NCBI GenBank assembly: GCA_965248535.1
Contig: CBDFJR010000005.1
Location: forward strand, 2,016,001 to 2,080,000
DNA from: Phormidesmis sp.
Lineage (GTDB): Bacteria; Cyanobacteriota; Cyanobacteriia; Leptolyngbyales; Leptolyngbyaceae
Length of the DNA stretch: 64,000 bases
Direction of reading: 5' to 3'
Position numbers and translations under genes: made by a program. Under the pieces are notes generated by a model, which saw nothing but the letters and a program-made list of their open reading frames with translations, was not told the DNA's origin and did no database searches. Of the stretch, positions 1 through 64,000 are shown piece after piece. Position 1 is the first letter of the stretch, and the number at the start of each line of letters is the position of its first letter.

Positions 1-535
1 ATAAAAACACTGAGCCGTTAAAAAACGACTCTCGCAAGATTTCTCCCCAATCAAAATCTTGTCTGTCTTGATTTACGGCAAACACTTTCACTAAGATTAA
101 ACCCGCCACGATCGCGGGTGACTCCATCAATGCTAGCGCTGCCACCATATATCCGTCAGAGGCAATGCCAAGCTGGTCGAGAAAAGAGCCAGCCGTGATA
201 AACGTGACGGCACTAATGGAACCATAGGTGGCCGCGATCGCCGCCGCATTATAAGGATCTAACTTGATTCTCAAGATAAAAAAAGTGTAGACCGGAACCA
301 GACACGACATTAAAACGGCCGCCCCAATGGACAACACAACGCTCTGAGTCATGCCGCTCTTAAACAATTCTGAACCGCCCCTAAACCCGATCGCGATTAA
401 TAAATACAACGAAAATAACTTGGGAATCGGAGACGGAATTTCAAGATCAGACTTGACCAAAACAGCCGACATTCCTAAAAAGAAAAATAAGACAGGCGGA
501 TTCAAAAGGTTGGACACGACTAGGCTGACATCCAT
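1..535 (-). CDS. SbtA-family sodium-dependent bicarbonate transport permease (runs off window start)
   Basis: Manual translation from ATG at 535: MDVSLVVSNLLNPPVLFFFLGMSAVLVKSDLEIPSPIPKLFSLYLLIAIGFRGG, the typical SbtA-family N-terminus; not in the ORF track because it is truncated. Confidence 0.85.
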   Translation of the reverse strand, partial: MDVSLVVSNLLNPPVLFFFLGMSAVLVKSDLEIPSPIPKLFSLYLLIAIGFRGGSELFKSGMTQSVVLSIGAAVLMSCLVPVYTFFILRIKLDPYNAAAIAATYGSISAVTFITAGSFLDQLGIASDGYMVAALALMESPAIVAGLILVKVFAVNQDRQDFDWGEILRESFFNGSVFL

Positions 536-673
536 TCACGGCTCCCGATCGGTTGATCAAGTCACAAATATTCAGATTACAACACTGAGCCGCTGATCGT
601 GGGATTCTAAACAACTCTGCCCCCAAAAAACTCACGGTTAGCCCAGCGATCGTGCGCCTTCTTTCTGACTGAC

Positions 674-682
674 TGCTATAAT
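674..682 (+). promoter_or_regulatory. Extended -10 promoter (TGnTATAAT) of the tRNA
   Basis: TGCTATAAT ends 12 nt upstream of the tRNA 5' end. Confidence 0.7.
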
Positions 683-694
683 GCGCTTAACTTT

Positions 695-768
695 GGGGCT
701 GTAGCTCAGATGGATAGAGCGACCGCCTCCTAAGCGGTAGGTCGAGGGTTCGAGTCCCGCCAGTCTCG
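695..768 (+). tRNA. tRNA-Arg(CCT)
   Basis: GGGGCTG/CAGTCTC acceptor stem, D-arm AGCTCAGATGGATAGAGC, anticodon arm ACCGC-CTCCTAA-GCGGT, T-loop GGTTCGAGTCC. Confidence 0.97.
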
Positions 769-884
769 TATAGGTTGCTAAAGTCCCTGAAGACCTTTTG
801 GCTTTCAGCAGCTTTTTTGTGAGTCATTGCAGGCCGTCTTTAAGGTAGGCTGAAGACATCGTAAAATCAAGCATTCAAGACATT

Positions 885-1691
885 GTGAATAATAAAAGTC
901 TCGACTGGCGGACTACCCTGGCGTTAGCTCTAGTGAGCGTCATCGCTCTGATCGGGCTGAATGCGATCGTGATCATCAACCCCGGACAGGCGGCCGTTCT
1001 CAGTGTGTTGGGCAAAGCTCAAGACGGCGTGTTGCTAGAAGGCGTTCACCTCAAGCCGCCCCTCATCTCAACGATTGATCTCTATGATTTGACCGTGCAG
1101 AAGTTTGAAGTTCCGGCCCAAAGCTCAACCAAAGACTTGCAGCAGCTAACCGCGAGTTTTGCGATCAACTTTCGCCTAGATGCCACTCAAGTTGTGGTGA
1201 TTCGTCGCACCCAAGGATCGTTGCAGAATATCGTCTCAAAGATTATTGCCCCACAAACCCAAGAGTCGTTTAAGATCGCCGCCGCCCGCCGCACGGTTGA
1301 AGAAGCGATCACCAAACGAGACGAACTCAAACATGATTTTGACATCGCCTTAAGCGATCGCTTGGCCAAATACGGCATTATCATTCTTGATACCAGCGTC
1401 GTCGATCTGACCTTCTCGACCGAGTTTTCAAAAGCGGTTGAAGAAAAACAAATTGCCGAGCAGCGAGCGCAACGAGCCGTCTATATTGCCCAAGAAGCCG
1501 AACAAGAAGCGGAGGCCAACGTCAATCGAGCCAAAGGGCAAGCCGAAGCGCAACGACTGCTGCGAGAAACCCTCACCGCAGAATTATTGCAAAAGCAGGC
1601 GATCGACAAATGGGACGGCAAATTTCCGCAGGTCATGGGCGGCAATGGCGCACTCCCCTTCATCAACCTAGATTTGCCGACGCAGAAATAA
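885..1691 (+). CDS. Prohibitin/SPFH (band 7) family membrane protein
   Basis: N-terminal TM helix, TKDLQ motif, AVEEKQIAEQRAQRA coiled coil, KWDG end. Confidence 0.92.
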   Translation: MNNKSLDWRTTLALALVSVIALIGLNAIVIINPGQAAVLSVLGKAQDGVLLEGVHLKPPLISTIDLYDLTVQKFEVPAQSSTKDLQQLTASFAINFRLDATQVVVIRRTQGSLQNIVSKIIAPQTQESFKIAAARRTVEEAITKRDELKHDFDIALSDRLAKYGIIILDTSVVDLTFSTEFSKAVEEKQIAEQRAQRAVYIAQEAEQEAEANVNRAKGQAEAQRLLRETLTAELLQKQAIDKWDGKFPQVMGGNGALPFINLDLPTQK

Positions 1692-1755
1692 AGCCCCTAA
1701 ACCCCTCAGTTTGGAGAACTTCGGGATTCCGGTTTCTCCAAACAGGCAGAGGCGA

Positions 1756-2226
1756 TTAAAGGATGCTGGCAGACGGCAGATCGCCCAAGCGGACAGCGCC
1801 GATCAGCGTGTCAGAGTCCGCTAACGTAGGAATAACCGTGTCTCCTGCCAGCAGATAGTAGAAGGCGCGCACCTGCGGCCCAAAAATTATTTCATCCCCG
1901 TTTTGCAAATCACAGGTTTTTAATTTTTGGCTATTAATGATCAGCCCATTGGCGCTAGGGCTGCCTCTGAGGGTGCCATCGACCAAGCGATAGTAGTGAG
2001 TGCCATCGTCATTGGGCAACTGGAGCAGCGTCGCATGACGGCGAGACACAAACTGAGAGGCTAGCCGAATATCGCACTTGGGATCGCGACCGATCGAGTA
2101 AGTGACTTCTTGGAGTCTTAACTCTCGCCGTCCGTGATCGTCTTCGATAACTAGGACATGATTTTGAAAGGATTCTAAAGACATTGAGGCAGCAACCAAG
2201 GTGTAACAAATCTGAGTATTCCCCAT
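1756..2226 (-). CDS. FHA domain protein
   Basis: IGR, SRRHA and SANG FHA motifs; the true start may be the downstream MSLES. Confidence 0.9.
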   Translation of the reverse strand: MGNTQICYTLVAASMSLESFQNHVLVIEDDHGRRELRLQEVTYSIGRDPKCDIRLASQFVSRRHATLLQLPNDDGTHYYRLVDGTLRGSPSANGLIINSQKLKTCDLQNGDEIIFGPQVRAFYYLLAGDTVIPTLADSDTLIGAVRLGDLPSASIL

Positions 2227-2304
2227 TATTTTCCAAAAGAATTTCTCGATCGGGTGTAACTCAAATCACCTTGATAAATTCAGTACCTAATCTTCATTAA
2301 ATTC

Positions 2305-3231
2305 CTAAAGAGAAGTCGATTCAGATTCTACTGAGATCGAGGGCTGTCTCACCGATGGCAAGGTCATCTGATCAACGACAGGCGTGCAGCCTAGCCACTG
2401 ACGCGAAATGGCAATAAAGGGTTCAGGATTGCCACTCACCCAAAACTCAGTGGGTTTGGGCGATCGGGCCTGCTTTAAACCCAGCAGATCCAGTTCTTGA
2501 GCGGCCGCCTTGACGACGTGCACCGCCGGATCGATTAACTGCACCGATCGGGGCAACAATGACTTCAACACGGGGGCCAGATGGGGATAGTGGGTGCAGC
2601 CGTAGATCAGCGTGTCGATTTCTTGCTCGATCAAGGGGGCTAAATAGTCTCGCGCCACCTGATAAGTATGGGGTTCATCAATGCGGTTTGCCTCAACGAT
2701 CGGCACAAATTCAGGGCAGCCAATCTGCCAAACTTCTGCGGTGGGATCAACTTCTAAAATTGCGTCTCGATAGGCGTTGCTGGCGGCGGTGGCTGGGGTC
2801 GAAATCACGCCGATCCGCTTACCCACCTGCACGGCGGCTCGTGCCCCTGGCAAAATCACCCCTAAAATCGGCAGGTCAGGAAACTCCGATCGCACCGTCT
2901 CGATCGCCAACGCCGAACTCGTGTTGCACGCCATAATCACCATCTTGACTCCGCGCTGCACCATCCAAGTCAAAATCTCTCGCACATAGTGCAGGATCTC
3001 GCTGCGAGACTTTGTTCCATAGGGCAATCGCGCCGTGTCTCCAAAATAGAGAATCGACTCATTGGGCAATTGGCGATAAAGCTCCCGTAAAACGGTTAAG
3101 CCCCCAACGCCGCTATCAAAAACGCCGATCGGGGCTTGGCTAGACGGTTGCTGACTGAGTAAAAACTCGGTTTGCCGACTAAAATCGGATGCTTGACTTT
3201 TCATAGATAAAGGCTGACTCCACACACACAC
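2305..3231 (-). CDS. murI: Glutamate racemase
   Basis: FDSGVGGLTV, ACNTSS and GCTHYP motifs. Confidence 0.97.
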   Translation of the reverse strand: MCVWSQPLSMKSQASDFSRQTEFLLSQQPSSQAPIGVFDSGVGGLTVLRELYRQLPNESILYFGDTARLPYGTKSRSEILHYVREILTWMVQRGVKMVIMACNTSSALAIETVRSEFPDLPILGVILPGARAAVQVGKRIGVISTPATAASNAYRDAILEVDPTAEVWQIGCPEFVPIVEANRIDEPHTYQVARDYLAPLIEQEIDTLIYGCTHYPHLAPVLKSLLPRSVQLIDPAVHVVKAAAQELDLLGLKQARSPKPTEFWVSGNPEPFIAISRQWLGCTPVVDQMTLPSVRQPSISVESESTSL

Positions 3232-3326
3232 TGACCGCCGACTTTGACCCTAACTCAGGGAAACGTCTAGATGGTTCTTAGTCTAGAGGTTAACGCCGAT
3301 TGGCTCAATCCCCTTCTTTTAGGCTG

Positions 3327-5228
3327 CTATCGCATGTACTGCAAAATTCCCCGTGCGATCGAGTCTGCCATCTGTTTGCGATAAGCAGCCGTCGAGAGTT
3401 TTGCCGCATCGTCTCTGCCCGTCACAAACCCGACTTCGACCAAGACCGATGGCATTGAGGTTTTTCTCAGCACATAAAATCGCGCCGTCCGCACGCCCCG
3501 ATCTTGAATTCCGGTTCCTTGCAAAACGCTATCGTGAATCGATCGCGCCAACCCTGCCCCACTTTGGTAATAGTAGGTTTCTAAACCACTAATATCTGGA
3601 CGACTGAGGTTGATCGAGTTGGCGTGAATGCTGACAAACAGCGTGGCGTTGATGCGCTCTGCCAGGCTAACGCGAGGTTCTAAATCGACATCGACATCGT
3701 TAGTGGTGCGAGTCAGCACCGTCTGCACGCCCTGCTGTTCTAGAGAGGCAGCTACTTGGCGACCAATATCCATCACGATTTCTTTTTCTTGTAGCCCGTC
3801 GATGCCAACGGCTCCGGGGTCAGGCCCGCCGTGCCCTGGATCGATCACGACCACTACTTTGCCATTGGGGACGCGAGGCAGATAGACGGGCGGCGCGTTG
3901 GTAGACGGCAGGGGGATGTTAGATCCAGGAATGCCGCCTGGCGACACGGGGAACAAGGACGATCGCCGCAGTTGCAGGGCGAGAAGCTGCTGACTGGGTT
4001 GATTGATCTGCCCGATTTGCGTGCCCGATGCTGGCGAGAGAAAAATTGCTACTGTGCTCGGATCGTCTTGCCGCAAGCGGACTTGTAGAAGAGGACTGCT
4101 GGCGGTGAGTCGTGGCCCTTGCACCGATCGGTCTAACCGTGCTGAAGGAATCGTGATGCGATAAGCGCCGGAGGCTCGATCCCACCCTGAGGTGTAGCGA
4201 ATCGGACGATCGGAGCGAATCAATAGCTGCCGACTGCCCTCTTCTAACTCAACGGACTGAATGGTTGCCAGCCCGCTGCTGGGAGGTTGACTGCTCTCTG
4301 GGTTGGTTGCCATCCCGGTTTGAGGCAGCAAGACGATTCCCGTTGAGCCGCTGGCGCTGGCCTGCCAGTCACCACTGCTAGGAGATGACATCAACAGCGT
4401 TAGGCGCACCACGGGCGGAGACGAGGGCAGTTGGGTCACCTGCACTCGATTGACTCCGTTGCGGTTGACGAGAAAATCACGAGACGCGAGGCTGGGCGCG
4501 ATCGTAGCTCCATAGAGATCGACGAGGATCTGACGGCGATCGCCCGATCGCTGCACGCGTGTTTGGGGCTGACCGCCACTGGTGCGAATAAAAAACCCAT
4601 CGGGGGTCGGTTGAATGCTCTGAATCTGCGTAGCGCCGATCGCGAGGCTGGGATTGTTTGACCCGATCGTGGGCACCGTCACCGAGGAAGGATCGCCCGT
4701 CGCAGAGGGCGCTGAGGTCATTTGAGGAGTCGGAAGCTGCACCGTCCAGCTTTGGGGAGACGCGCCGCGAAACCGCACCTGATTGGGGTCGATCGTATAG
4801 CCGGGTGCTAGCTCTACCACGATGCGGGCCGTGTCGCGATCGAACTGCCCCACCCGCAGCGATTGAATCGAGCTTCCGTTGCCCGGTTGCGTCACCGCAG
4901 GGCGACCGAGGCGAATTCCGGGGAGGTCGATCACTAACCGGGTTGGGTTAGCAATTAGCTGCGCTCTGGGCTGCACGCCTTCATCGGTGGTGAACTCTAG
5001 ACGGTTTTGGTTAGCATCAAACCGCCAAAACTGTAGTTTGGCTGCTTGAGCAGGCAATGTAACTAGAAAAAAGGCAAAAGGTAGCAGAAAAAAGAAAAAA
5101 TTAGCCGCTCCTTTCACGACTGTTTGATTGATTTTTTCTGGCTTTTTTTGAACTAGTTGAGATAATAATCCGCTGCGTTTCAAAGCAATTTCTCCTGATA
5201 AGCCTCGTATCTTTGAAGGGGTTGACAA
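3327..5228 (-). CDS. amiC: N-acetylmuramoyl-L-alanine amidase with AMIN domains
   Basis: AMIN (PTRLVIDLP) plus Amidase_3 (IDPGHGG, SIHAN, LVEVGF); adjacent to murI; start codon uncertain. Confidence 0.93.
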   Translation of the reverse strand: MSTPSKIRGLSGEIALKRSGLLSQLVQKKPEKINQTVVKGAANFFFFLLPFAFFLVTLPAQAAKLQFWRFDANQNRLEFTTDEGVQPRAQLIANPTRLVIDLPGIRLGRPAVTQPGNGSSIQSLRVGQFDRDTARIVVELAPGYTIDPNQVRFRGASPQSWTVQLPTPQMTSAPSATGDPSSVTVPTIGSNNPSLAIGATQIQSIQPTPDGFFIRTSGGQPQTRVQRSGDRRQILVDLYGATIAPSLASRDFLVNRNGVNRVQVTQLPSSPPVVRLTLLMSSPSSGDWQASASGSTGIVLLPQTGMATNPESSQPPSSGLATIQSVELEEGSRQLLIRSDRPIRYTSGWDRASGAYRITIPSARLDRSVQGPRLTASSPLLQVRLRQDDPSTVAIFLSPASGTQIGQINQPSQQLLALQLRRSSLFPVSPGGIPGSNIPLPSTNAPPVYLPRVPNGKVVVVIDPGHGGPDPGAVGIDGLQEKEIVMDIGRQVAASLEQQGVQTVLTRTTNDVDVDLEPRVSLAERINATLFVSIHANSINLSRPDISGLETYYYQSGAGLARSIHDSVLQGTGIQDRGVRTARFYVLRKTSMPSVLVEVGFVTGRDDAAKLSTAAYRKQMADSIARGILQYMR

Positions 5229-5853
5229 ATCGAAAGTTATCTAAGATTTAAGGCGCAAATTCCTGCGATTGGTCATGTTTTTAAGCAGATACAAGGCTGA
5301 GTTAGATGGCATTTTGACTCTGCCTAAAACGATAAGATTGCCAGTCTTGCAACCTGAATACTGGGGAGCACTCTCCTCAGTGAAAAGAATTCATCAAGAG
5401 CCAAGACCGTGGTTGTTGTTTAGTATTCTCAAGTCGATCGCGCCTTTCTGGATAATCTATAAAAATCACAGAAGTTTGATGCCCCTCGAATTTTGGAGAC
5501 GCAGAGATCGACAGTCAAGTTTCGGAAAGTATCTATAAGATTTTGACTCGAAGCGTTTGATGGCATAGGAGAAGTGAGGCAGGAAGCAGCGTGGTTTGGG
5601 TGAGTGCGTTTTTGCCAAATTTATCTAATCAACAAGAATTAGATTTGGGCTACAGCATTCTAATACACTTGCTTTCTGCTCAAAATATTTTTTTGATGAT
5701 TTTGAACGAGTTGGGGGCAGCGATCGGGCAAACCAGATCAGTGTCTTGCGTCAATGTCAGTCATAAATAATGCGGTGCTCACCGTGTTTTGTATGGATAC
5801 TATGGAGGAAGGACGGGTGAGGCAGCGTCAACCACCCCACCCACAAGGGGATG

Positions 5854-6258
5854 CTGCGATTCGTTCAGTCTAAATGAGTAGGAATACTCAAGGACGACTG
5901 GCAAGGACAAAGAAGGGAGCAATCCCGACCGAACCTTGGCAACTTGATAGCCATGTAGGTGAGGGTGACATTCCCAAGTCCTACCCCGTAGGTGCAGCGG
6001 TGAAAGCACGACCCCTATCGAGGAGACTAGCCATCAAACCGATAAAGCGGGGCGAAAGACGGTAACTAACAGCCTCAGTGGGTAATCCCTTTAGCAAGAA
6101 CCCATGAGTAGCGAAAGCAAAGATGCACTTGAACCACCGGGATGTGGAACCAGCGAAATCAGGCTCTATGCGCTGGAGCCAAAAGGCAAAGGGTAAATCG
6201 GGATAGCAGTTCACCCGCTGACCATCATGCACTCCAAGAACCCCGGTGGACAGTATCA
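5854..6258 (+). ncRNA. Probable group II intron 5' fragment (domain I, IIB-like), 3'-truncated, no RT ORF
   Basis: Starts (C)TGCGATTCGTT like cyanobacterial IIB introns; GGTGAAAGC and GCGAAAGACGGTAACT motifs; perfect long-range stem CCACCGGG/CCCGGTGG; no domain V visible. Confidence 0.65.
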
Positions 6259-6259
6259 C

Positions 6260-6845
6260 TATACTGATTTCCTCGACTATCGACCGCCGGGGAGACAATG
6301 CCCAAATCGACTCCTACAAACTCGTCGGTCGCAGCAAATTCAGGAGTTTCAATCTCCAGAACAACGTGCAGCCACCAACGCCCTTTGCGGTCTTGCAGCA
6401 AGTCTGCACTGGTGTTTTTCCAGGTCAGATATTGGCGATAGTATTCAGCAATCTCAAAGGTCAGTTTGACCCGTCTCTTGAGGCTGAGAATCGTCACTTC
6501 GCTGCGGTCAAACCAGATCGTGTAAGACCGAGCATCGTAGCGAATGGGGCAACACTTAGAGGTTGGACAATTGACCGTCTTGCCCTTCTTTTTCAGGGTC
6601 TTGGCAGATTTCAAAGCCTCGGTTGCTTTGACTCGTGCAGCACAGACCAGTTGAGAAGGAAGTCCAGTCTGAGCGCGATGGTCGTAGTAGGTTGCTTTGT
6701 GCAACTCTACGCCATTTGCCAAGTCGTTTTCCCATCCATGCTGAGACACGGCATTGAACGACTAGGTGTATTGCTCAATCGTTTGAGACAGCACCTGAGC
6801 CGTTGCGATGTCGGGTTTGAGTTGGATGCGAATCGTTCTCTGCGT
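6260..6845 (-). pseudogene. tnpB: TnpB (RNA-guided nuclease) pseudogene, N-terminal half
   Basis: (ACG)QRTIRIQLKPD start, in-frame TAG at 6762-6764, CPIRYDARSY, RuvC-I VGVDLGI; RuvC-II/III and zinc finger are absent. Confidence 0.88.
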
Positions 6846-7015
6846 ACAGATATACTACCATCATATGGGGCTGGTGTTATCTGTCATTTGCAGAGATTAC
6901 GTGCGAATCTGCGGGGCGTTGAACCCCTTGACCCGCGCACCTATCCCTCCCAACCCACAAGGGGAGTGGGTTTCCCGGTGACGCAATGAACCAAAATGAA
7001 GGTTTTGGGAATTGT

Positions 7016-7063
7016 TGTGTTAAATATCACACTATAACGTTACAACATACTATAACGTTACAA
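7016..7063. promoter_or_regulatory. CRP-like site plus tandem direct repeat
   Basis: TGTGT-N6-TCACA (7016-7031), then ACTATAACGTTACAA twice (7031-7045, 7049-7063). Confidence 0.45.
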
Positions 7064-7175
7064 AAGTCTCACCGTCTCAAAGCCTAAAGGATGTTTCCGA
7101 GGGCAATCGCCGTGAGAAATTTCATCAAACTCCCGTTAGATCCCGTTAAGCCCGATCGTCTGAGAAGCCAGGAAT

Positions 7176-7270
7176 AATAAAAACCTCCAGAGTTTTGGCT
7201 CTAGAGGTCGGACAGTTAAATGCTGAGTTATGGATACACAGGCATTTCTTCCAATTTCGGAAACTATGAA
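7176..7270 (-). ncRNA. Candidate sRNA resembling the 3' part of PsrR1-type RNAs, with intrinsic terminator
   Basis: Minus strand ATAGTTTCCGA...TGTGTATCCATAACTCA...ACCTCTAGAG/CTCTGGAGGT hairpin then TTTT; the family resemblance is from recall only. Confidence 0.4.
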
Positions 7271-7275
7271 GACCC

Positions 7276-7486
7276 GATTTTTAAACTCGCATCCTCGCTG
7301 ATCTCAAACAAGGGCAAAATGTTTTAGTTGCCGCTCACGGAAATTCTCTGCGATCGTTGATCATGGCTCTTGACCGTCTCACCCTACCCACGATCGCCCA
7401 TTTAGACCTCGCAACTAGAGTCCCGATCGTCCATGCCATAGACACACACGGCAACGCAACCAACAAACTTGTTTTGACTGAAGACT
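7276..7486 (+). pseudogene. C-terminal remnant of a cofactor-dependent phosphoglycerate mutase (GpmA-like)
   Basis: RILADLKQGQNVLVAAHGNSLRSLIMALD...LATRVPIV, preceded by an in-frame TAA at 7282; no N-terminal RHG motif. Confidence 0.8.
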
Positions 7487-7861
7487 ATGCAAATCAACCA
7501 TCCTGACGTTTTGACAGAAGTCACCGCTGCCTTTGAGCGCTATGAAGCGGCTTTAGGAGACAACGATGTCACGACGCTGCATGAATTATTTCTCAACAGT
7601 GCTCACACAATTCGCTATGGTGTGGCTGAAAATCTCTATGGATATGATGCGATCGCGGCCTTTCGCGATGCCCGCTCTCCGATCAATCTCGATCGGATTT
7701 TGCGAAACACCGTGATCACCACCTATGGACAAGAGTTTGCCACCGCTAATACCGAGTTTCAGCGCCGAGGATCTGGGCTAATCGGGCGGCAGAGTCAAAC
7801 TTGGGTAAAGGCACCTGAAGGGTGGCGCGTCGCCTGTGCCCACGTCTCGCTATTGGCCTAA
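7487..7861 (+). CDS. AtzH/HpxZ-like (DUF3225) protein
   Basis: RYG..ENLYG..AIAAFR, GRQSQTW and WRVACAHVS motifs. Confidence 0.9.
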
Positions 7862-7963
7862 AGCCTCAATGACAACAGATCTACGCAATTCTGACTCTGG
7901 TCACTATAGGAGGCTGACTAGTCAGCTAAATCCTGTCGATTAATGGCATGGGTCACAGACAAA

Positions 7964-7985
7964 GGGCACGGCAATGCCATGCCCT
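7964..7985. repeat. REP-like palindrome, copy 1
   Basis: GGGCACGGCAATGCCATGCCCT, identical to 23857-23878. Confidence 0.75.
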
Positions 7986-8040
7986 CACGCCAATCTGAAC
8001 AGTCCCCCGCCTTCATCCAGAGTCTGCCGAATTCACGCTC

Positions 8041-9342
8041 TTAAGCGCTGACCACAGCTTGCTGCTTCGCCGCCTTTTTGACGGGCTTTTCTTGAAGCAC
8101 TTGGTGATAGAGCTTGCTGAGTTGAGCCGCGACCCCATTCCAGCTAAAGTGCGCTTCGACTCGCTGCCGACCCGCTTGACCGAGTTGATCGCGCCACGTC
8201 GAGTCAGACAAGATGCGATCGATGGCTCTCGCAAACGCCGCCTCGTCTTTTGCCGGAGCCAATAACCCCGTCTCTTCGGGCACCACCGTAAACTGCAACC
8301 CGCCTACATCACTGGCCACAACAGGAGTGCCGCTTGCCATCGCCTCGATCGCGACTAACCCAAACGGCTCATAGTGGCTAGGCACCACCGCGACATCTGC
8401 CGCCGCATAGTAGAGGTGCAGGTTATCTTCGCCCAACCGACCCGGAAACAGGGTAGTCGCTTGCAGCCCCAGTTCGGCAACAATGCTTTCAATTCGCGAT
8501 CGCTCCAGCCCATCGCTCTGACCCGGACGGCTGCCGCCCCCAATCACTAATTTAAGAGTTCCGTTGCCCCGCAGCGTTGATTGACCCATGGCGCGCACCA
8601 GAGTTTCAATGCCTTTGCGACGATCAAACCGCCCCACATAAAGCACTACCTTGTCTTGCGGAGAGAATCCCAATAGCTGACGGGCCCTGGTTTGAGAAAT
8701 CGAGCCAAATCGACAGATATCTGTGCCGCAGGGGATCACGTCAATATTGCCATGAGTCGAAACCAGCGATCGCATGTGGGCCATCTCTTGAGGGCTGGTG
8801 GCCACGACGCGATCGACGGTTTCAAGACAGGTTTTCTCACTGGCAAGCCGCGTTTTGGCGACTAAAGGAATCGTTGAAATGGACTGGTATTTCACCGCGC
8901 CCAGAGAGTGATAGGTGTGAATCTGCTTAGTTGACTGTAGTTTTTTCAACTCCATGCCAACCCAGCCTGACATCCAATAATGGGTGTGCACTAAATCGTA
9001 TTGGATGCGATTCTCGTCTTGAAAGCGCTGGAACGATCGCACAAACTCCGGCATATAAGGAAACAATTCATCTCTAGGAATGAATGCCTCTGGCCCCGCC
9101 GTCAAGCGAATAGTGCGGCAGTGGCGGCTGTGGTCAACGATTTTAGGCTGTGCAGCATCCGATTGCCGGGTAAACATATCGACCTGCCATCCCTGACGAG
9201 CCAAGGCTTCACCGACTTGGCGCACATAGACATTTTGCCCGCCAGCCTCTTCTTTACCGATTTCAATGGCAGGGTCACCGTGTTCAGAAATGAGTGCAAT
9301 TCTTTGCCTTTGACCTAGAAATAGCATAGTTTGATTTACCAA
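8041..9342 (-). CDS. GT4 glycosyltransferase, cyanobacterial sucrose-phosphate synthase type
   Basis: ALISEHGDP..EEAGGQNVYV, HTHYWMSG and EPFGLVAIEAMASG motifs. Confidence 0.85.
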   Translation of the reverse strand: MVNQTMLFLGQRQRIALISEHGDPAIEIGKEEAGGQNVYVRQVGEALARQGWQVDMFTRQSDAAQPKIVDHSRHCRTIRLTAGPEAFIPRDELFPYMPEFVRSFQRFQDENRIQYDLVHTHYWMSGWVGMELKKLQSTKQIHTYHSLGAVKYQSISTIPLVAKTRLASEKTCLETVDRVVATSPQEMAHMRSLVSTHGNIDVIPCGTDICRFGSISQTRARQLLGFSPQDKVVLYVGRFDRRKGIETLVRAMGQSTLRGNGTLKLVIGGGSRPGQSDGLERSRIESIVAELGLQATTLFPGRLGEDNLHLYYAAADVAVVPSHYEPFGLVAIEAMASGTPVVASDVGGLQFTVVPEETGLLAPAKDEAAFARAIDRILSDSTWRDQLGQAGRQRVEAHFSWNGVAAQLSKLYHQVLQEKPVKKAAKQQAVVSA

Positions 9343-9943
9343 AATTCAGTGAGTAGAATGGCATTAAAAGCTCGGATCAATCATGTTTGACTGACTTAAT
9401 ATAAGTCTCAAGTTACAGCCGAACTGCGATCGAGCAAATCAGTCATGAGAAAGAAATCTTGAGCGCTTTCAAATGACTCTAAAGATGACAAAGGCTCAAA
9501 GCACCCCACATCCGCCGTAATTTTTGATCACGTTTTGCGGCAAAAAGCCTTTGCCACCAGTCAAACAGATGGCTAACAAACAACCTTATCTATCCTCCCT
9601 TATTGGCTAAACTCCCATTAGATTCATCGACCACAAGCCACACAGAAGCTTGGTTTCAGCCCAAGCCTTGACGTTTCAGGAAACTCAGTAACCAGATGCG
9701 CTCGTTCGCTAAACTAATAAGATTGCTAATTGTGAAGGTCGTTTGGTTAAACAATATCCTACTTGAGCTTATTTTGCAAAATCACTTCGATTAATCAATT
9801 GGTTAAGCTCAGTTAAACCTATTTCAGCGATAAGTTATTTCCCAAAGTTTGGCAAAAAAAGATGTTTGCTAGGTGACAAAAAGCAGCGATCGCCCAAATC
9901 ATCTCCAACTTTTTACAGATTTACTAAATTCAAAAATTGCCGC

Positions 9944-9971
9944 AAAAAATGGGGCAGAGAGATCTGCCCCA
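9944..9971 (-). terminator. Intrinsic terminator downstream of sds
   Basis: TGGGGCAGA/TCTGCCCCA stem with an A-tract on its left (U-tract on the minus strand). Confidence 0.8.
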
Positions 9972-9991
9972 ACCCAAAAGAAACGTATGAA

Positions 9992-10960
9992 TTAATACAA
10001 ACGACTCAAAACATAATCAGCTAGTTTGATCAAAGCCTGACGCGACTCAGAGATCGGCAAGTCGGCTAGATGCGCGATCGCTGCCTTGGCGTGGTGAGCA
10101 GCCAGATCCCGCGATCGCTCAATGCCCCGACTGTCTTTGATCAACGCTAACGCCTGCTCTAAGTCACCGTCTTGGGCAAACTCTCGCTCAATCAAGACTT
10201 CTAGATAGGGTTTTTCTTCGAGGGCATAGAGAACGGGAGCCGTTAAATTGCCACTTTTGAGATCAGACCCCGCAGGTTTACCTAGGCTATCGGTCGAGCC
10301 TGTAAAATCTAAAATGTCGTCCACAATCTGAAACGCCAGCCCAAAATCGCGACCATAGCCATAGAGTTGCTGCGTCTGGGCTTCGGGTAAGTCACTGAGC
10401 ACAGCTGCCGCTTTGGCACTGTTGGCGATTAGAGAAGCCGTTTTGTAATAGCTTTTTTCAAGATAAGCCTCGATCGACGTGATAGAAAACCGATTTAGCC
10501 CTTGCTGAATCTCGCCTTCTGCAAAATCTTTGATCACTTCTGACAAAAGCTTGACCACCTGCAAATTGTCAAGATTAGCCAGATACCAAGACGATTGAGC
10601 AAATAAGAAATCTCCTGCCAGCACCGCAACTCGGCTACCAAAGTTGCTGTGGACGGTCGGAATCCCCCGGCGGACTTCTGACTCGTCTACGACATCATCA
10701 TGCACGAGGCTGGCTGTGTGAATCATCTCAGTGATTTCAGCGAGTCGTCGATGGCGTTCAGTCATGCCTTGATTGGGCATCGTTGCCCGTGCCACCAGGA
10801 AAACGATCGCGGGGCGCACCCGTTTCCCCCTGGCTCCAAAAAGGTGTTCTGCGGCAGCATAGAGGATCGGATGACGAGCACCAATTAACTGTTTGAGGTT
10901 CTCCGTCAGCACACAGAGGTCTGCTTCAACCGGGGAGAATAGGGAGGTTGCTGAGGTCAT
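9992..10960 (-). CDS. sds: Solanesyl diphosphate synthase
   Basis: GKRVRP, DDVVD and DDILD motifs; cyanobacterial MTSATSLF N-terminus. Confidence 0.96.
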   Translation of the reverse strand: MTSATSLFSPVEADLCVLTENLKQLIGARHPILYAAAEHLFGARGKRVRPAIVFLVARATMPNQGMTERHRRLAEITEMIHTASLVHDDVVDESEVRRGIPTVHSNFGSRVAVLAGDFLFAQSSWYLANLDNLQVVKLLSEVIKDFAEGEIQQGLNRFSITSIEAYLEKSYYKTASLIANSAKAAAVLSDLPEAQTQQLYGYGRDFGLAFQIVDDILDFTGSTDSLGKPAGSDLKSGNLTAPVLYALEEKPYLEVLIEREFAQDGDLEQALALIKDSRGIERSRDLAAHHAKAAIAHLADLPISESRQALIKLADYVLSRLY

Positions 10961-11625
10961 GAATAAGCCAGCGAAGGGGCGACATGGTTAAGAAACTTTA
11001 CAAGTCCTGACTTTATTTTAAGATAAGCACTGGATTCGTGGAATATCAAGGCAGAAAAAGTTTGAGAGATCCCGGTTCAATCAACAGACAGAGTGAATTA
11101 GACACCTATGAAGCGGATCACACTCCCTGAAATTTAGTTCAAATTTATTCGTGGGCAGGGTGAGTTTTGCGGGTCAAGTTTTGTTGGGGGTTTATTTTTT
11201 GAGAAATTTCTGGAATGTAGTCCCTCTCTGGCTTATGGAATCGCGAAACTTCAGAAAACGGCTTTAAGAAAGTACCCAAGTTGACAAATTGCTGTGTTAT
11301 GCTATCAGGTAAGCATTTCAAAAATTTCATACGCTTACTGCGATCGAAACCCTAGAGAGTTCCCGATGTCAGAGATGATTTAAGCTAATCGATCTCTCCT
11401 GACAGCGTTTGACCCTGAAAGTTTCAAGGTTTGACTGCCTAGGTCTAGAAAGTTGACTCTTGGTAGTCAGCCATTTTCTGTATTAAGCCGCGAAGTCGAG
11501 ATTCGTTTTGATGCGTTGCACTGACAGCGGGCCGATCGCGCACTGAGCGATCGGTGAATTTTTCGATGCCCCAATCCACCCCATTCGTTCCGATTCACAC
11601 GTTTATCTAGCGCCTCGATCGACCT

Positions 11626-11769
11626 ATGTTTTACCGTGATATTCCGCTCATTATTCCGGTGTTAGCTTCGGGCTATTTGCTAATTGTTTATTTGCTGCTA
11701 GCGCTGGCGCGACGCAGTGCCCCTGAGTCACATTTTGCATCGCGAGGGTCTCAAGGGTCACGCGATTAG
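11626..11769 (+). CDS. Small single-TM membrane protein (47 aa)
   Basis: MFYRDIPLIIPVLASGYLLIVYLLLALARRSAPESHFASRGSQGSRD*; below the ORF-track cutoff. Confidence 0.6.
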   Translation: MFYRDIPLIIPVLASGYLLIVYLLLALARRSAPESHFASRGSQGSRD

Positions 11770-11861
11770 TGCGTTGAGGCGAGCGGACTAGTAGTTCACC
11801 AATTCAACTTTGACTAGTACAAATCTTTGGCGATGATGCGATAGTCTTGGGCTTCCGACCC

Positions 11862-11916
11862 TTGGGGGCACGCCCCCAAACCCCCATTGGGGGACGGTTG
11901 CCTCCCCCAAACCCCC
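11862..11916. repeat. Tandem GGGGG/CCCCC hairpin repeat
   Basis: TTGGGGGCACGCCCCCAAACCCCC followed by TTGGGGGACGGTTGCCTCCCCCAAACCCCC. Confidence 0.7.
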
Positions 11917-11977
11917 TGCAAACGAGATCTTGGTTAGGTGGTTTGATATGACTTTTCAGAGTTAGTTTGGCGGACTA

Positions 11978-13039
11978 CTAGAGATGATCTGATTTTTCGA
12001 TCACTTCTCTGACTCGATAGATGGGTCTGCCCTGCGACTCGTGATAGGTTCTCATTGACAACTCAGCCAACAGCCCAAAGCTAAATAGCTGTAGCCCCGA
12101 CAAAACCAGCAAAACCGCCAAGATCAAGAGGGGACGTTGCCCAATGGTCTCCCCAAAGGCGAGTTTGACATAGGCTAAATAGAGACCTAGGGCGGTGCCT
12201 GAAATCAGTGCCAGCAGACCAAACCAGCCAAATACGTGCATGGGGCGAGTTAAAAACTTTCGCATGAAGAAGATCGTCAACAGATCCATAATCACGCGGA
12301 AGGTGCGGTCTAACCCATATTTGCTTTGCCCAAAGCGCCGAGCGTGATGGCGCACCGGAATCTCGGTGATTCTTGCGCCTTCAATAAAGGCCAAGGCGGG
12401 CAGAAATCGGTGCAACTCTCCGTAGAGATTCATGTCGGCAACCAGTTCGGCCCGGTAAGCTTTGAGTGAGCAGCCATAGTCATGAACGCGCACTCCGGTG
12501 ACCCGCGCAATGAGCCAATTGGCAATCTTAGAGGGCAAAACTCTCGTGAGAGACGCATCTTGCCGATTTTTGCGCCAACCGCTCACTAAGTCATAGCCCT
12601 CTTCAAGCTTTGCCATCAAAATCGGAATGTCTGCGGGGTCGTTTTGTAGGTCGCCGTCTAGGGTGATGATGATCTTGCCTGTGGCGTGGCCAAACCCGGC
12701 GGCGATCGCCGCTGTCTGTCCATAGTTACGGCGCAAAATCACGGCTCGTAGATCGGTGCGCGTTTGAGCCTGCTGTTTGAGCAGGGCATCAGAGCCATCT
12801 TGAGAGCCGTCGTCAACACAGATGATTTCGTAGTGAATCTGCTCGGCGATTAGACTGGCGGCGATCGCCTCTAACAAGAGAGGAATGCTCTCAACTTCGT
12901 TGTAGATGGGCACCACTACCGAGAGGTCTGGCGCTTGAGAAAGCCCGCGATCGGGGGCTGCTTGAATTCGGTTGGTCAGAGAGAGATTCATGCGTGGCGC
13001 GGCTCTAGAGATGCAGAACAGAAGAGAGCGATCAATCAC
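11978..13039 (-). CDS. GT2 glycosyltransferase (ArnC/Dpm1-like) with C-terminal TM helices
   Basis: VVVPIYNE, VDDGSQD, RNYGQTAA and DGDLQND motifs. Confidence 0.93.
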   Translation of the reverse strand: MIDRSLLFCISRAAPRMNLSLTNRIQAAPDRGLSQAPDLSVVVPIYNEVESIPLLLEAIAASLIAEQIHYEIICVDDGSQDGSDALLKQQAQTRTDLRAVILRRNYGQTAAIAAGFGHATGKIIITLDGDLQNDPADIPILMAKLEEGYDLVSGWRKNRQDASLTRVLPSKIANWLIARVTGVRVHDYGCSLKAYRAELVADMNLYGELHRFLPALAFIEGARITEIPVRHHARRFGQSKYGLDRTFRVIMDLLTIFFMRKFLTRPMHVFGWFGLLALISGTALGLYLAYVKLAFGETIGQRPLLILAVLLVLSGLQLFSFGLLAELSMRTYHESQGRPIYRVREVIEKSDHL

Positions 13040-13159
13040 TCAAACTTGAAGAGTCTAGCTTATCAGAAAGATCGCTTTGCAGAAGTCTCACGTCCGATCG
13101 GGCTGCTGACTCTGACCGCTCCCTGACGGATCTGGAATGTTCATCGAGTCTGCAATAAT

Positions 13160-13681
13160 GTGGCCATCCGCTTGGAAAGGTTCATGATCTCTAAAATTAG
13201 TTCGAGTCTCATAGTCGTGGGGCTGTTGAGTTACGGCACGATCGAGACTCCGTTAGCTCAGGCTGCGCCCCCGATCGCTCCATCCGTTGTCAAACCTAGC
13301 AACGTTCCCCCCGAAGCCGTATTGAACAAATTCTATGGTTATTTGCAGCAATATAAACTCTGGCTGGGCGACGATCGGGGCGCTTGTTCCTATGAGGTCG
13401 ATCCCGCCGGGGTGAAAAAGGACGGCAGCGATCGCTTCTTTCTAGCCAAAGTTTCGCGGGGTCGAGAGGGCACTGCCTGCCGAGGAGTCTTGGCCTTTGA
13501 GATCATGCAGGTAGATTGCAAAACCAAAACCCTCTATCAGTTTGTGCGCGAACAAAAGGAAGATATGCGGTTTGCCGGATGGGAGCGCTATGAGATGACG
13601 TTACATAATCCCAGCGATCGAGCAAGTAGCCCCACCAAAAATCAATCGGCTGAGGCGGTCAAAGCGATCTGCGCGCTGTAG
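13160..13681 (+). CDS. Hypothetical secreted protein
   Basis: Signal-peptide-like N-terminus (likely start MISK at 13184); four Cys. Confidence 0.75.
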   Translation: MAIRLERFMISKISSSLIVVGLLSYGTIETPLAQAAPPIAPSVVKPSNVPPEAVLNKFYGYLQQYKLWLGDDRGACSYEVDPAGVKKDGSDRFFLAKVSRGREGTACRGVLAFEIMQVDCKTKTLYQFVREQKEDMRFAGWERYEMTLHNPSDRASSPTKNQSAEAVKAICAL

Positions 13682-13706
13682 CTGTTGGAGTCATCTCAAA
13701 CCGTTT

Positions 13707-14351
13707 TTGGCTGGCGAACTTTGGCGGCGATCGTATCCCCGCAAAGATTTCTTGTGGCTTTTTGCAATTTGTCGTACCATTCTGGAAACTCTTCCTAACC
13801 CCAATAAAACGGTCTTTGGTGTGATGACCCATCCTGAATCCGTCAATTCTCAGACTGAAATTGACCCAGGCACCCCTCCGCCAATTTCGCCAGAAGTTTC
13901 AGAACCTGAACTGCGCCCTTGGGATGTCGGCGAGGCCGTCGTAGCGCTGCAAGAGTTGCTCAACGCCCACGGGTTTAGGCTCAGAGTAGACGGCGCATTT
14001 AACAGCCGCACCGAAGAAGCCGTCAGAGCTTACCAGTTTAAATATCGGCTGAGATTAGATTGCACCATTGATGCTAAAACCTGGGCGATGTTGAAGAGCA
14101 CTATTCAACCGGGCGCTCGGCTGCTGAGAGAAGGGTTGGCAGGGGCAGATGTCTACGAGCTTCAGGGATTGCTCAACGTCAACGGCTATCGCGTTCAGCG
14201 CCACGGCATTTTTGACGATGAAACGCGCAAGTGCGTTATTGCCTTTCAGCAACGGCACAAGCTGAGGGCAAATGGCAAAGTCGGAACCATTACCTGGACG
14301 CTGCTGCGAGGTAAGCCGCTGCCCCCACCTAAGCAACCCAACTGGGTTTGA
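13707..14351 (+). CDS. Peptidoglycan-binding domain protein (two PG_binding_1 repeats)
   Basis: GEAVVALQELL..DG.F...T..AV..YQ pattern twice; start likely MTHP. Confidence 0.88.
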   Translation: MAGELWRRSYPRKDFLWLFAICRTILETLPNPNKTVFGVMTHPESVNSQTEIDPGTPPPISPEVSEPELRPWDVGEAVVALQELLNAHGFRLRVDGAFNSRTEEAVRAYQFKYRLRLDCTIDAKTWAMLKSTIQPGARLLREGLAGADVYELQGLLNVNGYRVQRHGIFDDETRKCVIAFQQRHKLRANGKVGTITWTLLRGKPLPPPKQPNWV

Positions 14352-14357
14352 AGTCAA

Positions 14358-15848
14358 TCACTTGTCAATAAATACCCAAGCTTCACTCCAATCGTCGGGG
14401 ATGCCTTGCTCGATCAGAGATTCGACTCGTTCTAGATAGAGTTTTGCAGTTTTATCAGCCGGGTGAATGGCTAACACCTGCTCAAAACAAAGTTTGGCAT
14501 CGTTGATATCGCGATCGCGATAGCATTGAACGCCGCGATCGAAGTCAGGCTGAGTTTTTAGCTTCAGCGATCGCACCTCTTCAACTTCTGCATCCAAGAC
14601 TTCATAGACTGAGATTGCCTCATTGCGTCCTTTGACGATCGCCCGATCTAAAAAGCGAATCTGGTAGCGATCGGGGTTGCTGAGATGCTCTAGGGTTTGA
14701 CCCGAAATGATCATGGCAACGCCATAAAACTTGGTCAACCCCTCTAGCCGCGAGGTCAAATTGACGTTATCTGAAAACGCATCGCCCTGAATGCGGTTCG
14801 CTTCGCCGACCATGCCTAACATCATCTGCCCAACGTGAATGCCAATGCCCACCTGCACGGGCAAATTACCCCTCGCTGTGCGCTGCTGGTTATATTCTTG
14901 CACTCGCTTTTGCTTGGCCACTCCTGCGGCCACCGCATCATCGGCCCCATCAGGAAACACCGCCATCATGCCGTCACCCAAAAATTTGACGATGATGCCA
15001 TAGTGATTGCGAATCTCTGGGCTGACCCGCTTGAGGTAGGCATTGACAAAATCAAAATTTTCTCGCGGGGTCATCGTTTCTGACATGGTGGTGAACGATC
15101 GAATGTCGCTAAACATCACCGCCATCATTTTGCTAACATAATCGCCTAACTGCACCTCAGTCACGCTGTCTTTGCGAAGAAATTTGAGATATTCACCCGG
15201 AAAAAATCGCGCAAAAGAGTCATTTAATCGCTTTAATTCCTGTTCGCGAGTTTTCACCGTTTTGACCATTTGAGTAAACACGCGGGCGAGTTGTCCTAGC
15301 TCATCAGGACGATCGACGACATCACTCAAGCTCTCCGCCACAAAGGTGTCTTGCTCAACTGTCACCGCCGCATTGGTCAATTTATCCACCTGTTGAATAT
15401 AGAGCGCCTGGCGCTGGTTTTCGTCGCGCAGCATTGCCTCGGCTTCTTGGCGCTTGAGCAGATTGGTATAGGCTTTGGAGTGATAGCGAATGCGGGCGAG
15501 AAGCTCAACCCGATCGGGCAACTTGACCAGATAATCATTGGCTCCTAGCTCAAACGCTTGAGCTTTGATCACAGGCTCTTCTTTGCTCGACAGCACGATT
15601 AGCGGAATGTGATAGGTGGGGGCATCGTGCGATCGTAAAAACCGCACCAGCAGCAGCCCATCCATCTGGGGCATGACGAGATCTTGCAAAATCACCGTGG
15701 GCTGACACTCTCTAGCGATTTTGAGGGCTTGAGTGGGGTCGCTGCAATAGTGAAAGGTAATATCCGGTTCAGACCCTAGCATTCGCCGCACGGCTTCCCC
15801 GATCATGGATTGATCGTCAATCAGCAACACCGTGATCGCATCGTTCAT
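14358..15848 (-). CDS. WspR-type receiver fused to a class III adenylate cyclase
   Basis: REC (DDQSMIGEAVRR, LQDLVMP, ANDYLVKLPD), HAMP-like DELGQLARVF, cyclase FSDIRSFT/VKFLGDG/GDAFSDNVNLTSRLE, C-terminal TPR-like helices. Confidence 0.9.
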   Translation of the reverse strand: MNDAITVLLIDDQSMIGEAVRRMLGSEPDITFHYCSDPTQALKIARECQPTVILQDLVMPQMDGLLLVRFLRSHDAPTYHIPLIVLSSKEEPVIKAQAFELGANDYLVKLPDRVELLARIRYHSKAYTNLLKRQEAEAMLRDENQRQALYIQQVDKLTNAAVTVEQDTFVAESLSDVVDRPDELGQLARVFTQMVKTVKTREQELKRLNDSFARFFPGEYLKFLRKDSVTEVQLGDYVSKMMAVMFSDIRSFTTMSETMTPRENFDFVNAYLKRVSPEIRNHYGIIVKFLGDGMMAVFPDGADDAVAAGVAKQKRVQEYNQQRTARGNLPVQVGIGIHVGQMMLGMVGEANRIQGDAFSDNVNLTSRLEGLTKFYGVAMIISGQTLEHLSNPDRYQIRFLDRAIVKGRNEAISVYEVLDAEVEEVRSLKLKTQPDFDRGVQCYRDRDINDAKLCFEQVLAIHPADKTAKLYLERVESLIEQGIPDDWSEAWVFIDK

Positions 15849-15873
15849 GGCAAACCCGACAAGAGAATCCCGA

Positions 15874-16911
15874 TTAACGCCTGATGGCGGTGCGGTTTGT
15901 CAGCGTGGCGGCGATCGCTTCTGGGTTCAGCACTTCAACCGCCGCGTTTAGTTCAGCCGCCGCTCTAGGCATCCCATACACCGCGCAGCTTTCTTGGTCT
16001 TGAGCGATCGTGTGCCAGCCCAGATCTCTAAGCGATCGTAGCCCTTCGGCCCCATCTCGCCCCATGCCTGTCAGCAGCACGGCCGTGCCTTGAGTCGCCC
16101 AATAGTGAGCCACACTCTTAAAAAATACGTCGATCGACGGCCGATAGGGATAGTCAACAGGTTCTCTAACATAGTTCAGCGTTTGGTTAGACTGCAAACA
16201 GAGATGATCATTGGTGCAGGCTACCAAAACCACGCCCTTTTGAGGACGATCGCCCACTGCGGCTTTCTTGACGGTGAGGGGTGTTAGTTGATTAAGCCAG
16301 TCCACCATGCCGCCCGCAAACTGAGCATCGACGTGTTGAACGATGACGATCGCGGCTTCTAGATTGGCAGGCAAGCGAGACAAAATAATCGACAGCGCTT
16401 TGGGCCCGCCCGTCGAAGACCCGATCGCGATCAGAGGCAGTGACGATGACGAGGGCAGCGGCACCGTGGGAAGGCGCAGCGGAGTCGATAGCGACGGATT
16501 GGGCTTGCCCGCGATTTTAGCAATCATGGCAATTTTGCCAAGGAGAGCCAGAGCGCCTCCGGGAGTGCCCTGATCGCCCAAAACAGGAGTGTTGACGGCA
16601 TCAAGCGCGCCATAGCCCATCGCCTCAAAGACTTTTGCCGAGTTTTGCTCAATGCTCACCGTCACAATCAAAATCGCGCAGGGTGAGCGTTTCATAATTT
16701 GCCGAGTCGCCTCGACCCCATCCATCACGGGCATGATCAGATCCATCAAAATCAGGTCGGGGGTGTTTTTGGCACATTTGTCTACTGCCTCGGCCCCGTC
16801 TTTGGCGATCCACACAATCTGATGGTCAGCGATCGTCAACACCACTCGTCGCAGCGCCTCGATCGCGATAAACCTATCGTTAACGATTGCGATTTTCATA
16901 TCACTCACCAA
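15874..16911 (-). CDS. cheB: CheB/WspF methylesterase response regulator
   Basis: REC domain plus GSSTGGP, VQH, RPSID and GMGRDG motifs. Confidence 0.95.
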
Positions 16912-18652
16912 TCAAATCCACAACAGCCCGAATTAGCGTATCGTCGTGAAAGCTGCTTTTGGTTAAGTAGTAGTCTGCGCCAGCCTCTAGCCCTTGCACC
17001 CGATCGTCTTCGCGATCGCGATAAGACACCACAATCACCGGAGTCGCCCTCAGTCGAGGATGTTTTTTGATGGCCTTAATCAGTTCAATCCCGTTCATTC
17101 GCGGCATATCAACATCACTGATCACTAAATCATAAGGAGACGATCGTACCGCATTCCAGCCTTCCATTCCATCAACGGCAACGTCAACCAGATAGCCGCG
17201 ATTTTGCAGCAGCTTCCGCTCCATTTCTCGGACGGTGATCGAGTCGTCTACCACCAGCACTCGCCTTGGCTCTTTGCGAGGAGAAGGATTTAGAGTCAGG
17301 CTTTCAGACTGAGTTGCTGCGGACATGACTCTCGCGATCGTGCCCTCGTTGAGGAGAGTATTTGTCGATCGCACTAGATCAGACACATCGACAATCAACA
17401 CCAGCGACCCGTCGCCCATCAGGGCGGCCGCACTAATATCTTGCACTTTGCCGAGTCGAGCATCGAGCGGCCGCACCACCAGTTCTCGTTCTCCGAGGCA
17501 GCGATCGACCACTAGCCCATAGGTGTTGGTCTGATCGCTAATCACCACTACCCAAAGCGGGTCAGACAGCGACGAGGGCGGCGGCAAATCGAGCACTTGA
17601 TGGACAGGGATCAGACCAATATTTTTCTGATCAAGGGTGAAATATTGCCGCGTTTCGACCCCAAAAATCTCCGTAGGTTTAACCGCCACAATTTGATCAA
17701 TGCGCGCCAGAGGAAACGCATAGGACTCGCCCGATATCTCAACGAGCAGAGTCCGCACGACGGAGAGCGTTAGGGGCAGTTGAAAATAAAAGCTCAGTCC
17801 TTTGCCAGGTTGAGAGGTTGCCCGCACGGTGCCGCCCACTTCTTGAGCCATGCTTTGAGCAATGTCTAAACCCACGCCCCGCCCAGAAAGCTCAGTGACT
17901 TGTTTGGCCATTGAGAAGCCGGGGAGAAACAAAAACTCCATCAGTTCGGCTTCGGTTAGCTGGGCGGCGACATCGGGCCCCACTAACTTTTTGTCTACAA
18001 TTTGCTGGCGTAGTTTCATCGGTGCCAGACCTTTGCCATCATCGGCGATCGTGATTGATAACATTCCTCCCCGGTGCATCGCCTCTATGCGAATGGTGCC
18101 TGCGGCAGGTTTTCCGGCGGCGATGCGGTCTTCGGGCAGCTCGATGCCGTGGTCAACGGCGTTTCGCAACATATGGGTGAGGGGAGCTTCTAGCTTTTTG
18201 AGAATGTCGCGATCGACCGACGTAGATTTGCCCAAGATTTCTAGCTTGACTTGTTTTTGAGTCGTGCGGGCGAGATCACGCACCATGCGCGGAAACCCTT
18301 GCACCCCGTCTATAAACGGCCGCATATTGGACGTGATCACTTCTCGATAGAGCCGATCGGAGAGGTTTGCCGATCGCCGAATGAATTCTTCGAGTTCGAT
18401 CAAGCGATCGTTGAGTTGTCTTCGGCATTCTTGATCATGTTGCCGAGTTGCATCCAGCAGCGTTTGCATCGTTTGATCGGCTGAATTCATCAAAGCGTTT
18501 TGCTGCAATTTCTCCAAGTGTTTAGACAGCTTGAGTTGCTGAGATTTGAGCACCCCTAGCGCATCGGCAAACGGCGGCAGCCAATTGGCCTCGATCAGCG
18601 ATTCTCCGGCCAGCCCCATCATGCGATTGAGGTTGTCTGCACTGACTCTCAC
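16901..18652 (-). CDS. CheA/WspE hybrid kinase, C-terminal part (dimerisation, HATPase, CheW, REC)
   Basis: [22 protein letters not shown], CheW domain, C-terminal REC; out of frame with its Hpt part. Confidence 0.9.
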
Positions 18653-19707
18653 TACGCGGTCTTGAGACGCTGCCGAGCACTCAGATCAGCAGGACTTGAC
18701 TCGATCTCAGCCTTGGCTTCATGGGCGATCGCTGTCACAACCGCAGGCATGGGCGCGATCGCTTTGGGTGGCGCGATCGTTGCCTTTGGGTCGCGAATTG
18801 CCTCGATCGTGGCTCCTACTGAGGCAAAGTCTAAGTCATGGGCTGCTAGCCAAGAAGCTAACTCACCATCGCTCACCTGACCAAGATTTTGCAGCAGATC
18901 AACGCCTCGCAGCAGCACATCGACCCGATCGCCATCCAAGTCGATCGTGTGGTTTTGAGCGGCAACAAAGCAGTCTTCCATCGCGTGAGAGAGGTGAACT
19001 GCCGCATCTAAACCCACAATCCGAGCGGCCCCTTTGATCGAGTGAGCAGCGCGCATCAAGGCCTCCAACGCCTGAGCCGATTCGGGCTGAGTCTCCAATG
19101 CCAAAAGACCGTTATTTAAAAGAGCCGCCTGAGACTCAACTTCTAGCCGAAATAACTCCATCATTGAGCTATCTAAGAGCAGCGACGGCGGATTAGGTTT
19201 GGGATCTTCGGGGGGTGAGTCGGGCGTAGCGACTTCCTCCTTAGATGTCTGGAGACTTGAAGCGGTTTCTGCTCGGTCTTGTGGCGGTGGCAAGGTCGGA
19301 CTCTCACCCGCGATCGCGGCCTGCGTCTGAGCCACCTCTTCGGCATGGTCAAAGAGCCAGCGATCAAAGTCATCCCCCGTGGCTTGGCTCATCTTCACAA
19401 GCAGATCTCCGGCGTGGAGCAGCCGATCGATGAGCACGTCAGACAAAACCGTTGAGTCGTGCTGCACGGCCATCAATCTGGCTCTCATGGTCTCAGATAA
19501 GTCAGCGACCGCGTTGATTTCTATTAGCTGCGCCGAGCCAGCGATCGCGTGCAGCGATCGGATCGCCGTATCCAATTCACCGCCCAAAGAGGACTGCTGC
19601 TTTAAAATCGATAGACTCTGCTGAAGAGATTTGACCTGAGTCTCAACTTCTTGACGAAACAGATCCAGCATGGAGTAATCGCGCCTGGGGTCTCCACTGC
19701 TCATCAC
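18652..19707 (-). CDS. CheA/WspE N-terminal part (two Hpt domains)
   Basis: SLHAIAGSA and AAHSIKGAAR Hpt motifs; its TAG overlaps the next ORF's GTG. Confidence 0.88.
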   Translation of the reverse strand: MMSSGDPRRDYSMLDLFRQEVETQVKSLQQSLSILKQQSSLGGELDTAIRSLHAIAGSAQLIEINAVADLSETMRARLMAVQHDSTVLSDVLIDRLLHAGDLLVKMSQATGDDFDRWLFDHAEEVAQTQAAIAGESPTLPPPQDRAETASSLQTSKEEVATPDSPPEDPKPNPPSLLLDSSMMELFRLEVESQAALLNNGLLALETQPESAQALEALMRAAHSIKGAARIVGLDAAVHLSHAMEDCFVAAQNHTIDLDGDRVDVLLRGVDLLQNLGQVSDGELASWLAAHDLDFASVGATIEAIRDPKATIAPPKAIAPMPAVVTAIAHEAKAEIESSPADLSARQRLKTA

Positions 19708-20423
19708 AATAAGCTGCGCTCAAGGGCATAAAACAACAGGTCGGCATCTAGATAATTCACCTTTTTGGTTTGCCAGTCAATAATCCCTTGGGTGTAAGCC
19801 TGACTTGCCTGCGACACCACCACGGGCACCTCTTTTAACTCCTTCTCCTGCACCCGATGAATGCGATGCACTTCATCTACCGGAAACACCCACTTGCGAT
19901 CGTCGTGCCCCACCACCAACATTCGACTCAGCGCCGAGCGATCGTGAGCCGACTCTGCTTCACGGTCTAAGCCCAGCAACTGACTCAACGAGACCGTCAT
20001 CAAAATTTCGCCCCGAATGTTGGTCAGACCTAACAGCACATCGTTGCTGCGGTGGGGCAATCGGTGAATGGCACCGAGACGGGTGACCTCGTTAAGCACT
20101 CCCACAGGCAGCGCAAACTGCTCATCGCCGAGACGAAACAAAATCACAGATAGCGTGTCTTTTGACCCTCTAACGGTGTAGAGAGCGGGGTCACGGTCAG
20201 AAGTCTTGAGTGCCAACTCATCGGATGATGCCGCGATCGCCGCCGTCCACTCGTTGAGATAATCGAGCGGAATCTCTCGCTCTAGTAAACTGCGCCCCAC
20301 GGTGGCATAAACCGGGCAGTTGCGGCAGTGAATCACCGTCTCTAGCTGACTGCACGAGCGATCGCCCTTAACGCCAATTTGATTCCAGCAATCGTTGATC
20401 TCAGCAGACAGACTTGTCAGCAT
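19704..20423 (-). CDS. WspD-type CheW adaptor
   Basis: CWNQIGVKGDRSC..HCRNCPVY N-terminal motif plus CheW domain. Confidence 0.93.
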   Translation of the reverse strand: MLTSLSAEINDCWNQIGVKGDRSCSQLETVIHCRNCPVYATVGRSLLEREIPLDYLNEWTAAIAASSDELALKTSDRDPALYTVRGSKDTLSVILFRLGDEQFALPVGVLNEVTRLGAIHRLPHRSNDVLLGLTNIRGEILMTVSLSQLLGLDREAESAHDRSALSRMLVVGHDDRKWVFPVDEVHRIHRVQEKELKEVPVVVSQASQAYTQGIIDWQTKKVNYLDADLLFYALERSLL

Positions 20424-20429
20424 TGCACA

Positions 20430-22046
20430 TCACACTTTAAATTGAGAAATTTCTCGCTGCAAGCCCTGAGCCGCGTCATCTAACTGAGTCAGCGCATTGT
20501 TGGTTTCTTGCAAAGACTGCACGGTTTGATAAGACGCGTCGCTGAGTTGCCCGATCGCCAAGCTAATCTGCTCTGCCCCGCGATATTGTTCATCCATGCG
20601 CTGGCTGACGGCCGAAAATTGCGGCGTTAACCCCTGCACATTTTGAATAAATCCAGCAATTTGTTGACTAATGTCCCCTACTTCGGTCACATATTGCCCC
20701 ACTTCTTTGCTAAATTTATCGACCTCCATCACGCCCGTAGACACCGATGATTGCATCTCTTTGACCATCTGTTCAATTTCGAGAGTGGCCACGGCTGACT
20801 GATCGGCAAGACGACGAATTTCTCTAGCCACGACTGCAAACCCGGCCCCATATTCTCCGGCTTTTTCGGCCTCGATCGCGGCATTCAGCGATAATAAATT
20901 AGCCTGATCGGCCACTTTAGTAATCGTAGTCACGACCGTGTTGATATTATTCGCTTTCTCATCCACCACCGTTAACTTTGATGAGATTAAATTTGTCGCC
21001 AGCACTAAATTTTGCATGGCTGACTGCATTTTATTGAGATTGGTTTGGCTGTTGGCGGCCGATTCTGTCGTGGTGTGGGCCGTTGCCGCTACGCCATCCA
21101 TTGATTTTGCTAACTCGCCTGCCGTTGACGCAATTTGTCGAGATGTTGCATTCACCTCGTGCATGGAGGCCACTTGTTCATTGACGGTCGCTTCAAGCTG
21201 TCTGCCCGCCGCCGCGATCTGAGTCGTAGACGTGCTGATCTGAATGCCAGATTTTTGGGCCTGAGTGATCAAAGCACTCAAATTTTTGGTCATGTTGTGA
21301 AACGACCTCATTAGTTGCCCCAATTCAGTATTGGTTTGAGTGTCTGTGATCGACTGCGTTAAATCGCCATCGGCAACCTGTTGCGCCACTTTTGAAACCT
21401 GACTCAGCGGCTGTGTGATCTGGCGATTGAGAATCACACCAATTAATGCTAAGAGAAAAATTCCGATCGGCATTCCATATAAAACGCTGTCTAGCGTGCG
21501 CCGGGCCGAACTCTCTGCAACCTGCGATCGCTTCTGCAACAAATCGCTCTCTCCGTCCTTCATGCGAGACACGGTATCACGGATCTGATCCATCAGTCGC
21601 TTGCCCTCACCGCTTTGCACCACTTTTAGCGCTGCATCCGATCGATTGGCTTGTTTAAGTCGAATGGTGCTGTCAAGCTCCGTCAGTTTTTGGTTAGCCA
21701 GAGAATCTAGGGTCTGAACATAGCCCTGCTGAGTGGGGTTATCTTGGACTAATTGCTTGAATTGCTCAAGTTTTTGTTGAATCGCCGATCGGGCTTTGTT
21801 GTAGGGGGTGAGATAGCGGGAATCGTTGGTCAACAAATAGCCGCGCTGCCCCGTTTCGGCATCTTTGACCAGCGAAAGAATCTCTTCGGCTTGACTCAAC
21901 ACTTCATAGGTGTGCTTTTCGTCACGAGACGTTGAGATAAATTGCTCGGTGCCGCGATAAGAGATAATGCCGATCGTGGTAAAGATTGCCAACCCCAACG
22001 CAAAACCCGCAGTAATTTTAGTCCTAATTTTCCAGCGATTTAACAT
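20430..22046 (-). CDS. WspA-type methyl-accepting chemoreceptor with CHASE3 sensor
   Basis: Two TMs, AETGQRGYLLT (CHASE3), HAMP, LLSLNAAIEAEKAGEYGAGFAVVAREIRRLA. Confidence 0.95.
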   Translation of the reverse strand: MLNRWKIRTKITAGFALGLAIFTTIGIISYRGTEQFISTSRDEKHTYEVLSQAEEILSLVKDAETGQRGYLLTNDSRYLTPYNKARSAIQQKLEQFKQLVQDNPTQQGYVQTLDSLANQKLTELDSTIRLKQANRSDAALKVVQSGEGKRLMDQIRDTVSRMKDGESDLLQKRSQVAESSARRTLDSVLYGMPIGIFLLALIGVILNRQITQPLSQVSKVAQQVADGDLTQSITDTQTNTELGQLMRSFHNMTKNLSALITQAQKSGIQISTSTTQIAAAGRQLEATVNEQVASMHEVNATSRQIASTAGELAKSMDGVAATAHTTTESAANSQTNLNKMQSAMQNLVLATNLISSKLTVVDEKANNINTVVTTITKVADQANLLSLNAAIEAEKAGEYGAGFAVVAREIRRLADQSAVATLEIEQMVKEMQSSVSTGVMEVDKFSKEVGQYVTEVGDISQQIAGFIQNVQGLTPQFSAVSQRMDEQYRGAEQISLAIGQLSDASYQTVQSLQETNNALTQLDDAAQGLQREISQFKV

Positions 22047-22116
22047 ATGCCCAGCTTACCAAGACTCACTTCTAGAGTAGCGTAGCAACGCCCGCGATCC
22101 TTCAGGCTGATCAAGG

Positions 22117-23283
22117 TCAAGCGTCTAACAACCGTTGAATGCGCTGTTTTAAAATCGCTGACCCTGCCCGATCGCCCTTCTGCTCTTTTAACAATGCCAG
22201 ATGAGTCATCGCTTTATAGGCGTTGGGGTTGAGATAGATGGCCTTTTGAAACGCCTGTTCTGCTGGCTCTGGCTGATCTAGCGCTTGATAAATCTCACCC
22301 AACAGCAGATAAGCCCGATCGTCGGTTGAATGAGTCGTTAGATAAGAGTTGCACAGGGCGATCGCGTCTCTAAGCTGCCCCCGATCGGCAAGGTGTTGAA
22401 TCGTTTCAAGCTTCAGCATGGGTTGAGAAGGAATGGATTTAACAACGGGAGCGGGAATCGCAGTGGGCACGATCGTAGGCAATCGGCGCTCTGCATGACG
22501 AGGCTCTTTGCGATAGCTAAACGCAAACGGATGGCGAATCGGGATGAAGTGGGGAGCGGTAACTTGGGCGGTTTCGGCTGCGCCCACAAACAGCAAACCT
22601 GAAGGCGCTAACGCTTGATCTAGCTGCTCAATCACCCGATGGCGAGAAGCCCGATCGAGATAGATCAAAAGATTGCGGCAGAAAATAGCCTGATAGTTTC
22701 CCTGAGCCAAACGCACAGAATTGAGCAAATTTCCCTGCATGAAGTTGACCGTATTGCGAACAAACGGACGAATTTCGTGGCCAGTTTCAACAGGTTCAAA
22801 ATAGCGCGATTGAGCCGTCACGTTGCCCCGAAAGGACTGTTTGCCATAAATTCCGCCTTTGGCTTTGAGCAAGGCGCGCTGACTAATATCAACAGCATCG
22901 ACTTTAAACTGAGCCGGGGTCAATCCAGCGTTGAACAGCGTCATGGCGATCGAATAGGGTTCTTCGCCCGTTGAGCAAGGCGCACTCAAAACCCGAAACA
23001 CGCCAGCCGGGTGAGCCGATCGCCACTCGGTGACAAACTGATGCAAATAAACAAAGGGTTCACGATCGCGAAAAAACCAGGTTTCGGGCACCACCACCGT
23101 TTCGATCAGGGTATCCATTTCTTTAGGTGATGACTGCAAGTGCGCGAGATAAGCGGCCCGATCGGGCAATCCACATCCCAATCTGCGGCGATCAACAGCG
23201 TGAGCGATCGTGTTAGACCCAATGCTGCTGGCATCTAAGCCAATTTTTTGTCTCAGCAGCCCCTCAATTGTGTCTTGCACCAT
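22117..23283 (-). CDS. WspC-type CheR methyltransferase with TPR
   Basis: VVPETWFFRD, PCSTGEEPYS and IFCRNLLIY motifs; C-terminal TPR. Confidence 0.95.
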   Translation of the reverse strand: MVQDTIEGLLRQKIGLDASSIGSNTIAHAVDRRRLGCGLPDRAAYLAHLQSSPKEMDTLIETVVVPETWFFRDREPFVYLHQFVTEWRSAHPAGVFRVLSAPCSTGEEPYSIAMTLFNAGLTPAQFKVDAVDISQRALLKAKGGIYGKQSFRGNVTAQSRYFEPVETGHEIRPFVRNTVNFMQGNLLNSVRLAQGNYQAIFCRNLLIYLDRASRHRVIEQLDQALAPSGLLFVGAAETAQVTAPHFIPIRHPFAFSYRKEPRHAERRLPTIVPTAIPAPVVKSIPSQPMLKLETIQHLADRGQLRDAIALCNSYLTTHSTDDRAYLLLGEIYQALDQPEPAEQAFQKAIYLNPNAYKAMTHLALLKEQKGDRAGSAILKQRIQRLLDA

Positions 23284-23286
23284 GCC

Positions 23287-23739
23287 CTAAGCGCCCCCAA
23301 TAAACAGCCGTGTAGATTGGGCCTCCGCCACTAGAGGCTGCCAATAAATCTGTTGAATCATGCCTTTTTCATCCATGAATAGATTGCCTAAATAGGGCAC
23401 GTCGTTAGTCGAAGTCACGTCTGTTGAGTCTAAGTCAGGTCTGCTCAGGGTTTCAGTCACCCGCTCTGCCATCAGCCCCAGAGGATAGTTTTTGCCATCC
23501 GGCGTAGTGTGATGAACCATCATCACACGAGTGCTCAATCGTGGACGACAATCGGTGCCGTTCAATAATCGACATAGATCAATCATCGGAACTAAACGAC
23601 CGCGATAATTAAAAATACCCGCTACATAAATGGGAACATGATCAACTTTTCGGGGTGTCACCATCGGGATCACCTCCACTACGTGAGTGCTATCGAGAGC
23701 ATAGAGATTATCGCCAGCGTAAAATAGCAACATCAGCAT
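23287..23739 (-). CDS. WspB-type CheW adaptor
   Basis: AGIFNYRGRLVPMIDL, RLSTR and LGLMAERVTET motifs. Confidence 0.93.
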   Translation of the reverse strand: MLMLLFYAGDNLYALDSTHVVEVIPMVTPRKVDHVPIYVAGIFNYRGRLVPMIDLCRLLNGTDCRPRLSTRVMMVHHTTPDGKNYPLGLMAERVTETLSRPDLDSTDVTSTNDVPYLGNLFMDEKGMIQQIYWQPLVAEAQSTRLFIGGA

Positions 23740-23856
23740 GGAATTAACCGATCAAGGGTCTGATATCGCGTCATGGATGCCTCAAGATAGTGACCTACGA
23801 TCGCTCACTTAACATCCGTCTAGGGTCAGAAAGATCAGTGGCTGGCACAGTCTGAT

Positions 23857-23878
23857 GGGCACGGCAATGCCATGCCCT
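23857..23878. repeat. REP-like palindrome, copy 2
   Basis: Identical to 7964-7985. Confidence 0.75.
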
Positions 23879-23950
23879 TACGCTGCTCTGAGCAGGGCTA
23901 TGCCCTAGGTTAGATTCTGGTTTTATTTAATCCACGATTCTTAGAATCTG

Positions 23951-25414
23951 CTAAATGCCAAAGATAGACTGAATGCGTTTACGAATGTGATCAAAAGAGG
24001 TTTCTTCTTTGGTGGTTGTGCCGATCGTAATGCCTAAACTTTTTAAGACTTCTTGGCGACGAGATAGTTCTTCAGCAATCTTGTCAGCTAAACCTTGATG
24101 ATTGGTTAACAGCGTTTGCAAATTGCTGTGATCGACCACAAATAAAATGGTTTCTTCTAAAGTTCGCAAGGTGGCAGTGCGCGGCATCCCCATCAGCAGC
24201 GACATTTCCCCGATAAACTCACCCGCTCGACGCACGGCAACTTGTTTGTCAATCGACTCTACAAAAACCTCCACTGAGCCAGACAAAATGATATAAAACG
24301 CATCGCCGGGGTCGCCTTCTCGACAGATCGTTTCGGCGATCGTCAGTTTTTTGCGATAGCCTTGCTCAATCACCTGCCGTAGCTCAATTTCACCACACTG
24401 CTGAAAATAGCTGACCTTTCGCAGCAGATCGCGCAGCATCCAGCCCCCGATCGGCTTTTCGGTCTCTTCCAAGTCACCTGCTTTGGCAGCAACCCCGCTT
24501 GTCTGAGCAGTTTGCAGCCAATGAGCCAGTGCGGGCAGATTCTCGATCGTCAGACTAGCAGATGTGGTTTGATCGATGGCCCGATCGCGAAACTCTGCCT
24601 CGATCAAAAACCGCAGGGCACTTTTAATGGAATCCATCTCGATCGGGTCACGAATCCACACCATCAGGTCAAAGGTGAGCGCGTCTGCTGCAATGCCTTT
24701 GAAATAAACCTCTGGTGAAGGAGACGGCAAAACCCGTGGCTCTTGACGGGCCGCCGTTAGCAGCGCTTCTAGCACAGTGAGCGAGTCGCTCTCTTCGTCC
24801 ACCCGCACCGGAATCTCAATCCGACATTTAGGGTCGCGATAGCTCCAGTTCACCACATTATTGTCGAGAAAACGGCTGTTGGGCACAATCACAAACACCC
24901 CATTCACCGTGCGAATCGTGGTGGATCGGATAGCAATTTCTTCGACTGTGCCCGCGAGTTGATCGACTTCAATATAGTCACCCACTTTGATCGGTTGCCC
25001 AAACAGCAGCGTCAGACCACTGATAAAATTACTCGACAAATTTTGTAGCCCGATGCCCACCCCAAGCCCGATCGCCCCCGCAAACACGGCCAAAGAACTA
25101 AGATTGATGCCAGCCGCCTCTAATACGATCAGAAACCCAATCACCGTAATGATGTAGCTGGTAATCGTTGAGAGAGACTCTCGTGTACCGAGTTCTAATT
25201 TGAATCGTGGTAAAACTCGCTCTTTTAGAATTTGTTTGATCGTGTTTGCTAAAACTAAAACAAGCGTTGATTGAATAACGAGTTCAGCAATCGATCCCAG
25301 AGAAAACTTTTCTCCTGCAAACGTGAATAGACTATTACTAAAAGCATTGATAAAGTCCTGAAAAAACTGCTTAGTTTGAATATTTACCCAGTCTAAAGCT
25401 GATTGCAGTTCCAT
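23951..25414 (-). CDS. MscS-family channel with C-terminal cyclic-nucleotide-binding domain
   Basis: GLGVGIGLQN..NFISG, GDYIEV and VPNS (MscS); EGDPGDAFYIILSG..GEMSLL..PRTAT (cNMP). Confidence 0.93.
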   Translation of the reverse strand: MELQSALDWVNIQTKQFFQDFINAFSNSLFTFAGEKFSLGSIAELVIQSTLVLVLANTIKQILKERVLPRFKLELGTRESLSTITSYIITVIGFLIVLEAAGINLSSLAVFAGAIGLGVGIGLQNLSSNFISGLTLLFGQPIKVGDYIEVDQLAGTVEEIAIRSTTIRTVNGVFVIVPNSRFLDNNVVNWSYRDPKCRIEIPVRVDEESDSLTVLEALLTAARQEPRVLPSPSPEVYFKGIAADALTFDLMVWIRDPIEMDSIKSALRFLIEAEFRDRAIDQTTSASLTIENLPALAHWLQTAQTSGVAAKAGDLEETEKPIGGWMLRDLLRKVSYFQQCGEIELRQVIEQGYRKKLTIAETICREGDPGDAFYIILSGSVEVFVESIDKQVAVRRAGEFIGEMSLLMGMPRTATLRTLEETILFVVDHSNLQTLLTNHQGLADKIAEELSRRQEVLKSLGITIGTTTKEETSFDHIRKRIQSIFGI

Positions 25415-25779
25415 TATTTAGTGCTCCCAGCGATCGCTTTTATGGGCTATAAGCTACTCATTATAGATCTTGACGTTCAATCTTCTTCAGACTTATGCAG
25501 CACGTAAGTTAAATTACTGAGTGCTTGTTAATATTGCTACGATTAATCGACTCTTAAGTACTGCTATTGAGAAGCTCATTTAAAGTTTTGATGAATCTCA
25601 GAAAGATTCTTCAGTATTTATACAGAGCCATGGGAGAATTCTGTCAACGAAAAACAAATGGTTACTTTAGGTGCAGTCGCTTTTCTATCAATTCGTGCGT
25701 TGCCGATGCCAAATCGAGAAATACGGGTTTGCTTCTAAGCCGCAATTCAACTGACACTCTAAACTAATAAGGCTTAACT

Positions 25780-28700
25780 ATGAAAGCTCTCTTTCAAGCT
25801 CTAGCTGAAGACTCAGAGCAAATTTTGCTACCTAATTTTCAGGCTGATGGGGATGTGCGATTCCAAACTGTTAGGACTGTTAAACCTCAGATGCTAGTCA
25901 TCATTGATGCAGGGGTTGCAGACTACAAAAGTCTAGCAATGGGTGTTGTTGATGGAGCGATCGCCCTAGTCCTTGATCCCAATCGAGATGGGGTTGAACA
26001 GATTACCGAGGCATTACACTGCTATAGCCCAATTACCCGTTTGCATCTGATCTCCCATGGCTCTCCTAGCTGTATTTATTTGGGCAATAGTCAACTTAGC
26101 CTGCTCACGATCGCTGACTACGCTCCTTTGCTGCAACGCTGGTCTTCCTATCTCAAGAGCCAAATTTTGATCTACGGCTGCGATGTGGCGGCTGGCGATG
26201 CAGGCCGTGAGTTCATTGAGCAGTTGCAGCAGTTGACGGGGGTCGCGATCGCCGCTTCAACCACGCGGATTGGCAGCGCCACCCAGGGCGGTAGCTGGCG
26301 ATTCGACATAACAACCGATCGAGGCGACGTTTCTCCCTGTTTTCAGGATGAAGTCATGAGGGCCTACCCAGCCGCGTTTGCAGCAGGCGATTTAGATACC
26401 AGCTTTGGTAACAATGGCATTGTTGCTGGGCTTGCGGGCGCTGGCGCTGGGCTTGGGCTACAGCCAGACGGCAAACTGTTAGTCACCTCCACAATTCCGG
26501 GTAGCAGCAGTTCCTTCACTCTCAGCCGCTACAACAGCAACGGTAGCCTAGATACTAGCTTTGGCAGCAGTGGCAGAGTGACAGGGTTTAACAATTCTGG
26601 TGAGGATATTCTCATCCAGCCTGACGGCAAAATCATTGTGGCGGGAGACACCCCAGCAACGATTCCATCCTATCCTTCTGGTGCTACATCTTTTTCGGTC
26701 ACTCGCTACAACATTGACGGTAGCCTGGATACTGGTTTTGGCACTAACGGCACCACAGTTAACCATGTGGGCACGGTTCACAACGACCAACTCAGCGCGG
26801 TGCTTCAGCCAGACGGCAAGATTTTACTAGGAGGATATTCGTTCTATACGGGTAGTGATAGCCAGGGTCTTTTAGTTCGCTATAACAGCAACGGCAGTCT
26901 AGATAGCAGCTTTGGTAATAGTGCTCTGCCGGGCGTATCCACAGCATTAATCACCAACGAGCAGAGTTATGGCTTTAGCGTTGCGCTTCAATCTGATGGT
27001 CAGATCATCCTGGCAGGAGCCTCGACGGTCAATCCGCAAATCTCACCGTCGCTGGCGCTCTGGAAATTTAGCCCAACTGGAAGTTTGATTGGCAGCACTA
27101 AAACAGCCTTCACTTCGTTGACCAACTACCAGGTCTTTGCCCCTTCTAACATCCCTCAAGTGGCTGTACAAGCTGATGGCAAGATTGTGGTTGCAGAAGA
27201 TATGTTGTACAACCAACCCTATCAATCTCCCATTCGATACTCCTTTGCCCGATTTAACAGCGACCTTACCCTCGATACTAGCTTCGGGACTGGTGGGGGT
27301 GCAGGCGGTTATTTCCAGGGGAGTAGTTTCCCCTCCTCTGACATAGCACTGAACTACAACAGCCTTGCGCTTCAGCCGGATGGCAAGATCGTTACTGCTG
27401 GCAGACGAGATCAGAATGGAGTCGGCAGTTTCATTGTGGAGCGTCATGGCAGCAACGGTGCTCTAGACAGCAGTTTTGGGGCAGGCGGGGGAGTTTTGAC
27501 CAATTTTGGCAACGGCAACGCCAGTGCTTCAAATTTGGTCATTCAGCCTGATGGTAAGGTGGTTGCTACAGGAACCGCAAACGGCAGTTTTACCCTAGTG
27601 CGCTACGTTGGAGTCAGCAGTGGGGTTAACCAGGCTCCTACCGACATCAGCCTAAGCAATACTAATCTCTTCCCATTCCAAATCCCACAGCCAGGAGCTT
27701 TTCTGATTGGCAACTTCTCAACGGTTGACCCTGATGTTAGCGATCGCCACTCCTACAGACTGGTATCAGGTGTTGGGGATACCGATAATGGCTTGTTCTT
27801 AATTCAAGGAGGGAATGGATTTTACCTGGCACCCAATACAAGCACCACGCAAAAGCAAACTTACAGCATTCGGGTTCGCAGCGATGATGGTCGAGACGGC
27901 ACCTTTGAGAAGTCGATTATTCTCAGCACTGGGAATCTAGCACCCGTGGCTAGCACCCCGATCGGTGACAAAGCTGTGACGATCGGCTCTCTCTTCAGTC
28001 TTTCCGTCGCCACGACGTTTACTGATCCCAATCCTGGAGATACCTTCACCCTCAACGCCTCCCTCAGCAATGGCAACCCGCTACCTAGTTGGCTCAGTTT
28101 CAACCCTGCTACGGGTCTTTTTAGTGGCACGCCCAGCAGCAGTGATGCGGGTACTCAGTTAATTCTGTTAAGGGCAACTGATCGGGCAGGAGCTTTCAGC
28201 ACCACCAACTTCAACCTGACCGTTAATGGTACAGTTAGCAATCAAGCCCCGACCAACCTGAGTTTGAGCAGCACCAGCATTGCTGAAAATCTGCCAGCTA
28301 ACTCGGTGGTAGGCACATTTACCACGACTGACCCCAATCCCGGCGATACGTTCACTTACTCCTTGGTTGCAGGCATAGGCAGCACCCATAACGCAGCCTT
28401 CAAGATTGTTGGCAATACGCTACGCACAACCCAAGCCTTTGATTTTGAGGCACAATCTACCTACAGTGTTCGAGTTCGCACAGATGATGGCAAGGGCGGA
28501 GTTTTAGAGCGAGTGCTTGCAGTGAATGTTCAGGATGGTAATGATGCCCCGATCGTGGCGACTCCTTTAACCAATCGAACAGCAACTGTTAGCAAAGCAT
28601 TCCGCTATGTAGTGCCCACCAATACCTTCTTTGATCAGGATGTTGCCGCGAATAGTGACCTAGATTGGCTCACTTTAAGTGCAACGTTGAGTGATAGTAG

Positions 28701-28854
28701 ACCGTTACCGAGTTGGCTCCGTTTTAATGCCAACACTGGCACCTTTAGCGGCACTCCTAAGAGTGGTAATGTGGGCAATCTTAACATTGTGGTGAAAGCT
28801 ACTGATGTGCTTGGGGCTTCAGTAAGCTCTAGTTTCATCCTCTCGGTTCAATAG
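25780..28854 (+). CDS. Large surface adhesin-like protein: DUF4347, delta-60 repeats, cadherin/putative Ig domains
   Basis: HLISHGSP..LG and IYGCDVAAG (DUF4347); repeated QPDGKI..LDTSFG; NQAPTDISLS and LPSWL.FN..TG.FSGTP. Confidence 0.88.
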   Translation: MKALFQALAEDSEQILLPNFQADGDVRFQTVRTVKPQMLVIIDAGVADYKSLAMGVVDGAIALVLDPNRDGVEQITEALHCYSPITRLHLISHGSPSCIYLGNSQLSLLTIADYAPLLQRWSSYLKSQILIYGCDVAAGDAGREFIEQLQQLTGVAIAASTTRIGSATQGGSWRFDITTDRGDVSPCFQDEVMRAYPAAFAAGDLDTSFGNNGIVAGLAGAGAGLGLQPDGKLLVTSTIPGSSSSFTLSRYNSNGSLDTSFGSSGRVTGFNNSGEDILIQPDGKIIVAGDTPATIPSYPSGATSFSVTRYNIDGSLDTGFGTNGTTVNHVGTVHNDQLSAVLQPDGKILLGGYSFYTGSDSQGLLVRYNSNGSLDSSFGNSALPGVSTALITNEQSYGFSVALQSDGQIILAGASTVNPQISPSLALWKFSPTGSLIGSTKTAFTSLTNYQVFAPSNIPQVAVQADGKIVVAEDMLYNQPYQSPIRYSFARFNSDLTLDTSFGTGGGAGGYFQGSSFPSSDIALNYNSLALQPDGKIVTAGRRDQNGVGSFIVERHGSNGALDSSFGAGGGVLTNFGNGNASASNLVIQPDGKVVATGTANGSFTLVRYVGVSSGVNQAPTDISLSNTNLFPFQIPQPGAFLIGNFSTVDPDVSDRHSYRLVSGVGDTDNGLFLIQGGNGFYLAPNTSTTQKQTYSIRVRSDDGRDGTFEKSIILSTGNLAPVASTPIGDKAVTIGSLFSLSVATTFTDPNPGDTFTLNASLSNGNPLPSWLSFNPATGLFSGTPSSSDAGTQLILLRATDRAGAFSTTNFNLTVNGTVSNQAPTNLSLSSTSIAENLPANSVVGTFTTTDPNPGDTFTYSLVAGIGSTHNAAFKIVGNTLRTTQAFDFEAQSTYSVRVRTDDGKGGVLERVLAVNVQDGNDAPIVATPLTNRTATVSKAFRYVVPTNTFFDQDVAANSDLDWLTLSATLSDSRPLPSWLRFNANTGTFSGTPKSGNVGNLNIVVKATDVLGASVSSSFILSVQ

Positions 28855-29020
28855 ACCTCCTGCATGAATAAAATTCTCGTTGTCATGGCTACCGGGGTGC
28901 GCCTCCTTGTATCTTAAGAGAGTGGCAGACCGTCCTCCCTCAGATTCACGTTATCAGGCAAGGCTTGGGAGGTTTCGGCTGAGGCAGCCATGACCGAGAA
29001 AGTTTCCCTACCTGCTTGAC
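28855..29020 (-). ncRNA. ssrS: Probable 6S RNA (SsrS/SsaA)
   Basis: Rod-like fold with arms TTCTCGGTCATGGCTGCC and GGTAGCCATGACAACGAGAA; internal GAGGACGG and GGCGCACC; TATCTT -10 box at 29025-29030 (minus); boundaries approximate. Confidence 0.62.
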
Positions 29021-29058
29021 GTTTAAGATAATCGCTAAATCCCCCATTCTGGGCGACT

Positions 29059-29685
29059 TTGAATGGGTCTAGCTTCCTTAGAATGAACGTTATGGGGCGT
29101 GTTGATGCTTTGATTATGCAACAAAAAATTATCACTAAAATGAACGCTAAACCGACTAAACAAGATATTCAAGCTGCGATCGGCAAGATGATGTCTGACA
29201 TTATTGCCCCTGATTTAGATATCTTGTTTTGCGGCATCAATCCCAGTCTCTATAGCGTGGTCGTTGGGCACCATTTTGCCCGCCCCGGCAATCGGTTTTG
29301 GAAGGCAATTCACTTGGCAGGATTCACTGATCGACTGCTCAGACCCGATGAAGACCGATCGCTGTTGCACTATGGCTATGGTGTGACCAATATTGCCGAT
29401 CGCGCCACCGCACGAGCCGATCAACTCACCCCCGAAGAACTGATCACCGGACATCAGCAACTCGCCGCCAAAGTAGAGCAATATCGTCCAAAAGTCCTAG
29501 CAGTGTTGGGAATCAGTGCTTATCAGACTGCATTTGCTCAACCTAAAGCCACGATCGGGCAGCAGTCTGACTCGATTCACGACGCAATTATCTGGGTGTT
29601 GCCCAACCCCAGTGGCTTAAATGCTCATTATCAATTGGATGATTTAGTGCGATCGTACCAGGAGCTTTTGATCGCTGTGAGATAG
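29059..29685 (+). CDS. mug: G/U mismatch-specific DNA glycosylase
   Basis: GINPS, HFARPGNRFW and PNPSGLN motifs; real start likely 29140. Confidence 0.95.
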   Translation: MNGSSFLRMNVMGRVDALIMQQKIITKMNAKPTKQDIQAAIGKMMSDIIAPDLDILFCGINPSLYSVVVGHHFARPGNRFWKAIHLAGFTDRLLRPDEDRSLLHYGYGVTNIADRATARADQLTPEELITGHQQLAAKVEQYRPKVLAVLGISAYQTAFAQPKATIGQQSDSIHDAIIWVLPNPSGLNAHYQLDDLVRSYQELLIAVR

Positions 29686-29765
29686 GTCTTGGGCTATAGT
29701 GTCAGATATTTATGGGATCTAGGGTGGACGATCAAGAATTTAATTAAGGGATTTGGGGATTAGCG

Positions 29766-31133
29766 ATGCCTTTGGATTATTTGACCGAAATTTATAGCTC
29801 ATTTGAGCCATTTCAGCCGCCACCCAGAGAAGCCTATGTCGATTGCCAGGAAGTGCGCGGAGGCTGGGAAGTGGTGCGTGAGTTGGGACGAAAGATTGCT
29901 CGATCGAAACAACCAACCTGTCAGCTTTATTCTGGGCATCGCGGCGTGGGCAAATCGACAGAGCTGCTGCGACTGCGAGAATATCTAGAAGCAGAAAAGT
30001 TTAAGGTGGTTTATTTTGCGGCAGACGATGAAGATATTGAGCCGCAGGATACTGAATATGTGGATATTTTGTTTGCTTGTGTGCGGCATCTGGTGCGCGA
30101 TGTGCAAATTCCTGAAGACCGAAACCCTCTCGTTAAGTGGATGAAGTCTCGCTGGCAGTGGCTCAAAGATTTTGCCCTGACAGACTACGAGTTTGCGGAT
30201 TTGAAGCTAGAGCAGCAGATCAGTCAGTTTGCCAAAATCAGCGCCAATCTGCGGGCAGTGCCTGACAAACGGCGAGAGTTCCGACAAAAGCTAAACACAA
30301 ATACTCAATCGCTGGTGGATGCGTTGAATGAGTTTATTGGTGAAGCAAAGTCGGTGCTTCCCAAAGACTGCAAAGGGGTCGTGCTGATGGCAGACAACTT
30401 AGATCGGATCGTGGAAATTAAGGAATCAGCGACGAAGCCGAGCAACTATGAGGAGATCTATCTGAGTCGCAGTGAGATCTTGCGGGGGTTGGCGTGTCAT
30501 GTGATCTACACAATTCCGATTTCGATGGTGTATTCCGATCGCAGCACTCAGCTAGAAGACAACTACGATAAGCCAGATGTGTTGCCGATGGTGATGGTGA
30601 AAAACCCGGATGGCACTGAGAACCAGAAGGGGTTAGAGAAGCTGCGAGAGTTGATTATGCGGCGCATGGTGTTGACTGACCCAAATTTGATGCAAACGCT
30701 GGAGGGCAGGGTCGAAGGGTTAAAAACGCCTCCTGTGTTTGATAGCCCAGAGACGCTAAGGCTGTTGTGTTTGATGAGTGGGGGTCATGTGCGAAATTTG
30801 ATGCAGATGATCCAAAAGGCGATCGACTGGACGGATGAGTTGCCGATCACGGCGAAGGCGGCGAAACGGGCGATCGATGAGACGCGAGAAACCTATAATC
30901 GGGCGATTCAAGAGCATCAGTGGGAGCTTTTGGCGCAGGCTTGCACGGTGCGGCAGCGTGAGAATGATGTCGAGCATATGCGGCTAATGCTGAATCGCTG
31001 TTTGCTGGAATATCGCTATTATGATCAGCAGGATGAGCTACAAGTTTGGTGCAATGTGCATCCTTTGATTGAGGGAATTCCAAGGTTTCAGGATGCGTTG
31101 AAAAAGGTGCGGGTTGCCCATGAATCTGGCTGA
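29766..31133 (+). CDS. P-loop (STAND/KAP-like) ATPase
   Basis: Walker A GHRGVGKSTE, Walker B VLMADNLD, SGGHVR, VHPL. Confidence 0.88.
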   Translation: MPLDYLTEIYSSFEPFQPPPREAYVDCQEVRGGWEVVRELGRKIARSKQPTCQLYSGHRGVGKSTELLRLREYLEAEKFKVVYFAADDEDIEPQDTEYVDILFACVRHLVRDVQIPEDRNPLVKWMKSRWQWLKDFALTDYEFADLKLEQQISQFAKISANLRAVPDKRREFRQKLNTNTQSLVDALNEFIGEAKSVLPKDCKGVVLMADNLDRIVEIKESATKPSNYEEIYLSRSEILRGLACHVIYTIPISMVYSDRSTQLEDNYDKPDVLPMVMVKNPDGTENQKGLEKLRELIMRRMVLTDPNLMQTLEGRVEGLKTPPVFDSPETLRLLCLMSGGHVRNLMQMIQKAIDWTDELPITAKAAKRAIDETRETYNRAIQEHQWELLAQACTVRQRENDVEHMRLMLNRCLLEYRYYDQQDELQVWCNVHPLIEGIPRFQDALKKVRVAHESG

Positions 31134-32987
31134 ACTGAGTCAAAAGTCGCCTTCTGAGGAAGAGGTTTATCAGGCTTTGCGGCGATCGCTGCAACGGCGC
31201 AAAGGCTTTGGCATTGTGTTTGTGCAATGTTCACCTGCGACGGCGACTCGTCTGATTGCCAAAGTGAAATCTGACATTTCTCAGAAGAAAATTGCGGTGT
31301 TGTCGCTGACAGAGCCGATCGACAATTTATACAACATAGTAGAGGCTCGACCCGACAAAGATGAGTTGAATATTTTGATTATTCAAGGGCTAGAGAAGTC
31401 TTTGGAGCCTCACATTGCACCAGGTTATGGCGGTGAAGGCGACTACTATAGTCTCAGCAATCTGCCGCCCATTCTTGGACACTTAAACCAGCGTCGAGAC
31501 GGGTTCCTCGATCGGTTTCCTCATCTCTGTTTTGTGTTTGTTCTGCCGTTGTTTGCGATTAAATATTTGATTCAGCGATCGCCTGATTTCTTTGATTGGG
31601 GTGGTGGCGTATTTGAGTTTTCCGATTTGGAAGAACGATTAGTTTCAGATGGTCACAACAATTCAGTAAGCTACGAAAATTCAGGGAGCTACCAATCTCA
31701 GAGACACAATCGACTATGGCAAATTCTTACAACCCCAATTGAACAACTAGATTTTGGCGCACCTATCAGATACCTGAGAAGCTTACGATGGTTCATGCAA
31801 GCTCAACTGTTGTATGAAACAGGACACTACGAGGAGGCGATCGCCAGCTATGACCAAGCCCTGAAACTCAAACCAGATGACGATGAAGCCTGGAACAATC
31901 GCGGCAATGCCCTGGCTAAGTTACAACGCTACGAAGAAGCGATCGCTAGCTTTGACCAAGCATTGAAACATAAGCCGGATGACCATTATGCCTGGGACAA
32001 TCGCGGTTATGCACTGCGTCAGTCAGAACGCTACGAAGAGGCGATCGCTAACTTTGACCAAGCGCTGAAATACAAACCGGATGACCATTATGCCTGGTAC
32101 TCTCGCGGCAGTGCACTGACGATTTACAACGCTACGAAGAAGGGATCGCCAGCTATGATGAAGCGCTGAAATACAAACCGAACGACGATGGAGTCTGGAA
32201 GGATCGCGGCAGTGCACTGTTTAGTTTACAACGCTATGAGGAGGCGATCACCAGTGTTGACCAGACACTCAAACTCAAACCGGACGACGATACAGCTTGG
32301 TTCATTCGCGGCAGTGCACTGTTTAGTTTACAACGCTATGAGGAGGCGATCACCAGTGTTGACCAGACACTCAAACTCAAACCGGACGACGGTACAGCTT
32401 GGTTGATTCGCGGTGCTGCACTGGATCATTTAGAACGCTATGAGGAAGCGATCGCCAGCTATGACCAAGCCCTGAAGTACAAACCAGATGACCATTATGC
32501 CTGGTACTATCGCGGCTTTGCACTGCATAAGTTAGAACGCTATGAAGAGGCGATCGCCGGCTATGACCAAGCCCTGAAACACAAACCGGAAGACTATGCA
32601 GCCTGGTACAATCGCGGCAATGCACTGCGTAATTTACAACGCTATGAAGAGGCGATCGCCAGCTATGACCAAGCCCTGAAACACAAACCGGAAGACGATG
32701 CAACCTGGTGCAATCGCGGCAATGCACTGTTTGATTTACAACGCTACGAAGAAGCGATCGCCAGTTATGACCAGGCACTCAAACTTAAACCCGACAACGC
32801 TAATGCAATCTACAACAAAGCTTGTTGTTATGGGTTGCAGGGTCAGGTTGAATTAGCGATAGCCACCCTCAAGCAAGCGATCGACCTCGACCCCAAATAT
32901 CGTGAGATGGCAAAAACCAATGCTGATTTTGATAGGGTTCGCAGCGACGATCGGTTTCAGGCTTTACTCGACGAATCGGTAGAATAA
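31114..32987 (+). CDS. Inactive P-loop domain plus TPR-array protein, interrupted by a 1-nt deletion near 32119
   Basis: ORFs 31114-32169 and 32403-32987 join into one frame if one base is added at GCACTG-AC-GATTTA; nine to ten 34-aa TPRs and a C-terminal YNKACCY cap. Confidence 0.85.
31828..32795 (+). repeat. 102-bp coding tandem repeat array (TPR units)
   Basis: Recurring CGCTAYGARGARGCGATCGC..GACCAAGC..AAACC at a 102-nt period; two adjacent units (about 32204-32403) are nearly identical. Confidence 0.92.
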
Positions 32988-33035
32988 GACAGAGAAGGAG
33001 CGATCGTCGTGGAAGCACTTGCTAAAAATAACGGT

Positions 33036-33260
33036 ATGAACTATCAAAACATCATCACGATCGAACCCGGCAAACGCAGTGGAAAACCTTGCATTCGAGG
33101 AATGCGAATCACCGTTTATGATGTGTTGTCTTATCTCGCTTCAGGCATGACTTACCAGCAAGTTCTCGACGATTTTCCATACCTAACGCAAGAAGACATC
33201 CTAGCCTGTCTGAGCTACGCGGCTGACCGAGAAAGACAGACCCTCGTCGCCCAAGCATGA
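33036..33260 (+). CDS. DUF433 antitoxin
   Basis: ITIEPGKRSGKPCIRGMRITVYDVL..FPYLT.EDI.ACL.YAA. Confidence 0.92.
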   Translation: MNYQNIITIEPGKRSGKPCIRGMRITVYDVLSYLASGMTYQQVLDDFPYLTQEDILACLSYAADRERQTLVAQA

Positions 33261-33589
33261 AACTTTTGTATGACCAAAACCTATCGCCTCGCCTCGTCGA
33301 TCGCCTTGCAGACTTATATCCAAATTCAAGACACGTTTATGAAATTGGGCTTGATCGATCAGACGATTCAATTTTGTGGAATTATGCTCAACAGCATGAC
33401 TTTATCATCGCGACCAGAGACGCAGACTTTAATGATATCAGCCTAATTCGTGGCTTTCCGCCCAAAGTTGTATGGGTTCGTCGGGGAAATTGTTCGACTC
33501 GTGATATCGAAACCATGTTGCGATCGCACTTTGACACAATTCAATCCTTAAATGAAAACCCAAACGCTGGAATGCTGACCTTATTCTGA
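33257..33589 (+). CDS. DUF5615 PIN-like toxin
   Basis: MKLLYDQNLS, TRDADF and PPKVVW motifs; ATGA overlap with the antitoxin gene. Confidence 0.92.
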   Translation: MKLLYDQNLSPRLVDRLADLYPNSRHVYEIGLDRSDDSILWNYAQQHDFIIATRDADFNDISLIRGFPPKVVWVRRGNCSTRDIETMLRSHFDTIQSLNENPNAGMLTLF

Positions 33590-33795
33590 GTAAAAATGCT
33601 CCTTGTTAGACTAGTGGTTGCTTCGTAGTTCCCGAAGGGTAGTCGATTTCAGGCGTTACTCAACGAATCGGTAGAATAAAACAAAGCAGCCCGATCGTCG
33701 TAGAAGCACTCGGAAACTAACGCCTAAAGCTTCGTCCACCAACAGAACCAGTCCACCGAAACTCCACCAACAGAACCAGCTAGGAGAATCAGCAA

Positions 33796-34099
33796 ATGGT
33801 GACAACTCCCAAACAGGTGCTTTCGGTTCCGCCTTTAGAGAACAGCGATCGGCTCACGCGCCACGAGTTTGAGCGGCGATATCAAGCCATGCCACGGGTC
33901 AAAAAAGCTGAACTCATCGAAGGTGTAACCTACATGGCATCCCCGCTTCGCATCAAAAGCCATGGTGAACCTCACGGACTGTTCATGACTTGGCTCGGAA
34001 CCTACAGAGCCTTCACGCCAACCGTAATTTTGGGAGACAATCCCACTGTGCGGCTAGATCCAGACAATGAGCCGCAGCCTGATGCAGTGCTGTGCGTCC
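33796..34099 (+). pseudogene. Uma2-family endonuclease truncated by IS6
   Basis: LENSDRLTRHEFERRY, AELIEG and EPQPD motifs, then the frame runs into the IS6 inverted repeat. Confidence 0.88.
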
Positions 34100-34663
34100 G
34101 GTTCTGTCGCAAAAATTTCAAAGTGATAAGCGAACTGGTCTCGTTCGTATTGCTTTAAGCAATTACCCCAAAGAGTTCGTTGATGAATCTTGCTTGAGAT
34201 GCACCATCCCCTTGGTTGATTCCTTTCACTTGCCCTTTGCGAAGCATCGCCATTGCCTCGATCCCTCGCAATGTTCTGATTGCTGTGTTGAATGACTGAA
34301 CTCCCATCATTGGTTTGACAATTCGTTTGATGTACCGGTGGTCTTGCTCAATCAGGGTGTTCAAATCATCGACTCTCCACGAGTCGTTCGGGGGATTCAA
34401 GAACGGACGCATCCGCTTGTCGAGTTCTGGCGCGAATCGCAGGACTCACCGATTGAGAGTGGAATGATCAACTGCGACTCCGCGCTCCGCCATCATCACC
34501 TCCAAATCTCGGTAGCTCAGGGAATAACGACAATACCACCGCACGTTCAGCAAGATGATTTCAGGCAAGAAGTGCCGCCATTTGAACAGGGAATCAGTCG
34601 TCATTTAGAGCAAGGCTAGAGAAAATTGAGTTTCCACACCCTACTATATTTTGCGACACAACC
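34100..34663 (-). mobile_element. IS6-family element, internally deleted and inactive
   Basis: IRs GGTTCTGTCGCAAAA and TTTTGCGACACAACC; transposase FKWRHF..LSYRDL..DHSTL(stop)..SWRVD joined directly to LNTLIEQDHR. Confidence 0.92.
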
Positions 34664-34775
34664 CAACAAGGAGCGCGCTTTCAAAAAATGCTCGAAGATG
34701 ATAAGGAATAGTCGGCTAGCGCCAGCGTGCAACATCGTCGAGCGTCAACATTAGAATGAGAGAATCGTTATCTAT

Positions 34776-36110
34776 TTGATCGCTGTGGTTTTCAACCGTT
34801 TTACAATTTTTCTGGGTTTAGCTGCCCTGCTGATGTTGCCCGTTGCTGGCTGCTCTAACAGTCCGGTTGGCAAGTCGTTTCAGGGTGCCTTTGAAGCTGA
34901 CCCACGATTAAGAGATAATGCGGCGATCGGGGCCGTGCAAACCCCCCAGCCTAGTCCTGCGGCTCAAACTGATCAGGTGCAGCTACCTGCTAACTTTCCG
35001 GCTGAGATTCCGATCTATCCCACCCGATCGCTGCTCGAAGTTAACCCCAATCAGCCTAATCAAGGGGTGCTGACTCGCTGGAGCAGCCCAGACAAGAGCG
35101 ATCGCATCGTCGCGTTTTATCTGCAAGCTCTGCAAAAAGACGGCTGGAAACTAGACGGACAACCGATCGACAAGATTCAAGGCACCTTTGAAGCCAATCG
35201 AGAAGGACTGCAAGCGATCGTCACCGTTCAGTCTAATAGCCCGCCCGGAAGCAACGCTGGATTTTCGATTCAAACTAGCCGCTCTCAGCCCACGCCAGCC
35301 GCCGCCGCGAGTGGTAGTGTACCCAAGCCTGGTAGTCCTGATTTTATTGGCCCAGTGGCTCAAACAACGGCACCTTCTGCAAACAGCGTGGCTGCTGCGT
35401 CAGGGCCGCAAGCTTTTACGGATTTAGACAAAGCCCCTAAAGAATTAAGTCAATACGCTAAGGATTTAGCCCAGCTAGGAGTTTTATCGATCGCGTCTAA
35501 CAACAAGTCAGGGTCAAGCAAACCTCAGACCTTGTTTGAACCCAACAAATCAATTACTCGCCGAGACTATGCGCGCTGGCTCGTAGCCGCCAACAATCGC
35601 ATCTATACAAGCCGTCCGGCTAGACAAATTCGGTTGGGTGTAGACACCTCGCAGCCTGCTTTTCAAGATGTTTCCCGCACCGATCCTGATTTTCCTGCCA
35701 TTCAGGGGCTAGCAGAGTCGGGGTTAATCTCTAGCGCACTTTCGGGAGACAGCACCACGGTGTTGTTTCGTCCTGATGCGTCTCTGAGCCGTGAAGATTT
35801 AATTTTGTGGAAGCTGCCGATCGACACCCGTCAAACGCTGCCGAGTGCCACGATCGATGCGGTAAGGCAAACCTGGGGCTTTCAAGATGCCGATCGCATT
35901 GACTCAAAAGCGCTGCGGGCAGTGTTGGCAGACTTTCAGAATGGCGATCAAGCCAATATTCGCAGGGCGTTTGGCTACACGACTCTGTTTCAACCTAAGC
36001 GCACGGTGACACGAGCAGAGGCAGCGGCGGTGCTTTGGTATTTTGGTTTTCAAAGCGATGGGTTTTCGGCAACTGAGGCCCTCAAGGGTGGGGGGCGATC
36101 AAATCCTTAG
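34776..36110 (+). CDS. S-layer homology (SLH) domain lipoprotein
   Basis: Lipobox VAGC; SLH motifs FEPNKSITRRDYA, FRPDASLSRE and FQPKRTVTRAEAA. Confidence 0.88.
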   Translation: MIAVVFNRFTIFLGLAALLMLPVAGCSNSPVGKSFQGAFEADPRLRDNAAIGAVQTPQPSPAAQTDQVQLPANFPAEIPIYPTRSLLEVNPNQPNQGVLTRWSSPDKSDRIVAFYLQALQKDGWKLDGQPIDKIQGTFEANREGLQAIVTVQSNSPPGSNAGFSIQTSRSQPTPAAAASGSVPKPGSPDFIGPVAQTTAPSANSVAAASGPQAFTDLDKAPKELSQYAKDLAQLGVLSIASNNKSGSSKPQTLFEPNKSITRRDYARWLVAANNRIYTSRPARQIRLGVDTSQPAFQDVSRTDPDFPAIQGLAESGLISSALSGDSTTVLFRPDASLSREDLILWKLPIDTRQTLPSATIDAVRQTWGFQDADRIDSKALRAVLADFQNGDQANIRRAFGYTTLFQPKRTVTRAEAAAVLWYFGFQSDGFSATEALKGGGRSNP

Positions 36111-36217
36111 AATTTCTAGCCATGCCCTTCCGCAAACTTTGGGTTTCTTAACGGACATTCTGTGGAAATTGAGAGCTAGTTCTGTAGTTACTAGCATCGT
36201 CACTGTGGTTTCTGGTT

Positions 36218-37078
36218 ATGAAGAGAGCACCCTGGATTATTACGATCGCGGTTTCATCGGCGGCGATTTTAGGCGCAGGCATAGCGGCAACGATGCACTC
36301 CAATTCCTCAAGTCAGCCGTCTGCTTCACCCGTTGCGGCTGCTCCTGATGTGTCGTCTCCTGCGCCGAGTGATGCTGCCTCCCCAGAGCCAAGCCCATCG
36401 CCCAAACTGGACGATTTTCCGCATCAGCGCCTTGCCCTCACCGATCGGACTCAGAGCGATCCTGAGTTTGCAAAATTTCGTCAACAGTTGCAGCAAGCGA
36501 TTCAAAAGCGAGATGCAGACTTTGTATCAGCGCTGATTCCACCCAAGGGACTCCCCCTAGGGTTTGGCAAACCCAGCACCGCTAAAGAACTGAAGCTAGA
36601 TGACCCCAAAGCTCTGATTTGGAGCCTTTTAGAAAAAGCAACGGGGTCAAATTGTGGGTTTGCCGACCCCAACGCTGCAACGGCTGCTAAAGGTTGGATT
36701 TGTCCTACGGTGTCGCGTGATTTTTATCAACAATATCCGCCTAAACCTGATGCACCTCCCGGTTTAGACTATGAGTTGTCTAACGTGATTGTGGTGGGCG
36801 ATCGGGTGAATGTCCGCGCCCTTCCCAATCTCAACAGCGACGTGGTGGCTGTGTTGTCTAACGAAGTCGTCAAGTTTGATAAAAAGCGATTTGAAAATAG
36901 CCAAGAAGAGAAAATTAACGCCCGTAACCCCATCAGCGATTGGACTCCGGTTATTTTGCCCAACCGCAAACAGGGGTATGTTTATAATCGCTATGCCTAT
37001 CAGCCGCTAGAAAATAGAGCCATTTTTAAGAAAATTAATGGCAAGTGGCAAATCACCGAAATGCCAGGAGGCGATTAA
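36218..37078 (+). CDS. Exported protein with SH3b-like domain
   Basis: N-terminal TM, Pro/Ser linker, VNVRALP...GYV pattern, ends in GD. Confidence 0.75.
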   Translation: MKRAPWIITIAVSSAAILGAGIAATMHSNSSSQPSASPVAAAPDVSSPAPSDAASPEPSPSPKLDDFPHQRLALTDRTQSDPEFAKFRQQLQQAIQKRDADFVSALIPPKGLPLGFGKPSTAKELKLDDPKALIWSLLEKATGSNCGFADPNAATAAKGWICPTVSRDFYQQYPPKPDAPPGLDYELSNVIVVGDRVNVRALPNLNSDVVAVLSNEVVKFDKKRFENSQEEKINARNPISDWTPVILPNRKQGYVYNRYAYQPLENRAIFKKINGKWQITEMPGGD

Positions 37079-37087
37079 CCCAACCCC

Positions 37088-37774
37088 ATGAAACCCTATC
37101 AGCAGATTCCGATTTTTGAATGTGGTGAAGCGATCGTGGACATTCCCGCTCAGTTTTCGCGGGTGTCTCCTCATCCCTACGAGAAATTGGGTGCGCCTTA
37201 TGAGTCCCGATCTCCGTTTTATCTACGGCAGGGAGTCGTCGATCGTCTCCTCATCGCCCAGCAAATCTTGCAAAAAGATCATCCCCATTGGCGAATTCAG
37301 ATTTTTGATGCTTATCGCCCGGTGGCGGTGCAGCAGTTTATGGTCGATTACACCTTTTTAGAAGTGGCCCAGACCCAAAATTTAGCGCCAGACACGCTCA
37401 GTGATGAGCAGCGTCAAGATCTGTTGCATCAGGTCTACCAGTTTTGGGCAGTTCCCAATCTTGATCCGGCTCTGCCGCCCCCCCACAGCACCGGAGCCGC
37501 GATCGATGTCACGCTAATTGATGAAAGTGGATCGGCGATCGAGATGGGTTCTCCGATCGATGAGATTTCTGAGCGATCGTTTCCTGACCACTTTGCGATC
37601 GATTCCGATTTCTATCAGCGTCGCCAGATTTTGAACTATGCGATGACCACCGCCGGATTCAAACGCCATTGGCATGAATGGTGGCATTTTTCCTACGGCG
37701 ATCAGATTTGGGCGTGGTTGATGAACCAAGAAAAGCCCGATCGCTCTTTTGTGGCGAAATATGGGCGAGTTTGA
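37088..37774 (+). CDS. ddpX: D-Ala-D-Ala dipeptidase (M15, VanX/DdpX family)
   Basis: DAYRP, PHSTGAAIDVTL and EWWHF motifs. Confidence 0.92.
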   Translation: MKPYQQIPIFECGEAIVDIPAQFSRVSPHPYEKLGAPYESRSPFYLRQGVVDRLLIAQQILQKDHPHWRIQIFDAYRPVAVQQFMVDYTFLEVAQTQNLAPDTLSDEQRQDLLHQVYQFWAVPNLDPALPPPHSTGAAIDVTLIDESGSAIEMGSPIDEISERSFPDHFAIDSDFYQRRQILNYAMTTAGFKRHWHEWWHFSYGDQIWAWLMNQEKPDRSFVAKYGRV

Positions 37775-37865
37775 GACCTACAGAATAGAGAAATTGGGTG
37801 ACCTATTGAATAGTTAATAACAGATTCTGAATCCCGATGAACCTTTCATCTAGTGCGATCGCAGT

Positions 37866-38144
37866 TCACGCAGGTTTTTGAGGAGCCAGTTTTTCAGTAA
37901 CCTTTTCTTGTACTTTTCCTTGAAACCCTGCCACCAATTCTTCTACTTCTTGCCGAGATAGCACATCTCCAAATCGATTAGACACTAGCTCTACCAGCGT
38001 TGCAAAATCGCTATTGAAAAGCTCTAGGCGCAGCATTTCTCCAAAACGATTGCCCAGATCTGCGCCTGCACTAATCACGCCACCTGCCTCTTTTTCAATT
38101 TGCGCGAGTTCCCTGGCTTGCGCCTCCGTAAACCTTGAATCCAT
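37866..38144 (-). CDS. Small hypothetical protein downstream of the GNAT gene
   Basis: Clean 92-aa helical ORF 34 nt downstream of the GNAT gene. Confidence 0.75.
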   Translation of the reverse strand: MDSRFTEAQARELAQIEKEAGGVISAGADLGNRFGEMLRLELFNSDFATLVELVSNRFGDVLSRQEVEELVAGFQGKVQEKVTEKLAPQKPA

Positions 38145-38178
38145 AAGTTCTCTTACAATAGACCAATCACACTACACC

Positions 38179-38736
38179 CTACCAATCAAACTCATCTATC
38201 AACGAGAGGCGAGGACGATACCATTCAAAATATCGCAAGTTCTCGTAGTCTTCATCCAGATCGCAGTCTGCCATATTCAACTTTTGGTAAAATGCTTCTG
38301 CCTCTGGCAAGGAATGCACACCCACTAATCCACCGTACCCCAACTCTTCACTTCGGAGTTGAGCAAATCGCATGAGCGTACCTCCCACCGCCCGAAATTC
38401 AATCGGGGTTTGCAAATCTGCTCGATTCCAGGGAGCCGTTGCCAATCGACTCACATAGACAATCCGCCGACTTTGATCAAAGAACGATCGCTTTCCCCTC
38501 GTCCGGATCATCATTAGACCTTGCGTCATTTGCTCATGCTCGATCGCGTATCCTTCTGCTTCACCAATAGACACTAGAATGCGCTGCTTCCATTCCCAAT
38601 CGAAAAATTTATCAGCCGCTTCGACTTGCTGTAGCTGAGATTTCCAGAAGGTTTCGTAATCGTCGAGGTGTTTCTCTGTTAGCGTCACCAGTGACCCTAT
38701 AACGATCGCTCCACTGCTGACTCGAATCAATGGCAC
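38179..38736 (-). CDS. GNAT-fold acetyltransferase-like protein
   Basis: VYVSRLATAPWNR, RAVGGTLM and GLVGVHSLPEAEAFY motifs. Confidence 0.8.
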   Translation of the reverse strand: MPLIRVSSGAIVIGSLVTLTEKHLDDYETFWKSQLQQVEAADKFFDWEWKQRILVSIGEAEGYAIEHEQMTQGLMMIRTRGKRSFFDQSRRIVYVSRLATAPWNRADLQTPIEFRAVGGTLMRFAQLRSEELGYGGLVGVHSLPEAEAFYQKLNMADCDLDEDYENLRYFEWYRPRLSLIDEFDW

Positions 38737-38962
38737 TTATAGGGCACCTCGATTTGGATCGACACAGCAGGCTTTCATACAAACTTCAGCATTGAAATAC
38801 TAACACTGTAGGGATCGCAACTGAATCTCTGGTCAACGAGATCGCGCCACCACTCAATTCATACTCATTCACAGTTGCTTACAAGGCTGATCTTGTTTAA
38901 GTTGCAGATCGTCTGTTAGCATCGTTTAGATTTCGTTCGATCGCTGGGTCGTAAACCACTCA

Positions 38963-40258
38963 TCAAGAATCGAGCACATTGCGAATGACTTGGTAAATAG
39001 ATTCAAGTTCACTGTCTGTAATGCAATAAGGCGGCATTAAATACAGCGTGTTGCCGAGTGGACGAATGAAAAATCCTAATTCTAGGAAGCGATCGCGCAA
39101 CTCAGCCCCGATCGTGTTGAAATAACCTGAGGTCTCCTGAGTAGTAATCTCCATAGCGACGATCGTGCCACAGACTCGAACCGATTCAATTCTAGGATGT
39201 CCTTTGAGCCAAACTTCTAAATAGCGGCGGTGCAAGGCTTCTAGCGATCGAAATCTTTGGGGAGTTTGTTCCAATAAATTCAAAGAGGTTAACCCCGTCG
39301 CACACGCTAGCGGATTGCCCGTGTAGGAGTGACCGTGGAGAAACATCTTACTTGTGTCGTCGCTATAAAACGCTTGATAGATTTCCTCAGTTGCGAGGGT
39401 GACCGCTAACGGTAAACAGCCGCCCGACAGCCCCTTTGAGAGGCAGAGAATATCAGGAGCCGTGCCAGACTTTGAGCAAGCAAATAGCTCTCCGGTGCGC
39501 CCGAATCCGGTCATTACTTCGTCGTAGATCATCAGCACACCGAATTGACGAGCGATCGTGTGCAGCGATCGTAGAAATTCGGGGCGACACATCCGCATTC
39601 CTCCGGCTCCTTGAATCAGCGGCTCGATAAAAATTCCGGCGTAGGTCTCTTGTTTTAGGAGCGATTCAATCTGCTCAAGGGCCTGGGATTCTTTAAACTC
39701 AACATCGGGATCATCATCAAACGTCGCCGGAAATGGAACGGTATTCATTTCAATCAACAACGGTCGAAACGGCTCCCACCATGAGCAGCCGATGCCAAGG
39801 GACATGGCCCCGATCGTGTCTCCGTGATAGCCCTTCTCAAAGACAAGAAATCGAGTTCGATTGGTTTCGCCTTGGTTGAGCCAATATTGATAGGCCATTT
39901 TGAGGGCTGCCTCGATCGCGGTTGACCCGTTATCGGTGAAAAAGACTCGTGTTAATGAGTCAGGTACATGGGTGAGCAATTTTCGCGCCAACTGTTCCGC
40001 CGGGTCGTGAGTGAAGTTAGCAAAAATCACCTGTTCGAGTTGCTGGGCCTGGTGATAAAGGGCCTCAGCTAAGGCAGGATGCCCGTGCCCGTGAATGGTC
40101 ACCCACCAGCTTGAAATGCAGTCTAAAATCCGTCGCCCGTCTTCGAGTTCTAGCCAGACTCCCTCGCCCTTAACCACCTTGAGCGGCGGCGGAGTCGTTT
40201 TCATCTGCGTATAGGGTCGCCAAATGGGAGAATCTGTCTCGTGATTAGGAAGGTTCAT
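38963..40258 (-). CDS. bioA: Adenosylmethionine-8-amino-7-oxononanoate aminotransferase
   Basis: IWRPYTQM, SSWWV, YHGDT, DEVMTGFGRTG and SKGLSGG motifs. Confidence 0.97.
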   Translation of the reverse strand: MNLPNHETDSPIWRPYTQMKTTPPPLKVVKGEGVWLELEDGRRILDCISSWWVTIHGHGHPALAEALYHQAQQLEQVIFANFTHDPAEQLARKLLTHVPDSLTRVFFTDNGSTAIEAALKMAYQYWLNQGETNRTRFLVFEKGYHGDTIGAMSLGIGCSWWEPFRPLLIEMNTVPFPATFDDDPDVEFKESQALEQIESLLKQETYAGIFIEPLIQGAGGMRMCRPEFLRSLHTIARQFGVLMIYDEVMTGFGRTGELFACSKSGTAPDILCLSKGLSGGCLPLAVTLATEEIYQAFYSDDTSKMFLHGHSYTGNPLACATGLTSLNLLEQTPQRFRSLEALHRRYLEVWLKGHPRIESVRVCGTIVAMEITTQETSGYFNTIGAELRDRFLELGFFIRPLGNTLYLMPPYCITDSELESIYQVIRNVLDS

Positions 40259-41094
40259 TCTATAAAAATAACGTGACCGGACAGGAAAGAGCGCACGGTG
40301 CCATCCCAGAGTTGGAGTTGTAGACAGCCACGATCGTCAAGCCCGATCGCTTCACCTGAAGTCTGCTCTCCTGACCACTCGATCATGATTTGTTTGCCTA
40401 AGAGAGCATCACGATCGCGGATATCAGGCAACAGAGCAGAAAAACAAGATGAATGATGGGATGATTGCAAAAGCCCAGCAGTTTGCAATAGATAGTGACG
40501 TAATCGTTCTAATAATAGAATCTCATTGGGAACAATGGGAGCAACTTCGTGAAGACTAATTGGATTTCCAATGGTGTTAATCTCTGAATTTACAAAATTG
40601 GCACGGTGATTTAGACCAATTCCTACCACCAGTTTTGTGCCGTTGCTCAAATTGCTCGTCACGCCCTCACATAAAATTCCGGCTAACTTGCGCTGATTTA
40701 ACCACACATCGTTTGTCCATTTTAGGCGCAACTGAGGCCGCAAACTGGGAATCAAATCCTCGATCGCATAAATAGCGGCTAGCCCCGCGATCAGGCTAAA
40801 CCCCGATAGTTGGGCAGTGGGGATGCGATCGAGGACTATACTCAGCGTCAATACGCCAGGAGGCGAGTACCAAATGCGTCCCTGTTGTCCGCGACCGTGA
40901 GTTTGGCGACGAGTGAAAACGACCGTGCCGTGATCGAGTTGATCTAAGTGCTCGATCGCCCAAGTGTTGGTGCTGGGGCAGCTTTCTAACCAGGTTAACC
41001 ACGGCGGAAGAGGCGCGATCGCTGCAAAGGTATAGTCATTCATGATGCCAATTGTTGACCCTTGAAGAGAATAGCATCTGGCTTGACCACGCAA
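40255..41094 (-). CDS. birA: Biotin-[acetyl-CoA-carboxylase] ligase
   Basis: STN, QTHGRGQQGRIW, KWTND and KLAGIL motifs; start likely 41043. Confidence 0.93.
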   Translation of the reverse strand: MRGQARCYSLQGSTIGIMNDYTFAAIAPLPPWLTWLESCPSTNTWAIEHLDQLDHGTVVFTRRQTHGRGQQGRIWYSPPGVLTLSIVLDRIPTAQLSGFSLIAGLAAIYAIEDLIPSLRPQLRLKWTNDVWLNQRKLAGILCEGVTSNLSNGTKLVVGIGLNHRANFVNSEINTIGNPISLHEVAPIVPNEILLLERLRHYLLQTAGLLQSSHHSSCFSALLPDIRDRDALLGKQIMIEWSGEQTSGEAIGLDDRGCLQLQLWDGTVRSFLSGHVIFIE

Positions 41095-41315
41095 GAATGA
41101 TCCAGTGCTCTATGCGCGTTGCAGTGATTAGCCTGGCAATCAAAGACCTAACAAAAAATCCTGCCACAGGCAGCGGGTATTGTTGCTGCTTGATTCTCTC
41201 AAACTTTGTTCATGCCAAACGAAAGTTCTGCCAGAGTCGGTCTAGCGGGGCTTAAAATTGATTATCGAAGTTAATTAATTTATCGAGCGATCGCCAGCCA
41301 ACCCGCGAGGTTTCT

Positions 41316-41867
41316 ATGACCCTCACCACCGCCAAATGGACGCTAAACCAATATCACCAGATGATCGACGCTGGCATTCTAACCGATCGCCCCGTCGAGC
41401 TTTTGAATGGAGAAATCATTGAGATGTCACCCGAAGGAGAACCCCACGCCTACAGCAATACTGAAGCGCGAGACTATCTGATTGGCTTGCTAGGAGAACG
41501 CGCCAAAATCCGCGACGCTAAACCGATTAGCATCCCTAGCAGCAACTCTGAGCCAGAACCCGACCTAGCGATCGTGCTACCCCTAGGCAGAGCCTACCGA
41601 GAGCATCATCCCTACCCAGAAGACATTTTCTGGCTGATCGAGTTTTCTGACTCTAGCCTCAAAAAAGACCTTGACCCTAAAGCGAAACTCTATGCCGCCG
41701 CAGGAATCTTGGAATATTGGGTGGTCAACCTCAACGCTCAACAGGTTGTGGTGTTTCTGAATCCAGTTGACGGCAGCTATCAGTCAGAGCAGGTCTTAAC
41801 TCAAGGAACTATTTTTCCTTTATCATTTCCAGATATTGCGGTTTCTGTGCGGCGGCTTTTGGATTAG
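41316..41867 (+). CDS. Uma2-family endonuclease
   Basis: VELLNGEI, EPEPD, IEFSDSS and K..LYA.AGI.EYWVV motifs. Confidence 0.93.
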   Translation: MTLTTAKWTLNQYHQMIDAGILTDRPVELLNGEIIEMSPEGEPHAYSNTEARDYLIGLLGERAKIRDAKPISIPSSNSEPEPDLAIVLPLGRAYREHHPYPEDIFWLIEFSDSSLKKDLDPKAKLYAAAGILEYWVVNLNAQQVVVFLNPVDGSYQSEQVLTQGTIFPLSFPDIAVSVRRLLD

Positions 41868-41876
41868 GCGGGTAGC

Positions 41877-41907
41877 CAAAAGAAACCCCCTAGCGCAAGC
41901 TGGAGGG
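41877..41907 (-). terminator. Intrinsic terminator-like hairpin
   Basis: Minus strand CCCTCCAGC-TTGC-GCTAGGGGG followed by TTTCTTTT. Confidence 0.65.
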
Positions 41908-42214
41908 CGACACGCTGCCAAAACTTTTGCTCTAGGGGTCGATATTCTCGGCACGAGTTGACTGCCTAGCTAAGTGGATCAAACGAGGCAAAGCCTAAGT
42001 GGGATGCGTCGCGAATCGGGTCAAATCCGAGGCAAAGCCGCCTAGTGCTCCGGATGCTTGTGGGCGATCGGTTGTGATGATCATAGTTATAGAGCAGTGA
42101 TCAATTGCAAGACACAGCCGAATGGGAAACGCGCCAAGGTCAACTGCCTCAGAAACTTTTCGGCACACATGACATCCAAATAATCGATTCATTTTTAACG
42201 TCAGTTACAACATT

Positions 42215-42922
42215 AGTGATGACAGAGGTAGCTTATCCTTCGCTCTCGATTTTGGGTTCATGAATCGGTAGAAAGTTCCCATTAATTGAACCATCGTTTG
42301 AGCAATTCGAGGTATTTGATTCAGCAAGGCTACGCATCAAGGAGGACAAATTGTCGATGCTACATTGATTCCCGTTCCCAAGCAGCACAACAGCAAGGAT
42401 GAGAATCAACAGATTAAGCAAGGAGAGATTCCCCCTCGTGGCAAGACGTTGAACCCGCATCAACGTTCTCAGAAAGATAGCGATGCTCGATGGACGATAA
42501 GAGCTACTTCGGCTACAAAGATCACATCAGCATTGAACTTGCTGTGATGTGTTCATGATTCTTCAACTCCTCGAAGGTAGCGAAACGTTGAAGTTGATTA
42601 GTCACTAGTCACATGAGCCAGCAACCGCCCGTTAACGATCAGAAGCAGTCTAAGCAAGTCCAATCGATGTGTTTGGGTGTTGGGTGCGTGGCAAACTGCT
42701 GCGTTCGATTGGCATTCACAACGGCACAATTGGGATTGAAGAACTTGACCTACAACTTGTTGCGGTACACCTTCTTGGAAACGAAAGCAGTCGGTTAAGA
42801 AGTGGGAGCGAGTGATCTTGAATGGAGCCTTGAATCATATTGCTCAGGTGAATGAACGATCGGCTTACATAGCTCTCAGTCTCATTTTCCTGATTCGCTA
42901 AAAATCAATTAATCAGGTGCCC
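42215..42922 (+). mobile_element. Heavily degraded IS5-family transposase remnant
   Basis: Fragments GQIVDATLIPVPKQHNS, QKDSDARWT, SYFGYKDHISI and LGLKNLTYNLLRY in shifting frames; IR-like end ..AGGTGCCC at 42922. Confidence 0.82.
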
Positions 42923-43030
42923 TTGTGTGATCTAGGGTTTGATCGTTGAATACATGCGTTCTGCCTTCTCTCTGCAACGATCGTCGAACTTGAGATGTGT
43001 TCTCTTGCAACTTCAAGGTAGCGTTAGTCA

Positions 43031-43780
43031 CTACACATCGACCAGACGATCGAGCAACCAATCGATCGCGCCCTCGACATCCGACACTTGCTCAACGGGT
43101 GGAGTGGGCGATCGCTGCACCATCACGATCGGGATCTCCAATTCCCGCGCAGCAATAATTTTTGCGTAGGTTGCACTGCCGCCACTGTTTTTGCTGACGA
43201 TCGTATCAATGGCGTGATCAAGCATCAAAGTTTTTTCCTGCTCGATCGTGAAAGGTGCCCGATCGAGCACTGTAATTCCGTGGGGGAGGGTGATATCGGG
43301 TGAAGGCGGATCAATCGATCGCATCAAAAACCAAATGTTGTGCAATCGGGCAAACAGGGCAAGTTGCTGTCGCCCGATCGTCAGAAACACCCGTTTGGCA
43401 GACTGTTCGAGAGCAAATACCGCTGCTTCGATACTCTGGACTTCGAGCCAGCGATCGCCCGATTGCTTCTCCCACGCGGGGCGGACGAGCATCAGGTGAG
43501 GAATGCCTATGTCACGGGTGGCGATCGCGGCATTGTGAGACATTTGAGACGCGAAGGGATGAGTCGCATCGATCAGATAGTCGATTTGGCGATCGCGGAG
43601 ATAGTCACTCAATCCGGCTACACCACCAAATCCGCCGACTCGAACTGATCCAGCGATCGCCGTTGGGTTTTGAGTGCGTCCGGCGAGTGATGTGATAACC
43701 TCAACATCAGGAATCTGAGACGCTTTCGCTGCGAGTGCCGCCGCGTCTCCTGTTCCGCCCAAAATTAAGACTCGTTTCAT
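43031..43780 (-). CDS. cobK: Precorrin-6x / cobalt-precorrin-6A reductase
   Basis: ILGGT, GGFGG, DATHPFA and SKNSGG motifs. Confidence 0.96.
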   Translation of the reverse strand: MKRVLILGGTGDAAALAAKASQIPDVEVITSLAGRTQNPTAIAGSVRVGGFGGVAGLSDYLRDRQIDYLIDATHPFASQMSHNAAIATRDIGIPHLMLVRPAWEKQSGDRWLEVQSIEAAVFALEQSAKRVFLTIGRQQLALFARLHNIWFLMRSIDPPSPDITLPHGITVLDRAPFTIEQEKTLMLDHAIDTIVSKNSGGSATYAKIIAARELEIPIVMVQRSPTPPVEQVSDVEGAIDWLLDRLVDV

Positions 43781-46700
43781 AGCTGGTTTTCGATAATGCC
43801 TTCTGCCTCAAGCGATAAATTTTGCAATCGGTTTATCGTTTCTTTTGCGAAACGTTTTTCCAGAGTCCGCGCTGATGGGCTTCTAATAACCGCTCTGACA
43901 TATCTCGCATTGCCCAGGGATTATTTTCTTGAATAAATTCCTGCACAGATGAGTCAAACAAATAGGTTTCGGCAATGCCTTGATACATAAAGTCTTGAAC
44001 ACAGTTTGTTGTTGCATCGTAGGCAAATAAGTAATCGATCGTCGCTGCCATCTCAAACGCGCCTTTATAGCCGTGGCGCATGGCACCCGCGATCCATTTG
44101 GGGTTGACGACTCTAGCGCGATAAACGCGACTAATTTCTTCGGTGAGTTGCCGAACTTTTGGCTGATCGGGACGCGAATTATCCCCAAAATAAACGTCGG
44201 GTTGTTTGCCAGAAATCGACTTAACAGCCGCCGTTAACCCGCCCTGAAATTGATAATAATCATCAGAATCGAGTAAATCATGTTCTCGATTGTCCTGATT
44301 TTGCAGAACAATTTGCATCGTGTTTAGACGTTGATTGAATGCTTCGGGGGCTGATGTTCCGTTTGATTTACGGGTGTAGGCGTAAGCACTCCAGTTAATA
44401 TATGCCTGAGCTAAGTCATTTTCATCTGTCCAGTTTTGTGACTCAATTACGCCTTGCAATCCGGCTCCATAAGCGCTGGGTTTTGAGCCAAAAATGCGAT
44501 ACAGCGATCGTTCTTTCGCGTCTTCTGGAGTGAGTCCTTGGGATTCCCAATACGTCCGCTCTTGCGTTGCTTGTGCCGATAATGGGTTTTCATCATCGGA
44601 TTCATCAAGCTGTGCAACGGCTGTGACTGCGCTATCAAATAAATCAATTAAGTTGGGAAAGGCATCTCGAAAAAATCCAGAGATTCGTAATGTGACATCG
44701 ACACGGGGCCGCCCGATCGCCGAGAGGGGCAAAATCTCAAAATCGACGACGCGACGAGACACGCCATCCCACACAGGTTTGACTCCTAGCAGGGCAAGCG
44801 CCTCTGCGATGTCGTCGCCGCCCGTTCGCATGGTTGAGGTGCCCCACACCGATAAGCCTAGTGTTTTGGGATAGTCGCCATTTTCTTGGGTGTAGCGTTC
44901 GACTAAGGCTTCTGCGGCTTTTCTGCCAATCTCCCACGCGGTTTCAGTCGGGATGGCGCGAATATCGACCGAGTAAAAATTGCGTCCGGTGGGCAGCACT
45001 TCGGGTCTGCCGCGAGTCGGTGCGCCGGATGCGCCGCTGGGCACATACTGCCCGTTGAGTCCTTTGAGGAGATTGAGAATCTCTTGATCGGTTTTTTGCA
45101 ACGCTGGAAGTAAGCGATCGTGAATCCAGTCTAATTCTCGAATCGTCGCGGCTCCAATATCTAAAAATTCTTCACCCTGCATCAGTTGAGTGATCAAATC
45201 TGCCGCAAATTCTTCAATCACTTCTACAACATCGCCGATAACTCGGCAGTGGTGGATTTTAGAATGATTTTTTTCACAAAGCAATTCACCTAAATCAGCC
45301 GTGAGCGGATCTAAATCTAGCTGCCAATCTTCAGCAATAGCGCGGGTTAAGCCGATTCGATTAGCGCTGGGATTACGGGCGATCGCAACAATCAAATCTC
45401 TTAGCTGTCTGTCTTGAGGACACTGACCCAGAATATGCAGCCCGTCTCGAATTTGAGATTCTTTTAGCTCACAGAGATAGCCGTCTGCGGTCTTGAGAAA
45501 ACTCGCCAGACTCGACTCATCTAATGCCGAACTTGCGATGCCTAAATCTTGATGGAGATTTTCTTGAATGATCAGTTGAGAAAGCCGATCGCTAATCAAT
45601 TTCAGTCGCGATGGATCTAGTGTTTGGGCTTCATAATATTCGTCAATCAATCCTTCGACTTGGTGCAAGTTACCGTAGAGTTCCGCTCGCGTCATCGGGG
45701 GCGTTAAGTGATCGATAATTACGGCTTGCGTGCGGCGTTTCGCTTGTGATCCTTCACCCGGATCGTTAACGATAAACGGGTATAAATGCGGCATCGCCCC
45801 AAACACTGCTTCGGGATAGCAGGCTTCAGAGAGCGCCACGCTTTTTCCAGGCAGCCATTCTAAGTTGCCGTGTTTGCCGACGTGCACGATCGCGTGTGCC
45901 CCAAACTGAGATCGAATCCAGTGATAAAACGCCAGATAGTTGTGGGGTGGCTCTAAATCGGGTGCGTGATAGTTGAGAGACGGGTCACGATCGTAGCCCC
46001 GCGCAGGTTGCACACCGACAAACACGTTACCAAACTGAATTCCTGGAATGGGAAATGCAGTGGTTTCTTCAGGCGAACCCCAACGAGTTTGAATACCCGA
46101 TTGAACGGCAGCAGGCAACGAATCAAATTGAGATTGATAATCGTCAAGCGGAAGTGATTGCCGCACATTTCTCAACGTCCAACCTTCAGGATCGTTAGTG
46201 ACTCCGGTAGTAAGTAATTGAATCAGTTCTTTATCACTATTGGGAATATTTTCGACATCATATCCGGCGAGTTTTAGAGCTTTGAGAATCTCGATGCAGC
46301 TTGCCGGAGTGTCTAATCCAACGCCATTCGCTAATCGTCCGTCACGAGTCGGGTAGTTGGCTAAAATTAGCGCGATCTTCCGATCGTTTGGCTGAGTTTG
46401 CCGCAGCTTAATCCAATTCGCGGCTAACTCAGAAACAAACTCAATGCGAGACAGAACAGGCTCATATCCCACAACATCGGTTTGCAATAATGGATTCTGA
46501 GTTTGAACTGCCTTAAACGAAACGGCTCTCGTAATAATGCGTCCATCCACTTCTGGTAAGGCGACATTCATCGCCATATCTTTCGGTGATAACCCCTGAA
46601 AGCCAGATGCCCACTGTCCTTGAGTTCCGCCACTAAAAATCACTTGAAATACGGGGACATTTAGCGTTTCCCAGAGTTCAACTTGAGGGGTTTCTGACTC

Positions 46701-47498
46701 TAATCGAGCCAGCGAAAAACTCGTCGTGTTGAAGAGTAACTCAATGCCCCGATCGCAGTAGTTCAGCAGTTCTTTTTGCACATCAGGCTCTTTAAGCGAC
46801 GACACAAAAATCGGCACAGGCGTTAGATTTCGCTTAATCAACGCATCACACATGGCATCAATCACGGCTGTGTTTCCAGACAAATAATGAGCGCGATAAA
46901 ATAAAATCCCGACTCCAGAGTGAATCGTTGATTCTACTAATTTTTGCTGCCCACCATAGATGCCAATTCGCGGCACAGGCTGCGGCGCATTAAACGCATA
47001 CGTTTGATTTAAGAAATAAGTTGAAACAAATTTAAGCAGATTGCAATAATTATCAACGCCGCCTTCTAAAAAGTATTTCCAAACCTGATTAACTTCGGTT
47101 AACGAAACCGTTGAATGACTCATTAAATTGGGATCAGGTCGTTCATCTCCCGGCAAAATAATGAGTTTTGCGCCCGTTTGTTTTGCCGTTTCTTCAACAA
47201 CTTCTAGCCCATAACTCCAATACGATCGCCCCCCAATTACCCGGACAATAATTATTTTCGCCTCGCTCAACACATCTTCGGCATAGGTGTCGATCGTGAG
47301 TTGCTGTTGCAGTTGCAGCAAATTGACCACCCGCAGGGCTGCAAACCCGTCGGGTAGCTGAGATGCAGCCGCCGCAAGGGTTTGAATGTCGGTGTCAGCC
47401 GCCGTAATCACCACGATCGGCGCAGGCTGCTGTTCGACAAAAATCACGCCTTCTGCGGCGGGGTTCCACCCTCCAGGAATCGTTGCGAGACGGTGCAT
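43777..47498 (-). CDS. cobN: Cobaltochelatase subunit CobN (apparent frameshift near the 3' end)
   Basis: MHRLA start, GKHGNLEWLPGK, LPTGRNFY, NPKW; the ORF stops at 43833 but a shifted frame gives ETINRLQNLSLEAEGIIENQL*, whose stop overlaps the cobK ATG. Confidence 0.95.
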
Positions 47499-47579
47499 AA
47501 GCGTTGGAGATTGCGTTTATAGTGAGGAAGTGCGATCGCCCGAAGGCTTTTTCCATCTTACAGGCAGAACGATTGACCT

Positions 47580-48980
47580 ATGGCGATGATCATTGCAGGA
47601 GAACGCAGCGGAGTCGGCAAAACCACCGTCACGTTGGCGCTGTTAGCCGCGTTGGAGCGTCGCAGTCAGGCCGTGCAGTCGTTTAAAGTGGGCCCTGATT
47701 ATATCGATCCGATGTTTCATCGCCATGTGACAAAACGGGCGTGTCGTAATCTTGATCCGGTTCTGACCTCAGAAGATTATGTACAGCAGTGTTTTGCTCA
47801 ACACAGTCAAACTGCTGAATATTCCTTAATTGAGGGAGTCATGGGCTTGTTTGATGGAGCCAGCGGATCAGATGATTTTGGCAGCACGGCTCACGTCGCC
47901 CGACTGTTGGATTTGCCCGTTTTGCTGATTCTAAATTGCAGTAGTTTGGCACGATCGATAGCCGCGATCGCCCATGGTTATCGCAGTTTTGATCCGCGTG
48001 TTGACGTTGCGGGAGTCGTGCTCAATCGAGTCGGCAGCGATCGTCATTTAGAATTACTCACCGCCGCTTTAGAGCCGTTGAATCTGCCCATTTTGGGGGT
48101 TTTGCGTCGTCAAGATGACATTACAATCCCCGATCGTCATTTAGGGTTGGTGCCCACCGCAGAGCTTGAGAATCTAAATTCGCTGCTCGATCGCTTGGCT
48201 GATTTAGGAGAAACCTGCTTCGATTGGTCGCGATTGTTGCCCTTACTCAGCAGTGAACATATAGAGAAAGAAGAGTCTAAAGCTCAACCTTCAACCTCTA
48301 AAATTCGCGTTGCTGTTGCTTACGATTCTGCATTTAGTTTTTATTATGCTGACAATCTAGATTTGTTAGAACAACTTGGTGCAGAACTGGTTTATTGGAG
48401 TCCATTAAACGACTCTGCATTGCCAGAAGGGACGCAGGGATTATATTTTGGGGGTGGATTTCCAGAAGTGTTTGCAACTGAATTGGCGAACAATCACTTG
48501 GCGCGATGTGCTGTTAAAACTGCCATTCAATCTAATATGCCGACCTATGCCGAGTGCGGCGGACTGATGTATCTATGTGAACAAATTGTTGATTTTGCTG
48601 GACAATCTCATCCGATGGTGGGCATCTTACCCACTACAGCAATCATGGGGAAAAAATTAACGTTGGGCTATCGGCACGCCACCGTGATGCAAAATAGTCT
48701 AATGATGAACAAGGGCGATCGGGCGTGGGGTCACGAATTTCACCGATCGACCTTAACTCACGAGTCAGATCAGCCCCTTTTCAATCTTGAAGGCTATCAC
48801 TCCGGCATTCCCCTTAGGTCAGAGGGCTGGCAGTGTTACCAAGTTCATGCGTCCTATACTCACTTACATTTCGGCGCACAGCCAGAGTTTCTCAAGCGAT
48901 TTTTGCGCCAATGCTCACAGGTTAGGCTCACGCCTCTGCAAAAAACGAGCGAGAGCCACCAACGATCGATCGTGCCCTGA
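47580..48980 (+). CDS. cobB: Cobyrinate a,c-diamide synthase
   Basis: SGVGKTT, FKVGPDYIDP, EGVMGLFDG, AECGGLMYL and GHEFH motifs. Confidence 0.96.
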   Translation: MAMIIAGERSGVGKTTVTLALLAALERRSQAVQSFKVGPDYIDPMFHRHVTKRACRNLDPVLTSEDYVQQCFAQHSQTAEYSLIEGVMGLFDGASGSDDFGSTAHVARLLDLPVLLILNCSSLARSIAAIAHGYRSFDPRVDVAGVVLNRVGSDRHLELLTAALEPLNLPILGVLRRQDDITIPDRHLGLVPTAELENLNSLLDRLADLGETCFDWSRLLPLLSSEHIEKEESKAQPSTSKIRVAVAYDSAFSFYYADNLDLLEQLGAELVYWSPLNDSALPEGTQGLYFGGGFPEVFATELANNHLARCAVKTAIQSNMPTYAECGGLMYLCEQIVDFAGQSHPMVGILPTTAIMGKKLTLGYRHATVMQNSLMMNKGDRAWGHEFHRSTLTHESDQPLFNLEGYHSGIPLRSEGWQCYQVHASYTHLHFGAQPEFLKRFLRQCSQVRLTPLQKTSESHQRSIVP

Positions 48981-49023
48981 TATACTGTTTAAGGCGATTT
49001 GAAATTCTCCCTTCAGCCTGTCC

Positions 49024-50130
49024 TTGATTGCGCTCACCGATTTCTGCTGGATGATTGATTTGATGCACAAGACTTATGACCTTCATGTTGTTGAGACCAG
49101 AACGTTAATGGCTCCAACAGCACTCAAAGAAGAAATTCCGTTGACCGAAACGGCGGCGGCGCTGGTGGCGACAACCCGCGATCGCATCCGCAAAATTCTC
49201 AACCGTGAAGACGATCGCTTGCTGGTGATTGTCGGCCCTTGCTCGATTCATGACGTGGATGCTGCCTATGAATATGGGCAAAAGTTGATGCACTTGCGAA
49301 ATGAACTGTCCGATCGCTTAGAGATCGTGATGCGCGTCTATTTTGAGAAACCCCGCACCACCACAGGCTGGAAAGGTCTGATCAACGATCCCCATTTAGA
49401 TGAGAGCTATGACATCAACACCGGGTTGCGAACCGCTCGCAAACTGTTGCTCGATCTCGCCCATTTAGGAATGCCCAGCGCTACTGAATTGCTCGATCCG
49501 ATCATTCCCCAATATATTGCTGATGTGATTACGTGGAGCGCGATCGGGGCCCGCACCACCGAGAGCCAAACCCACCGCGAAATGGCTTCCGGCTTATCGA
49601 TGCCCGTCGGTTTCAAGAACAGCACTGACGGAAATCTGTTAACCGCCATTCACGCAATTCTTGCGGCCAACCATCCTCACCACTTTTTAGGCATCAATGC
49701 CCAAGGGTTGGCTAGCATCGTCGCGACGACAGGCAACCCCGACTGTCACATCATCTTGCGCGGTGGCAAAGGCGGAACCAATTACGGCGCGGCCGACCTC
49801 GAAGAAGCCGTTAGCCAACTGATCAAGCAGGGCATTTCGACCCCGGTGATGGTCGATTGCAGCCACGGCAACAGCAGCAAAGATCACAATCGGCAAACGA
49901 TCGTGCTTCAGTCGATCGCCGAGCAAATCGCAGGCGGCTCTCGTCACTGCATGGGCGTGATGATCGAGAGTCATCTCGTGGCCGGAAATCAGTCGATTCC
50001 TGCCGATTTGAGTCAACTCACCTATGGGCAAAGCGTCACTGATGCCTGTGTTGACTTTGGCACGACGGTTCCAATGCTGCGAGAACTTGCCCGATCAGTA
50101 AAAGTTCAGCCTCAGGCGATTCCGGTCTAA
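49024..50130 (+). CDS. DAHP synthase, class I-alpha (AroF/G/H type)
   Basis: GPCSIHD, RVYFEKPRT, GARTTESQ and DCSHGN motifs. Confidence 0.95.
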   Translation: MIALTDFCWMIDLMHKTYDLHVVETRTLMAPTALKEEIPLTETAAALVATTRDRIRKILNREDDRLLVIVGPCSIHDVDAAYEYGQKLMHLRNELSDRLEIVMRVYFEKPRTTTGWKGLINDPHLDESYDINTGLRTARKLLLDLAHLGMPSATELLDPIIPQYIADVITWSAIGARTTESQTHREMASGLSMPVGFKNSTDGNLLTAIHAILAANHPHHFLGINAQGLASIVATTGNPDCHIILRGGKGGTNYGAADLEEAVSQLIKQGISTPVMVDCSHGNSSKDHNRQTIVLQSIAEQIAGGSRHCMGVMIESHLVAGNQSIPADLSQLTYGQSVTDACVDFGTTVPMLRELARSVKVQPQAIPV

Positions 50131-50144
50131 CTTCAAAATGCCCT

Positions 50145-50792
50145 TTAGCTGAGTTGTTGAAACTGAGTCATCAGCCAAGCTCCGACTTGCGACTGATCGG
50201 CTTCGCGACTTTGCCGAAGGGCTTGTTCTAGGGTAGCGATGACCAATCCGGGTAAGACTTGCGATTCATCAATGCGTTTGCTGCCGCGATCGATCATCTG
50301 AAATGCTAGAATTTCTGCTTTTTCGACATCTACGACCCAATATTCAGAGACACCTAATTCTTCGTATAAGGTGCGTTTGTTGCCCCGATCGTCGAGCAGT
50401 GTTGTTTTAGAAACCTCAATCACGAGGTTAGGAACAGGATACAAATCGAGATTCACAACGTTTGTACCGGGCGGAACGGATTGGGCGCGTTCGCCAACAT
50501 AATAAGACACATCAGGTTGAAATTCCTGCAAACCTGCTCTACGAAATGAGCAGTTATCAAGTCCGCGCAGTGAAATTCCTTTAACGATCCCAAATAGACC
50601 GACTGCCAAAATGATGACAGTGTGATCATCTGCGTGATCGCGTCCAACTGATGCCATCTCAATCCTCATGTGCCCTTGATAGTAGTAGCCTTTTGCTTTT
50701 TCGTAGGTGGGATCAGCGATCGTCTGAAGATAGTCCTCCCACGATGCAGGAACCCAGGCATCAGTCACTAGCTTGGCTTTGAGTTCTACCAT
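50145..50792 (-). CDS. Uma2-family endonuclease
   Basis: QPDVSYY, PNLVIEV and K..LYE.LGVSEYWVVD motifs. Confidence 0.92.
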   Translation of the reverse strand: MVELKAKLVTDAWVPASWEDYLQTIADPTYEKAKGYYYQGHMRIEMASVGRDHADDHTVIILAVGLFGIVKGISLRGLDNCSFRRAGLQEFQPDVSYYVGERAQSVPPGTNVVNLDLYPVPNLVIEVSKTTLLDDRGNKRTLYEELGVSEYWVVDVEKAEILAFQMIDRGSKRIDESQVLPGLVIATLEQALRQSREADQSQVGAWLMTQFQQLS

Positions 50793-50796
50793 TGCT

Positions 50797-51570
50797 TCAT
50801 TCGCCTTCGATCAAGAGTTCAGCCATCACACCATTATGATCGCTCATCTCGATCGCACCTGCGAAGTTTTCCCACGCTGAAACTCGGTCGATTTCTGCAA
50901 AGCCTTGACTGATGCAGATGTGGCTAACGGTTTGGCGTTTCAATGCAAAATCTTTTGTCGTAATACACTCTAGATGACTGCGATCGAGTTGCTCGGTCAA
51001 CAAGTCCTCTACTTCTGGAATGCTGTACCAACCTGACTTGTTTCTCGACTGATTGAAGTCACCTGCAACACATAACGCATGATTGGGATACTTCTGACTG
51101 AGGGTTTCCCAATCGTTTCCTTGGTGGTCGATCGCGGCTTTATGTTTTTCCCAGAGAGCCACATAAGCTTGACCAGGTGCAAGCTTTTCTTTGCTCACAA
51201 CTTGTTCATTCTTAAATGGAATGATGGTTCCATAGACAAGTAGAGGACGATTAGAATCTACCTCTAGGGAAACGCAGGCAGTTTCATAAGTTTGGGATTC
51301 TAGCCGGATTTCTTGGTGAGGAAACCGAGAGCAAATCATCACATCAGCATTTCCCTTAACTTTTATTGACTTATATTCTTGAGAAGTCGTCACATGGTAA
51401 TCAGGTAATAAATCAGCCGCCAGTTGATTGCCACGTATGACTTCTGTAAATATCCAAATATCGGCATTTATTTCTTGAATCTTTTGTTTAATCAAATCTT
51501 TTTTCTCCCGACTACCGGGGGTTAATTTATTGAGATTCCAGGTGGCGATCGTCAACATAAATTTGCTCAA
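50797..51570 (-). CDS. Endonuclease/exonuclease/phosphatase (EEP) family protein
   Basis: IATWN, FTE, AGDFN and MSDH motifs. Confidence 0.88.
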   Translation of the reverse strand: MSKFMLTIATWNLNKLTPGSREKKDLIKQKIQEINADIWIFTEVIRGNQLAADLLPDYHVTTSQEYKSIKVKGNADVMICSRFPHQEIRLESQTYETACVSLEVDSNRPLLVYGTIIPFKNEQVVSKEKLAPGQAYVALWEKHKAAIDHQGNDWETLSQKYPNHALCVAGDFNQSRNKSGWYSIPEVEDLLTEQLDRSHLECITTKDFALKRQTVSHICISQGFAEIDRVSAWENFAGAIEMSDHNGVMAELLIEGE

Positions 51571-51626
51571 AAAAAGGGACGTGATTGCTCACATCCCTAA
51601 TCTTCCCTTGAAGTTAAAGCGATTGA

Positions 51627-54600
51627 CTACTCAACGCCTTCGATCTTGTCCTCAACTTCTTGATACAACTCGCGGAGTTTATCGAGATTCTCTTCGCTGG
51701 TTTCCCAATATCCGCGACCATTGGCTTCTAGCAATGTCGTCACCATTTTACGGAACGAGTTGGGATTGAGATCTAGCAATCGCTTTTGCATTTCATCATC
51801 TTTGATGAACGTGTCATTCGCGTCTTCATAGATCCAATTGTCAACCGCTCCTGCTGTGGCTGACCAACCCATTGTGTTAACCAATCGCTTCGACAATTCG
51901 CGCACGCCTTCATAGCCGTGACTCAACATTCCCTCATACCATTTGGGGTTGAGTAGTTTTGTCCGCGCATCCAGTCGCACCGTTTCCGAAAGGGTTCGTA
52001 CTTGGGCGTTTGCAGTCGTCGTGTCAGCGATGAACGAAACGGGCTTTTTGCCATCATCCCGCAGGCGAGACACAATTTTGGTCGGGTCAGAATCGTAATA
52101 GTGAGACACATCCGTCAACGAAATCTCAGACGAATCGAGATTTTGGAAGGTGACATCCGCCGTTTTAAGAGCCGCCTCAAAAATCTTGCGGTCTTGCCCC
52201 ATCTCACCTGGATTGTCTGACGAAAACGCAAACGACTTGCGCGCCAAATACATATCCTGAAGTTCTGATTCGTTCTCCCATGTGCTGTTCTCAACTGCCA
52301 AATTAATATTCGACGAATAAGAACCCGACGCATTAGAGAAGACGCGAGTCGCCGCTTGACGCAGGTTAATACCCATCTCTTCAGACTGCTTGATCGCGTG
52401 TTTACGAATGAAGTTCATTTCTAGCGGTTCATCGGCTTCGGCTGCCATTTTGACTGCCCGATCGAGCAAGTTCATCTGATTGATAAACAAGTCGCGAAAC
52501 ACCCCCGAACAGTTAACCACGACATCAATGCGAGGGCGACCCAACTCTTCTAGGGGAATCAGTTCGACTTTATTGATGCGTCCCAGCGCATCGGGAAGCG
52601 GACGCACACCGACCATCCAGAGAATCTGCGCGAGAGATTCGCCATAGGTTTTGATGTTGTCGGTGCCCCAAAGAACGCACGCGATCGTTTCGGGATATTG
52701 ACCGTCATTTTCAGAACATTGACGCGCTAAGAGACGATCGACGACCACTTTCGCAGATTTCACCGCCGCCGCCGTCGGAATAGATTGCGGATCGAGGGCG
52801 TGAATGTTCTTACCCGTCGGCAACACATCGGGGTTGCGAATCGGATCGCCACCAGGGCCAGGGAGAATATATTCACCCTCCAGCGCGGTGAGCAACGCAC
52901 CTAATTCGTTATCGGCAATGACCTGCTTTAAGCAGAATTCCAGGTACTCAAACAGAGGCTTGATTTGCTCGACATTCACCTTGGGGTAGCCTGCATTGTG
53001 CAAGGATTCGATCCAAGGCTCTTTCTTGCCCATGTTGAAGAAATTGAGCTTCGTCACCTTTGAGACGCGCCCATCAGCATCGGTTTGAGCTTTGACCATT
53101 GCGGCCACGGCTTCACGAGTCGCCAACGTGATATCTTGCAGCAGTTGCACGTCAGCGAGAACGCCGCGATCGCTGCCTTGATAAACATCCTCCATGTCAC
53201 GTCCAACGCTATTAGCAATGATGCGAGTCAAACTCACGACATCATCTTCAGGACGATCAAGACTCGCAATATTGACTAACGTTGCAACAGCTTCTTCAGC
53301 GCTCGGCGGCTTGCCAATCACGTGTAACCCACAGGGCAACAGACGCGATTCAATCTCCATCAGTTTGATGTAGACCTTGCCAATCACGCTATCTCGTTCT
53401 TCGGCTGTGAGTTCTTTAGCGCTGACCTCCGGCAAGGTGATGTCTTTGTCTAGATTCACAATGCGGCACTGATCTACGATCGTGTCCACAATTTGAGCGC
53501 CGCGCCCCGTATCTTTTAGCGTTTGGTAAGACGCAACCAGATCGCCCAATTCCTTCAAACCCTTATACAGTCCAGCATTCTCGGCCGGAGGGGTTAAGTA
53601 GCTAATGGTTTCTGCATAAGAACGGCGTTTAGCGATCGTCGCCTCAGATGGGTTATTCGCCGCGTAGTAATAGAGATTGGGAATCGTGCCAATCAAACTA
53701 TCAGGGAAACAGTCGCCCGACATCCCGATCTGCTTACCGGGCATGAATTCTAACGATCCGTGAGTCCCAAAGTGCAGCACGGCATCGGCTTTCCAGATTT
53801 GCTCTAGATAAGTGTAGTAAGCCGCAAACCCGTGATGAGGACTCGCTGATCGTGAGAACAACAACCGCATCGGATCGCCTTCATACCCAAAGGTTGGCTG
53901 CACTCCGATAAACACATTGCCGAACTCTTTACCGTAGATCAACAAGTTCTGACCGTCGGTGTTGAGATGCCCCGGAGCCGCACCCCACGAAGGAATCAGC
54001 TTCTCGTGATAAGGGGTGAGTTCTTCATATTCCGGCACCGACATCTTGTAGGCGATGTTGAGTTCGGGGCTATTGTATTGTGCTCTCGCATCGTGCAGCA
54101 CTTCTAGCATCAGCGCTTCTGCCGATTCGGGTAGCGCTGGCACGTCGTAACCGTTGTGCTTTAGCGACTCCATCACTTTATAAATGGAGCCAAACACATC
54201 TAGATAAGCAGCAGTGCCGACATTACCTTTGTCAGGCGGAAAGCTGAAAACGGTGATCGCGACTCGCTTGTTGAGCTTGGGTTTGCGGCGCAGACTTGCC
54301 CACTTCATCGCCCGTTGCGAAATGGCTTCAACGCGATCTTGCAGGGCGATCGCTTTCCCGGTGTTGCCATCTCGACCCGATAGAATAATTGGCTCGATCG
54401 CGCCATCTAACTCCGGCAGCGCAATCTGCAACGCCACTTGAATCGGGTGTAAACCAAGGTCGCTATCCTGCCATTCTTCCGTCGTTTGGAAGACCAGCGG
54501 CAACGCCACCATATAGGGACGATTTAACCGAGTCAGAGCCTCGATCGCTTTAGGATGATCCTGTCGCGCCGGACCGCCGACTAGGGCAAACCCCGTCAGC

Positions 54601-55610
54601 GAGATCACGACATCCACGATCGAGGCATCCCCTCTAATCGGATCGTAAAAGAATGCTTCTACAGGCTTTGAGAAATCTAAACCGCCTGCAAACACCGGAA
54701 CCACCCGTGCGCCCATCGACTCCAGTTCCTGCACCATTGAGACATAGTGCGCGTCATCTCCGGTGACTAGGTGCGTTCGTTGCAGCACCAAGCCAATGCA
54801 GGGCGCTAAGGGATCTTTTAAATCTGAAGAGATATCGGTGCGCGAGTTAAACCAGTTGAGATATTCTTTGACATCCTCATACATCTCAGGTGCGAGCGGA
54901 TGCCAGATCCCTATATCTGGGTAGGTAACGGGATCTTGATACGCCAAGTCACCTGTGGTTTTGATGCCTTTAAACACATAGCGATCGGTGAGCATCAGCA
55001 GGAAGTTCTCTAAGTTTTCCTGAGATCCGCCGAGCCAATATTGAAAGCTCAACATAAAGTTGCGCGCATCTTGCGCCTTATCCATCGGCAAATATTTCAG
55101 CACTTTGGGCAAGGTTTGCAGCAGCTTTAGCATTCCATCCTGAAAACCAGCGCCCGATTTTTCTTTGCGCTTTTTCATGAACTGCGCGATCGCACTCTTT
55201 GACTGCCCCAACTGCGCCATCGAAAAACTGCCCATCTTATTCAGGCGCATCACCTGCGGCATCGATGGGAAAACCACCGCAACATCCAAGTGATCGCGAT
55301 AAGGCTCAACGGCAGCCACCAGTTTATCGGCCAGATCTTCTAAGAAAATCAGCGAGGCGATAAAAATATTGGCTTCAGAAACATCTTTTTTGAAGTTTTC
55401 ATAGTTTGTGGAATCGCGCAATTCTTCAATCAGATAGCCACTGATCTCGATCGCCACATTGGGATGCGCTTTGTTAATCGAGCGAACGGCGGCAGAGAGA
55501 GCACTTTGATATTGTGGCTCTAGCACGACGTAAACCACCTTCACGAGCGACCGACCCTGAAGATTGTCGGGCGAGATGTGTCTAATGGTGGGCTTGACGT
55601 GGGTGAACAT
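51627..55610 (-). CDS. chlH: Magnesium chelatase subunit H
   Basis: [11 protein letters not shown] start, [15 protein letters not shown], ends EDKIEGVE. Confidence 0.98.
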
Positions 55611-55895
55611 GCGGTCAGACTCCTTGAAGGGCGTGTTCTCTGGGGGTAAATCGGCATGGAGCATAAGACCCAGACAAGCAACTCTCGTTGCCTCAGGGTT
55701 GAGACTCAGGCTGACGATAAATCAGAAGCGGCTTTCAAACTAAGGGCAGCTCTGTGAAGAAAGATGAAGCCAGGATTTGACTCAGCGATCGCCAACAGCA
55801 ATTTATCTACATATGTCTTTTTACCAGAAAAAGCCCACCAGAAAGGCATTGTAGGAAATAACTGACACAATTTGATAAAAAACCAGCGCGATCTA

Positions 55896-55913
55896 TTTAC
55901 ACTAAGTTACAAA
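55896..55913. promoter_or_regulatory. HLR1-like (RpaB-type) direct repeat upstream of chlH
   Basis: TTTACACT-AA-GTTACAAA is close to (G/T)TTACA(T/A)(T/A)-N2 repeated, with one mismatch. Confidence 0.55.
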
Positions 55914-55982
55914 AAAGTGAGCATCTACTCACTGATTGACTCGATGACTTAATCGTTATACCGAGGTCGAAGTTGAGGCGCT

Positions 55983-56372
55983 CTACCCGGCTCTCTCGCT
56001 CAACTTAACCATCTGCTCTAACTGGTCTTGAAACGGCAGACGCTGGTTATTGCTATCGCTCACCGCCGCCATCGTCAACCCCAAAACCAGCAGACTGCTC
56101 ACCAGTGCCAGCAAAGAAGCAGGCTTTGAGATGCCAGAGTCGCGCAAAATTCGAGCGAGGGGGCGACTCTGACGACGCAGCATTTGACCTGTCACCCGCT
56201 GCCTCAGCGTAAATGGGTCACGCACATAGTGACCGCTTACGCTCACCACTAATCGCTCACGGCAAGCAGGACACGTCAATAGCCCATTGACCATCTTGAG
56301 CGATCGCAGACCGCTCATTTTGTGACAAACCGGACAAGGAGAAGAGGGACAATCAAAGGTGTCAGCGTTCAT
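55983..56372 (-). CDS. Hypothetical protein with Zn-ribbon (two CxxC) and a TM helix
   Basis: CPVC..CPAC, SGHYVRDPF and LRRQSRPLARILRD motifs, then a hydrophobic segment. Confidence 0.82.
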   Translation of the reverse strand: MNADTFDCPSSPCPVCHKMSGLRSLKMVNGLLTCPACRERLVVSVSGHYVRDPFTLRQRVTGQMLRRQSRPLARILRDSGISKPASLLALVSSLLVLGLTMAAVSDSNNQRLPFQDQLEQMVKLSERAG

Positions 56373-56674
56373 CAGGCACTTCTGCTGTTAAAGACAAAAT
56401 GACAAGATTCTCAACCAGGCAACTCTCAAACCGCAGGAACTTGCAGCAAGAACCCTAACTATTTTGACCTAGTTTTTGAGACACTCCCAAAAATCTAAGA
56501 CACGGATCATTTTTCGCTACGATCGCTCACACTTATCTACTTAGTTTACCCACGTTTTTTGCTGATTGGCTTTCTAGACCTGATAGATTCTCAATTTGCT
56601 TGTCTTAGCTAGGATCTATGACTGACAATGAAAGTGAGAAACAAAATTTAACGCTATTGAGTGATTAGTCCCGG

Positions 56675-58621
56675 ATGCTTCCTGTCCCTCCGCTCAACGT
56701 CTCGCTGCCTGACCCACCCCCTCTATCGCCCACTGCCCCGCTTGCTAGCACCTTAAATCGCCTGCAATCTTCTCCAGAAACGATCGTGCTGATCTTAGCC
56801 GTCGTGATCGGGGGCGGCGCTGGAATGGGTGTGGTGACCTTTCGCTATCTGATCGAGATTCTGCACCATCTAATGCTAGAGGATCTGATGGGCACGATCG
56901 CGCATCTGGGTGCATGGACGTTGGCCTGCGTCCCCATTTTGGGAGGCCTGATCATCGGGCTGATGCGCTGGTGCTGGAAAGATTTTGGCCCGGGCATTTC
57001 TTCACTGATTGCCGCCGTTCAAGCAGGTCAAGAAGTTTCTGCTATTCGTCCGGTGGCTAAAATGGTGGCTGCCGCCGTGTCGCTGGGGTCAGGGGCATCC
57101 CTAGGGCCAGAAGGGCCCAGTGTAGAAATCGGGGCAAACCTCGGCATTCTGTTAGGGCAGGCTCTGCGGGTCTCTCAAGAGCGGCAGCGCCTGCTGCTAG
57201 GAGCCGGGGCCGCCGCAGGTCTAGCGGCGGGGTTTAACGCCCCGATCGCCGGGGTCTTTTTTGCCCTAGAAGTCGTTTTAGGCACGACATTTGCCACCTC
57301 TGCGGCCAGTGTTGTGCTGCTGGCCGCCGTGGTCTCTGCTCTGGTGGCTCAGATTGGTCTAGGGTCTCAGCCCGCTTTTGATCTCCCCGCTTATGAAGTT
57401 CGCAGCCCGTTAGAGTTGCCGCTTTATCTGGGACTGGGGCTGTTTGCGAGTTTGGTCTCGATCGCTTACACCCAATCGCTCAAATGGGCCCAAGACTGCT
57501 TTAAAGGACAGATTCCAGGGTTTGACTGGTTGAGCAAGCTACCGAGAGAAACTCACCCAATTCTAGGCGGGCTGGTGGTTGGGCTGGTCGCCCTGCAACT
57601 GCCCCAGATTTTAGGAGTCGGCTATGAAACGGTCGAAGCCATGCTGCGGGATGTCGAGTTTTCGCTCGAACTGCTGCTGGCACTGCTAGTCGTCAAACTG
57701 TTGGTGACGGCCGTCAGTCTAGGAAGCGGCTTGGTCGGGGGGATTTTTGCCCCAGCCATGTTTTTGGGAGCCACGTTAGGAGCCGCCTATGGCAAGATTT
57801 TGCCCTTTGCCTTGCCCTGGTTTGCCTCTAGCATTGCGGCACCGCCAGCTTATGCAATGGTGGGCATGGCAGCGGTTTTGGCAGCGAGTGTCAATGCCCC
57901 TCTGACCTCGATTTTGCTGCTGTTTGAAATGACGCGTGACTATCGCATCGTCTTGCCTCTGATGGCAGCGGTTGGCTTGAGCGCCTGGCTAGCAGAACGG
58001 CTCAATCATCGCCCAGAGCGAGGGTCAAACCTGAAGCAAATTGAGTCTAACTCTGAGCAAGATCGGGTTCAAAAAGTTCTCAAGTCTATGCGGGTAGCTG
58101 AGGCCATGCAGCAAACTGTGGTGATCTTGCCGCCTTCCCTGCCCGTGCTGCAAGCCGGACTTTCTCTCACAGAGCAACATCTTCACAGCGCTCTGATTGT
58201 GGATGCTGACGCACAACTGGTGGGCATCGTCACGCTGCAAGACATCAACCGCACGATCGCCCGGCTTGAGCACACCCAATCTAAACTGTGCCTGCTCGAT
58301 CAGTCGCTGATGACGCAGCCCATTAGCGAGATCTGTACGAGTGAGATTCTCTACGCTTACCCCGATGAGCTTGTGTATGAGGCCCTCGATCGCATGACTG
58401 CTCGCGGCATTCACCAATTGCCTGTGGTTGCCCGCGAAAGCCCCCATCAACTTCTGGGTTTGCTAACCCAAGAAGATGTGACGCTGGCCTGCGAGCTAGC
58501 GTTAACTCGCGAGTCATTGCTGCCCTATCTGTCACTGCTGACTCCGGCAGAGCCGATCGGGTTAAATTTGCCTGAAGCCAACTTCAATCAGGGGCTTAAG
58601 TCACTGGTTGACAAAACCTGA
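56675..58621 (+). CDS. ClC chloride channel/transporter with CBS pair
   Basis: GPEGP, FNAPIAG and GGIFAP motifs; C-terminal CBS domains. Confidence 0.95.
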   Translation: MLPVPPLNVSLPDPPPLSPTAPLASTLNRLQSSPETIVLILAVVIGGGAGMGVVTFRYLIEILHHLMLEDLMGTIAHLGAWTLACVPILGGLIIGLMRWCWKDFGPGISSLIAAVQAGQEVSAIRPVAKMVAAAVSLGSGASLGPEGPSVEIGANLGILLGQALRVSQERQRLLLGAGAAAGLAAGFNAPIAGVFFALEVVLGTTFATSAASVVLLAAVVSALVAQIGLGSQPAFDLPAYEVRSPLELPLYLGLGLFASLVSIAYTQSLKWAQDCFKGQIPGFDWLSKLPRETHPILGGLVVGLVALQLPQILGVGYETVEAMLRDVEFSLELLLALLVVKLLVTAVSLGSGLVGGIFAPAMFLGATLGAAYGKILPFALPWFASSIAAPPAYAMVGMAAVLAASVNAPLTSILLLFEMTRDYRIVLPLMAAVGLSAWLAERLNHRPERGSNLKQIESNSEQDRVQKVLKSMRVAEAMQQTVVILPPSLPVLQAGLSLTEQHLHSALIVDADAQLVGIVTLQDINRTIARLEHTQSKLCLLDQSLMTQPISEICTSEILYAYPDELVYEALDRMTARGIHQLPVVARESPHQLLGLLTQEDVTLACELALTRESLLPYLSLLTPAEPIGLNLPEANFNQGLKSLVDKT

Positions 58622-58635
58622 GCCGGCCCAAGCTT

Positions 58636-58746
58636 TTATTTGTTACGGGCTGTCCAAATGCCCGTAAACATCATCAACATGCCGCCGACAAAAATGGCGA
58701 TCGCGAGTCCGGCGGGCACCACGGTCATCCAATCAACAGTCTCCAT
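58636..58746 (-). CDS. Small single-TM protein (36 aa)
   Basis: METVDWMTVVPAGLAIAIFVGGMLMMFTGIWTARNK*; below the ORF-track cutoff. Confidence 0.65.
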   Translation of the reverse strand: METVDWMTVVPAGLAIAIFVGGMLMMFTGIWTARNK

Positions 58747-58875
58747 AAGATTGAATTAGCAAAAAACTACAAGGTCAACGATCGTGGAGGGTAAGCACCA
58801 CTCTCTCACCTTAATACAGTTGATAGGAATTGCCGAGAGAATCTTGATCGCGATGATCATCAAGAGAGCCATCCT

Positions 58876-59271
58876 CTAAGATGCTTCATCCTCTTGCCGC
58901 TCAACTTGACGCAGGTGAATGTGCTTCCGTCCCAGAGAAATTTCAAACTCATCGCCGGGGTGCAGTTCCATTTGTTTTGTGTAGGCAGCACCAATCAACA
59001 AGTTCCCATTAGATTGAACGCTGATTCGATAGCTAGCGCTGCGCCCACCACGCCCGTTGGTGTTTTGTCGCCCGTCGAGTTCAATTCCTTCTGCATCGAT
59101 CAACGCATTGAGGAACTTCATCATATTGACTCGCTCAACCCCGTTTTTAGTCACGGTGTAGTAGCCACACTCACGCGCCTTTTCCTCTTTGCTAAGAGTT
59201 TCTAGCTCTTTTACTTTTTTGAGAAGGGTTTCACCGATAAGAGGCTCAATCTTTTTCTTTTTAGTCATCAA
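58876..59271 (-). CDS. Cyanobacterial AbrB-like transcriptional regulator (cyAbrB)
   Basis: A..CGYY, F.NAL..A.GI and GR.ASYRISVQSNGNLLIGAAYT motifs. Confidence 0.95.
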   Translation of the reverse strand: MMTKKKKIEPLIGETLLKKVKELETLSKEEKARECGYYTVTKNGVERVNMMKFLNALIDAEGIELDGRQNTNGRGGRSASYRISVQSNGNLLIGAAYTKQMELHPGDEFEISLGRKHIHLRQVERQEDEAS

Positions 59272-59777
59272 CTTGAGTCTGAAATAATGACAATGAGTTT
59301 GCTTGACTTGACCTTGCTAACTTGCTTTCAGAAACTTTTCCTGACTCAATGTTAGCCGTTTGACTCATATTACACTGATGCTGTGATTTTTTTACATCCG
59401 ATTTTTCAGAAACTTGCCAAGTCAATCGAGACAGATTTCAAGACACTTCAATGCTCATTTTTTAAATCAGAGGCTTGCAGAGAAATCTAGTGAATAATGG
59501 GGTTTTCTATCGATGATGCGCGTCGGGTTACATTTCTTCAAACCCACTCTGTTGATCAATTAGCAATTTGATCTTTGTCATTGAATGCAGCCTAGAGAAT
59601 TCAACTAATAAGATTTGACTAATGGAAACCATGAGCTTTTTGCGAGTGTTTATTGCACTGGGTTGAAGACAACTATTGGCCATTTGCGCGCGGGTTGCTT
59701 GAGAATCTAACGTTCAGAAAACAAAACCCAGCGATCGTATCTGCTGGGCGAGTTAGGGGATTAAAAGACCTATCCAA

Positions 59778-59895
59778 TAAAAAAGAGCGGGAAGACTGGA
59801 TCGGCTCGACTCCACCCTATCGGTTGAGCGCCACAATTGCGGGCATTCAGATAGGGTGACGTGGGACGGATCACAGCAATCAACTCGCTCTTACC
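59778..59895. ncRNA. Unassigned long hairpin RNA candidate
   Basis: Nested stems AAGAGCGGG/CTCGCTCTT, GATC/GATC, CACCCTATC/GATAGGGTG and TGAGCGCC/GGCATTCA. Confidence 0.5.
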
Positions 59896-60138
59896 ATTCA
59901 TTCACCTGTGGTCACAGCGTAGCGAGCAGGCTTGTCAATTCCATGTTTCAGGCGTGAACTTGCAATGACGGTTAAATCGACTCAGAAATGGGGAGCAAAT
60001 TGACTGGGGTGAGCGTCAACAGCCTCGATCGGGGTGAGGTTCATGGCGGTGTGATGCGATCGCTACCCGATTGTCATAAAAACCGTCTAGAGTCGAGCTA
60101 CTAAATTTATGTTTAATAGTAAGGAGAGTTAAAACTTA

Positions 60139-61398
60139 ATGAAGATGCCCCACGATTCAGATCCTCATTCACCTAATCAACCCCGCAGATTTTCTTGGAA
60201 GCAGCCCGCGATCTATCTAATGCTGCCGATCGTGGGAGCCGGAGCCGCTTTAATGGGCGATCGTTGGCTAGCGTCATCAAACCCGATGCCTGCGGTGCAG
60301 CCTGCTCTGGCTCAAGCTGCTGAGATGCAAGTGGCTCAGAGCCGCACGGGGGCTATTGTTTCGGCTACAGACCCTAACTTTATCGCGGCAGCCGTTGAGC
60401 GAGTCGGCCCCGCTGTCGTGCGGATCAATTCGTCTCGGACGGTTAAAACTCAGATTCCGCCCATTTTTAATGATCCCTTTTTCCGGCAATTTTTTGGCTC
60501 AGAGTTGCCCGATACCCCGTCTACTAGAGTGGAGCGCGGCACAGGCTCAGGCTTTATTATTGGGGAAGGGTTAATTTTAACCAACTCCCATGTGGTGAAT
60601 GGCGCAGATACCGTATCGGTCAAACTCAAAGATGGGCGAGAGTTTCAGGGCAAGGTGTTGGGTCAAGACCCAGTGACAGATGTAGCGGTGGTCAAAATTC
60701 AGGCGACTAATCTGCCCGTGGTGACTTTAGGAAACTCCGATCAACTGCGTCCGGGAGAGTGGGCGATCGCCATTGGCAATCCACTAGGGTTAGATAACAC
60801 GGTCACCGCTGGAATCATTAGCGCCACAGGTCGCACCAGTGCTGAGGTGCGCGTTCCTGACAAGCGGGTGAGCTTTATTCAAACCGATGCGGCGATCAAC
60901 CCTGGCAATTCTGGTGGGCCGTTATTAAACCAGCGCGGTGAAGTGATTGGGATGAACACTGCGATTATTGGGGGCGGTGCTCAGGGGCTGGGGTTTGCGA
61001 TTCCGATCAATACGGCTCAAAAGATTTCGCAGCAGTTGATTGCCACCGGAAAAGTGAATCATCCCTATTTGGGAATTCGGATGACGACGCTGACTCCTGA
61101 GCTAAGAAAACAGGTAAACAGCGATCGAGAAGCCAATCTCACCGTGCAGGACGATCGCGGCATCTTGATCTACAGCGTCATGAAAAATTCTCCGGCGGCG
61201 CGGGCTGGGCTGCGGGCTGGCGATGTGATTAAGAAGGTCAACGGTCAAGCGGTCGAGACAGCCGACCAAGTGCAAAATGCGGTAGAAGCCAGTTCTATAG
61301 GCGGATCACTGCAAGTAGATGTGAGTCGCAACGGTCGATCGACGACGATCGCAGTGCAGCCCGGCGCGTTTCCGACTCAGACGGCTCAAAGTGAATAA
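60139..61398 (+). CDS. HtrA/HhoA/HhoB serine protease with PDZ domain
   Basis: GTGSGFI, TNSHVV and AAINPGNSGGPL motifs; PDZ domain. Confidence 0.96.
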   Translation: MKMPHDSDPHSPNQPRRFSWKQPAIYLMLPIVGAGAALMGDRWLASSNPMPAVQPALAQAAEMQVAQSRTGAIVSATDPNFIAAAVERVGPAVVRINSSRTVKTQIPPIFNDPFFRQFFGSELPDTPSTRVERGTGSGFIIGEGLILTNSHVVNGADTVSVKLKDGREFQGKVLGQDPVTDVAVVKIQATNLPVVTLGNSDQLRPGEWAIAIGNPLGLDNTVTAGIISATGRTSAEVRVPDKRVSFIQTDAAINPGNSGGPLLNQRGEVIGMNTAIIGGGAQGLGFAIPINTAQKISQQLIATGKVNHPYLGIRMTTLTPELRKQVNSDREANLTVQDDRGILIYSVMKNSPAARAGLRAGDVIKKVNGQAVETADQVQNAVEASSIGGSLQVDVSRNGRSTTIAVQPGAFPTQTAQSE

Positions 61399-61495
61399 GG
61401 GGCATCCCTAGAATCGGCACTGCCCTAGATCCACGTCAGGGCGGTGTCGTGTCTATGGTTTTTGTCTGCCACCACTAGGATTTAGTCTACGTTCT

Positions 61496-62113
61496 TTAGA
61501 CGGTGGGCACCGCGTAGTAAATAATGGCGAGAAATTGAATCGGTAGCTCAATCAGCCTTTCGGGGCCGTGAGGCACCTCTCCTCGAAAGCTTAAAGAATC
61601 GCCTGGCTCTAACAAATAGGTGTGAATTCCGTGACGGTATTCTAGTTTGCCTTGCAGCAGGTAAAGAAACTCAATGCCGGGATGCTCAAACGTCGGAAAC
61701 ACCTCAGACGCATCATCCATGGTGATCAAAAACGGCTCAAATAACTTCGTTGGGCCCTGATCGTAGGCCAACAAATGATAAGTGTGTCCGCGTTTTGTGC
61801 CGCGTCTGACGACTTCCATGCCCTCGCCCTGCTTGACCAACTGCGCGCCGCCTGCTGGCATATTGTAGTTACGAAACAGCGTTGATAGAGACACCCCTAA
61901 CGCCGTGGCCAACCTCCCGATCGTGTCTAAGCTGGTCGCAGTTTGAGCATTTTCAATTTTGGACAACATGCCGCGAGAGATGCTTACCTGTTCGGCGACT
62001 TCAGCGATCGTCAAGCCATGTTTTTGTCGCAGACCTCGAATGGCGTTGCCTAAATATCGCTCTAAAGAGTTACTAGAAAGGGCTTCTGTGCTTTTTGCTG
62101 GAGCTTCTGTCAT
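61496..62113 (-). CDS. XRE-family HTH-cupin transcriptional regulator
   Basis: HTH (LTIAEVAEQVSISRGMLSKIEN) plus cupin (HPGIEF..L.PGDS..F.GEVPHG); divergent from the sox/mgd genes. Confidence 0.92.
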   Translation of the reverse strand: MTEAPAKSTEALSSNSLERYLGNAIRGLRQKHGLTIAEVAEQVSISRGMLSKIENAQTATSLDTIGRLATALGVSLSTLFRNYNMPAGGAQLVKQGEGMEVVRRGTKRGHTYHLLAYDQGPTKLFEPFLITMDDASEVFPTFEHPGIEFLYLLQGKLEYRHGIHTYLLEPGDSLSFRGEVPHGPERLIELPIQFLAIIYYAVPTV

Positions 62114-62155
62114 GATAATTTTTCTCGATCGCCTTGCTTAATGTGAATCATAGCA

Positions 62156-62211
62156 AGAAACTTTGTTGACAACTATGAAACTTCGATCCATGATGGTTAC
62201 CAAAGTTTTCT
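62156..62211 (+). promoter_or_regulatory. Sigma70-type promoter with repeated operator-like motifs
   Basis: TTGACA(62166)-17 nt-CATGAT(62189); GAAACTT at 62157 and 62177, inverted CAAAGTTTTCT at 62201. Confidence 0.6.
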
Positions 62212-62234
62212 GGTGAAGACTTGCAGGAGTTGTC

Positions 62235-63473
62235 ATGCCATTCGGTCTCTTAAAATTTGCTCTGTCAAAAAATCATCCCGAACCGCGAATGTTTCGTCAA
62301 CCCGATCGTTTAAAGTCAAACTACGACGCGGTGATCATTGGCGGTGGTGGGCATGGATTGGCAGCCGCTTATTATTTGGCACGCGATTATGACATGAAAA
62401 ATATCGCCGTGCTAGAAAGAGGCTATATCGGCGGAGGCAACACAGGACGCAACACAACGATTATTCGATCGAACTATCTCACGCCCGAAGGAGTGAAATT
62501 CTATGATGAATCAGTGCGACTATGGCAAGATTTATCACAAGACTTCGATTTAAACCTGTTCTACTCCAATCGCGGGCACTTCACGCTAGCGCATACAGAT
62601 TCATCAGTGAGAACAATGCGATGGCGGGCAGAAGTCAACAAGCATTTTGGCATCGATAGTGAGCTGGTTGATGCGGCTGACGTGCAAAAAGCCTGCCCAA
62701 TGATGGACATGGACTGTGGCGGTCATCCCATTTTGGGGGCACTTTATCACGCTCCGGGCAGCATTGCTCGTCACGATGTGGTGGCGTGGGGCTATGGTCG
62801 TGGGGCTGATTTGCGCGGGGTCGAGATTCATCAACAAACCGAAGTGTTAGGGATTCAGATTGAGTCCGATCGGGTCACGGGCGTTGAGACTTCGCACGGC
62901 ACAATTTCGACCCCTCGCGTGCTTTGCGCGGTTGCCGGATTTACACCCCGAATTTTAGAGAAAGTGGGGTTACGATCGCCCCTCTCGATTCACCCTCTGC
63001 AAGCGATGGTTAGCGAGCCGATGAAGCCCTGGCTTGACCCGATTATTGTCTCTGGCAGTCTGCACGTCTATGTCAGCCAAACAGCGCGGGGAGAACTCGT
63101 GATGGGTGCCTCGCTTGACCCCTATGCACTGCATTCCACGCGATCGACGCTCGACTTTGCCGAAGGACTGGCCGCCCACATGCTAGAGCTATTTCCGTTT
63201 TTGTCCCCTGTCAAAGTGGTGCGGCAGTGGGCAGGCATGGCAGACATGACTCCTGATTTTGCGCCGATTATGGGCAAAACGGCGATCGGGGGATTCTATC
63301 TAGATGCAGGCTGGGGCACTTGGGGGTTTAAAGCAACGCCTGTCTGCGGTAAAACGATGGCCTATACCGTGGCCCACGATCGCAATCATGATCTGATTCA
63401 AGATTTTGGGCTGTCTCGATTTGAGAAGTATGAACGAGTGGGTGAAAAAGGCGCAGCGTCAGTAGGGCACTAA
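62235..63473 (+). CDS. soxB: Sarcosine oxidase beta / N-methylglutamate dehydrogenase FAD subunit
   Basis: IIGGGGHGLA, GGNTGRNTTIIRSNY and GWGTWGFKATP motifs. Confidence 0.9.
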   Translation: MPFGLLKFALSKNHPEPRMFRQPDRLKSNYDAVIIGGGGHGLAAAYYLARDYDMKNIAVLERGYIGGGNTGRNTTIIRSNYLTPEGVKFYDESVRLWQDLSQDFDLNLFYSNRGHFTLAHTDSSVRTMRWRAEVNKHFGIDSELVDAADVQKACPMMDMDCGGHPILGALYHAPGSIARHDVVAWGYGRGADLRGVEIHQQTEVLGIQIESDRVTGVETSHGTISTPRVLCAVAGFTPRILEKVGLRSPLSIHPLQAMVSEPMKPWLDPIIVSGSLHVYVSQTARGELVMGASLDPYALHSTRSTLDFAEGLAAHMLELFPFLSPVKVVRQWAGMADMTPDFAPIMGKTAIGGFYLDAGWGTWGFKATPVCGKTMAYTVAHDRNHDLIQDFGLSRFEKYERVGEKGAASVGH

Positions 63474-63475
63474 CC

Positions 63476-63733
63476 ATGAAACTTATGACTTGTCCGGTTA
63501 ACGGTTCACGATCGATTTCAGAGTTTATTTATGGGGGAGAGTTGCGATCGATGCCTGACCCAAACATGGTGACAGATGAGGTTTGGGCAGATTATGTGTT
63601 TCATCGCAACAACACTCCAGGAATTAAATGTGAATGGTGGTGTCATGTGCCCAGCAACACTTGGTTTATCGCTGAACGTGACACGCTAACCGATGATATT
63701 TCATGCACATATCTGTGGGGTGAGGTGATATGA
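63476..63733 (+). CDS. soxD: Sarcosine oxidase delta / MgdB-like subunit
   Basis: CPVNGSR..EF.YGG, EWWCH and RDT motifs. Confidence 0.9.
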   Translation: MKLMTCPVNGSRSISEFIYGGELRSMPDPNMVTDEVWADYVFHRNNTPGIKCEWWCHVPSNTWFIAERDTLTDDISCTYLWGEVI

Positions 63734-64000
63734 ATCAACGCAGACTGCCGCCGATCTCAGGAGAATGGATTGATCGCCGCTGCCCGATCGAGTTCACCTT
63801 TGAAGGCACTCGCTTTAGGGGATATGTGGGAGACACGATCGCCAGTGCGCTGTGGGCATCGGGTCAGCAGATTTTAGGACGCAGTTTTAAATACCACCGT
63901 CCGCGTGGGGTTTTGAGTTTTGCTAATCATGATATAAATTCCCTCATGCAGTCTGGGCAGAGGTTGAATATCCGGGCAGATGTCACACCGTTAGAAGACG
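63730..64000 (+). CDS. soxA: Sarcosine oxidase alpha / MgdC-like subunit (runs off window end)
   Basis: Manual translation MNQRRLPPISGEWIDR..FTFEG..GDTIASAL..GRSFKYHRPRG. Confidence 0.9.
   Translation, partial: MNQRRLPPISGEWIDRRCPIEFTFEGTRFRGYVGDTIASALWASGQQILGRSFKYHRPRGVLSFANHDINSLMQSGQRLNIRADVTPLED

Follow-up and report, generated by a model that had tools for sequence, protein, structure and literature searches.

The filamentous cyanobacterium Phormidesmis sp. carries a Wsp-type chemosensory operon (14358..23739, minus strand) that ends in a WspR-type receiver joined to a class III cyclase and, judging from its sequence, probably converts receptor signals into cAMP. The output protein is likely an adenylate cyclase, giving cAMP instead of c-di-GMP. 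The window, i.e. the whole stretch of DNA that was analysed, comprises 64,000 nucleotides of contig CBDFJR010000005.1, and the features discussed here are listed in the order in which the minus strand is read.

23951..25414, minus strand: MscS-cNMP-binding gene (Pfam MS_channel 1st, 2nd and 3rd, and cNMP_binding)
23287..23739, minus strand: wspB-like CheW adaptor, 150 aa (Pfam CheW, E 1.9e-18)
22117..23283, minus strand: wspC-like CheR methyltransferase with C-terminal TPR, 388 aa (Pfam CheR, E 8e-42; TPR_1 over cut-off)
20430..22046, minus strand: wspA-like chemoreceptor, CHASE3-HAMP-MCPsignal, 538 aa (Pfam CHASE3, E 9.5e-45; HAMP; MCPsignal)
19704..20423, minus strand: wspD-like CheW adaptor, 239 aa (Pfam CheW, E 1.6e-25)
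16901..19707, minus strand: wspE (CheA-REC), frameshifted, both parts together (Pfam domains)
18652..19707, minus strand: wspE 5´ part with two Hpt domains, 351-aa frame (Pfam Hpt, two stretches)
18673..18681: frameshift in the wspE linker (comparison with contigs of other runs)
16901..18652, minus strand: wspE 3´ part with dimerisation, HATPase, CheW and receiver domains, 583 aa (Pfam HATPase_c, CheW and Response_reg over cut-off; H-kinase_dim under cut-off)
15874..16911, minus strand: wspF-like REC-CheB methylesterase, 345 aa (NCBIfam PRK12555, 462.8 bits, cut-off 342)
14358..15848, minus strand: output protein, 496 aa, with WspR-type receiver, helical stalk and HAMP-like segment, class III cyclase and TPR-like tail
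15486..15830, minus strand: receiver domain, aa 7–121, with D11, D12, phosphoacceptor D56, S87 and K109 (alignment, PDB matches)
15210..15485, minus strand: stalk helix and HAMP-like segment, aa 122–213 (model helices 113–165, 171–178 and 183–213; Pfam HAMP, 20.1 bits)
14598..15140, minus strand: class III cyclase domain, aa 237–417, with D248, K288, D292, D356, N363, R367 and K406 (alignment, model)
14406..14582, minus strand: three-helix TPR-like tail, aa 423–481 (model helices)

The gene order is wspB-C-A-D-E-F followed by the 496-aa REC-class III cyclase gene, all on the minus strand, with spacings that range from overlaps up to 70 nt; a convergent gene ends at 14351, just beyond the cyclase gene. 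An MCP, two CheW, CheR-TPR, CheA-REC and REC-CheB all lie within this one operon, and together they make up the component set of an R-type Wsp system. No GGDEF domain was found by Pfam scan in the output protein or anywhere in the cluster. The earlier note on this DNA had described a co-oriented operon of WspB, C, A, D, E and F with a receiver-cyclase, which the Pfam and NCBIfam domains, coordinates and strand bear out, and every receiver and cyclase motif that it quoted was found in the protein. A promoter and terminator scan of the region gave chance levels (9 found vs 10.3 expected; 12 vs 12.9).

The receiver matches WspR best both by sequence and by fold. Its top PDB matches are the WspR structures 3bre and 3i5a (173 and 166 bits, the next being PleD at 66 bits), and WspR structures also lead when the predicted model is compared. 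Residues D11, D12, D56, S87 and K109 have zero substitutions across 63 aligned rows, with 0–2 gaps each. The phylogeny proposed in the earlier note as a check on its WspR-like assignment agrees: the receiver falls in the WspR-type clade, which contains a verified WspR orthologue (P0247), and none of 25 other receivers of this genome is placed there; the ingroup was collected by likeness to the query receiver, and its monophyly is partly by construction. The next receiver in the genome is at most 37% identical. As the only WspR-type receiver in this genome, the output protein is probably the target of WspE.

The cyclase domain (Pfam PF00211, 68 bits, cut-off 21.9) retains all residues expected of an ATP-type class III enzyme, as had been claimed before. 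D248, K288, D292, D356, N363, R367 and K406 show zero substitutions across 63 aligned rows (0–1 gaps), and none of 62 relatives deviates at the metal, adenine-selecting or transition-state positions. Residue roles were assigned as metal Asp (D248, D292), adenine (K288, D356) and transition state (N363, R367), and the predicted model of the domain fits CyaB (3r5g) at an rmsd of 1.8 Å. In the alignment, D356 (motif QGDAF) falls on the Thr with which CyaB and OaPAC read adenine. A caveat is S359, invariant in the family, which stands where these two enzymes have Gly ahead of the catalytic helix. The closest solved cyclase by sequence is, by a narrow margin, the guanylyl cyclase Cya2 (2w01), as would suit a guanylate or dual-specificity enzyme; such an enzyme is extremely improbable, since residue 288 is Lys, as in CyaB and OaPAC, and not Glu, as in Cya2, and since the second base-reading site is Asp.

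Between receiver and cyclase lies a long helix followed by a HAMP-like segment, and behind the cyclase a TPR-like tail; neither linker nor tail appears in the earlier note. The HAMP-like segment scores 20.1 bits with Pfam HAMP, under the cut-off of 25; a relative (P0006) has PF00672 and the helix pattern of the model is compatible. The tail has no Pfam TPR match in this protein; TPR_2 is recorded for another relative (P0066). In the predicted model the receiver runs into the linker as a single unbroken helix, the domain arrangement being uncertain (pTM 0.56).

A further observation concerns wspE, which is split into two frames, a feature not mentioned previously. The second of its Hpt domains is canonical (HSIKG, H222) and the first degenerate (H53); H222 is kept in 41 of 41 aligned rows and H53 in 33. 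The frameshift is most likely an assembly or sequencing indel. Contigs from three of four sequencing runs, of near-identical populations, span the site, and each is shorter by 2 nt there and in frame. The open frame is longer in all seven congeners (782–1005 aa vs 594 here), and 10 of 174 orthologues in this assembly are frame-split, carB among them. The same observations disfavour a programmed or natural split, and also the improbable reading that the frameshift is real, with a decaying pathway in this strain or one that works with a split kinase. In favour of that reading, the stop codon of the 5´ frame overlaps a GTG start exactly where the dimerisation domain begins, which could permit a two-piece kinase, and wspE, a single ORF in 42 of 45 loci, is likewise split in the other three. 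With a sequencing error as the likely cause, the organism itself probably has an intact pathway.

We propose that a periplasmic signal would be received by the CHASE3 receptor WspA and lead to autophosphorylation of WspE on H222, with WspF and the output protein (at D56) as acceptors of its phosphate. Phosphorylation may cause the receivers to rearrange within their dimer, after which the helices of the stalk and HAMP-like segment would bring both cyclase domains into the active state, with WspC and WspF setting adaptation through methylation. The cAMP could act on the cyclic-nucleotide-binding proteins of the genome, in which 13 cNMP-binding domain matches exceed the cut-off, possibly including a neighbouring MscS-like channel. 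Given four other class III cyclases in the genome, the share of this pathway in cellular cAMP may be small. The earlier note spoke of the “same sensing machine” as in Pseudomonas, which is not upheld at the receptor: in the 22 of 44 relatives scanned, the WspA sensor domain was CHASE3 in 5, 4HB_MCP_1 in 11, sCache in 1 and not called in 5. With the sensor domain this variable, surface or envelope sensing should not be assumed.

Phosphorylation rather more probably activates than inhibits the cyclase. An adenylate cyclase in this operon might instead be inhibited or barely affected by phosphorylation, with the main input coming from another partner through the linker and the TPR-like tail; the HAMP-like-cyclase-tail module exists without a receiver (L067, L074 and L079, 50–52% identical over aa 112–496) and the cyclase-tail part also follows dCache or CHASE2 sensors, so the module can be controlled otherwise. 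We regard this as unlikely, since the five phosphorylation-site residues are all invariant and the receiver-to-linker helix is unbroken in the model. It is very unlikely that the main target of WspE is an unlinked receiver-GGDEF protein and that the pathway still controls c-di-GMP, the line taken for a close relative (Chrismas et al., 2016, PMC4971617), where the available part of the paper gives two REC-GGDEF proteins with 38–39% identity to WspR. The present genome does encode eight GGDEF domains, but no other receiver in it is more than 37% identical to the WspR-type one, and the 25 placed on the tree all fall outside that clade. The preferred reading is that the terminal cyclase is the output of the pathway.

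The cyclase-ending wsp arrangement is common in cyanobacteria. In the survey suggested in the earlier note, 55 of the 62 REC-cyclase ORFs are accompanied by wspF in the same locus, and a WspE-type kinase is found in all 38 genomes examined (31 picked for the receiver, 7 congeners); three loci (L018, L019, L051) have the REC-cyclase gene without wsp genes within 3–10 kb upstream. Among 29 other sampled cyanobacterial loci, the WspR-type receiver carries cyclases in 13, PP2C in 7 and kinases in 9, with GGDEF in none, and the cyclases are of two unrelated kinds. A direct swap of GGDEF for cyclase, as envisaged earlier, is not supported: this receiver lineage nests among receiver-PP2C proteins, and a clade of cyclase and GGDEF proteins is rejected (p-AU 0.004). 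A single acquisition of cyclases in cyanobacteria is rejected on the receiver tree as well (p-AU 0.002). Descent of the HAMP-like segment from dCache-HAMP cyclases was considered and dismissed, with just 12 of 33 residues identical and no search match; the shared part is cyclase and tail only. With at least four different outputs on one receiver in cyanobacteria, cyclases twice, these proteins form a natural set for the study of one receiver driving unrelated enzymes. Output swapping is established in Wsp/ACF systems, and the surprise to specialists is small.

Upstream of wspB, at a distance of 211 nt and in the same orientation, is the MscS-cNMP-binding gene, a neighbour absent from the earlier note. 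By its Pfam domains it matches the bCNG channel definition of PMC13591265; gating by cyclic nucleotides would be expected of such a channel. One possibility is that the cluster of the Phormidesmis-Leptolyngbya lineage is self-contained, running from receptor through phosphorelay to cAMP, with the bCNG channel encoded alongside as a cAMP-gated local effector. If true, bCNG channels would gain a first physiological role, and in cyanobacteria that form mats and crusts a chemosensory array would act directly on the flux of ions or solutes. We consider it decidedly unlikely. The gene adjoins wspB in 12 of the 33 loci that extend far enough to show it (in tandem in 9, divergent in 3 Moorena loci), which excludes it as an obligatory part, and most other cyclase-ending clusters lack it. 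A match at E 1e-40 is absent from four of seven other sampled genomes having the same cyclase type, and in 30 genomes outside the genus, many with fragmented assemblies, no such gene was found near wspE on the same contig.

The gene arrangement, presented as new in the earlier note, is already described for a close relative. In Phormidesmis priestleyi BC1401, a Wsp-like cassette on contig Ga0079976_1038 was reported in which the place of WspR is taken by a class 3 adenylate cyclase (Chrismas et al., 2016), the same remark on the same locus: the orthologous locus (L003) has a cNMP-binding gene, wspB, C, A, D, E and F, then the cyclase, with wspE intact. The output proteins are 92% identical and the cyclase domains 97%, the other Wsp proteins 63–84%. 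In its available part, that report gives no experiments; it does not remark on the WspR-type receiver of the cyclase or call the upstream gene a channel, and it sought WspR elsewhere in the genome and left the regulator open. It also records a Wsp system for Leptolyngbya boryana PCC 6306. A 2012 survey (Munoz-Martinez et al., PMC3447774) lists one REC-mononucleotidyl cyclase regulator (Table S2), without mechanism or test, and describes ACF-class pathways with CheR-TPR as having multidomain response regulators of varied outputs, mononucleotidyl cyclase among them; the present cluster has both features and no stand-alone CheY. A WspR-type receiver with another output, without c-di-GMP, has a precedent in WspH of Burkholderia cenocepacia, a histidine kinase with ~70% receiver similarity to WspR whose phosphorylation, the authors argue, is likewise carried out by WspE (Kessler et al., 2021, PMC8552884). 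In the available part, that paper covers beta- and gammaproteobacteria, with no occurrence of cyanobacteria or adenylate cyclases; PMC10581220 has no occurrence of wsp, and PMC8396549 nothing on this system. We found no activity, phosphotransfer or expression test of this kind of protein in the literature searched.

In conclusion, the regulator left open for the cyanobacterial Wsp cassette is probably the cyclase, which bears the genome's only WspR-type receiver. If controlled by phosphorylation, it would link a chemoreceptor array directly to cAMP; the papers searched gave no experimental example of such a link. It would operate in organisms whose gliding and mat formation respond to cAMP; in Spirulina, both are stimulated by external cAMP, according to the available part of a review (PMC4284465). 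The Pseudomonas Wsp system (WspA–F, WspR) has the same component list, including CheR-TPR, CheA-REC and REC-CheB, and a closely related receiver. Its gene order is A-B-C-D-E-F-R, whereas the order here is B-C-A-D-E-F, with two Hpt domains in WspE and a CHASE3 sensor. R-type Wsp systems respond to surface contact or envelope stress, and their terminal GGDEF regulator makes c-di-GMP; here a HAMP-like linker leads to a class III cyclase and not to a GGDEF domain. In Pseudomonas aeruginosa, the chemosensory system Pil-Chp controls cAMP via the class III cyclase CyaB, a separate membrane enzyme without a receiver, whereas in the operon described here cyclase and response regulator are one protein.

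The seven-gene Wsp-like operon of the earlier note is confirmed by gene positions and Pfam and NCBIfam domains and lies on the minus strand of the window. The operon and its surroundings comprise the following features.

13707–14351, convergent with the cluster: gene with two PG_binding_1 domains
14358–23739, minus strand: wspB, C, A, D, E and F and the gene of the 496-aa output protein
18652–19707, minus strand: 5´ frame of wspE, with two Hpt domains
16901–18652, minus strand: second frame of wspE
23951–25414, minus strand: predicted MscS-like channel with a cNMP-binding domain (Pfam)
25780–28854, divergent from the cluster: 1024-aa protein with DUF4347, DUF5122 beta-propeller, He_PIG and cadherin domains, likely a surface protein

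The cluster encodes two CheW proteins, a CheR-TPR protein, a CHASE3-HAMP-MCP receptor, CheA-REC, REC-CheB and a receiver-class III cyclase. The cyclase gene is terminal, because intergenic spacing is tight and the convergent gene ends 6 nt beyond its stop. A genome scan for relatives gave 334 encoding stretches, of which 79 loci were kept (Leptolyngbya, Nostoc, Calothrix, Anabaena, Moorena, Oscillatoria and others); the PG_binding_1 gene stays beside the cluster only in locus L010. At 23831–23836, between the channel gene and wspB, contigs of all four aligned runs carry 40 additional letters.

The earlier note missed that wspE is split into two frames. Within 18673–18681, 2 nt are missing from the contigs of each of three runs (X1, X2 and X3), the site lying outside the coverage of X4. 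Elsewhere wspE is a single ORF in 42 of 45 loci holding both parts, and its open frames are longer in all seven congeners. Of 174 orthologues taken from 400 kb of one congener, 10 have their frame broken in the window's assembly, carB included. Split genes in it are to be read as likely assembly indels, as is probably the case for wspE; one frame-split example lies at 59531–62759 of contig C2 or C5. The second Hpt histidine of WspE (H222) is kept in 41/41 aligned rows. An extra Hpt lies at the N terminus of WspE in cyanobacteria, with its His in 33 of 41 rows; the Lys following this His is present in no row, and Trp often stands there.

The earlier note had read the output protein as a WspR-type receiver joined to a cyclase with ATP-type residues, and both parts of that reading stand. 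The best solved matches to residues 2–150 are WspR of P. aeruginosa and P. syringae (173 and 166 bits), against 66 bits for PleD, the next receiver. A structural model (mean pLDDT 85.7, pTM 0.56) places the receiver before a single long helix (113–165), two more helices up to 213, the cyclase fold and, at the C terminus, three helices. The best fold matches of the model are WspR structures, then OaPAC, CyaB (rmsd 1.8 Å) and Cya2. "HAMP-like" is the strongest label for the middle segment, since its Pfam HAMP score (20.1 bits) falls below cut-off. A 617-aa variant (L055:10001–11854 and P0012–P0018) has a PAS domain inserted between this segment and the cyclase. Across the window protein and 62 relatives, with few rows gapped, receiver residues D11, D12, D56, S87 and K109 and cyclase residues D248, K288, D292, D356, N363, R367 and K406 show no substitution. 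K288 aligns with Lys in CyaB and OaPAC and with Glu in the guanylyl cyclase Cya2, and D356 with Thr in CyaB and OaPAC; under established class III rules, K288 and D356 form the ATP-selecting set. Ser359 replaces the usual Gly and is invariant among the relatives aligned.

Conservation within the cluster is highest in the cyclase domain, at 97% identity to P. priestleyi BC1401 versus 63–84% for the other Wsp proteins. Phormidesmis supplies the closest named relatives of this cyclase (P. priestleyi ULC007, 96%; BC1401, 92%). Cyclase and tail are 72–77% identical to cyanobacterial and 47–53% to other dCache- or CHASE2-fused cyclases, and the HAMP-like-cyclase unit is found also without a receiver. 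WspA sensor domains vary: the 22 of 44 relatives scanned gave CHASE3 (5), 4HB_MCP_1 (11), sCache (1) and five uncalled. A CHASE3-type region recurs on another gene of the host genome (G000:C5:2411127–2411894), where it shares 47% identity with the N-terminal 256 aa of WspA, and the sensor may be common to another receptor.

The origin of the output protein is where the earlier note fares less well. In a tree of 108 receivers, with the ingroup chosen by likeness to the query, the window receiver falls inside a WspR-type group apart from 25 other receivers of its genome (SH-aLRT 97). The note had proposed a domain swap, with cAMP replacing c-di-GMP as the output; a direct swap of GGDEF for cyclase would be its simplest form. 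In a 41-row tree, however, eight receiver-cyclases of the window type join three cyanobacterial receiver-SpoIIE proteins (support 95/92), nested among more SpoIIE rows. Grouping the window type with GGDEF rows was rejected (p-AU 0.004), as was grouping it with a second cyclase type (p-AU 0.002); these values are indications, because the groups were named after viewing the first tree and the alignment has only 127 columns. Judged from these sequences, at least two separate cyclase acquisitions are likeliest, the window type having taken the place of a phosphatase, not of a GGDEF domain.

WspR-type receivers occur in 31 of 401 genomes sampled evenly across the phylum, the window's included. These hold 32 matches, two without a locus; the 29 examined besides the window's carry the same cyclase type (7), the second type (6), SpoIIE/PP2C phosphatase (7) or histidine kinase (9, two cut at the locus end), and GGDEF in 0/29 of these sampled cyanobacterial loci. 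The second type is a class III cyclase of another, shorter kind, marked by the motifs KTIGD and YDLWGD. This unrelated receiver-cyclase (about 355 aa, Pfam >218 bits) terminates Wsp clusters in six sampled genomes (L095–L097, L099, L100, L102). In receiver-SpoIIE clusters L085, L090 and L092–L094, wspF comes after the regulator rather than before it. The best 120 receiver matches in a large protein set comprise 84 cyclases, 35 SpoIIE proteins, one fragment and no GGDEF. Further representative matches (76 of 150 scanned, these being longer proteins with a single receiver) carry kinase (20), cyclase (12), GGDEF (11), SpoIIE (6), HD (3), TIR (1), PAS (1) or no further domain (22). Protein P0170 fuses the receiver to TIR_2, possibly an NAD-cleaving or signalling output. 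Within the 79 loci, 55 of 62 receiver-cyclase ORFs share their locus with wspF; for the other seven, wspF is fragmentary at a contig edge (two), the ORF is ≤1.4 kb from the start of its contig (two), or the 3–10 kb upstream contain no wsp gene (three).

The channel gene, 211 nt upstream of the cluster, combines MscS and cNMP-binding domains as bCNG channels do; according to PMC13591265 (in excerpt), the role of bCNG channels in physiology is not understood. In 12 of the 33 loci with room to see, the gene is the neighbour of wspB: in tandem in nine (Phormidesmis, Leptolyngbya, Chlorogloea and kin) and divergently in three from Moorena, which have a CHASE2-cyclase on the far side of the channel gene. 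In two further Moorena loci it is directly downstream of the receiver-cyclase, and in the wider genome sample it is missing or not linked. The channel does not belong to the core of the cluster but is a candidate effector acting locally.

The genome has a single Wsp cluster and a single WspR-type receiver (the next closest is ≤37% identical), along with four other class III cyclases, eight GGDEF domains and 13 cNMP-binding matches over cut-off. The signal would pass from the receptor to H222 of WspE and on to D56 of the output protein, helices would then activate the cyclase dimer, and WspC and WspF would supply adaptation. The pathway may plausibly act in motility or aggregation, because added cAMP stimulates gliding and mat formation in Spirulina (excerpt of a review, PMC4284465).

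The arrangement is already published for the orthologous locus and is common; the cyclase function is predicted. According to the excerpted text of Chrismas et al. (2016; PMC4971617), wspB, C, A, D, E and F come after a cyclic-nucleotide-binding gene on contig Ga0079976_1038 of BC1401 (our L003), and a class 3 adenylate cyclase stands where WspR would be; WspR was sought there among unlinked GGDEF proteins and the cassette regulator was not settled. Searches of a literature set with few subscription journals gave no experimental work on a receiver-cyclase linked to Wsp. The WspR-type receiver is a platform for many outputs. PMC3447774, as excerpted, counts mononucleotidyl cyclase among the outputs of CheR-TPR clusters and has one such row in its Table S2, and output swapping in Wsp systems is established through WspH (PMC8552884, in excerpt).
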